Made by a program: the position numbers and the translations under genes. The notes beneath the pieces are model-generated. The model was not told where the DNA came from and ran no database searches. It saw only the letters and a list, made by a program, of their open reading frames with translations. From assembly GCF_009914755.1 (NCBI RefSeq), contig NC_060940.1: a DNA stretch of 64,000 nucleotides; one strand, written 5' to 3'. Position 1 is the stretch's first letter. The number at the start of each line of letters is the position of its first letter. This document shows, piece by piece, positions 1 to 64,000 of this stretch. Source of the stretch: the human T2T-CHM13v2.0 reference genome, Homo sapiens.

Positions 1-31
1 AGTGGCTTCCGACTCAGGCTCCAATGGACCA

Positions 32-37
32 AATAAA
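32..37 (+). terminator. CAPN15: Poly(A) signal AATAAA of the upstream gene (probably CAPN15 3' end)
   Basis: AATAAA at 32-37 followed by a U/GU-rich stretch (gttttgttttgt). Gene identity is inferred only from recalled gene order CAPN15-PRR35-NHLRC4-PIGQ-RAB40C. Confidence 0.6.
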
Positions 38-3000
38 AGCGTTTTGTTTTGTAATCACGCCTCCTCCTCCTGCTGTTGCCCCGCGCAGGGCCCTGTGGAA
101 GGGCGGGGAGGTTGCAGGTCTGAGGGGTAGGCCCTGCCCAGGCATCCCGGGCAGGCGGACGGGTGGGGGCCCCTGGAGATGGCCGTGGTGGGGTGACTCA
201 CAAGCTTGTAAGGGGCAGCCGGCCCTGCCAAATGGACGCAGCCAGGAAGGACGGAGTGACTGGGCGGGGGCAGGGGTCAGACCCTGCGGCCGCAGCCCCA
301 GGGCCGGGAAGGACTGGGCAGACGGGACAGCAGCGCATGCAGCTTCTTCCAGCGAGGCATCCGCACGGGGGGCTCTGTCTGAACCCATCAGTCACCCGGC
401 AGGAGCAGATGGAGTGAGGGGGCGCGTGGGGAGAAAAGTTTCCTGTCCCCTCCCAGCCTCGTCCCAGGGTGGCCTCTGCCCCCACACGGGTGCTGCTGAG
501 CAAAGCGCCCGCTCGGAGGCTCTGCTGTCTCCCTGGACGGAGTTGGGGGCTGGGGTGCGGCCGGCGCGGGGTAAGAGGCTGTCACGGGCAGCGTATCGAA
601 TGTGAAAGCAATTAAAGCCACCAGCAGTGTTCGCTCCGGGCGGGCCTCGGGCGGCGGGGAGCTGCCAGAACACATCTCACCTCGGTGCCCGCGGACGCCG
701 GCCCTGCTGCTCCGCGACTGCGCCACGTCACACTCCTCCTGTGGGTGGGGGCCGGGCTCGTGCCCGCTCCTGTTTGGCACAGAGCTGGCTCTGTCTAGTC
801 CTGGGGTATCTGGGACCCCCGTTCCTCCCGAGACCCTGCTCCTCTGTCCCTGGCCCCACCCCCACCACCACCCACCTCTCTGGCTTCTGCCACCCCAGTC
901 CTGGGGTGGCCCAGGACAGAGGCCCACAAGAAGGACCCTCCTTCTTGCAGGAGTCCCGCACAGCAGGCAAGGGGTCCGTGCCCACCCCCTCAGCTGCCCA
1001 GAGTCCCCACTAGCCCAGCCAGCAGCCTCCTCTCCACTTGAAAGCCCCCGGGAGCAGCTCCCACAGGGAGGTGATGAGGGAAAGGGGGGGCGTCTGCAGA
1101 GGACTCAGGGTCCCACAGCACAGACCCTGCCAGGTGTTGGGCCGGGGCCACGTGAGGGGCTGCTGCGGAGGCCTGGAGGAGGCGGCTGGCAGCAGGTAAG
1201 GGGAAAAGATGCGAGCGTCCTGCAGGCAGCAGGGAGGATTGGCTGGGCAGGACACACAGCCCTGGCGCGGGGCAGACCTTGGTGGCAGCTGTCGGGGCTG
1301 ACTCCTTCCCACTGTCACTGCCCGGCCCCCGCCCAGCCCTCCCCTCCCTTCTCTGTGCAGGCCTCTCCCCTCCCCCGCATCTCCTCCTGGGTCTCACCCC
1401 CACCAACAGCACCATCTCTCTGGTGTATCTGGTCTGTCCCAGCCCTGTGCCCCCACGGTGCCCTCTCCTGGCCCCTCTTGTTGGCGCTGCTGGCCACAGC
1501 CTTCCCGGGGTGGGCAGTGGCAAGTTCTCACTTATGAGGCATCGCTGTCAGAAGCATTTAGTGTACAAATTAGCCGTGGCCTCCTCGCCTCCTTCCACAG
1601 CTCTGGGCTCCAGGCTGACTGGGCCGCGGCTCCAGGCCCTCTCCCGCCTGCCCGGGGCGCACTGCTGCCCAGTGTGGACCCCTGGCTGCCTGCCCATGTC
1701 CTGGCAGGAGTGCCCGCTCCCCACTGGCCGGCCAGGGCTCCTCTAGGACCCCGACCTAGACCTGGGCAGGGGTGGCCATGGCAGGCCGGGGGTGCTCAGT
1801 GAGGTTTTGGGGGGTGGGAGGCCAAGGCCCAGGACCCGGATCTACCCCAACAGTGGCCAGCCCTGGTGCTGAGGGCTATGGGGGGGCTGGACATGGGGCC
1901 CCACCACCCCACCTGCCAGTTGGAGGCCCCGCCACCCCGCCCGCCAGCCCGCCTGCCACTCAGGCGGGGAAAATCATCTGTGACAGGCCCAGGAAGGCCA
2001 GCCCCGGGGGCCGCAGAGAGACACACACAGCTCCTCTTCCCAACATATGGCTGCTGTCGGCCCCGGGCGCTGCTGGCCAGTGCCAGGCTCGGGAGCCGGT
2101 GGGGGCTCGAGCAGCCTCAGCCTCCCGTCCCACCCGCCTGGCTGGCTGCCCCCTCTGTCAGTCTACATCCCAGCCTCCTGGGACGGGGCTCACTCCCACC
2201 ACAGCAGCTCAGCCCTCCAAGGAGCGTCCTGTACCCTCCTCCGTCCCAGAGGCTCAGGACACACAGAGGGTCAGCCCCGCACCCGGCCCAGGGTGGCCAG
2301 TGACCCGGCACGTCTATGAGAGTGTAGTGCATGGGGAAGGGCCCAGCTGGGGTCTTCCAGAGCCGGGAGGCGGGTGGGGAGGGGACTCTCTGGTGTGGAC
2401 TCTGGGATGGTCAGGGCTGCTGGGGAGGACTATCCCTGGTAGTGCTCGAGCCGGAAGACTCCTGGAGCCCCCATTCAGGCGCCTCCTAACAGGGCCCCCG
2501 TTCCCTCAGGTGGATGGACCCAGGGACCCCGGAGCTCCGCAGGCTCTTCGTGTGCCCCCCACACCCTTGGGCCGTTGTCCTGGGCGCTCTGGCCCACTCG
2601 GTTGCCCAGCCCCCTCCGTTCTCCCCTGGCACCCCCACTGTGTACCCGCCCATCAAGGCCAGCAGCCTCAGGCTGGTGCCGAGGGCCCTCACGTGTATCC
2701 ATGACCCCTTCCGCCAAGGCTGGGCTGCCCCTCTCAACCAGGGATCCTCAAGTGGGCAGCAAGGAGGAAGCCCCCAGGAGGCCTATGCTCTGTAGACCTG
2801 GGGTTCTTGAAGTGCTCAGGGTGGCCACAGGCCCTGGGGTCCGTTATTGAAAGGACAGACATCAGCTGTGTCCGGACACCTTGCAAGGTACTGACCCCAC
2901 GTGGGGGCTCCAACCTGCTGCCGCTGGATAGATTGCCCCGGTCTCAGGACCTGCGTGGGGCCTCCAGCCTGGCTGCAGCCCTGACACTGCCCTCACTGTG

Positions 3001-5199
3001 TGGGTGCAGGCACCCCGGCCCCTGCACCTGTCCCGACACTGGCTGTGTGTCGACACTGAGGGGATGAGACAGGCCTGCCCCCGGGCACTGGCCATGCCGA
3101 GCGCTGCCTCCGCTGCCTTCTCTGAGCCCAGCTCTCCGTCCTGCCCGTGAGCCCCCGGCACAGAGTCCCATTGTTAATGGAGGTGACAGGCGGGCAGCCG
3201 TGGGCAGACCGGGCAGAAGAGGTTAATGGCCAAAAATGAGCTTCTGGCTGGAGGCAGAAGGAGGGGCCATGGGGTCCCCATCCCACCCTGCACTGGGACT
3301 GGCTAAGGAGACATCAGGGCACCCACTAGGACCAGAGCAGAAGTGCCCGGACACTGAGCACCCCACTGCCCATTCTGCAGATGGGGGCCATGGGCCAGAA
3401 AGTTGGGGGGGTGGGGGCACAGGTGCCAAAACAGAGTCCCAGTCACTGCCTCAGGAAGCAGAAGCCACCTCTCCAAACCCAAAGTCAGCCCAGTGTGCAA
3501 GAGCTGGGACCCAGCAGGTGGGTCATGGCCACAGTGAGGAAGCTGACGTGCCCAGGGGGCCCTGTGGTTGCGGGGTGCTGGCACTGATATCCCGGCCTCG
3601 CCTGGCTGTTTGTGATGGGAACAGTCATCTGGGCACCCAGTGTACTGGCCTCACATGCTCCTCACCCCCCACCTCGTGCACAGCTGAATCTCAGGACCCC
3701 CACCAGCAGGTGCAGGGCCCCCTCATCCTCCCTGCCAGAGTCCTTCCGGGAGGCCAGAAACACGTCCAAGTTGTGCCCCGGGGCCCCTCTCGAGGCTGCC
3801 CCTCTTCTCTTCTCATGCAAACTTCTGCAAAGGCCCATCGGTGGTGAGGGGTGGAGGTGCTCCTTCAGCCTGCTCAGCGCTAGACACGGCCTTGTTCCCC
3901 CTCTGGGGCTCCTTGGTCCCCTGAGCTTCACTGGGCTTTATTTCCTGTATGCTGACATCTAGGTGCTCCAAGACCAGGCCTCCCTGCTCCCTACTTTCCT
4001 CCCCTGGACAATGGCCAGAGCCTCCAGCCAGTTGGTCTCCTGTGCTGTCAGCTGTGGCCTCTTCCAGACCTTCAAAGGGGTCAGTCTCGGGCTGGCCACT
4101 GAGGGACTACTGGTGTCAGGGTGACCTTGGACCCTAGTCTCCCGGGGCAGTGCTCAGCTGAACACGTCCAGAGTAGAGTCTATGTACAGAAGCAGCCGGC
4201 CTCCTGGCCCCCGCTCTCCACGGGGCTGCTGGCGTGACGGCAGCCCAAGCTGTCTCCCGGCCCGGAGCTGCCTGCACGGTCAGCTGGTCAGCTGGGCCAG
4301 GCCAGGTGGGCAGAGAGAAGGCTGGCATGCTCTGCCATCCACAGCACCCCTCCCAGTCCCCTGCCCCGCCCCAGGGACTTCCCTCAGACGGGCGTGTGCG
4401 GCTGTGTCAGGGAAGGTGGCATGGAGGCAGGAGGGAGACAGAGCCCCACGCCCACCCCAGAACCAGGGGCTGTTCCTCATGGACCCTGGGTGTGCTCTAC
4501 CAGGGGGCTCTGCCAGCAGCCGGGCCGGGGCCACGGAGATGCTGCTGGGCTCTCTTCTCTGCCCCATTCGAGGGGTGACACCCAGAAGCCCCGTGGGGTC
4601 CTCCCTTCTTCCCCAAGGCACCCCTGACCCCGACCTGAGCTGGGGACAGCCCGGGAGCCTGCGGCTGAGCCTGCAGAGAGCCCCAGGTCCTGGGGAGCTA
4701 TGTGGGCCGGGCTCCCTGTGCTGTTTCAGAGTCAGCAGGGAGTAGCACACTCCCCTCTGGCTGGAGACCCCGAGACGCCCGCCTACCGCAAGTGTCGGGT
4801 TTAGGACGTCTCCCCTGAGCGAAGTCAGGGGCTCTGCCCCAGCCATGCCTGTGTCCGGGAGGGAGCAGGCCGGTCAGGCGAACCTCCCCTAGGCCCCAGC
4901 TGAGCAGTGGGGCTCCAGGCCTTTACGTTCTGGCAGCTCAGGGAGCTGCTTGGAACTTGGTGCAGCCCGGGAGGTGGGGCTGGGAGCAGCCCTGGCCCTG
5001 CTTCTCTCCTCCACCGCCCCAGGTCCTCTCAGGAGGGGACTCCCGTGGGGAGGGGGTCTTTCAAACAGCAGGGAAGTGCGTGGCCTCGTGGGGCAGCGCT
5101 GAGGCACCTCCCACAGGAGCCGGGAGTGAGGGCTGGAGGGGTCCGCATCCAGGAAGGGGGAGGGTGCTGGAGACCAGCCCCAGGTGGAGGCGGTCAGCC

Positions 5200-6600
5200 G
5201 GCAGGGCGGGGTGCGAGGGGCCGGTCCGGGCAGCCTCCGGTTTAGAGGAAAAGAGAACGGAGGGCAGGGCTCGCCCAGGGAGGGCAAGGAAGGGAGCCCG
5301 GCTCCGCTGGCTCAGTCCGCGGCACCCCTGTCCCCCAGGACAGCCCCCAGGGGCCCTGGCTCGGGTGGGCCGGCGGCTGTCAGGGGCCAGAGCCCTGATG
5401 GATAAGCGCTGACGGCCCCTCTCCCGCGCCCCGCGCCGCTGACACCCATCACGCCGCGGCGGGGACCCGGGAGACCTGGCGGCCTCTGTGCACCCCCGCG
5501 GCAGCCTGCGGGCAACGGGGGCGGGAGGCGCCGGGCGCCCCTGACTCGGCCGCACACCTGCGCCGCAGTCCGCTCTCCGGCCGCTGCCTCCCGGGTTCCC
5601 GGCCGCTCCACCGCGCGCCCCGAGAGCTGAGCCGGTCCCGGCGCACGAGGCCGGTGAGTGCGCGCCAGGGGGCGGCGGGGGGCGCGCGGGCGGCGGGGGC
5701 GCGGGGTTCGGGCCGGGGGCTGCTCCTTCCCTCCCGCCGCGAGCGCGGTCGGAGGTCGCAGCGCCCCCCGGAGCCCGGAGCCCAGGCGCACGCGCGCCCG
5801 CCTCTGCCGCCAACTTCGGGAGGTGCGAGCGGCGTCGGGGGGACGCGGGCGGCGGCGGAGGCTGCGGGAGTCGCTGCCGCTCGAGGGACCGCGGACCCGG
5901 GAGGTCCGGCTCCCGGCGCCGGGCCTCAGTTTCCCCCACGGGAGCCGCATCCCACCCCCAGAGCCCCAGCGCGTCCGCGGGGTCCGAGTCGCGGCCGGCG
6001 CGGGGCGGGGAGGGGCGGGAAGTTTGCGCCCTACACGCGGCCTCGCAGACTTGGCGGCTCCGCTCCCGGCCGGGCGCAGGTAGGAGCGGCGGGAGCCGCG
6101 GGGGCGGCCAGTTGGGCGTCGCGGGGCCGGCTGGACGCGGGGCGCGGGGGCAGCGGGTGGCCAGGCGTGTGGGGGGCGCGGGGGGCGGCCGGGTCCCCCC
6201 CACCCTCTTCTCGAAGTCCAGGAGCAGCGCGGGGGGAGGGAGGGCCGCCCTCAGGGGCCAGGCGGGGAGGGCAGGGGCCGGGTCTGGGGTCTGGGGCAGA
6301 CGCCTGACCTCGCGCTCGCCGCACCCGCCTGTGTGGGGCGCCCTGCGTTCCCGGGGGAGGGGCAGCAGGATCTGCGGGTGGCCGATCAGGGTCCCCGGCT
6401 GCTGGGTGCCCCCTCCTGCCCTGTGGGGGTGCCTGTGCCCCCCGTGCCACCGGTTCTCCCCCAGCTCTCCCCCAAACAGGGACAGGTGAGTGGGGCCGGG
6501 TGTCGGGGCCTGGCACAGGGCTGCTGGCTGCCCGGGGAGCGATTGCCGGGTCCGGCTGGGACGCGCGTGTGAGTGCGTATGCGTTTGTGTGTGCGTGTGG
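5200..6600. promoter_or_regulatory. CpG island / PRR35 promoter
   Basis: Very high GC and CpG density with multiple GC boxes; contains strong splice donors at 5653/54, 6079/80 and 6485/86. Confidence 0.85.
5840..6079 (+). other. PRR35: PRR35 non-coding exon 1 (5' end approximate)
   Basis: Donor GCAG|GTAGGA at 6079/6080 inside the CpG island; can splice to the acceptor at 8672/8673. Confidence 0.55.
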
Positions 6601-7826
6601 CTGCTGTCCAGGGGTGTCTTTTGCTCTGTGTACACACACCAGGTGGGTGCCAGCTATCCTCCGGGTCCCCAAGGGGTCAGCAGCTGCTGAGACAGCCCCT
6701 TGGACAAGCCCCTGACCCGGGAGCCCCCGGTCCCTGCTGGGAGGCGGGATGGGTTGTGGCATCGGCTGGCACAGCTGTGTGGCTCCCAGGGCTGGGTGAT
6801 CGATGGCCCGGCACAGCCGCCTCTGTCGCCGGAGCGCCCACACCCATTTGTCATCCACATGGGTGGGGGGGGCGGCGGGCAGGGAGAAGGGGCCGCCTCT
6901 GCACCCACCACCCAGTCCAGGCCGGGTCTGCAGCCCCTCGGGGAGCCCCAGGACCTCTCCTGGCCCAGCCCCTGCCTCCCGACCGCCACCCTGTCTCAGC
7001 CACAGACCAGCTGGTCAGCCTCTGCCTGCCCCTGCAGCCCGTGACTGCCCTTCAGGGCCCCAAGCCTTTGGACGAGTGGACTTCTCCAGCCCTGTTGGTC
7101 GTCCCCCCAACGGCACCAACACAGTGTTTTGGGGGCAGCAGACAGCAGTGCCCCAGCCCTACCCTGCTCAACCCACTGGCCATGCATGACCACGGGTGCG
7201 ACCCCCAGCCAGGTCTGCGTGTGTCCTGGGGAGTCGGTGTGTAGGGCCTGTGTGAGCATGTGAGTGCCGTGTTGGAGTGGTTTGGAAAGCCCCCCCACAC
7301 CTGGATGGGTGGTGAGTGTGTTATCACGGACAAGCAGCCGTGTTCACCGTGATGGAGTGTGAGGTGTGTGCAGCCAGGGCCCCGCACTTGGTGGCAGACT
7401 CCGTTCTGAGCTTAGGTGGCACAGAGGTGGCTTCTCCGGGCACTGGGTGAGGGCTCTGTGTGAGCCTGTGGGCTGTGTACACACACCCAAAGCCCGTGTG
7501 CGCAGGCGTGCTGTGCACCCCACACAGGCGCGTGCTGGGGCGGTGGACAGCCCAGGTGGCGGCCCAGATGGAGTGTGGCGCGCATACCAGCGCCGTGTGG
7601 GGCGTGGGGAGGAGCGGGTCTTGGCTGAGTGTGGCCGCTGCAGGCTCGGCCGCTGACCTGCCCGAAGCCACCCAGATGGAGCTGGGCTGAGCAGGTGGCT
7701 GAGCCGTGGGGCCATGCTGGGACGTCCACTCCCCACAGCCTGGCCTGGCCCCACATGAGACTGACCCCCTAAGAGACCCCCAGTGCCCACCTGACGCCCT
7801 GCTAGAGCAGGCTCTGTGCCGCCTTT

Positions 7827-8040
7827 AGACACACACGCATACACACGCACTCACACATGCATGCATGCACACATGCACACACAATGCACACACGTGCACA
7901 TGAACACAAGCATGCACAGAGGCACATGCACACACAGGCGCACACACGTGTGCACACACACGCACATGCACGCACACACACGTGCATGCACACGCACACA
8001 TGCACACACACAGACACACACAGGCACACACACACACACG
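7827..8040. repeat. (CA)n-like low-complexity purine/pyrimidine repeat
   Basis: Runs of cacacac/catgcac. Confidence 0.9.
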
Positions 8041-8291
8041 CAGCATCATCCCACACAGACCCTTCCGTTGGTGTCTCATCTCAGTGCCTTTTCCTAGGCT
8101 TTGAACAGGCAGATTGGCAGGGGCCAGGGTTGCTGGAGGGAATGAGACCAGGAGGCTGACGTCCACCCGAAGTGAGCTCTGGTCACGCTGATTCTTTTAG
8201 CCACTCACATGCTGTGGGGAGATGGGTGTGGGCTGAACTATCCTAGAAATTGGCCAGCAAGTCGGCCTGGCCTCAGGGGTGGGGATGTGTG

Positions 8292-8495
8292 TAGGGTCAA
8301 CCGATAAAATAAAGGACGCCTAGTTAAAATCGAATTTCCGATAAACAATGAACACCTTTCTAGTGTGCCTTTCCAATATTGCCTAGGCTACACTTAACAC
8401 TCAGAAATGACGTGCTGCTGATCGGCGTCAGATGCAGCTCGCTGTCCTGGACTTTTTTTTTTTTTTTTGGTGCCCTGGACTTTGCTGCCACCCTG
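8292..8495. mobile_element. MER53-like hAT MITE, diverged
   Basis: tagggtcaaccgataaaataaaggacgcctagttaaaatcgaatttccgataaacaatgaa...tgccaccctg resembles the recalled palindromic MER53 consensus (CAGGGTTGCCAGATAAAATACAGGACGCCCAGTTAAATTTGAATTTCAGATAAACAA...GGCAACCCTG). Confidence 0.65.
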
Positions 8496-8678
8496 GAAGT
8501 GCACGTGGGGAGGAGCCGAAGGATGGGGCTCGGGGGGCACGTTGCAGGGCAGAGGCGGCGGGGTGGGGGGAGCACCCAGGCTCCAGTCCCTGGAGCCTGG
8601 GGAGCCATGGATGGAGAGGAGTGGGGAGTTAGTCAGAGGCAGGCTTGGCACTGACTGTGGCCCCATCTACAGGTGGCC

Positions 8679-8702
8679 ATGGTGCCCGGCCCTGCCTCAT
8701 AG
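8679..8702 (+). other. uORF (MVPGPAS*) in the PRR35 5' leader
   Basis: GCCATGG at 8679, TAG at 8700-8702, in frame with the main ATG at 8712. Confidence 0.75.
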
Positions 8703-9890
<1,188 letters not shown>

Positions 9891-9893
9891 TGA

Positions 9894-10724
<831 letters not shown>

Positions 10725-10924
10725 CCTGCAGCGCCTGAGGTCTGACTGTCTCTGCCTGCAGCATGCCGGCCCCTCTCCTGCAGCCCCTGCCCCTCACCTG
10801 CCTGGGACCTGCCCCGCCTCCGCATGCATGTGGATAGACCCCCACGGGCCGTGGCCAACGCTTGTCCCTGGGGCCACACAGGGACACTGGAGGTCACAGT
10901 TATTTATTGATCACAATTGTGGAC

Positions 10925-10930
10925 ATTAAA
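10925..10930 (+). terminator. PRR35: PRR35 poly(A) signal (variant ATTAAA)
   Basis: ATTAAA ~200 nt after the stop, followed by a GU/U-rich downstream element. Confidence 0.7.
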
Positions 10931-11160
10931 ACAGAAACTGTTCACACACGCCGTCTGTGCCTCCTTCCTTTGGGGCCCTAGTGTAGCCACCTGGACACCC
11001 CCCTAAGGAAGTGTCCTGGCCTGGGAGGCCTGGGTGGGCAGCAGTCCTGCTGGGCCTCTGTCTTCAGACTCGGCCCTCTCCTGTGGGCTGGGCCCTCCCC
11101 GCGGGGCTGGGGTCTGGGGGTGGGGCGGGACATCGGCGACGGGAGCTGAGCCAGGAGAGC

Positions 11161-11260
11161 CGTGTGGACTGGGCTGCTCGGCCTGTGTCTTGGTGTGTCG
11201 GGGGTGGAGAGGCGTGTGGACTGGGCTGCTCGGCCTGTGTCTTGGTGTGTCGGGGGTGGG
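11161..11260. repeat. 52-bp tandem duplication
   Basis: cgtgtggactgggctgctcggcctgtgtcttggtgtgtcgggggtgg at 11161 and 11213. Confidence 0.9.
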
Positions 11261-12419
11261 CACGGACCCCTGAACATCCTCTAGCCTCTGAATCCAGCAA
11301 GGCCGCGCTCATATCAGCTCTCCTGCGGTTAAACGGTGGCCCCGGGGCTCTGTGGCTGGAGGCTGCTCACCCAGCGTGGGCTCTGCTGGCCCCTGCCAGC
11401 CCCTGCAGCCGTGATAGGTATCAGCCTTCACAGCTCACTGCCTCCCTCCCAGCAGGGCCTGGCTTGGCCCTCCCACGGGCAGGGGATGGGCAGACAGGGA
11501 GGGGCACCCGGGACCCCCACAGCAAATCACTTCTCTCCTGGGAGAGCTGGCCACACCCTCCACGCCCACCCTGGAATGGGCTCTGGAGCCCACATCGCCC
11601 CCCCAGGAGGAGAAGCAGTTCCTGCCTGCGTCCAGCCGGGCTGGGGCCAGTCCAAGCAGGCTGGCAGCGGCCCCATTAACTACCAGGGAGATAGCATCAG
11701 CCCCGACCCTGCCTCGGGGCAGCTAGAGCTGGGGTGCTGCCTGGCCAGGCGCGGAGTGCTGTGGGGACAGGTCCCAGCCGGGCCCCTCTACCCAGAGGCT
11801 TCCTGGAGGGGCTGCAGGGGGCTCTGGGCAGCCAGGAACTGTTCCCAAGTCCCGAGTCTGAGGGAGACTCCCTGTCCTCAGCCCCCGCCCCCCATATGTC
11901 CACTGCACCCCATATGTCCACTGCACCTCAGTTTCTCACCCCCACTGAGCAGACAGGTGAGCATGGCCTTGCTGGGGGCAACAGCACCCGTCTCCCAGGT
12001 GTGGAGACACGACCTCCTTCGCTGTCACCCGTGGGGAGCAGGACAGGCCTCATGGAGGGTGCCTCAGCCAGCAGGTCACCCGCCTGTGGTCCAGACCCAA
12101 GGACCCTGCTTGGGGGTGGCAGCCTGGGGCTGCCTTGCCACTTGGAGTAATGAACTTGCTGGTTGTGGGGGGACCATGGGGGACCCCTGGAGGGGGGTGG
12201 GCTGCATGGCATCTGGCCGTGTAGGGGACGTGGGAATAGTGTCCGGGCAGAGGGCGCAGCCTGCAACAAGGCGCGGAGGCAGGAACACCACAGCATGGGG
12301 AGTCCTCAGGGGACCTGGTTTTTCTTTCATAGAAGCTTCAGGGGCCAAGGCCGGAGACTGCACTCTCCCTCCTCCACCCGGCCCAGCTGCGTCCCTGCCA
12401 GTGGCTCCTCCCACTTCCT

Positions 12420-12492
12420 CCAGTTCTAGTTTCCAACAACAGAGGCTGCAGCCACCCAGCCCCGAAGCAGGGCCCAGCGAGACAGGGCCCAG
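12420..12492 (+). other. NHLRC4: NHLRC4 first exon (5' end approximate)
   Basis: Strong donor CAG|GTAAGA at 12492/93; matching acceptor ttctctctcttgcag|12913. Confidence 0.7.
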
Positions 12493-12945
12493 GTAAGAGA
12501 CCCCTCCCCCCGGCCTCTCTCGGTGGGGCAGGTGGAGGCCCTCGGAATAGGCTGCCTCGCCCCTAAGGGGTCAGAAGTCTCCCTGACCTAGGGGCTCGGG
12601 TAGAAGGGCTGTGTGTGGGTGACCGCCCCCCCGCCGTAGAAAGGGGTTCCACAGGCAGATGGATTTGAGAAATGTTGCTTATCTGTCTGAGGCCCATGAG
12701 CTCATCTGGGGCTCAGGGGAAAACCCACAGCGAGCTCCACGGGTCATGTGTCTCCCAGACTCAAGTCCCAGGCACCTAGACACTAGGGTGGCCGCTGGGC
12801 TTGGTGGCCAGGTAGACCCTCAGGACCAGGAGGACCCGGCCTCATAGGAAGAAACTGGAGGAGTGACTTTGCCATTCCCACACACAGTGGGGCCTTATTC
12901 TCTCTCTTGCAGCCCCAAGCGTGACCCAGCTGCAGAGAAGCTGAG

Positions 12946-13464
12946 ACGGTGATTCGGACTGACTGGACTCTGGCCTCCAGGTGTCTGCACCTCACACTGG
13001 ACCCACCTGGAGACTCCACGGGCTCCCGGCAGCTCCGGCTGCTTGGGTGGATCCGGGTGCCCGCAGGGGCTGTGGGAGGGCCCCGGGGCCTGCACTGCTC
13101 CCCCGATGGCCTGCTCTTCCTCACGGCCGGGGCTGCACCCTGTGTCCACGTGCTAGATCTGGAGGGACGCCCCATCTGCCTCCTGCCCTGCCGCACTCCG
13201 GGGAGCGGGGCCTTCGTTCCAGAGGACGTGGCTGTGACAGCGTCAGGGCTTGTGGTGGTCAGCGATCCCATCCATGGGGCTGTCCATGCACTCCAGCACA
13301 CAGCCCGGGACCCCGGGGGCCACTGGGTGACAGTGGGCACCTTCCTGTCTCCCCGAGGGCTGGCTGTGGATGCCCTCAACCGCCTCCTGGTGACGGACTA
13401 CTTGCCTGGGGCTGTGCACAGCTTCTCGTTGGGTCCTGCTTGGGAGCCCCTGGCCCCAGCCTCC
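12946..13464 (+). CDS. NHLRC4: Putative AUG-less N-terminal extension of NHLRC4 encoding three further NHL blades
   Basis: Frame open from 12925; NHL motifs at 13081 (PRGLHCSPDG), 13219 (PEDVAVTASG) and 13351 (PRGLAVDALN); near-cognate codons ACG 12946, CTG 12970 and CTG 12997 in good Kozak context. Confidence 0.7.
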
Positions 13465-13836
13465 ATGCTGGGTCTGGAGGGCCCCTGCTGGGTGGGCCCA
13501 GGGCCTGATGGGGGCCTTGCTGTGAGTGAGGAGTTTGGGGATGTGAGGCTGTTTGGCAGTGCCCGCCAACCCCTGGGCTCCCTGGGGGGCTGGACGGGGC
13601 ACACTTTCGGCTGCCCAGCGGGCATCTGCTCCAACTCAGAGGGCAATGTTATTGTGGCAGACGAGCAGAGGCGCCAGGTGACCCTGTTTCCCCGGGCTGG
13701 GCCACCCATCTGCCTGGTGTCAGAGGGGCTTGGGCAGCCCTTGGGAGTGGCCTGTGCACCCCAGGGCCAGCTCCTGGTGGCTGATGCCAAGGACAACTCC
13801 ATCAAGGTGTACCAGGGCCTCAAGGAGCTGGCCTGA
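13465..13836 (+). CDS. NHLRC4: NHL-repeat protein 4, AUG-initiated CDS (123 aa; last three NHL blades)
   Basis: MLGLEGPCWVG...PAGICSNSEGNVIVADE...PLGVACAPQGQLLVADAKDNSIKVYQGLKELA*. Confidence 0.88.
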   Translation: MLGLEGPCWVGPGPDGGLAVSEEFGDVRLFGSARQPLGSLGGWTGHTFGCPAGICSNSEGNVIVADEQRRQVTLFPRAGPPICLVSEGLGQPLGVACAPQGQLLVADAKDNSIKVYQGLKELA

Positions 13837-14647
13837 CCTGAGGCTGGGTTGGAGCAGCCCTCCTGTGCCTGAGGCCAGCTCCCAGGCCCTTGGATCACCG
13901 CGGGAGGAACCCTCAGGATGGGTGGAGCCTCCAGGCTATGGGCATTGCCTGCCTGATGCCAGCACCACCTGGGCTGGGCCCTGGGCTTGGCTCGAGTTCT
14001 CCTGCTGGTGAGGCTCCGGATCTCAGGAGCAGCCCTGAGTCTGCTTCCCAGGCTGCCCCTGCCAGGCCTGCAGCCTCCCCAGCCAGGGCTGCTCTCTGCT
14101 GTCCCCATTCAGTGCCCTGGCCCCTGCATTCATGCCCCCCACACCCCCTCAGGCCCTGTGCCTGGACTTTGGGGCTGGCAGCTGAAGCCTTGAGATCCTG
14201 GGCCAGCTGCCGGCACACAGCTAGGCAGACTCTCCCACCAGGTGCCCCTGCCCAGGCCTCCTAATCGGGGGCAGACAGGCAGGGAGGGTGTGGCTGGGCT
14301 GGGCTGGGCGGGGCGGCCTGGGGCAGGGGTGTGGCCCCTAAATGTCCCCAACCTCAGAGGGACCTAGAGTCCTGAGCCTCCAGTAGCTTCTCTGGGCCTG
14401 GCAGAGGTAAGGGGGAGGCAACCCTGGAGTGTCTGGAGGCCCATGGCTGGCTGAACCCTGGATGCCTTTTCTTCCGCGTCCCCATGAATGAAAGCTGTCT
14501 GGGCCTTCATTCTGCAGACAGGGACAAACAGCTCCATGCTGTTTGTCCTCCCAGTGCAGCCGTGCTGGGAGGGTCTGGGGGAGCTTCCTACAAGGAGAGA
14601 CTCCTGCTGCTTTGGAAAACTGAGAAAAAATAGGGGTCTAACCCTCT

Positions 14648-14682
14648 CCTCCCATTTTACAAGTGGGGAAATGAGGCGTGAA
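14648..14682. mobile_element. MIR core fragment
   Basis: cccattttacaagtggggaaatgaggc resembles the MIR core cccattttacagatgaggaaactgaggc. Confidence 0.55.
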
Positions 14683-14891
14683 AGGAGAGGCGTCTGGGTT
14701 ACTCCGTGGGTCTGGGGTCCAGGGAAGGGCCTGTATGGGGGAGGGAGCTGGGAGGGGACGGTGTCTGGCTCTACCCCTGTGGGGTGGGGAGGTGGGGCTC
14801 CCCTGTATCACAGGACATCCCCCCTGAGAGGTCCCTCATATGTCTGGGTCCTGTGGGTGGGGGACTAACTGCGCAATGTAGTTAGGTGCTC

Positions 14892-14897
14892 AATAAA
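14892..14897 (+). terminator. NHLRC4: NHLRC4 poly(A) signal AATAAA
   Basis: AATAAA ~1.05 kb after the stop, in the context tagttaggtgctcaataaa. Confidence 0.8.
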
Positions 14898-15049
14898 CGG
14901 AGTTGCCGCTGAGGTCTGGGCTGGGGTCTTGTTCCTGGGATCGGGAGGGGCTGGACGCCTGTGTGTTCTCTCCTGACGATCGCTGGCGGCAGCCTCTGGG
15001 CTGGTCCTACCAGGGCTCAAAATTCCCGGCACCACTGGCCTTGGGGATC

Positions 15050-15740
15050 TGGGGGCGGCCCCTCTGCAGACAACAGAGTGACGGGGGCGGGACCGGGCTG
15101 GGGCTGGGGCCTTCCTGGAATCCCGCAGGGCCTGGGGACCTGTTCACTTGGGGAGGCTGGGAGCCAGGCGGGGTCCGGGTTCCACGAAGGCCAGGTCCAG
15201 TCAGTTTCTCAGGTGAGGAAACCGAGCTGACGCGGGGCTGGCGGCCCGGAGGCAGGCTCGGGAGGTCCGGGCCTGGGGACTGGGCGGGCACGCTGCGCCG
15301 CGGAACGCTCGGGTCGGGCGGGCGGGCGGGCAGCCCGGGCGCCTTTGGGGGCCGGACCGTCGCGCGGCAACGCGCGGAGCCGGCGGAAGTGGGGCTCGGG
15401 TCCCGCGGCGGGGCTGGAGGCAGCGAGCGCCGTCGTCTGCCCGGGCCCGCCCATCGGGGTCCCCAACCCCATCCGGACCCCGCCGCCCGAGCGCGCGGCC
15501 CCGGAAGCACCCGGTGAGCAGGGGGGGTGGGCGGCGCGCGGCGGGACCTCGGGCAGCGCCCCTGCGGCTCCGGGCCTGGGCTGGGGGCTCCGCACTCCCG
15601 CCCGCGGCGCCGCTGCTTTCTCCTCCCAGAAGTGGGGCCGCCCCCGGGCCCGCGCCGACCTGGGCCCCTGTGGACCCTGTGCAAGGGCGGTCGGCGGCCC
15701 GGGCCTGGCTGTGGGCCCTTCGCAGTTGTCCCGGTTTGCA
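15050..15740. promoter_or_regulatory. CpG island / PIGQ promoter with ETS (GCGGAAGTG 15383-15391) and GC boxes
   Basis: CpG-dense; exon 1 donor CCG|GTGAGC at 15513/14. Confidence 0.85.
15390..15513 (+). other. PIGQ: PIGQ non-coding exon 1 (5' end approximate)
   Basis: Donor at 15513/14 in the CpG island; no ATG in the exon. Confidence 0.75.
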
Positions 15741-15781
15741 GGAAAGGGCAAAAAACGGAATCGTAGGCTCTTCCCAAATGA

Positions 15782-16259
<478 letters not shown>

Positions 16260-16437
16260 TCAGCCAGAGATGGCCCTGGCCCGTCCTAACTGGGCTGGGG
16301 TGCCCCCATTCCCTCATTCACGGGGAGGAGAGGGAAGTCTTAGTCTTACTACTTTATATGGTCGACCTCCCTACCTGCCTGGTCTGGGAATGGCTTCTCA
16401 AGAGCACTCGGGCTCATTCTTAGCAGAGGAAGCTCTT

Positions 16438-16453
16438 CTGGCTAGCCTGGCGC

Positions 16454-16532
<79 letters not shown>

Positions 16533-17379
16533 TGGCTAGCCTGTGTGTGTGTGTCTGGCTAGCCTGTGTGTGTGTGTGTCTGGCTAGCCTGTGTGTGTGT
16601 GTGTCTGGCTAGCCTGTGTGTGTGTGTGTCTGTCTGGCTAGCCTGGTGCCCGTGTGTGTGTGTATGTGTGTGTGTGTGTGTCTGGCTAGCCTGGCGCCCG
16701 TGGCTAGCCTGGTGCCCGTGTGTGTGTGTATGTATGTGTCTGGCTAGCCTGGCTCCCGTGGCTAGCCTGGTGCCTGTGTGTGTGTGTGTGTATGTGTCTG
16801 GCTAGCCTGGTGCCCGTGGCTAGCCTGGTGCCCGTGTGTGTGTGGGGGGGGGGGGGCTAGCCTTGTGTGTGTGTGTCTGGCTAGCCTGTGTGTGTCTGGC
16901 TAGCGTGTGTGTGTGTGTCTGGCTAGCCTGTGTGTGTGTGTGTGGCTAGCCTGGCGCCCGTGTGTGTGTGTGTGTGTGTGTGTCTGGCTAGCCTGGCACC
17001 CGTGGCTAGCCTGGTGCCCGTGTGTGTGTGTGTGTGTCTGGCTAGCCTGGCACCCGTGGCTAGCCTGGCGCCCGTGTGTGTGTGTGTGTGTGTCTGGCTA
17101 GCCTGTGTGTGTCTGGTTAGCCTGTGTGTGTGTGTGTGTGTCTGGCTAGCCTGTGTGTGTGTGTGTGGCTAGCCTGGCGCCCGTGTGTGTGTGTGTGTCT
17201 GGCTAGCCTGGCAACCATGGCTAGCCTGGTGCCCGTGTGTGTGTGTGTGTCTGGCTAGCCTGGGACCCGTGGCTAGCCTGGTGCCCGTGTGTGTGTGTCT
17301 GGCTAGCCTGTGTGTGTCTGGTTAGCCTGTGTGTGTGTGTGTGTGTTTGTGTCTGGCTAGCCTGTGTGTGTCTGGTTAG

Positions 17380-17410
<31 letters not shown>

Positions 17411-17524
17411 CTGGCTAGCCTGGCGCCTGTGTGTGTGTGTGTCTGGCTAGCCTGGTGCCCGTGTGTGTGTGTGTGTGTGTGTGTGGCTAGCCTGGCGCCC
17501 GTGTGTGTGTGTGTGTGTGTGTGT
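16438..17524. repeat. Compound repeat: TCTGGCTAGCCTG(GCGCCCG) units separated by variable (TG)n; includes ~(GT)38 at 16456-16531
   Basis: Seen directly in the sequence. Confidence 0.95.
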
Positions 17525-17782
17525 TTCCTCAGTCTTTAAAGATGCTCACGTTGCTTTCTCCCGTCCCATACCTCCTCTGCTATCGATCGCTTCTCTTTCA
17601 TCTTCCTCTGGCTGTGTGATCCCAGCAGCTGCTAGTGCAGGCTTCTTTGTGCCGCCGACCGTCCCAGAGGCTGAGGTGGGAGTGTGATGGGCGTTTGCCC
17701 CACAGTACGTTGAGTTTTCTCTCACTACTCGACAGAGAAGAGTAGCTTCTGCCCTCCCATCTCCTTCGGTAGACACAAGGCA

Positions 17783-17925
17783 CTTTTTTTTTTTAAGGTA
17801 AACTTTGTAGATGAAGCACAAAGAATACACACAAAGAAAGCGCACAGATCGTGAGCACGTAGCTCGGTGAATTTACCCAAAGTGAGCCCACCGCAGAACC
17901 AGCTCCCCCTAGAACATCTGTTTAC
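17783..17925 (-). mobile_element. Old L1 (L1M-type) 3' fragment
   Basis: Poly-T followed by aactttgtagat...gtagctcggtgaatttacccaaagtgag, typical of L1M 3' ends. Confidence 0.4.
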
Positions 17926-18427
17926 TGTTAGACCCATTGTGTTTCTTTTCCGACGATATCTGTGGGCAGTTTTCCTTAGTCCCTGTGAAAGCTCTTCCCC
18001 AGCAGGGCGTGATGGGTCCCTGGGCTGAGCTGGTGTGAAAGGTGGGCTGTACTGGGTGGTCCCCTATGGTGGTCACACAGCCAGACACGCTGGGCCCCTC
18101 GCAGGCAGAATCACTTTGTCCCTCTCACGATGTCCTTGGTGCCTCACGTCAGCTGGCCTCCAGGCATCCACCCGCCGCCTGCCCTCTCTGACCACTGAGG
18201 AAATGGGCATTTGAGGAGTTCTGCAGCCTGACCCAGAAGGTCCCTTTTCAGCTAGAACCCACCGCCTTGAGTGACTGGATCCTCCAGCCCCAGTGCGGGC
18301 TGCCTGCAGGGGAGGAGAGCAGCTGCACCAGGGGCCTCTTAAGCCCCAGGCATTTCCGTGTGAGGCCTCTTCCAGAGCCCCTCCAAGCTTCGGGAGAGGA
18401 CTTACAGGTCACACCACCCCGACGTGT

Positions 18428-18756
18428 GCATCCTGCTCTGTTCCCTCGTCCCTAAGGATGTGGTGGGCTCTGAGACCTCCAGGCATCCTGGTCTGTTCCC
18501 TCATCCCTAAGGGCGTGGTGGGCTCTGAGACCTCCAGGCATCCCACTCTGTTCCCTCGTCCCTAAGGGCGTGGTGGGCACTGGGACCTCCAGGCGTCCCG
18601 CTCTGTTCCCTCGTCCCTAAGGATGTGGTGGGCACTGGGACCTCCAGGCGTCCCGCTCTGTTCCCTCGTCCCTAAGGATGTGGTGGGCACTGCGACCTCC
18701 AGGCGTCCCGCTCTGTTCCCTCGTCCCTAAGGGCGTGGTGGGCGCTGGGACCTCCA
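18428..18756. repeat. 55-bp VNTR, ~6 copies
   Basis: ctctgttccctcgtccctaagg... at 18436, 18491, 18546, 18601, 18656 and 18711. Confidence 0.95.
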
Positions 18757-19837
18757 GACCCAGGCTCAGGCCAAGCTATGTCCCTCCCTCGAGTGTGGCT
18801 CCAGCGTGGGGGGTCTCTGCTCAGGGTGGCCGCTCCACTCTTCGTGCAGGCGAGATGGGGCTTTCTGTGTCTGAGGAAGGCGAGCGGCCCAGCCAGCCGG
18901 CCAGTAGTGCCCCCACCGCTAGGGAGTCCTCCTGCCCTGTGGGGCCCCGCCAGGGAAGGCATCAGTGGAGAAGGAGCCCCAGCTGGCTGCATGGCTCCGC
19001 AGGGGCCTGTGAGAAAGGGGGAGGAGAGGCCCAGGGCCTGGGAACCGCGGTAGCTCAGGTGGCTTCCTACTCAACAGCCACCTTGGAAGGCTGGTGTCCC
19101 TCAGCCTGAGAGTGCAGGATGCAGTTTCTCCACACCTCCGGGACCTGTAAGCCTCTCTCTCCCCGTTTCTAGGCACCCATGTCGTTGGAGAAATATATCC
19201 TGGAGAGAAAATGCTCCCTGAGGGAGCCCTGCCCTGGGGTGGCTGTGGGGATGTCAGGGAGGGCCAGGCACTGCCGGGTGCCACCGTGGGCGGGGGTCAG
19301 AGTGGAGGCCGAAGCCCTGTGTGCCCTGAGCAACGAGGCAGGTCCTTCCTGCCCCCAGGGAGGGGCTTGTGGGAGGCAGGGACCTTCTGGGGGGCTGCCC
19401 GCCGTGCGCACGAGGTAGTTTCCACAGCCCAGCAGCACATCATTTTACATTTTCATCTTTATTCTTGCTTAATACGTGAATCATGGTTTGTCAAGGTTTC
19501 AATTGGCGTGACCTTGCTAATGAGATTGTACAGTTCTCCTCGTGCTACACCTTTAAGCACACCTCTCTAATCAGGTTTCTTAAAACTAAGAAGCCTGGAG
19601 TTCGGTTCGGCCCCACAGCCGCGTCAGGTGGTGCCGAGGAGGCCGTGCCCTGGGCCGGCCTGGAAATGGGAGGGCAGGCCTGGTGGCTGCATGTGCGTCC
19701 TGCCTCGTGCGGGTGGGGCTGAGCTGGGCCTGGGGTGGACTTGGGGCCAGCACTCTGGCTGCCCCTTGGAGAAGCATGGCCCACGCGAGGCGGCAGCCAA
19801 GGAGCCCTACGGCGTCCACCACCGAACTTGAAGCTGA

Positions 19838-20653
<816 letters not shown>

Positions 20654-21356
20654 TAGGTGTCCCGGGACAGGCAGGTGGCAAAGAGTGGGGTCCCATGAGT
20701 GCTGGCCCATCCCTTTGTCTGCAGTGGGCACAGAGGCCCAGATGCGCTCTTCCTGGGCCCGGGCCCCCTCCCACTCCTGCAGCCCGGGCTTTGGCCCCAT
20801 CCTGCTCTCCCAACCCTCGCCTCTCAGAGGGTGTCCCTCACCCCTGGGGTAGAGCCAGGTCTCTGGGCAGCCTCAGGGATTGCCAGGGGCCCTCCCAGAA
20901 GGTGTAGAGGGTGAACCTCAGTGGCTTAGGTCCCTGAAAGAGAAATCAGAAGGTGAGCACAGACATGACTACTGCTGCCTGGGGGTGCTCCTGAGGGCAC
21001 ACAGGCCCGCTGGCCTCCCTTTAGCCCTGCCTGTGCCCCCAGCAGGCCTCTGGACACTGCAGCGCTCATGGGCTGTGGGGGTGTCATCCACTTGCTGGCC
21101 CCGTGTGCCTGGGGGAGTGGTCTACAGGCCCTGCTTCTCTCCACAATCACAGGTGCTGCTGGCCAAGGGTCAGTTGAAGCCCAAGGGCCCTGAGGGGCAC
21201 GGGGGTAGCCCCGAGCTGTGGCTGAGAACAGAGGGCCCCCTTCCACAGGGGACCTCATCTGCCTGGCGGAGGTGCCCCATGGGGAGCAGCTAGGGGTCAC
21301 CTGCAGTTGCCCCCTGCCTTAGACCCGGGGGTGCATACTCTGGAAGCCTGGGGTGA

Positions 21357-21935
<579 letters not shown>

Positions 21936-22022
21936 TGACCCCTCCGGCCAGGCAGGCCTCCTCCTGCGGCCCCAGGCTGTGCTGGCCACCCTCATGCCGG
22001 CCGGGCCGGACCTCCCTTCCAG

Positions 22023-22143
22023 GAAGGCCAACACGGTGGCCTCTGTGCTGCTGGACGTGGCCCTGGGCCTCATGCTGCTGTCCTGGCTCCACGGGAGAAG
22101 CCGCATCGGGCATCTGGCCGACGCCCTCGTTCCTGTGGCTGAC
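22023..22143 (+). CDS. PIGQ: PIGQ exon 4
   Basis: ttccag|GAAGGCC...GAC|gtgagt; [15 protein letters not shown]...PVAD. Confidence 0.95.
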
Positions 22144-23184
22144 GTGAGTGGACTGGGGTGGAGCCCGGTGTCCCGGGTGGGCGTGGGGACCCCTCCTGGG
22201 CAGCAGAGCCTTCCCGGGCCAGAGCCACCGCCCCACAAAGCCAGTTCTACCTTCTCCATGCTCTGGAGACACGGCCCTCCCCTGAACCAGAAGCAGGAAC
22301 TCCAGGGGCGCTGGGGCCTGGGCAGGGCAGGCCTCGCAGGTACACCCCCCTTTCCTTCTGAAGGGGCTGTGTGCAGGAGCCAGCCGGGCTGAGGCTCTGG
22401 GGAGCCCGCCTCTCCCTGTGGGCCCAGCGTCCTGGTATCTCCCTTGTGGTCCCTGAGATCAGCGTTGCCCTCCTGGCTCTCTGGGGCCCTCTGCAGAGCC
22501 AGGGTCATGAAACCTTTCCTGTCCAGGGAGGCCCATGTGCAGCCCAGCTGGGACTTCCTGCCCTGCCCCTGTGCTGATTCTGTAACTCCTGTGCTGAGAG
22601 CCAGAGGCACAGCTTGTCTCCCATCTCCCACCTTCCCTGCATGGTCTGTGCCCCGTTTCCAGCCGGGTGCAGCCCCCTCCTCTGCAGATCTAGTGCATTT
22701 CCATGCTGCCTCTGGGCCTTCAGCTTCTCTGTCTTCCTCCCTCAGCACCAAAGCCCCGTCTCTTCCATTAGGAGCTTGTCTTCCTGCTGGGGGTGGTACC
22801 TGACTCTTTGGCCCACCCTCGGGCCTCTGTGGAGGCCTCCTTGAGGCCTGACTGGGTGGGTCTTGTGTGGGCTGCAGGTGTGCACTGGGCCTGCTTGTGG
22901 CCAGGCCAGGCCTCTGGGGGCAGCATCAGGCACGTCTGTGTGGCTGTGGGGGTGCAGGGAGCTCCAGCCCAGAAGGAAGGAGGGGCGGGGCTGGGGAAGG
23001 GGCTCGGCAGCTTTGCCTGTGGTCGTCCGCACCTGCCACCGGCCTACTTTGTCCTAGACCTCCCTTTTGCAAAAGTGCTCAGAAATATAAATATTTAATT
23101 TAAAAATGAAAGTCTCTTCCTGCTGCCAAGCTCTTATCCTTTAAATATTAAATAAGCTCTATTTATAAAGAATGTTCTTTTCTC

Positions 23185-23584
<400 letters not shown>

Positions 23585-24267
23585 TCACTGTCTCCTTAGT
23601 GGGGAGGCTGAGGCTCCCTTGGGGTCTGCCCGCTGGGGCACAGCCTCTGGATGCTGAGTTTCTTCCTGGGCGGCCAAGACCCTGCTTCCCTGTTTGCTCT
23701 TGGGGGTGCCTGTGCCCTCAACTTGACGCCATCCTCCCTCTGGGGACCTGTCCTCCTGCCTGGTCGCTGTGGCCCTGATGGGCTTGGCACTGTCTCGCTC
23801 ACCTGTGGTCATCCCGGGCAGCCCCCAGCCTCTGCGATGGGGTGGGGCCTCTGGAGGGGACTGTGTCAGCTGTGGGCTTCCCTGCAGGGCTGGAGCCGAA
23901 TCAGGGTCTGCCAGGCCTCAGTGCGTCCACGTGTTTGGGGCCGAGGGCTCCAGTGGGTCCTGTGGCCGAGGTAGTGAGAGGGGAGGAAGATGGTAGAGGT
24001 GGGTGCAGGCAGGGGGCCACGCGGATGCCCTGTGGGCCCGGCCATGTCACCCAGGCCTGCAGAGAGAGGCCTCCAGACCAGCCTCCTCAGACCCCAATCC
24101 CGGAGCCATCTGTGAAGGGGAGCCCGTGTGCTGTCCACGCTAGGACGCGGTAGACCCTGGAGGAGGGAAGGCTGGCCAAGGTGGGAGCCCATCACGAAAG
24201 AGCCTGGGGAGATGCAGGTGCTGAGCCTGGCTGCCCCCGCCCCAGCGTGGCCCCTGTGTCCCTGCAG

Positions 24268-24394
24268 CACGTGGCCGAGGAGCTCCAGCATCTGCTGCAG
24301 TGGCTGATGGGTGCTCCCGCCGGGCTCAAGATGAACCGTGCACTGGACCAGGTGCTGGGCCGCTTCTTCCTCTACCACATCCACCTGTGGATCA
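24268..24394 (+). CDS. PIGQ: PIGQ exon 5
   Basis: ctgcag|CACGTG...ATCA|gtgagt; [23 protein letters not shown] (Gpi1 domain). Confidence 0.95.
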
Positions 24395-24513
24395 GTGAGT
24401 GCAGGGCAGGCGGGGGCCCCAGGGACCCCAGAGCTTGCTGAAGAGGGTAGGGACCCAGCCAGACCCCGCCCCCTGTGCCCCCAACTCTGCTCCCCAGCGT
24501 CCTGTGTGTGTGA

Positions 24514-25099
<586 letters not shown>

Positions 25100-25316
25100 T
25101 GACTGCCTCCGGCCTGTGCCCGCTGGGCCAGCGCGGTGCTTGGGCACCACAAGGGGGCAGCCTGCTCCCGTCCTGCAGCTGAGGCCGCGCACAGGCCCTG
25201 GGAATAGATAAGTCTGCGGTGTGGGCTGCACGTGGGGCTCTGAAGCAGCGCAGAGCTTCCCTGGGCCACAGAGAAGAGACAGACACACAGCCCCGAAGGT
25301 GGTGCAGGCACAGGCC

Positions 25317-26086
<770 letters not shown>

Positions 26087-26473
26087 TGAGCACCCACAGG
26101 CTGGGCCTGGCTGCAGTGCTCTGTGTGGCTTCTGCCAGCGCTGCCTGGGAGCAGTCAGCTGTGGGGCGGGCTGTCTCCTGCTGCAGGCCACGTGGGTGGC
26201 CTTTCAGGACCCTCTGGGCAGTGAGTGCTGCGCTCTGGAGTGGGCGAGGCCCTATCCTGGCCAGTAAGACACCCTCACTGCCCTGGAGCACGCAGCTGGG
26301 TGCGTGGTGGAAGGACCCCACGGCAGGTGGGGTCACGCAAGAGGCCTCCCCTGGTGCCTGGCACTGGGGCAGACAGTGGGAGGTGAGCAGAACCACCTCC
26401 AGCACCTGCTTGATTCCCAGGCCTCGATCCCCTCTGCATGTGAGGCTGTGGGGAGGCACCTCTGACCTGGTGA

Positions 26474-26941
<468 letters not shown>

Positions 26942-27133
26942 TAGTCCCAGAGGTCTGCAGGACCAGCTGCCTCCAGGGAGGTGGAGAGAGACTCAGAGAC
27001 TCACCTGCCGCGCAGGTTCAGAACCCTGGAGACCTGAGGCCACAGGCCTTTGTTCTTCTGCCTTGGGATTTTCTGGGCTTGGGAGTCTGAACTGCAGGCC
27101 AGGGGCCAAGCGCGGCAAAGTCAGAGGCACTAG

Positions 27134-27871
<738 letters not shown>

Positions 27872-27886
27872 TGCAGGAGGCTTTGA

Positions 27887-28429
<543 letters not shown>

Positions 28430-28678
28430 TGAGTCCTGGGGTGGGGTGTGCGTCCCTGTGGCACGGCCCCTCAGAGTTGGGCAGCCCCGAGGGGAGATGC
28501 AGCTTCTGCCTCCCCCCAGCGCTCCCTTCTGGCTGCAGGCTCACTTGCCTCCTTGGGAACTGGGACTGGCTTCTCCCACAGGCAAGGGAATGTCTGAGAC
28601 AGCACTGGCCCTGCCTCACAACTGCCCGCCCCCACCCTCTCTCTGCAGACGGGGTTGGAGCTCAGACCACCCCACTGA

Positions 28679-29451
<773 letters not shown>

Positions 29452-29902
29452 AGAAACCATCAGCAGGCTGTGAGCATCGCCAGGCTGCTGTGGGGGCGGG
29501 AGCAGCCTCAGTGTCAAGGGCCCGCCCACTGACCCAGCCGTACCTATTCGTCCACGGTGCCCCGTAGCAGCAGGTCCTGCGGCCAAATCTGTCTCCCTTC
29601 ATGGGCCTCCCAGGGAAGGAGGAAGCCCTGCTGTGCAGACACCTCTGTGGCCCCCCAGGAGTGTGAGTGGCCTGGGGAGGGGGCCGTGGCACTGAGGCCG
29701 AAAGTGCCTGCCAGACGGCACGGTCTGGGTGCGGGTGTTCCCTGTGAGCCCGAGTCCGCTTCAGGAGGGGAGCCTGCAGGTGCCGGCTGGTGAGGGGATG
29801 ACGCGCTGTGGGTGGGAGGAGGCAGCGCCCATCTCAGCAGCACCAGGACTGCCTGGGACTCCCTGGCAACCCAGCACCGGGGAAGCCGTCAGCTGCTGTG
29901 AC

Positions 29903-29908
29903 AATAAA
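29903..29908 (+). terminator. PIGQ: PIGQ poly(A) signal AATAAA
   Basis: First AATAAA after the stop codons. Confidence 0.8.
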
Positions 29909-30454
29909 ACCTGCCCCGTGTCTGGAGCGCAGGCTCGGTCCCGGGTCCATGTGCAGCGCGGGTCCAGGGAAGCTCTGGGGGGGGGGTGTGTGGACGCTAC
30001 TCGAGGGACTTGGGCTGCCTCACGTGGGTCTGCCCTGCAGAGTCTACACCGGCCTCCTGCTGGAGGCCCTGACGACGGCTGATGGGACGGGCTCACAGGC
30101 CCTGGGCCCTTGAGGACTTTGGTGTAGGCAGGTGAACCCGGGCCGCCCACCCTGGGGGCCGCCCACCCTGGGGTCGTGGCCTTGCCTCGACATAGATGGT
30201 GCAGGGGTGTAGGCCTCCAGGGGTGGGGCGAGCAGCTCCTGCTCTGAATCTGTGGACTCCATGTGGGGTGGGCCCCTCGTGGGTCCTGGCCCAGTACAGC
30301 CTGCGACTGCCACAGCTGCTAAGAATGGTCTCTGTCGCCTGCAGTGCTGGGGGCCCAGCTGGCGGGCCCCACAGCCCGTTCCCAGCCCGAAGTGTACAGG
30401 CCTCCATCCAACCTGGACTTCCAGGCAACCAGAGGCACTCAGGGCCCACCAACC

Positions 30455-31303
30455 CCCTACCTGTGTCCCCTGCCTCCCCCCAGCTGCCCACCTGGCCCAC
30501 CACCCCTCCCATCTGTACTCTCCCCCACTCACCCTCCAGTTGCCTACCTGGCCTACCCTGCTCCTACCAGCTGCCCACCTGGCCTGCCACCCCTCCCACC
30601 TGTGTCCCCTGTCCCCCAAAGCTGCCCACCTCGCCCCCCACCCTTTCCACCTGTACCCCCAACTCCCCCTCCAGCTGCCCACCAAGTCCACCAACACCCC
30701 CAACCTGTACCTCCCGCTCCCCCCAGCTGCCCACCGGGTCCACCAACACCCCCAACCTGTACCTCCCGCTCCCCCCAGCTGCCCACCGGGTCCACCAACA
30801 CCCCCAACCTGTACCTCCCGCTCCCCCCAGCTGCCCACCGGGTCCACCAACACCCCCAACCTGTGCCTCCCGCTCCCCCCAGCTGCCCACCGGGTCCACC
30901 AACACCCCCAACCTGTGCCTCCCGCTCCCCCCAGCTGCCCACCGGGTCCACCAACACCCCCAACCTGTGCCTCCCGCTCCCCCCAGCTGCCCACCGGGTC
31001 CACCAACACCCCCAACCTGTGCCTCCCGCTCCCCCCAGCTGCCCACCGGGTCCACCAACACCCCCAACCTGTGCCTCCCGCTCCCCCCAGCTGCCCACCG
31101 GGTCCACCAACACCCCCAACCTGTGCCTCCCGCTCCCCCCAGCTGCCCACCGGGTCCACCAACACCCCCAACCTGTGCCTCCCGCTCCCCCCAGCTGCCC
31201 ACCGGGTCCACCAACACCCCCAACCTGTGCCTCCCGCTCCCCCCAGCTGCCCACCGGGTCCACCAACACCCCCAACCTGTACCTCCCACTCCCCCCAGCT
31301 GCT
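30455..31303. repeat. 52-bp C-rich VNTR (~12 near-perfect copies plus degenerate 5' copies)
   Basis: ccccccagctgcccaccgggtccaccaacacccccaacctgtgcctcccgct. Confidence 0.95.
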
Positions 31304-31881
31304 CACTGGGCTGCCACGCCTCCTGGGGCTTCCACCAGGTCAAGGTCTTGACACAGCTCAGTCCACTGCTCTGTGATGGCCATGTCATGGGTCGTGCCTG
31401 GCAGCGGTCACCCCCTCTGCTGGGCACTGGGCTGACTGCCTATCCCGAGGGCCAGCTAGGTTTGGCGCCAGAGCTGGCCAATGGAACACCGTCACCCCAG
31501 CCACTCGCAGCCACCAAGAGGTGCCGCCTGCACCTGCAGGCTCCGTCTGTCCTTGCTGCACAGCCCCTGCCTGGAGACAGCCTACACCTGTGGGGTGCCC
31601 CTCATCCCTCCACCAGAGCTCTGGTCCCCCCTGCCTTGCCGACCCAGACAGGGCAATGGGCTGGAGCTTTTCCAAGGCCTGCCCAGGACCATTTATGGAC
31701 CCTCAGGGCACCCTCAGAAGCAGACACCTTCCCTTTCAGAGTTGGGGCCGCCCACAGAGAAGGGTCTCACCAGTACTTCACAGATTCAGACTTACAGAAA
31801 TGCTGTGAGAATAACACAGATGCTTCCAGCACCCTTCACCTACATCCCCCCACGACCACATGCCATGTGTATGTTTTCACA

Positions 31882-32158
31882 TTTTTTCTTTTTTTTTTTT
31901 TTTGAGAGCGGGTCTCTATTTTCCAGGCTGGAGTGCAGCCTTAACCTTCCTGGGCTCAGGTGATTCTCCCACCTCAGCCTCCTGACTATCTGGGATTACA
32001 GGCACCCACCACCACGCCTGGCTCATTTTTGTACTTTTAGTAGAGATGGGGTTTCACCGTGTTACTCAGGCTGGTCTCAAACTCTTGGGCTCAAGCCATG
32101 TGCCTGCGTCGGCCTCCCAAAGTGGTGGGATTACAAGTGTGAGCCACCGGGCCCAGCC
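31882..32158 (-). mobile_element. Alu (older subfamily)
   Basis: Alu sequence. Confidence 0.9.
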
Positions 32159-33284
32159 AGCACATTCTTTATGTTTTTCTGCACCATTTGAGTCAGCTGC
32201 CCATTTTGGCTCTGGAATTTTCAGCGTGCATTTCCTCAGAACAAGGCAGCCAGTGCGGTGCTCAAACCCGGGGCTTTTGCAGGGATGCCGTCCAAGCCAC
32301 CGACCCCATTCCAGCGTGTCCCACGTGTCATGGGCCAGTCTCCAAAGCCTCTGGGGGCTTAGGGATGGAGCCCGTTACTCAGGAGTGTCCCTGGCTGGGT
32401 CTGCTGGTGACCCTCATGATGAGATGCCACTCATGCTTGTGGCAGCAGCAGAGGGCACCACCCAGGGTGGCACACAGAGCCCACCTGTTCATCCCAGTGA
32501 TGCCAACGTGACTACTTGGTCGAGGTCTTGTCTGCAGGATTTTCCGCTGCAAAGCTACATTCCCTTGTCATTAATTTGTCCACAGAAATGGGACCATGTT
32601 GACGCTCCATCCCTCACTGCCCTCATCCACTGCACGCTGTGTCCACCAAGGTGATTGGCTCTGTCCACTCATGGGATGTGAGTGAGGCCTCCCCTTGGCA
32701 GCAGGCCAGGACTGGGGGGGGTCCCTGAGTAGCTGAAACTTGTAGGTGCTCCCTGGGCACAGGGCTTCAGGGGCCAAGGCTTGTCTGCCCCACTGGGCAA
32801 CTGTCCACCCCCTTAGCAGGACTTTGAGGACATCCCGGCGGCTGCTGGGCTCCCCGGGGGCAGGGTGGACACCCCAAACTGCTCCCTTTGTCTCCCAAGC
32901 CCCTCACTTGGACAGAGGCTCCGCTTAGTGTCCTGGCCCGTCTCTGCCATGGCCATTGAGTGTGGGGTGTGGCAGAAGGGGGCTGTCAGGGTCTCCACCA
33001 GACACTGCTCAGGCCTCCGAGATGGGCCCAGAAATACCCTGACTGCTCAACAAGTGGGTGCCCAGGTGGTGGCTCACCCCAAACTTCTGGGTGGAGGTCT
33101 CTTCCCACACTCCACTGTCTTTGGCTGCCCTGTCCCTGGCCTGAGATCTCTCAGCTGCAGGGATGGTGTCCTGCCCCTGCCCAGGCCTGGCTTGGCCATG
33201 GTGGACCCCAGGACACCCTGCGTAAGTGCACGCAGCTGCCCCTCGGTCCACAAGGCCTGGATGCCAGAGGATGGCACCCCTCTG

Positions 33285-33390
33285 TCCATCCCTCCCTTCA
33301 CTGGGCCTGCTGCCCCAGAGTCCGTCCCTCCCTTCACTGGGCCTGCTGCCCCAGAGTCCGTCCCTCCCTTCACTGGGCCTGCTGCCCTAG
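33285..33390. repeat. 36-bp tandem repeat x3
   Basis: tccgtccctcccttcactgggcctgctgccccagag. Confidence 0.9.
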
Positions 33391-33719
33391 ACCCATCTGG
33401 GTTCCCTGGGACACTTTTCTGCTCGGAGGCTGGGAGGTCAGAGGGCACAGCAGCTTTCCAAGGATCTCACCCTATGGAAAGGTTCCTGAACCCAGGAACC
33501 CAGGACAGGGCTGTGTCCACAGGCTGTGGTGGGCAGCTCCAGTGGGAGAAACCTGACTTCTTCATCAGCCAGGGGATGACCCTTTCTTGTCCCAGGAGGT
33601 GGGAACTAGGCAGCAGTGGCCCACGGCTGGGTCTGGAGAGCGTTTTACTTTGTTTTTCTTTTTTAAAAAAGTTTATTTTTGTGAAGACCATAAGAACATT
33701 TTTAATTGTTTATTTTTGA

Positions 33720-34154
<435 letters not shown>

Positions 34155-34261
34155 TGAGGGGCCTCAGGGACTTCACAGCCAGGGCTCAAGTCTGGGCACA
34201 ATGACCTCTGAGCAGAAGAGGCTCTCCCTGACCCGCCAGGTTGTTTCCGGGTTAATGCCTG

Positions 34262-34488
<227 letters not shown>

Positions 34489-34539
34489 TCAGGCCATGTC
34501 TTCAGCTCTGGGGGACGGGAGGTCACTGGAGGTGTGGGG

Positions 34540-36620
34540 CTGCCCGTCCTGGCGTCCCTCTGTGTAAGCAGCACCTGCTCCCGGAGGCACAGCCCTGGTC
34601 GGGGCCCCTCTGGAGGAGGGTTCTTGCCGGGCTCTGCTCCTCGCCGGCGGGGCAGACGTGACGGGCTCCGCACCCGGTCTGGAGAGGGCTGCGCTGGGTC
34701 GGCGCTGACGTTACTGCTTTTACTTACGACTGTAACAGCGCTACTGAACGCAGAGCACGTATCACAAAGCTCACCCGTTCCGAGTGAGTAACTTCACCGA
34801 GAGAGGCAGGACCATCCCCACGACGGTAGGACCTTCTCGTCACCCCAGAAAGAACCACGTGCCCACTCAACCCCCGACCCCACGCCGGGGCCCGCGGACG
34901 CAGCCGCCTCGCTCGCCCACGCACCTGCGGCAGCCGGGCCCGGCAGGGACGAGGGCTCGGCGGCGCCCCCGGGAAGAGCGCGGTCCGGGCCCTGGGTCCC
35001 CGTCCAGGAGGCGCCGCTGCCGCAGTGAGCACGTCGGGCCGGGTCTTGAGCTCGCGCCGGCCGCGCTCCCCGCGTCCCGAGCTGTGGCGGCCGCGTCCCC
35101 GGGCGGAAGGCTCACGCTCGGTGACGCCGCGCTGTCCCAGAACCTCAGCGACTTTGCAGACTCACTGGTGACCCAACGGTGCGCCCCGCCGCCGCCGGGC
35201 GGAAGTCCCGCCCCTGCCCCGGAGAGGAAGTTCCGCCTCATCGAGCGCCGATTGGCCGCACCGCCTTAGAGAGGACGCGCCCGGGGCCACCCCGCCGCTC
35301 CCTCCGAGGGTTCTGCGGAAGCAGGCGGCACAGCCTGCGAGGGGCTTTCGTTTCCCGGACTCAGCCGCATCGCCTCGGCTCGGGCGCGCCTGCATCCTGC
35401 CGCCCGTCCGCGCGTTGAAGGGGCGGATACAAACAACGTGGACTTCCGAGCCCCTGATTGGCGAGCGTGTAGGAAAGGGGCGGGGTTAGCAGAGCCGTGA
35501 TGGACATGCAAGCGACCCAATGGCGCCGGCGACGGGGCGGGCGAGGACAACGGCGTTGTGGGCCGGGGGCGGGGCGGCCGGCGGCTCTGGGATTTCTCTG
35601 GGAGGCAGCCGCAGGGAAGGGAATGATCTTGGTGAACTTATAATCGAACCAATGGTTCCGGGAAAGCAGGAGGCGAGTGGCCAATGGCGACGGCGATGAG
35701 GCAGGCGTCCGCTGTCTCCGCAACGCCGTGTGGGAAAGGCGGGGGAGGGGCGGTCATGACAGACGTGCAGACAGGCCAATGGCTGAGGGAAGGAGGGCGG
35801 CGGGCGACCTCTGGTGACTACGGGAAGGCAGGGCGGGGTGGTGAAGAGGCGGTGCGACCGGAGGTCTGGCGGCGCCGTGTGGAACGCCGTGAGGGCGGGG
35901 AAGTCGTGACGGACGGGCGGGTGGGCCAATGGGCTCGGGAGGGCGGGCGAAGGGTGGCCAATGGCGGCGGCGCGGCCGGGGGTGGGGCGGCGCGGCGGCC
36001 CTGGTGGTGCGGGAAGCGGCGGGGCGGCGGCGAGGCTGAGGTGCGCCCGGGCGCGGGCGGGGCGGGGCCGGCGCTGGGCTTCGGGCGCGCCCACTCGGCC
36101 GCCGTGGGGCGGACGCAACGGGCGCAGGTGCGGGGCGCGGGCTCTCTCACGCCGCGGCCTCACCCGGCGGTGCTTCGGCAGGCGGCCGGCGCGGGGCGCA
36201 GGCGGCGCGGCCATGGGCTCGCAGGGCAGTCCGGTGAAGAGCTACGACTACCTGCTCAAGTTCCTGCTGGTGGGCGACAGCGACGTGGGCAAGGGCGAGA
36301 TCCTGGAGAGCCTGCAGGACGGCGCGGCAGAGTCCCCGTACGCCTACAGTAACGGTAAGGCCCGGCCCGCGGCGCGCGCTGCTACGCGGGGCCCGAGCCC
36401 GGCGAGCTGGGCACGGAGCTCGCCCTCGGCCCGGCCCTTCCAAGCGCCGCCGAACGTTCCCAGGAACGCCTTTGCCTGGCTTCCAGACTCGGTAGCTCGG
36501 TGGCTGCGGGGTGCCCGTGCTCCAGTCCCGAGGTGACGCCGGGGGGCAGGAGGACGGACCAGAGGGACGCGCCCAGCGGGGACGGTGCCATGGACCCGGG
36601 GTCTGGGGGACGGTGTCACG
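34540..36620. promoter_or_regulatory. CpG island / RAB40C promoter with eight CCAAT boxes, GC boxes and ETS sites
   Basis: ATTGG at 35251 and 35457; CCAAT at 35517, 35649, 35681, 35776, 35926 and 35958. Confidence 0.9.
36213..36354 (+). CDS. RAB40C: RAB40C coding exon 1 (Rab40-family GTPase N-terminus)
   Basis: GCCATGG; [47 protein letters not shown]; donor ACG|GTAAGG (phase 1). Confidence 0.96.
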
Positions 36621-37315
36621 GGTCCGGGATCTCAGGGGAAGGTGTCATGGGTCCGGGATCTGGAGCCCAGGGGAAGGTGTCATGGGTCCTAGAGAAGGTG
36701 TCATGGGCCTGGGGAAGGTGTCATGGGTCTAGGATCATCTGGGGTCCGAGGGAAGGTGTCATGGGCTCGGGGGAAGGTGTCGTGGGCCGGAGGGAAGGTG
36801 TCATGGGTGCAGGATCTGGGGTCTGGGAGAAGGTGTCATAGGTCCGAGGGAAGGTGTCATGGGTCCAGGATCTGGGGTCCGGGGAAAGATGTCATGGTCC
36901 CGGTAGAAGGCGTCATGGGCCAAAAGGAAGGTGTCATGGGTCTAGGATCATCTGGGGTCCGAGGAAAGGTGTCATAGATCTGGGGGAAGGCATCATGGTC
37001 CTAAGGGAAGCTGTCATGGGTCTGGGATCATCTGGGGTCCGAGGGAAGGTGTCATAGATCTGGGGAAAGGTGTCATGGGTCTGGGATCTCAGGGGAAGGT
37101 GTCATGGGCCTAAGGGAAGGTGTCATGGTCTGGGATCTCAGGGGAAGGTGTCATGGGTCTAGGATCATCTGGGGTCTGAGGGAAGGTGTCATAGATCTGG
37201 GGGAAGGCATCATGGTCCTAAGGGAAGGTGTCATGGGTCTGGGATCATCTGGGGTCCGAGGGAAGGTGTTATAGATCTGGGGAAAGGTGTCATGGGCCCG
37301 GGGAAGGTGTCACGG
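36585..37315. repeat. Degenerate minisatellite with core GGAAGGTGTCATGGG
   Basis: ~25 variable-length units. Confidence 0.9.
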
Positions 37316-37411
37316 ACCCAGGTCTGGTGGCAGGTGCTGCTGGGCTGCTCTTGGGACCCTGTCTCGAGCGTGCACAGATGACAGGTCCTTATAGGCACGC
37401 TGTTCCCCTGA

Positions 37412-37815
<404 letters not shown>

Positions 37816-40723
37816 TGAACGTTTGTTTTTAACTTCCAGTGGCATGGCTAAAATACACTAGATAGGTGGCATCACTGGGGCTTGCCTGCCTGAGCATGCC
37901 TCTTAATTTAGGTGGTTAACAGAGTGAGTGAGACGGTGTGGTCCTCATCCCCTCTCATGGGGGCCTGGACCCAGCCGAATGGGATGTGGCCCCAGATGAA
38001 CTGGGAGCAGTCAGCATCCAGCCTCCCCAGAGTCCATCTGCGCTTCAGGGAATGCCATCTACGCTGGCGAACTTACCTCTCCTGGTCCCTGCCCTCTCCC
38101 CTTGCTTTGTTTCTTGGGCTCTTGTCCGTCCTGTCTGACTGCCCTGAGCGTCTGCTATTTGCTGAATTGTCTGCCTTTGGCTGCTGAGAGTGTGGGCGCA
38201 GCATCCCCCACTCTCTCAACTCGGGGGTTGGCAGAGCGTGGGATTACCTGGACTGAGGCTGAGCGCGCTTCCTCCTGGCATGGCTTCAGCAGTGGGCAGC
38301 AGCACCGGGGGCTCTGGAAGCTTGTGCTCCTGGCTTCAGCCTGGAGGAGGGGTTGGAAAGGGCCAGGGAGGAAGAGCTCTGTGTCCATTTTGAGGTGGGG
38401 GAAGTGTAAGGCCCACTGGGGCATTGGGGGCTCACACGTTAGGCCCCTGCACCTGCCGCCTCCTGGTCCTGCACTTGACAGTGACTGCCCCAGAATTGGT
38501 AACTCCTGACTCAGGTGGTGGGCGGCCAAGTTGATTGTGAAGGTGGCGTTGCCTTCTAAAGCTTGGCTCCAGGGGCGCTGCGCACTCCCAGGAGGCTGGC
38601 GGCGTGCGTGTTTGTGCATGTTCAGAAGAGCACGGGAAGGATTGGGTTTCATCAATCGGTGTTTTCCCAGGACATGAAGGCGTGCTTCTGAGGGCCGGCT
38701 CAGCCATGCTGGCCAGCTCGCCTACCCAACTGCACCACACAGCCAGGAGCTGGAGAGACAGGACCCTCCTTCCTCCCTGTCCCCTTCGTCGGGCTGTGGG
38801 GCATTGCCACACTTCCTCTGACATGCTCACTGAAGTGGGGCCAGTATTGTGTAAGACGTGGAGACCTGCCTGCTTGCAGAGACTTCAGAGGCTCACAGTG
38901 GCTTGGACCAGAGGCAGAGAGGAGAGTCCACTCTTAGAAAGACACCACGTGCTCTCAGGGCCCGGGGCACACTTCCAGGTCCCCGCAGGAGTCCTGTGGC
39001 CTCGAGCAGAGAAGGAAGCGCCTCTGGGCTGTGGAACGCGCTTTCTGTGTCTAAGGTCTCAAGGTTAAGACGTGCACAGCACAAGGAGCAGGTCTTTGTG
39101 GTCAGGTGGCAGCTTGCCAACCTCAGGGGCCAGCCCTCTTCATCAGGGTGAAGTTGGTGGATCTGAGGGTTTCCCAAGGGGGCTATTCAGGGTCTCAGAA
39201 GCTCAGGAGCAGCTGGTTCTCAGGACTCAGCATCTTGAGAATTTATTCTCCTTTGAAAGAGTTGTAGCAGGAGCTTTAGGCCTCTGGCCCTCGTGGGAAG
39301 GACGTACGTGTTAACCTCCATTGCTTTCTCTCCTTTGTTGGGAGGTGCCCTCTGTGTTTCCAGCTTCCGTGTTTCTTCAGGGCTGCCTGCTGGGCAGTGG
39401 GTGCCCTTGGCAGGGAGGCCCCTTCTGTGCAAGGCTTACTGCTTCAGCATGGCCCACAGCTCCTTCAGCTCACACCGGATCGCTTACCTGCCTGGAAGTC
39501 TTGTCTGGCATGTTCCTCAGACAGGTGTGTGAGCGTACATTGCCCTCTCCAGCTTCACAAACAAATGAGTCATCGAAGTGACCTTTTTCTTAGTACTGGC
39601 ACCTGAGGCAGTGGCGTGTGACCACACGCCCAGCACCTGTGGGAGCCCCTGTGAGCTCTTCCGTGTCTCCTAATGTGGGTGTGCGCTGGGTTTCTGGATC
39701 TCTAGGTCTGGAAAGGCTTTCCTTTCTTTGACACCCAGCAGTGATCTTAGGGAGTGCTTCATGCTCTCTTCAGGATGGAACAGAGCGCTTTGCATAGAGT
39801 GCCCCTGGGTGATGGTGGCGAGTTACCCGGCAGGAATTATGCTTCATCCAGGAGTGTGGGTGGTGCACGCGGCGGGGAGGAGAAAGCTGCAGTTCAGGAG
39901 CGAACCTGCAGTCAGGCTCCAGGGTGTGGGCCAGGGTGGTGGGCCCGTGTTGGCCCCCAGGAACCACCCGCACAGGGTGCACACCCTTCCCCAAGCCCAG
40001 CCGCTCCCGCTCTGCAGGGGGCATCGAAGGTCCTGGATTAAGGCAGTTCCACCCTCGGCACCGTGTCCCCACAAACCTTCCTGGGAGCAAGTTTTCCTCC
40101 CGCCACGTTGGTCAGGGTGTGTGTGCCCGGGTCCTGGAAGACTTCAGAAGGGGTTAATCCTGGCTTGACTTTATTTCTCTCTCTGCTCTTTTGGGGTTCA
40201 GTGTTGGTGGAAGCTGCTGAGTGACACTCCGGTCCTTTGAGCCTGGCAAGTTGTGGGGAGAAACGGAGGGAGGCGGTTGTGGACATGGCGAGGCTAACAT
40301 CACGGTTTGCTGTGGATGTTGGGGCCTGGTGGTCACTGAGATGTCTGTGGGGCCACACGCTGCCTGCTGTACCCATGGGAGCGAGGGCACCCTGTGTGGG
40401 TGTCCCAGCTTCTTCGGCTTCACGACTCCCTGAGCTTTCTCCAAACAGTTACAAACGTTTCTTCTCATCTGGCTTGAAGTTCGTGGCTCCGAAGTGGCCA
40501 ATTCCAGGGGACACTATCTTGAGAGGCTCCTCCGTGTTTCATTGTCCTGATGTGTCGTCGGCTGCTTATCCCCAGGGCTAGCTGAGGGTTTCGTGGGAGG
40601 TTCTAGCTGTGTGTCTTTAGGTGACTGGACAGCCGTGCGTGGCTTCCCTGTGCCTACTGTTGGTGTTGGGCACCACTGACCACTGCAGCCCAGAGTCCCT
40701 TCTCCTCCCCTGCACTTGATTAG

Positions 40724-40991
<268 letters not shown>

Positions 40992-41452
40992 GGGGGTTTT
41001 GCTCGTTTTCTGGGGCAGTGTTTTGGGGTTTGCCTTTCCTCTGTGAGGTGCCGGGTTTTCCAGCAGGGTGGTGTTGTGGGAGGAACGGGGTGTTCACCAT
41101 GGCAACAGCTAATGCTGCCAGCGTGTGATGAGTGTTGCCTGCCAGCACCGGTGGGCGCTTTCCGCTGCCCCCGTGTAGCCCCCACCACCACCTGTGAGAA
41201 GGCAGCACCACCCCCACTGTGCAGACGAGGGATTGAGGCTCAGGAGGCGGCAGCTGTAGGGGTGGGCTTGGGGTCCGGGAGGAGCCGCCCTGCAGGCCTC
41301 CTGTGAAGCAGCGGGCTTCATGGCTCTTCCCCTGTCCTCCTCACGTCCACCTGGGCCTGGGGACGGCTGCCACACACCTGCTTCTGCTGCACCGCGCACA
41401 CTAAGTTCTCCTGAGACCCAAGCCTCAGAGGACCGCCTCAGGCCCGGGATGA

Positions 41453-41821
<369 letters not shown>

Positions 41822-43393
41822 TCTAATTGTGCTGTTTTATAAGTTGGACTGGCATGGCCTTACTTAAATTTTCAGGAAACTGTTGAGTCAGTAGGTAGAA
41901 TATTGAATGTTAAGTTTGTCCAGAGGCCAGATGCCAGAACTTTTGGACAAGTGAGTTAATGTCCACCTCCAGTCCTTAGCACTTGCTCTAAGCGCTCACA
42001 GGCAACAGGGCAAATGCTTGCATGGCAGGTGCACGGCAGTGCCAGCCAGGTCTCTCGCAGGGTGGTGTGGACACAGATGACTCGTGTCGAGCACACGTGT
42101 TGTGGCCTGCACGATGAGCTAAATTGAACAGTGTTTCAGGAAGGAAGCCACATCGGGGAGCTGAGAGGTGGGCGGGAAGGACACAAGGGAGGGATCTGGG
42201 TCCTCGCAGGTACTTTTGCCTCTTGTTCTATTTGAAGATTGCAGCTGAGAAGGCGCGAAGCTGCTGGTCCCTGAAAAGCTGCCGCCTACCCTGGTCTGGA
42301 GCCCCTGCGAGCTGGCGTAGAGCAGGAAGGGGTTGCATCACAGCTGAGTCCTCCCCTGCGCAGCACATGGTACGATGCCACCCCACCGAGGGCCGTTCTG
42401 GGGCCCAGGGGCCACGTCAGCCAGGGTGTCATCCGCCGGGCGTTTGGAGTAAGCAGGGAAAGGTGTCGGCGTCCAGCATCCTGGTGCGGAGAACGCTGCC
42501 GAACCACTGTGAGAAGGCGGGGAGACTGCTTGTCAGGCTGAGCTGACTTCCTGGGCGGTCGGGAGAAGGATGTGCAGACTGTGGAACTGGCGGGTGTCAG
42601 GGACCAGAAGTTACGAAGGCGGTGGGAAGAGGAGCAGCTGTGGGAAGAAGGACTGGCTGCCAAGACCATGGGCTGTGGGCATCCTCAGGGCAGGAGCTGG
42701 GTGGAAGAGGGGCCTCTTCAGTCCTCTTGGCAGTGAAGGTAAACAGATGTCAGCAGGGTGGACTCGCACTTTGAGCCTAAGGTAGCGAGGAGGCTTCTGA
42801 GCCGACCTGGGGATGGCGGCGCACTCTGATACAGGCAGTGCGCGGCTGTCTCGTGCTGAGATCAGGATTTTGAGTAAAGCAGAGATTTCTGGACGTTTGT
42901 CCTTCAGAAATTAGCGGAGGGACAAGGGCATTGGCGCTGTGGAGAGGTAGGGACCCATGGGTATGGGGCGGAAGACCAGGGCACGACCAGACACCGCCAG
43001 GGTGCTGCACATGTAGGTAGCAGGGGGAGGTGGTCCAGGCAAGATGGGATGGGAGGGGCTCAGGAGCAGCCAGGTTCTAGTGCTGGTGATGAGGTGGGTG
43101 GTGGCAGGGGCATGTGGAAGGGTCTTCTGACCATGGCTTACAGAGGGCTTGGTGCTGGGGGGCCTGGAGTTGTGGAAAGGGTGAAGGGAAGAGTTGGTCC
43201 CATATTCCCAGATGGCAGAGTGGAAACAGAAGCACTCGGCCCCTGAGCAGCCTTCGCCGTCTTTACAGTGAACACAGTCCTCAAACCAAACTGGGAAGGA
43301 TTCGAATCCTGGATGGGTGATGTGGTCCTGGCTGTGTAAACTGACCCTGATGAAAGACATGCCCATCCTGTGAGAGGGACAGCCATCTAGCAT

Positions 43394-43710
43394 CTTTTTT
43401 TTTTTTTTAATTTTTATTTTTTGAGACAGAGTCTTGCTCCGTTACCCAGGGTGTAGTTCGATGGCACTATCTTGGCTCGCTGCAACCTCTTGAGCCTCAT
43501 GGGTTCAAGCGATTCTCCTGCCTTGGCCTCCTGAGTAGCTGGGATTACAGGCATGCACCACCACACCTGGCTAATTTTTTACATTTTTAGTAGAGACAGA
43601 GGTTTTGCTGTGTTGGCCAGGCTGGTCTTGAACTTCTGACTTCAAGCAATCCGCCCGCCTCAGCTTCCCAAAGTTGGTGGAATTACAGGCATGAGCCACT
43701 GTGCCCAGCC
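43394..43710 (-). mobile_element. Alu
   Basis: Alu sequence; TSD-like agcatcttt on both sides. Confidence 0.93.
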
Positions 43711-43739
43711 CAGCTCAGCATCTTTGGAAAAGAGCAGAG

Positions 43740-44680
<941 letters not shown>

Positions 44681-45475
44681 AAAGAGGATGGAAGAAGAGA
44701 AGAGCTGAGTCCTGGAAATGGGCAGGTACTTTACAGTTTGTACAGCGGCCGGATGTAAGAACCTCATGTCAACCCTGAGTGAAGGTGTAGGCCGGGCGGT
44801 CAAGCACAGCACTCTCCAGCAGCTCCAGCAGCGTGGGTAACCCGGTGGGAGCCTGTGTGCTGCTTTCCCTGCCCGGGGCCGGCGGCTGCTGCTGGGCTTT
44901 CGCCTGACTTCCTGGTCAGCAACGTTGTCGGCCACCTGGGCACAGCAGGTACAGCCTGTGTGTCAGACCTAGCTGGGAGGGGCGGTAATAGGGTAGATGA
45001 CATCAGGATTCAGGACTCTGAACACAAACACAGTGACACTGATCAGGGTTGCCGAGGTGCTGTGTTTCGGTCCAGAAAGTCACTGCTGCAGGGGAGGGGA
45101 GTATGGTCACAGCCCAGGCCCCGGCCCCGGCCGAAGCTGCCACTGACAGGAGACCCTTCTCTGCCTGTGCCACCAGCTTTGCTCCGAGGGGTGTCTGTGT
45201 CCTCAGGCTCTGCCAAGGCAGTGTCAGGCTGATGCCTGCCCGTGTCGGCCGGCCACAGCCCTAGTGGCTGCCCGCAGAGTCTTGCGCCCACCTGATTCCT
45301 GCCTGAGAGGAGCCGCCAGGTCAGCTGATGCCAGCAGGACCCACTTCACCAGGTCAGCAAGGAGGAGGCAGCTTCCCTTGGGGCCACGCCGTGCCTCCTC
45401 CGTGTGCGCTGCTGCCATGGCTGCTTCTGTCGATAGGCATGTACGTGAAAATGCACACCCGTGGGTGTTCGCTAC

Positions 45476-46093
45476 TGTCAGCGTGGATTCAGCAAGGTTT
45501 TGTTCCCTCGTGGCATCAGTCAGCGTGGATTCAGCAAGGTTTTGTTACCTCGTGGCATTAATCAGCGTGGATTCAGCAAGGTTTTGTTCCCTTGTGGCAT
45601 CAGTCAGCGTGGATTCGCAAGGTTTTGTTACCTCGTGGCATCAGTCAGCGTGGATTCGCAAGGTTTTGTTCCCTCGTGGCATCAGTCAGCGTGGATTCGC
45701 AAGGTTTTGTTCCCTCGTGGCATCAGTCAGCGTGGATTCGCAAGGTTTTGTTCCCTCGTGGCATCAGTCAGCGTGGATTCGCAAGGTTTTGTTCCCTCGT
45801 GGCATCAGTCAGCGTGGATTCGCAAGGTTTTGTTCCCTCGTGGCATCAGTCAGCGTGGATTCGCAAGGTTTTGTTCCCTCGTGGCATCAGTCAGCGTGGA
45901 TTCGCAAGGTTTTGTTCCCTCGTGGCATCAGTCAGCGTGGATTCGCAAGGTTTTGTTCCCTCGTGGCATCAGTCAGCGTGGATTCGCAAGGTTTTGTTCC
46001 CTCGTGGCATCAGTCAGCGTGGATTCGCAAGGTTTTGTTCCCTCGTGGCATCAGTCAGCGTGGATTTGCAAAGTTTTGTTCCCTTGTGGCATC
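45476..46093. repeat. 41-bp VNTR, ~15 copies
   Basis: gtcagcgtggattcgcaaggttttgttccctcgtggcatca. Confidence 0.95.
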
Positions 46094-46473
46094 ATACTCC
46101 TTTCCTGTTTGGTTTGGGACTCCCATGGCCCCCTTGATGTTGGAGCCTCTTCAGGTGGCACCTGCGTCCTGGGCTATGCCCTGAGTTCCCGGAGCTCCCT
46201 GTGTCCTGGAACAGTCTGTACTTCCAGCAGATGTGGGTCCTGCCTGCCCTGGAAACGGCCATCTCTCTGAAGAGCCTGTGTCCTCCTGGTGGGGAGGGAT
46301 AGCTAGTATGTCAGCTTCTTAAATTACTTTATTAAAAATTGAGTATATGCAAAATAGTAGTCATAATAATAGTAATAGTAGCAAGTGCAAAGTGTAAGTA
46401 ATAGAAATGGATGTCACCTAACCTGCCGAGTTTAAAACATTGTTGTTGGACTTTTTTAAAGAGCTTTGGTGCC

Positions 46474-46770
46474 GGATGGGCACGGTGGCTCACGCCTGTG
46501 ATCCCAGCACTTTGGGAGGCCGAGGCGGGCGGATCACAAGGTCAAGAGATCAAGACCGTTCTGACCAACATGGTGAAACCCCGTCTCTACTAAAAATTCA
46601 AAAATTAGCTTGGCCTGGTGGCATGCACCTGTATTCCCAGCTACTCAGCAGGCTGAGGCAGGAGAATCGCTTGAACCTGGGGAGGCGGAGGTTGCAGTGA
46701 GCCGAGTTTGCACCACTACACTCCAGCCTGGGCGACAGAGTGAGACTCCATCTCAAAAAAATAAAAATAA
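46474..46770 (+). mobile_element. Alu with TSD AAGAGCTTTGGTGCC
   Basis: Direct repeat at 46459-46473 and 46769-46783. Confidence 0.95.
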
Positions 46771-47696
46771 GAGCTTTGGTGCCTACGTGCGTCACACAGA
46801 CAGTTTAACACATAATTCATTATCAGCAAGCGGTGACTGCCCAGGTTTTGCCTGTGGGGAAACAGAAAGGTTTTGACTCCAGTCTCTGTCTTCTGAAGAG
46901 CTGGCAGTCACAACTGTGGCAGAGCCTGGTGTGTGGCAGCTGCGTGAGGCTCTCCTGGACTGCTGTGGAGGAAGGGGCCCTCTGGCACCCCAGGAGCAGC
47001 CTGCCCCTCTGTCTGCCTCTGCATTTAGACCCTTAGCCTCCTTGCAGAGCCACCTCCTGGTCATTAGCGTTAAAGCTCTTCTCTCCTGATGTAGTTTTCC
47101 TCACCGTTCAGTAAATGGGCCTGCTGCTTGTGTTTGGAACAGAGATAGAAGCTGTAGCTCCCACGTGTGTGTGGAGCTGGTTTGACTTTTAAAAAATTGT
47201 AGTACCAAAAACTATGATTTTTTGTGTGTTATCCACACCATCAAGGCTGTATCACCGAGTATCTGCTCATTCTGAAAGTGTGCATCCTTTCTGAATTGAA
47301 ATGAAAGAGCAGGAGAAACCGTCTGTGTCCAGCCTGTTAGAGGTGTTACATTTGCCCTAGGTGGGCTGGGCAGAAGGCTGTTCTGCTCGGGAGCAACAGT
47401 GTCCACACGTCAGTTTCCAGAGCCCGGGTCGCCAGGATCCGGCTCAGAGTGTGAGTTTGCTCAGGTGTGTGCTGAGCACCCCTGGGTGCCAGACTCCGGG
47501 CAGGTCCCCGCCGCAGCCGCGTCAGCAGAGCAATGTGATCGTTGCTGGGACTGTTCCCCTAGTCTCAGTCAGTTCACTAGGGCCATGCATGCAGTGTTCA
47601 GACAGGAGATTCTCATGAAAAATAGAATTGTTATCCTAAAATTACATGAGAGGGAATGCTTATAAGTTTATCAAATAGTAAAACATCACAACACAG

Positions 47697-48164
<468 letters not shown>

Positions 48165-48251
48165 TCAATGAAGTGTATATGCTTGATATCTTAAGTATGT
48201 AAAATAATTGTGGAATGAAATATATGACAACATTAGCAGTGGTCATCTCTG

Positions 48252-49092
<841 letters not shown>

Positions 49093-49599
49093 CTGTGTTT
49101 TTTGTTTTCTTAATGTTCTGTGTTTAGCCAGGTGTTCTGTGCCAAGTGTGCCTGCTCTTTGTAGACACGAGAGCCCTTTTGGCTTGTTGTGGGTTTTAAG
49201 GCGTTAAGTAAAAGCTCTAGCTTCGCAGGAAACCAGTCCACAAACTGCCCTAGAATTTCTTCTGACATTTGGCATGCTGGTGTACACAGACACATTTGAA
49301 ATTTGTTAGATAACTTTTCCTTCCTTTACTGTCCTCCATCAGGCAGGCGCCGGTTTGCCTGCAGTGGGGTTGGTGGACGTGGGCTGTCCTTGTCTCAGAA
49401 GACATCCGAGGGGAGTGGTATGCCGGAAGATTGAATGCGGAGCGCCGGCCCCGCACGTGAATGACTTAGAGCCCCAGGTCTTCAGGGACAGGCAGTGCCT
49501 TCACATCTGGCTCTGATATGTGTTCAGGCTGTCTTGTAGGGTAATCCGGTCCCCTAATCCTTAGACCTCCAAATTCAAAGCAGATCAATGCCCTGTGGG

Positions 49600-51960
<2,361 letters not shown>

Positions 51961-52079
51961 TTTCTTTGTAATAGCCATAGAACATTTCTATTCTGTCAGT
52001 AACCATTCCCCAGTGGGTGGATTTTTAGTTTGGATTCAGTTTATTTATAATAAATACAGGGCCGCAATAGATGGCCTTT

Positions 52080-52990
52080 CTACTCCTTTTCTGTTATTGC
52101 TGACACATAGTCCTCTCGGTCCTCAGTCCAGTGTGGGTTTCCCTGGGCTGAAGTCAAGGTGTTGGCTGACACACAGTCCTCTCGGTCCTCAGTCCAGTGT
52201 GGGTTTCCCTGGGCTGAAGTCAAGGTGTTGGCTGACACACAGTCCTCTCGGTCCTCAGTCCAGTGTGGGTTTCCCTGGGCTGAAGTCAAGGTGTTGGCTG
52301 ACACACAGTCCTCTCGGTCCTCAGTCCAGTGTGGGTTTCCCTGGGCTGAAGTCAAGGTGTTGGCTGACACGCAGTCCTCTCGGTCCTCAGTCCAGTGTGG
52401 GTTTCCCTGGGCTGAAGTCAAGGTGTTGGCTGACACGCAGTCCTCTCGGTCCTCAGTCCAGTGTGGGTTTCCCTGGGCTGAAGTCAAGGTGTTGGCTGAC
52501 ACACAGTCCTCTCGGTCCTCAGTCCAGTGTGGGTTTCCCTGAGCTGAAGTCAAGGTGTTGGCTGACACACAGTCCTCTCGGTCCTCAGTCCAGTGTGGGT
52601 TTCCCTGGGCTGAAGTCAAGGTGTTGGCCAGGGCTTTGCTTTTTGCAGGCCCTACAGGAAGATGTTCTCTTGCTCGTTGGGAGGTTGGCAGAATTCCGTT
52701 CTTGCTGGTGGTAGGACTGGCAGTAGCACCTTGCTGGGTGCAAGCCGAGCCTTTCCCGGCTTCTCCAGGCCGCCTGCGTTGTTCACGGAGGGCCCTTGCC
52801 CATCTGCAGAGCCAGCACTGGCGGGTGAAGTCCCTCTCATGCTTTGACTCTCCTTCTGTCTCATCTGTAGCTCAGCCAGGAAAGGCGGTTAAGGACTTAT
52901 GTAGTTAATTGGCCCCACCCAGATAATCCCGGATAATCTCCCACCTCGAGATCCGTGCACCTTAATCCTGTCTGCAGAGTCCCATGCTAG
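52080..52990. mobile_element. MLT1-type MaLR LTR containing the 66-bp VNTR
   Basis: gggctgaagtcaaggtgttggccagggct...gttggcagaattccgttcttgc...gtaggactg and ggccccacccagataatcc resemble MLT1 LTRs. Confidence 0.6.
52099..52627. repeat. 66-bp VNTR, 8 copies
   Basis: 22-aa periodic ORFs (LTHSPLGPQSSVGFPGLKSRCW). Confidence 0.95.
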
Positions 52991-53099
52991 CAACTCAGCA
53001 GCAAACAGCCCCTGCACTGTGCCCTGCAGGAACATGGCTGCTGGTGGCAGGCCGGCCCAGACAGACAGACTACCACCTGAGCCAAGGAACCTCCACTCA

Positions 53100-54459
<1,360 letters not shown>

Positions 54460-54656
54460 CTCCTGAGCCTGCTTAGCTCCCACCTCGTCCTCTGTCCTTT
54501 TTTGATCCTGAAGGGCTAGGTGCTGTGCCAAACCTGGGAGGCCCAGGATGCTGGCTTCAGGCTGCCAATCTGTGGCCCTCAGCGCCATCAGACCCAGGCC
54601 CCTTCTAGACAAATGGTTGTGGCATTCCCTTTACCATCCTGAAAAGAATGAAACTC

Positions 54657-55200
54657 GGCTGGCCATGGTGGCTCACGCCTGTAATCCCAGCACTTTAGGA
54701 GGCCGAGGCAGGCAGATCACTTGAGGTCAGGAGTTCAAGACAAGCCTAGCCAACATGGTGAAACCCCATCTCTACAAAAAATGCAAAAAAAATTAGCTGG
54801 GCATGGTGGCGGGCACCTGTAGTCCCCACTCCTTGGGAGGCAGAGGCACAAGAATCACTTGAACCCAGAAGGTGGAGGTTGCCATGAGCCAAGATTGTGC
54901 TACAATTGTGTGGCGGCTCATACCTGTCATCCCAGCACTTTGGGAGGTCAAGGTGGGCAGATTGCTTGAGCTCAGGAGCTCAAGACCAGCCTGGGCAACA
55001 CAGCGAGACCCCTGACTGTACAAAAGATACAAAATTAGCCAGGTGTGGTGGTGCACACCTGTAGTCCCAGCTACTCAGGAGGCTGAGCTATGAGGAGCAC
55101 GTGAGCCTAGGAGTTGGAGGCTGCAGTGAGCCTTGGCCTCACCACTGCACTCCAGCCTGGGTGACAGAACGAGACACCTTCTCAAAAAATAAAAATAAAA
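54657..55200 (+). mobile_element. Two tandem Alus
   Basis: Alu sequence. Confidence 0.9.
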
Positions 55201-55739
55201 ACGTGGACTGATAGGTGAGAGAGGTTTGATGGTTTGGGAACAGCGGTGCTGCCACGGCTGGGTGAGGGGCCATGCGATCTGCTTGGAATGCCATGTGAGG
55301 GGAAGGGGAGGTCAGGGCAGTGCCTGGTGTGGTTCCCAGCAGGGAGCACAGGAGGTTTATTCTCTGGGAAAATTGAGTCGTGGACAGCAGACACCACTGG
55401 GGATGGTGGGGGACAGGGTGGCAGGGGACAGGGTGGCCTGAGCAAGCCCCTCCTTGCCTGGGAACTCAGGGCCTCCTGATATGCAGATGGGAGCCCGTGG
55501 CAGGATGATGGCAGGATAACCGTCAGCCCAAAAGAAGCGGCCACGAGACGCCGCCGAGAGCCCCAACTTAGAAGCCAGAGTCACCAGCTTCCTGGCTAGG
55601 GTCTGTCCTTGAGGGTCACCAGAATGTGAGGAAAGACCCAGACAGGCAGGAAAAGAGCTCAGGGAAGGACATCTTACCATTGGCGTCATCAGAGATACCG
55701 CATCCACGAATGAAGAGCCAGACGCTGCCAGAGGGGAAC

Positions 55740-55870
55740 GCTCAGAGCACCGGAAGGAGCTTTTAGAAATTATAAATAAGCAGCACATTTTAAAAAAGCC
55801 ATAGAAGGGCTAGAAAAGAAAGTTGAGGACATCTCCCAGAAAATAGAACAAAAAGAGATTAAAAAACAAC
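55740..55870 (+). mobile_element. Old L1 ORF1-like fragment
   Basis: A-rich aatagaagggctagaaaagaaagttgaggacatctcccagaaaatagaacaaaaag. Confidence 0.4.
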
Positions 55871-57660
55871 TGGGCAGTCCCTGCAGAGGTCACCCTGGCT
55901 GGCGCGGCTCAGGATGGAGGGCGGGAGCTGTGTGCCTGGAGGGGGGAGCTGAGGCACGTCAGGATGTGTCTCCAGACTGCAAGGGCCACAGAGTACGAAA
56001 AAGACCACCCAGAGCAATGTGGTCAAAGACCATGCCTTAAAAGGTTTTAGGAAACAGAATGGGTCCCACGGGAGGGTGGGGATGTGAACGGCACCAGCCT
56101 GGTGGCTCGGGTGCCAGGCCAGGGCCAGATGTAGCCTCATACCAGCCCAGCTGGGAGTCCGCTTGCTGAGACTTGGTCTCCTGTAGCTGGTGGGGAAGCG
56201 GCACCCTGTGCGGTAGACAGAACCAGCAGCCGAGGCGCCGGTGGCTTTGCTCTGGTGGCAGGACAGGTGTTCTGACCTCCCTGCCTCTGTCCCCTGAGGT
56301 CAGAGCGCCTGTCCTGTGGAGCGGCTCTGACCAGGACAGTGCCGTGTGTCTCATGGGGTTGTGTTCAGGTCGGCTGAGAGGCAGCGCCTGGCTGGGGCTA
56401 GATGAACAAGAGGGTTATTGGGAACAGTAAACCTGAGGTGGTGAGCAAGGCCTGTGGCACCCAGCAGATGAGGAGGAGAGCAGGGGGAAGGGTGGCAGGA
56501 GTTGCTGGTGCTGCGTGAGGCCTCAGTGGGCCTGCACGGAGCAGCTGACCTTCACTGGCGCCCTTGCCTTTTCACTGAGCCGGGTATTAGCTTAGCTTAT
56601 TTTTGAAAAGACATTTCAACAGGAGGTAAAAATGAACAGCACACCAAGAGAATATGTCACAGCTGATGCCTAGGGACCCCCTTATGGGGTAGTGTTGAGC
56701 TCTGCAGCCGGAGCCCACTGCCCCTGCCCCTGCGCCGTCCCCCAGCGCGGGCTCCAGGCCTCTCCTGGGTCACTGCTCTGTGCCTCCAGGAGCTCCTCCC
56801 TCTACCCCGCCCTGCCCCACCCCGTCACCTGCTTGCCCTGACCCTGCCTGGATAATTGAGACCTTCCAGGCCAAGGGCCCCCTCCCCAGGATCCTGACAC
56901 CTGTCCCTCTGAGAGTCCAGACCTTTTCCAGAGTGACATCCTGGGGCCCTGTGTGGTCAGAGGGCTCCATGTGGTCAGTGGCTGTGGCTTGCTGGGAACA
57001 AGACACTCGGCTGACTGTGCTTAGAGAACAGGCCGCTGTTTGTGTCTAAATGGTATCCATGGGGACGTTGTTTCATAGTCTTCTTACACTTTTCCTCTTC
57101 ACTGTTGCTGAGAATCCTGTTCTGACGCGCACCGTGGGCAACCGGGTGCGGAGCCTGCAGGATGGGTGGGACGCAGACGTCCAGCGGGAGGAGCATCCCA
57201 GAGCAGCCTCTGATTCAAGAGCAAGGTGCTCTAGAGGCCCCGGCTCTGTGGGTGGGTGACGTGGTCCCCAGGCTTTTCCCGGCATCCCCGTTCCTTTTGC
57301 AGCAGCCATGGCTCCTGGTGGCCCTGGGCCATGGCGCCATCTAGGGGTGGCCTAGGGGAGTCCCCGGGCCATCAGCATCTGTCTTGTGGGTGTTGCTGGC
57401 GCCTGCCTGCTTGGCCACATTGGCACGTCGAGGTGACCGTCAAGGAGAAGCAGCTATGGCCTTTGTGGCAATCGTGGTGTCCAACTTTGGCCTCTCAGGT
57501 CAGCCTCATGGGGGCTTCAACAGCCAGGACCAAAATGACCAAGGCCCCTCCGTCCCTGTGTCCCTGCTTGACAGAACCACCGGAGGAGGGAGGTGCGGGA
57601 AGGGTGTTGACGGCCTGAGCGCGGTGCCTCCCTGAAGAGTGTTGTTTCACTTGTGAGTGT

Positions 57661-59515
57661 GCACGGGACAGCCGCCCTGGCCTGTAGAATCAAGAGCAGG
57701 GACAGCCGCCCTGGCCTGTAGAATCAAGAGCAGAGACAGCCGCCCTGGCCTGTAGAATCAAGAGCAGGGACAGCCGCCCTGGCCTGTAGAATCAAGAGCA
57801 GGGACAGCCGCCCTGGCCTGTAGATTCAAGAGCAGGGACAGCCGCCCTGGCCTGTAGAATCAAGAGCAAGGGACAGCCGCCTTCGCCTGTAGAATCAAGA
57901 GCAGGGACAGCCGCCCTGGCCTGTAGAATCAAGAGCACGGGACAGCCGCCCTGGCCTGTAGAATCAAGAGCACGGGACAGCCGCCCTGGCCTGTAGAATC
58001 AAGAGCAGGGACAGCCGCCCTGGCCTGTAGAATCAAGAGCAAGGGACAGCCGCCCTGGCCTGTAGAATCAAGAGCAAGGGACAGCCGCCTTTGCCTGTAG
58101 AATCAAGAGCAGGGACAGCCGCCCTGGCCTGTAGCATCAAGAGCAAGGGACAGCCGCCCTGGCCTGTAGAATCAAGAGCAGGGACAGCCGCCCTGGCCTG
58201 TAGAATCAAGAGCAGGGACAGCCGCCCTGGCCTGTAGAATCAAGAGCAGGGACAGCCGCCCTGGCCTGTAGAATCAAGAGCAGGGACAGCCGCCCTGGCC
58301 TGTAGAATCAAGAGCAGGGACAGCCGCCCTGGCCTGTAGAATCAAGAGCAGGGACAGCCGCCCTGGCCTGTAGAATCAAGAGCAGGGACAGCCGCCCTGG
58401 CCTGTAGAATCAAGAGCAGGGACAGCCGCCCTGGCCTGTAGATTCAAGAGCAGGGACAGCCGCCCTGGCCTGTAGAATCAAGAGCAAGGGACAGCCGCCT
58501 TCGCCTGTAGAATCAAGAGCAGGGACAGCCGCCCTGGCCTGTAGAATCAAGAGCACGGGACAGCCGCCCTGGCCTGTAGAATCAAGAGCACGGGACAGCC
58601 GCCCTGGCCTGTAGAATCAAGAGCACGGGACAGCCGCCCTGGCCTGTAGAATCAAGAGCAGGGACAGCCGCCCTGGCCTGTAGAATCAAGAGCAAGGGAC
58701 AGCCGCCTTTGCCTGTAGAATCAAGAGCAGGGACAGCTGCCCTGGCCTGTAGCATCAAGAGCAAGGGACAGCCGCCCTGGCCTGTAGAATCAAGAGCAGG
58801 GACAGCCGCCCTGGCCTGTAGAATCAAGAGCAGGGACAGCCGCCCTGGCCTGTAGAATCAAGAGCAGGGACAGCCGCCCTGGCCTGTAGAATCAAGAGCA
58901 AGGGACAGCCGCCTTCGCCTGTAGAATCAAGAGCAGGGACAGCCGCCCTGGCCTGTAGAATCAAGAGCACGGGACAGCCGCCCTGGCCTGTAGAATCAAG
59001 AGCACGGGACAGCCGCCCTGGCCTGTAGAATCAAGAGCAGGGACAGCCGCCCTGGCCTGTAGAATCAAGAGCAAGGGACAGCCGCCTTTGCCTGTAGAAT
59101 CAAGAGCAGGGACAGCCGCCCTGGCCTGTAGCATCAAGAGCAAGGGACAGCCGCCCTGGCCTGTAGAATCAAGAGCAAGGGACAGCCGCCCTGGCCTGTA
59201 GAATCAAGAGCAGGGACAGCCGCCCTGGCCTGTAGAATCAAGAGCAGGGACAGCCGCCCTCACCTGTAGAATCAGCAGGGACAGCCGCCCTGGCCTGTAG
59301 CATCAAGAGCAGGGACAGCCGCCCTGGCCTGTAGCATCAAGAGCAGGGACAGCTGCCCTTGCTTGTAGAATCAAGAGCAGGGACAGCCGCCCTCGCCTGT
59401 AGAATCAAGAGCAGGGGACAGCTGCCCTCGTCTTTAGATTGAAGAGCAGGGACTGCCGCCCTCGCCTGTAGAATCAAGAGCAGGACTGCCGCCCTGGCCG
59501 GTAGAATCAAGAGCA
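57661..59515. repeat. Large 34-35-bp VNTR, ~54 copies
   Basis: gagcagggacagccgccctggcctgtagaatcaa. Confidence 0.97.
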
Positions 59516-59734
59516 CAGTGCAGCAGCACGCAGCACACTCAGCGGATGGAGGGCCTGGCTTCTGCACGCCGGCTGGCACTTGCTGCCAGTTGCCCTTTTC
59601 TGCGAGGCTGGATCGTGGTGCGGTGGTGGCTTGGATGGGTTTCTCTGCTGAACGATGATGTGGAATGCCTTTTCACTGCTTCTTGGTCGTCGGTTTTTCT
59701 TCTTTGGGGAAATGTCTATTCAAGTCCTTTGCCC

Positions 59735-59923
59735 TTTTTTTAAAGTATAATTTCCGTATTTTTTTCCCCAGAGGATAGTTTGTCTTTAGTCCTTAAGGAC
59801 TCAGCTCCTTATGTGGGTCTTAGTGGGAGTCGTGGGCAACACCCAGGTCTAGACCCAGGTGGAATGCATGGTCTTGGGGCCTTGGTGGGGGTCGTGGGCA
59901 GCACCCAGGTCTAGACTTGGGTG
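59735..59923 (-). pseudogene. Truncated processed pseudogene fragment of RPS26 (C-terminal codons, 3' UTR, poly-A remnant)
   Basis: The reverse complement ...ggtgttgcccacgactcccactaagacccacataaggagctgagtccttaaggactaaagacaaactatcctctggggaaaaaaatacggaaattatacttt matches the recalled RPS26 mRNA 3' end. Confidence 0.75.
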
Positions 59924-60075
59924 ACGTGCATAGCCCTGGACTTGAGGAGCAGGATTCCTGACTGGCTTGCTGTGAAGGGCACCACTGGGGCAGTGACGCA
60001 GCTTCACACGCAGCTCGGGAAGCACACAGTCGGCGCAGATGCTTCCAAAATGTCTGCAAGGCTGCGGCCTCTACT

Positions 60076-61002
60076 GCATCCAGATGGTGAACTGCCTAAC
60101 TCTACCGCGTCCCGATGGTGAACTGCTAACTCTGCCGTATCCCGATGGTGAACTGCCGAACTCTACCGCATCCCGATGGTGAACTGCCAAACTCTACCGC
60201 ATCCCGATGGTGAACTGCTAACTACCGCATCCCGATGGTGAACTGCCGAACTCTACCGCATCCCTATGGTGAACTGCTAACTCTGCCGCATCCCGATGGT
60301 GAACTGCCTAACTCTACCTCGTCCCGATGGTGAACTGCCTAACTCTACCACATCCCGATGGTGAACTGCTAACTCTGCCACATCCCGATGGTGAACTGCT
60401 AACTCTGCCGCATCCCGATGGTGAACTGCCAAACTTTACCTCGTCCCGATGGTGAACTGCCTAAACCTCGTCCCGATGGTGAACTGCCTAACTCTACCGC
60501 ATCCCGATGGTGAACTGCCTAACTCTACCACATCCCGATGGTGAACTGCTAACTCTGCCGCATCCCGATGGTGAACTGCCAAACTTTACCTCGTCCCGAT
60601 GGTGAACTGCCTAAACCTCGTCCCGATGGTGAACTGCCTAACTCTACCGCATCCCGATGGTGAACTGCCTAACTCTACCACATCCCGATGGTGAACTGCT
60701 AACTCTGCCGTATCCCGATGGTGAACTGCCAAACTTTACCTCGTCCCGATGGTGAACTGCCTAACTCTACCTCGTCCCAATGGTGAACTGCCTAACTCTA
60801 CCACATCCTGATGGTGAACTGCTAACTCTGCCGCATCCCGACGGTGAACTGCCAAACTCTACCTCGTCCCGACGGTGAACTGCCAAACTCTACCTCGTCC
60901 CAGTGGTGAACTGCTAACTCAGCCGCATCCCGATGGTGAACTGCCAAACTTTACCTCGTCCCGATAGTGAACTGCCTAACTCTACCGCATCCTGATGAAC
61001 TG
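60076..61002. repeat. 30-31-bp VNTR, ~30 copies
   Basis: catcccgatggtgaactgcctaactctaccg. Confidence 0.95.
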
Positions 61003-61748
61003 CTTAATGGCGTTGTCCCTGGGTACACATTGGGTGCAGCTCCTGCAGTCATGGGCTGCTCACAGCCGTGGCCCTTTTGGCACAACCATTGTTCCTTCTT
61101 GTCTTGGAAACGAGGACCCGAGGGAGACCATCCGTCCATCCTAAAATTGGGACGTTTGGTTTTCTGTTGTTGAGTTGGAGTTATTTGTAGAGTCTAGAGA
61201 TCAGTCTCTAGGAGACGTGTGATCTGCAGACATTTCCCTCCATCTCTGGGTTGCATTTTTCTGTCCATTGATGGTGTCCTTCGATGCATGAGAACAGCCT
61301 TTGATGTACATGTAGGGGTTGGTCAGGCAGAAGGACGGTGTGGGTGGAAGCGCTGATGCCTGAAGAAGGGCACCGTAGGCAGAGAGACCGCATGGCTGGC
61401 TTGCAGGGCTGGGCCCGCACGGAGAGACAGATGTGCACAGACACACACACAAGCCCACTGGGCAGGTGCACTCCGTGGGAGGGCGTCGCTTATGTTTAAA
61501 AAGTGCCCGTTTCCAAGCCCCTTGGAGAAAGTGTCATAAAAAGACAAAACGTGAATGGTGTTTCTAAGGTGGGGGAAGGGGCTGAGCCCTAAAGGTAGAA
61601 GCTTCTGGAAAGTTTCCAGAGGGCCCAGAGCCTGTTTAAGATGTCGTGCCTGCGTTAAGTGTCCAGAACTGTCTGCTCCTTTCAGTTTCTCTTGGACTGA
61701 CCTTTTCCTATAAAACTGTAAGGAAATAAAAAGTAATGATGTGATGTG

Positions 61749-62339
<591 letters not shown>

Positions 62340-62400
62340 TACCAATGTGGCAGGCAGGCTGGTGGCTGTCTGAGGTCAGTCCAGAGTCCGGAGAAGCAGC

Positions 62401-62719
<319 letters not shown>

Positions 62720-63276
62720 TTAAACTTGTTTGGCCCTCCCTAACACCAACCTTGGCAGTTCCTGGGCTGCAGTAAGCCGAGACTTGGAAATACATTCGCC
62801 TTGGAGAATTCAACTTCAAAATGCATACGAAGTAGGTCAGGGTGGAAATAAAGGCACTGCCCTTTCTCCAGGCACGCTGGAGTCCACGCCCTGCCTTTGC
62901 CCAATGCCCTCTGAGGGAGAGGCCCTGTGCCTTGCACCCAGCGCGGGCCACAGGCGGAGGCCCCATTCCAGGCAAGCCGTGCCCATGGAGAGGCTGGCCT
63001 GCTAGGCTGTGGGGCCCGATGGCCTGACACTGTATGGACCACGCTCCTGCCCTGCCCTGCCCCGCCCTGCCCGTGGCCCGTGTGCAGAAGTGGGCAGGCC
63101 TGGGTTGCTGGGCCAGAGCCCCGAGATTTCCCCCTGCCCCACTGGCTGAGTGTGGGGGAGCTGCTTCTCCACTTCCGCGTGGGTCTTGGCCCTGGGAGGC
63201 CAGTGGCCGAGGCTGGTCTCGCGGGCGCTCGCTCCAGGAGTGGCGCGTCCCCTCAGCGCCCTGTGCTTCCTCGCAG

Positions 63277-63337
63277 GGATCGACTACAAGACCACCACCA
63301 TCCTGCTGGACGGCCGGCGCGTGAAGCTGGAGCTCTG
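63277..63337 (+). CDS. RAB40C: RAB40C coding exon 2
   Basis: tcgcag|GGATCGACTAC...CTCTG|gtgagt; [21 protein letters not shown]; phase matches exon 1. Confidence 0.96.
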
Positions 63338-63630
63338 GTGAGTTGGGGCTGCGGCACTTCAGTTCCTGGGTGAGGACACAAATGCCGAAGGGAGAACAGA
63401 ACCCTTAGAGAAACAGGAAGGCGTCCTGTTTGCATTTCACTTGGAAGAGCCACTTACACAGCCCCTGTTTAAACATAGAATGGATTTTACTCCAACAGGA
63501 AAAAGACAGTCTGGGACACTGTGTCCCTAGAGATCGCGGCTCCCCTCCTGCCCCGGAAAACCTGATTCCGTGGTGGCTGTGAGCCCCTTCCCTCCCCTTC
63601 TGTCGGCTTCACCTTAAAAAGCATTTCCCA

Positions 63631-64000
<370 letters not shown>

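What the first reader, a model, noticed from the sequence alone, without database searches (positions are those of the whole stretch)
12925..13836. Hidden full six-bladed NHL propeller: NHLRC4 probably starts at a non-AUG codon ~160-175 codons upstream of its AUG
Seen: after an in-frame TGA (12922-12924) the frame is open to 13836 with no in-frame ATG until 13465. It encodes six evenly spaced NHL blades starting at 13081 (PRGLHCSPDG), 13219 (PEDVAVTASG), 13351 (PRGLAVDALN), 13483 (PCWVGPGPDG), 13615 (PAGICSNSEG) and 13738 (PLGVACAPQG), spaced 46/44/44/44/41 aa. The 123-aa AUG product has only the last three. Near-cognate starts with purine at -3 and G at +4 precede blade 1: GAG-ACG-G (12946, 296 aa), ACT-CTG-G (12970, 288 aa) and ACA-CTG-G (12997, 279 aa). 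Four out-of-frame ATGs (13106, 13274, 13286, 13370) would hinder scanning to 13465. Established: NHL domains fold as six-bladed beta-propellers. Inference: the real protein is a ~280-296-aa stand-alone propeller, with LRLLGWIRV possibly closing the ring, and half of it is misread as 5' UTR. I recall NHLRC4 may have appeared in comparative screens for non-AUG extensions, so novelty needs checking.
Basis: partly seen in the sequence, partly recalled or inferred. Interest (0 to 1): 0.9.

Follow-up and report, generated by a model that had tools for sequence, protein, structure and literature searches.

The report
Hidden front half of NHLRC4 propeller
The stretch annotated as the 5' untranslated leader of human NHLRC4 still encodes, intact and conserved, the first three blades of a six-bladed propeller protein found from sharks to mammals, so the 123-residue reference protein is probably only the back half of the real product, which would have to start at a non-AUG codon.

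Summary
Observation confirmed. After TGA 12922-12924 the frame is open to 13836, and the first in-frame ATG is 13465.

The "5' UTR" part (12925-13464) matches Pfam NHL on its own. It is 78-83% identical, without gaps, to six full-length eutherian orthologue models, as conserved as the annotated CDS at 75-82%.

AlphaFold2 folds the long ORF as a six-bladed propeller (pLDDT 86) that matches TRIM2/TRIM3 NHL crystal structures.

NHLRC4 occurs across jawed vertebrates. Non-eutherian orthologues (336-375 aa) start with a conserved two-helix region that carries the AUG. No eutherian model has that region, and I could not find it in the human genome.

The annotated Met181 is Val in 32 of 44 non-eutherian sequences, and is not Met in 15 of 31 eutherian models.

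Best reading (about 0.6): a roughly 279-aa propeller initiated at a near-cognate codon, most likely CTG 12997. Translation itself is untested. New World monkey models show frame damage, so decay in primates remains a real rival.

I found no paper describing this. The closed supplements may list the gene.

The parts
12422..12492 (+). RefSeq exon 1 (non-coding, no ATG). Its 'VSNNRG' reading frame is in phase with the NHL frame through the 12492|12888 junction, but that path hits TGA 12922.
   Evidence: bat and gopher models read the same peptide.
12922..12924 (+). In-frame TGA that bounds the open frame on the 5' side. It lies inside exon 2 of both RefSeq transcripts (acceptors 12888 and 12913).
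12925..12996 (+). Poorly conserved leader or disordered tail (residues 1-24). It holds ACG 12946, GTG 12949, ATT 12952, CTG 12970 and CTG 12985. Over about 12925-12950, species read different frames.
   Evidence: Identity to eutherians over residues 1-41 is 26-53%. Titi and kangaroo-rat models read the human +1 frame here, camel reads frame 0. pLDDT is below 50 for residues 1-32.
12968..12980 (+). Pyrimidine-rich stretch ending in AG (acceptor-like), lying exactly where homology to non-eutherian NHLRC4 resumes. Possibly the 3' end of the ancestral first intron (inference only).
   Evidence: Sequence; homology boundary. No splice-site scoring was run.
12997..12999 (+). CTG, the best candidate start (C at -4, A at -3, G at +4). 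It would give 279 aa, about 28.6 kDa.
   Evidence: Leu in 8 of 8 eutherian and 41 of 41 non-eutherian sequences covering the column. Horse has Met at the preceding codon. Context rule from passages of PMC13754004.
13039..13056 (+). First beta-strand (residues 39-44, LLGWIR). Probably the ring-closing fourth strand of blade 6.
   Evidence: Strand order: 24 strands in total, and the last blade has only three C-terminal strands. Inferred from the strand count, because coordinates could not be inspected.
13081..13188 (+). Blade 1 (residues 53-88).
   Evidence: strands 53-58, 64-68, 73-77, 83-88.
13219..13341 (+). Blade 2 (residues 99-139).
   Evidence: strands 102-104, 110-114, 119-126, 129-139.
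13351..13467 (+). Blade 3 (residues 143-181). Its last strand ends on the annotated Met181.
   Evidence: strands 143-148, 154-158, 163-169, 175-181. Pfam NHL best stretch in the upstream part is residues 140-159.
13106..13393 (+). Span holding the four out-of-frame upstream ATGs (13106, 13274, 13286, 13370) and their short ORFs of 16, 18, 14 and 7 codons. All four have a pyrimidine at -3.
13465..13467 (+). Annotated ATG (Met181), in weak context (T at -3, C at +4). The residue is variable among orthologues.
13483..13581 (+). Blade 4 (residues 187-219).
13615..13719 (+). Blade 5 (residues 231-265).
13738..13812 (+). Blade 6, three strands (residues 272-296).
13834..13836 (+). Stop codon TGA.

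Best explanation
Window 12925-13464 is not leader sequence in the evolutionary sense. It is the N-terminal half (ring-closing strand plus blades 1-3) of the conserved NHLRC4 coding region.

Ancestral NHLRC4, from sharks to marsupials, is a two-helix N-terminal region of about 55-75 residues that begins with the AUG, followed by a six-bladed NHL propeller.

In the eutherian stem the helical region and its AUG were lost. The propeller ORF stayed under protein-level constraint without any conserved AUG.

The most likely mechanism in human is this. Scanning 40S subunits meet no AUG in any frame in the 289-nt (or 264-nt) leader. A fraction initiates at a near-cognate codon in the NHL frame, most likely CUG 12997, giving a stand-alone propeller of about 279 aa and 29 kDa with a short disordered tail. 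Ribosomes that scan past it meet four weak out-of-frame AUGs and then the weak AUG 13465, which could yield a minor 123-aa fragment.

Shown here: the ORF, the homology, the conservation, the fold, the loss of the ancestral start region and the variability of Met181. Inferred: that the long form is translated in human, and which codon is used.
For: - Pfam NHL on the upstream 180 aa alone: E=1.3e-6.
- Full-length orthologues cover 89-93% of the 303-aa frame in seven eutherian models, and the marsupial and reptile models cover 87-92%. 50 proteins from sharks to mammals were found with the non-eutherian profile.
- The upstream part (residues 42-180) is 78-83% identical to horse, camel, bat, gopher, sheep and buffalo over 139 ungapped columns. 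The annotated part is 75-82%.
- Human-unique changes at sites invariant in five other eutherians: 6 of 95 upstream and 2 of 74 downstream.
- The codon-position GC pattern matches the CDS.
- AlphaFold2: pLDDT 86.1, pTM 0.82, 24 strands. Foldseek top hits are TRIM2/TRIM3 NHL, TM 0.79-0.80 normalised to the target.
- Met181 in eutherian models: M 16, V 7, I 5, L 2, P 1. In non-eutherians: V 32, I 7, A 3, L 1, M 1.
- Annotated starts differ by species, and the sheep and buffalo models have no start Met; the buffalo entry is named partial.
- The ancestral N-terminal region is absent from the window (best E 0.73) and from the genome (best E 3.3 elsewhere; none at all with the gharial query).
- All 4 of the 4 strong-context CTG/GTG/ACG codons before the first AUG are in the NHL frame.
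- Leu at CTG 12997 is invariant, and horse has Met at the adjacent codon.
Against: - No call shows translation: no Ribo-seq, N-terminal peptide or mass-spectrometry evidence was available.
- No mammalian genomic DNA was available, so no dN/dS or PhyloCSF could be run, and the codon (as opposed to the residue) at 12997 in other species is unknown.
- The invariant Leu is also invariant in non-eutherians, where it is an internal helix residue. Its conservation is therefore not specific evidence for a start.
- The 4-of-4 frame bias is partly expected, because coding frames are purine- and G-rich at codon position 1.
- There is no stabilising hairpin downstream of 12997 (z = -1.13; 23 of 200 shuffles fold at least as well), and no full NAT1-type GCC motif.
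- Two New World monkey models carry out-of-frame stretches: titi in blades 2-3 with the C-terminus missing, squirrel monkey inside the annotated CDS. Colugos, two phyllostomid bats and some murids also look damaged. The gene is therefore dispensable in some lineages and could be relaxed in primates.
- Human-unique changes are slightly more frequent upstream (6/95 against 2/74; too few to tell).
Confidence: 0.6

Rival explanations
1. Relic reading. The upstream half is an untranslated remnant in human. After the ancestral start was lost, primates kept at most the 123-aa AUG product (perhaps self-associating, as three-bladed fragments can), or the whole gene is drifting towards a pseudogene. On this reading the open frame is residual.
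For: - Titi and squirrel-monkey models have frameshifted stretches, and the titi model lacks blade 6.
- Several other eutherian models are damaged or flagged low quality.
- An open frame of this length is not rare in this GC-rich window.
- Met181 is present in 16 of 31 eutherian models.
- The PDB holds three-bladed fragments that assemble into closed propellers: 3ww8 Pizza3 and 6r5z.
Against: - 139 ungapped columns at 78-83% identity to distant eutherians, no worse than the annotated CDS.
- Only 6 of 95 human-unique changes at conserved sites. A neutral run since the eutherian radiation should give far more changes plus indels (rough expectation from general rates, not computed). This excludes an old loss but not a recent one.
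- Met181 is absent in 15 of 31 eutherian models, whose propeller ORFs are nevertheless conserved.
- The 123-aa product starts on the last residue of a blade-3 strand and lacks the ring-closing strand.
- AUG 13465 has a weak context behind four upstream AUGs.
Confidence: 0.25
2. Unannotated AUG. The long form is made, but from an AUG in an unannotated upstream exon or alternative start site, spliced in phase to an acceptor downstream of TGA 12922 (for example after 12935 or 12980).
For: - The exon-1 frame is in phase with the NHL frame, and acceptor-like AGs exist at 12935 and 12980.
- Bat and gopher models read the exon-1 peptide 'VSNNRG' into the NHL frame from their own upstream ATGs.
- A 386-codon stop-free frame (11336-12496) runs into exon 1 in that phase.
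Against: - Both RefSeq transcripts include the TGA, and exon 1 has no ATG.
- Eutherian N-termini upstream of residue 14-20 share no conserved peptide, and some are in different frames.
- The 386-codon frame has no Pfam match.
- The ancestral N-terminal region is not detectable anywhere in the genome.
Confidence: 0.1
3. Chance. The upstream frame is an open frame in GC-rich DNA whose NHL-like motifs were over-read.
For: 552 of 20,000 shuffles stay open. There are 71 stop-free runs of at least 180 codons in the window, and a 175-codon ORF in another frame overlaps it.
Against: An independent Pfam hit, orthologues from sharks to horse that align residue by residue, and a confident six-blade model.
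Confidence: 0.01

Closest known systems
NHL domains of TRIM-NHL proteins (TRIM2, TRIM3, TRIM32, TRIM71/LIN-41, Brat, Thin)
   Same: Six-bladed NHL beta-propeller. Foldseek TM is 0.76-0.80 (normalised to the target) to TRIM2, TRIM3 and TRIM71 crystal structures over 282-289 aligned columns. TRIM32 is the only other human locus hit by the long ORF.
   Different: Only 20-24% identity. There is no RING, B-box, coiled coil or filamin domain, so this is a stand-alone propeller. RNA or substrate binding was not examined.
Non-eutherian NHLRC4 orthologues (sharks, coelacanth, amphibians, reptiles, birds, marsupials; 336-375 aa)
   Same: The same propeller, 40-58% identical to human across both halves. 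This is a jawed-vertebrate-wide single-copy type of gene.
   Different: They begin with an AUG and a conserved N-terminal region predicted as two helices (residues 3-37 and 47-72 in gharial, pLDDT 45-78). Eutherian models lack it, and homology resumes at human residue 20-21.
[quoted passage not shown]
   Same: A conserved coding region with no in-frame AUG at its head, so a near-cognate start is required. A downstream AUG was picked by annotation.
   Different: For NHLRC4 no initiation site has been mapped, and the extension is a 156-172-codon folded half-domain rather than a short tail. The cause appears to be loss of an ancestral AUG-bearing region. NHLRC4 is not named in that paper's main text; its gene lists are in supplements I could not open.
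Three-bladed propeller fragments that self-assemble (Pizza3, 3ww8; 6r5z)
   Same: About 125-130 residues and three blades, like the 123-aa AUG product. Both were detected by sequence.
   Different: Those are designed or symmetric repeats. The human fragment is asymmetric and its third blade has only three strands. Assembly was not tested, because the two-protein predictor was off.

Membership tests
NHL-repeat six-bladed beta-propeller (Pfam PF01436) | NHL repeat profile matches above the curated cutoff | tested here: met
   Full frame 67.4 bits, upstream 180 aa alone 28.6 bits, annotated 123 aa 44.5 bits; cutoff 20.
NHL-repeat six-bladed beta-propeller (Pfam PF01436) | Six four-stranded blades forming a closed ring | tested here: met
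   AlphaFold2 gives 24 strands, pLDDT 86.1, pTM 0.82. Foldseek probability is 1.00 to TRIM2/3/71, Thin and Brat NHL structures. Ring closure by strand 39-44 is inferred from strand order, not from contacts.
NHLRC4 orthologue group | Collinear best-match orthologues over the whole propeller | tested here: met
   The only other human locus hit is TRIM32, at 44% identity over 72 residues.
NHLRC4 orthologue group | Ancestral N-terminal two-helix region beginning with Met | tested here: not met
   Absent from all 8 long eutherian models, from the window and from the genome. The eutherian form is a truncated variant.
Non-AUG-initiated mammalian coding sequences | Protein-coding conservation upstream of the first in-frame AUG, with no in-frame AUG available | tested here: met
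   Met at protein level only: 78-83% identity with no gaps, and no ATG. Codon-level tests (PhyloCSF, dN/dS) could not be run because no mammalian DNA was available.
Non-AUG-initiated mammalian coding sequences | A conserved near-cognate codon in a favourable context at the head of the conserved region | tested here: inconclusive
   CTG 12997 has C at -4, A at -3 and G at +4, and its Leu is conserved in 8 of 8 eutherian models. Codon identity in other species is unknown, and the Leu is ancestral.
Non-AUG-initiated mammalian coding sequences | Mapped initiation (initiation-site profiling, N-terminal peptide or start-codon mutagenesis) | not testable with these tools
   No read data or proteomics were on hand. 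No paper in the library pairs NHLRC4 with 'start codon' or 'ribosome profiling'.
Unitary pseudogene or decaying gene | Frameshifts or premature stops in the conserved coding region | tested here: not met
   The human frame is intact over 303 codons and ungapped against orthologues. Damage is seen in titi, squirrel monkey, colugos and others, not in human.
Unitary pseudogene or decaying gene | Raised lineage-specific substitution rate | tested here: inconclusive
   Human-unique changes are 6 of 95 upstream and 2 of 74 downstream. The other species range from 0 to 8. The counts are too small to decide.

The most novel reading that the evidence does not exclude
Eutherian NHLRC4 is a gene that outlived the loss of its own start codon. 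When the AUG-bearing two-helix N-terminal region disappeared in the eutherian stem, the six-bladed propeller went on being made for about 100 million years from a near-cognate codon (CUG 12997 in human), with no conserved AUG. That would make it one of the very few exclusively non-AUG-initiated human proteins. In this case the reference proteome records less than half of the domain.
Probability: 0.5. Interest if true: 0.75.

Novelty: new member of a known kind. Interest (0 to 1): 0.65.

Why it matters
If the long form is made, the reference protein for a human gene (123 aa, two and three-quarter blades) is a fragment that cannot close a propeller. Structure models, antibodies, variant interpretation and proteomics databases would then all miss 156 or more residues.

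Variants in 12997-13464 are currently scored as 5' UTR variants.

It would also add a rare case of obligatory non-AUG initiation with a datable origin: loss of an ancestral AUG-bearing region. That origin bears on the open question of why some genes keep non-AUG starts.

If human instead makes only the short form or nothing, NHLRC4 is an example of a jawed-vertebrate-wide gene caught in lineage-specific decay, and its protein-coding status deserves review.

Tried and rejected
- **Chance ORF.** Rejected by homology and fold, although openness alone is weak evidence.
- **Relic of the ancestral N-terminal region.** I searched the 64-kb window by tblastn with five non-eutherian N-termini; the best hit was E=0.73. 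I searched the whole genome with the Tasmanian-devil and gharial N-termini; the best hit was E=3.27 on other chromosomes, and there was no hit for gharial. Nothing was found. The tool notes that an empty answer without a positive control shows little.
- **A start-enhancing hairpin after CTG 12997.** Not supported: z = -1.13.
- **A full NAT1-type GCC context** (motif read in passages of PMC13754004). None of the three candidates has it; this was read by eye.
- **The 386-codon frame 11336-12496 as a missing coding exon.** It has no Pfam family and no conserved peptide among eutherian models.
- **ACG 12946 or GTG 12949 as the conserved start.** Disfavoured. Titi and kangaroo-rat models read that stretch in the human +1 frame, and camel has Ala at the ACG position.
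- **CTG 12970 as the conserved start.** Disfavoured. In ungapped register its Leu is shared by horse only, out of 7 alignable eutherian models.
- **Literature.**
  - NHLRC4 occurs in 36 papers. I saw the listings of 33; none is about its protein or its start.
  - NHLRC4 with 'start codon' gave 0 papers and with 'ribosome profiling' gave 0. With 'translation initiation' it gave 1 paper, an Anolis expression study, irrelevant judging by its title and abstract start.
  - For PMC9789052 I read the outline, sections 6, 10 and 11, and ran a term search. The main text does not mention NHL.
- **Limits.**
  - The protein searches left out 6815, 21 and 7095 candidates of unnamed source.
  - No human or ape entries were returned.
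  - For the column counts I dropped two of the 78 stored proteins: the garbled rhinoceros model and the pigeon PIGQ fusion model.
  - For the AlphaFold2 alignment A2 I used 27 of the 39 proteins then stored, leaving out damaged or low-quality models.
Full report
**1. The observation**

Reading the window directly confirms the finding. TGA sits at 12922-12924. The frame then runs open for 303 codons to the stop at 13834-13836. The first in-frame ATG is at 13465, the annotated start.

Both RefSeq transcripts (acceptors at 12888 and 12913) include that TGA, and exon 1 has no ATG. The four upstream ATGs (13106, 13274, 13286, 13370) are all in frame +1. All have a pyrimidine at -3, and they open ORFs of 16, 18, 14 and 7 codons. 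The annotated ATG itself has T at -3 and C at +4.

Openness alone is weak evidence. 552 of 20,000 shuffles keep 180 codons open, the window has 71 stop-free runs of that length, and a 175-codon ORF in another frame overlaps the region.

**2. What the upstream stretch is**

The 180 residues upstream of Met181 match Pfam NHL on their own (E=1.3e-6, 28.6 bits against a cutoff of 20). Their codon-position GC pattern (0.77/0.56/0.76) mirrors the annotated CDS (0.71/0.51/0.76). The intron is flat.

A search with the 303-aa frame found 20 proteins among 746 scored candidates; 6815 candidates of unnamed source were left out. The hits include models of 313-376 aa from horse, camel, a horseshoe bat, a pocket gopher, sheep, buffalo, two marsupials and three reptiles, and these cover 87-93% of the frame.

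In the alignment, residues 42-180 are 78-83% identical to the six non-primate eutherians over 139 columns without a single gap. The annotated part is 75-82% identical. The first 41 residues are only 26-53% identical.

My rough expectation, from general mammalian neutral rates and not computed here, is that unconstrained sequence at this distance would be near 40-45% identical and riddled with indels. The upstream half has therefore been under protein-level constraint in several eutherian orders.

**3. Fold**

AlphaFold2 on a 28-row alignment gives mean pLDDT 86.1 and pTM 0.82. Residues 1-32 are below 50. The model has 24 strands.

By count, then, this strand closes the ring. That is an inference from strand order, because I could not inspect coordinates.

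Foldseek against the PDB puts the TRIM2 and TRIM3 NHL crystal structures first (TM 0.79-0.80 normalised to the target, 284-289 columns, 20-22% identity), followed by Thin, TRIM71 and Brat.

Met181 is the last residue of the fourth strand of blade 3. The 123-aa product would therefore hold blades 4 and 5 plus three strands of blade 6, and would lack the closing strand.

The only other human locus matched by the long frame is the NHL region of TRIM32.

**4. History of the start**

A profile of marsupial and reptile orthologues found 50 proteins among 905 scored candidates; 7095 were left out. They come from catsharks, coelacanth, bichir, paddlefish, amphibians, reptiles, birds and marsupials, and are mostly 336-375 aa.

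All of these begin with a strongly conserved N-terminal region starting with Met. In the gharial model it forms two helices (residues 3-37 and 47-72, pLDDT 45-78) ahead of the propeller.

None of the 8 long eutherian models has this region. Homology resumes at human residue 20-21, right after a pyrimidine-rich stretch ending in AG (12968-12980) that looks like a 3' splice site. That last point is an inference I did not test.

The region is not detectable in the window (best E 0.73) or elsewhere in the genome.

Upstream of residue 14-20 the eutherian models are unrelated to each other:
- The titi model reads an intronic ORF that corresponds to human 12659.
- The bat and gopher models read the exon-1 peptide from their own ATGs.
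- The horse model uses sequence similar to human 11957-12085.
- The sheep and buffalo models (clusters of 20 and 45 members) have no start Met at all, and the buffalo entry is named partial.
- Over 12925-12950 the titi and kangaroo-rat models read what is the +1 frame in human, while camel reads frame 0.

That stretch is therefore not conserved coding.

**5. The annotated AUG**

Across 76 stored orthologue models (2 of the 78 stored proteins were dropped; see Tried and rejected), the Met181 column reads as follows:

| Group | M | V | I | L | A | P |
|---|---|---|---|---|---|---|
| Eutherian models (31 covering the site) | 16 | 7 | 5 | 2 | 0 | 1 |
| Non-eutherian sequences (44) | 1 | 32 | 7 | 1 | 3 | 0 |

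Species that lack this Met are annotated from whatever ATG they happen to have, at four different positions. The 123-aa product is therefore not the conserved product.

**6. Where translation might start**

From the cap to the first AUG (13106) there are 289 or 264 nt with no AUG in any frame. All 4 of the 4 CTG/GTG/ACG codons with a purine at -3 and G at +4 lie in the NHL frame: 12946, 12970, 12997 and 13072. This is partly expected from coding-frame composition. GTG 13072 lies downstream of the first strand, which must be translated.

The candidates compare as follows:

| Candidate | Residue | Conservation in the other eutherian models |
|---|---|---|
| CTG 12997 | Leu25 | Leu in 8 of 8, and in 41 of 41 non-eutherians |
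| CTG 12985 | Leu21 | Leu in 5 of 8 |
| CTG 12970 | Leu16 | Shared by horse only, of 7 alignable |
| ACG 12946 | Thr8 | Lies in the frame-inconsistent stretch |

CTG 12997 also has C at -4. Passages of PMC13754004 cite this, together with the purine at -3 and G at +4, as critical for non-AUG starts. None of the candidates has the full GCC motif of that paper.

Horse has an ATG at the codon just before position 25.

I therefore favour CTG 12997, which gives 279 aa and about 28.6 kDa. The invariant Leu is ancestral, though, so this is only a pointer. No special hairpin follows the codon.

**7. Evidence against, and rivals**

Nothing here shows translation.

Two New World monkey models are damaged. 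The titi model has a 13-residue stretch that matches the human +2 frame in blades 2-3 and ends before blade 6. The squirrel-monkey model has an out-of-frame stretch inside the annotated CDS. Colugos, two phyllostomid bats, a hamster and a grass rat also look damaged or are flagged low quality. The gene is thus dispensable in some lineages.

Human-unique changes at otherwise invariant sites are 6 of 95 upstream and 2 of 74 downstream. This rules out an ancient loss of constraint in the human line but not a recent one.

An unannotated AUG exon spliced past the TGA cannot be excluded without transcript data. However, the eutherian models share no conserved N-terminal peptide, which argues against it.

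Three-bladed fragments that assemble into rings exist in the PDB (3ww8, 6r5z), so a functional short form is conceivable.

**8. Comparison and novelty**

Structurally this is an ordinary NHL propeller, stand-alone and closest to those of TRIM-NHL proteins.

Mechanistically it would join the few human genes with obligatory non-AUG initiation. EIF4G2, TRPV6, TEAD1 and STIM2 are named in section 10 of PMC9789052. It differs from them in that the hidden part is half of a folded domain, and in that the cause is the loss of an ancestral AUG-bearing region.

None of the 33 NHLRC4 papers whose listings I saw, and none of the paired searches, addresses this. The gene lists of the large non-AUG screens are in supplements that I could not open, so prior listing remains possible.

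I rate the finding as a new member of a known kind, with interest 0.65.

Noticed in passing
window 11336-12496 (+): A 386-codon stop-free frame runs through the NHLRC4 promoter into exon 1. It is in phase with the exon-1 donor and, through the 12492|12888 junction, with the NHL frame. It has no Pfam match and is probably a GC-rich chance frame.
   Followed up: partly
window 12429-12446 (exon 1): The peptide 'VSNNRG', read from human exon 1, also appears in the bat and pocket-gopher gene models. That implies about 18 conserved bases close to the transcription start across three mammalian orders. Their function is unknown.
   Followed up: no
window 12968-12980: A pyrimidine-rich stretch ending in AG lies exactly where homology to non-eutherian NHLRC4 resumes. 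It may be the 3' end of the ancestral first intron, now retained in the eutherian leader.
   Followed up: no
proteins P0008 (titi) and P0039 (squirrel monkey): Both New World monkey models contain stretches that match another reading frame of the human sequence, and the titi model lacks blade 6. This suggests that NHLRC4 is decaying in platyrrhines.
   Followed up: partly
window 13837-15513 and protein P0076: NHLRC4::PIGQ conjoined transcripts are reported in a table of PMC9315513 (passage seen). A pigeon model named PIGQ isoform X3 contains an NHLRC4-type propeller. The NHLRC4-PIGQ adjacency and read-through therefore seem old.
   Followed up: partly
proteins P0044, P0065, P0067, P0005: NHLRC4 orthologues carry misleading source names: a turtle 'WAP four-disulfide core domain protein 3', a catshark 'TRIM2-like', a paddlefish 'TRIM32-like' and a kangaroo-rat 'TRIM3-like' fused to a proline-rich N-terminus.
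   Followed up: no
window 12981-13508 (+), frame +2: A 175-codon ORF in an alternative frame overlaps blades 1-3. It was taken as a by-product of GC richness and not examined further.
   Followed up: no
protein P0001 (horse), residue aligned to human codon 24 (window 12994-12996): Horse has Met immediately before the invariant Leu of CTG 12997. In horse, therefore, an AUG sits at the very place proposed as the human non-AUG start.
   Followed up: partly
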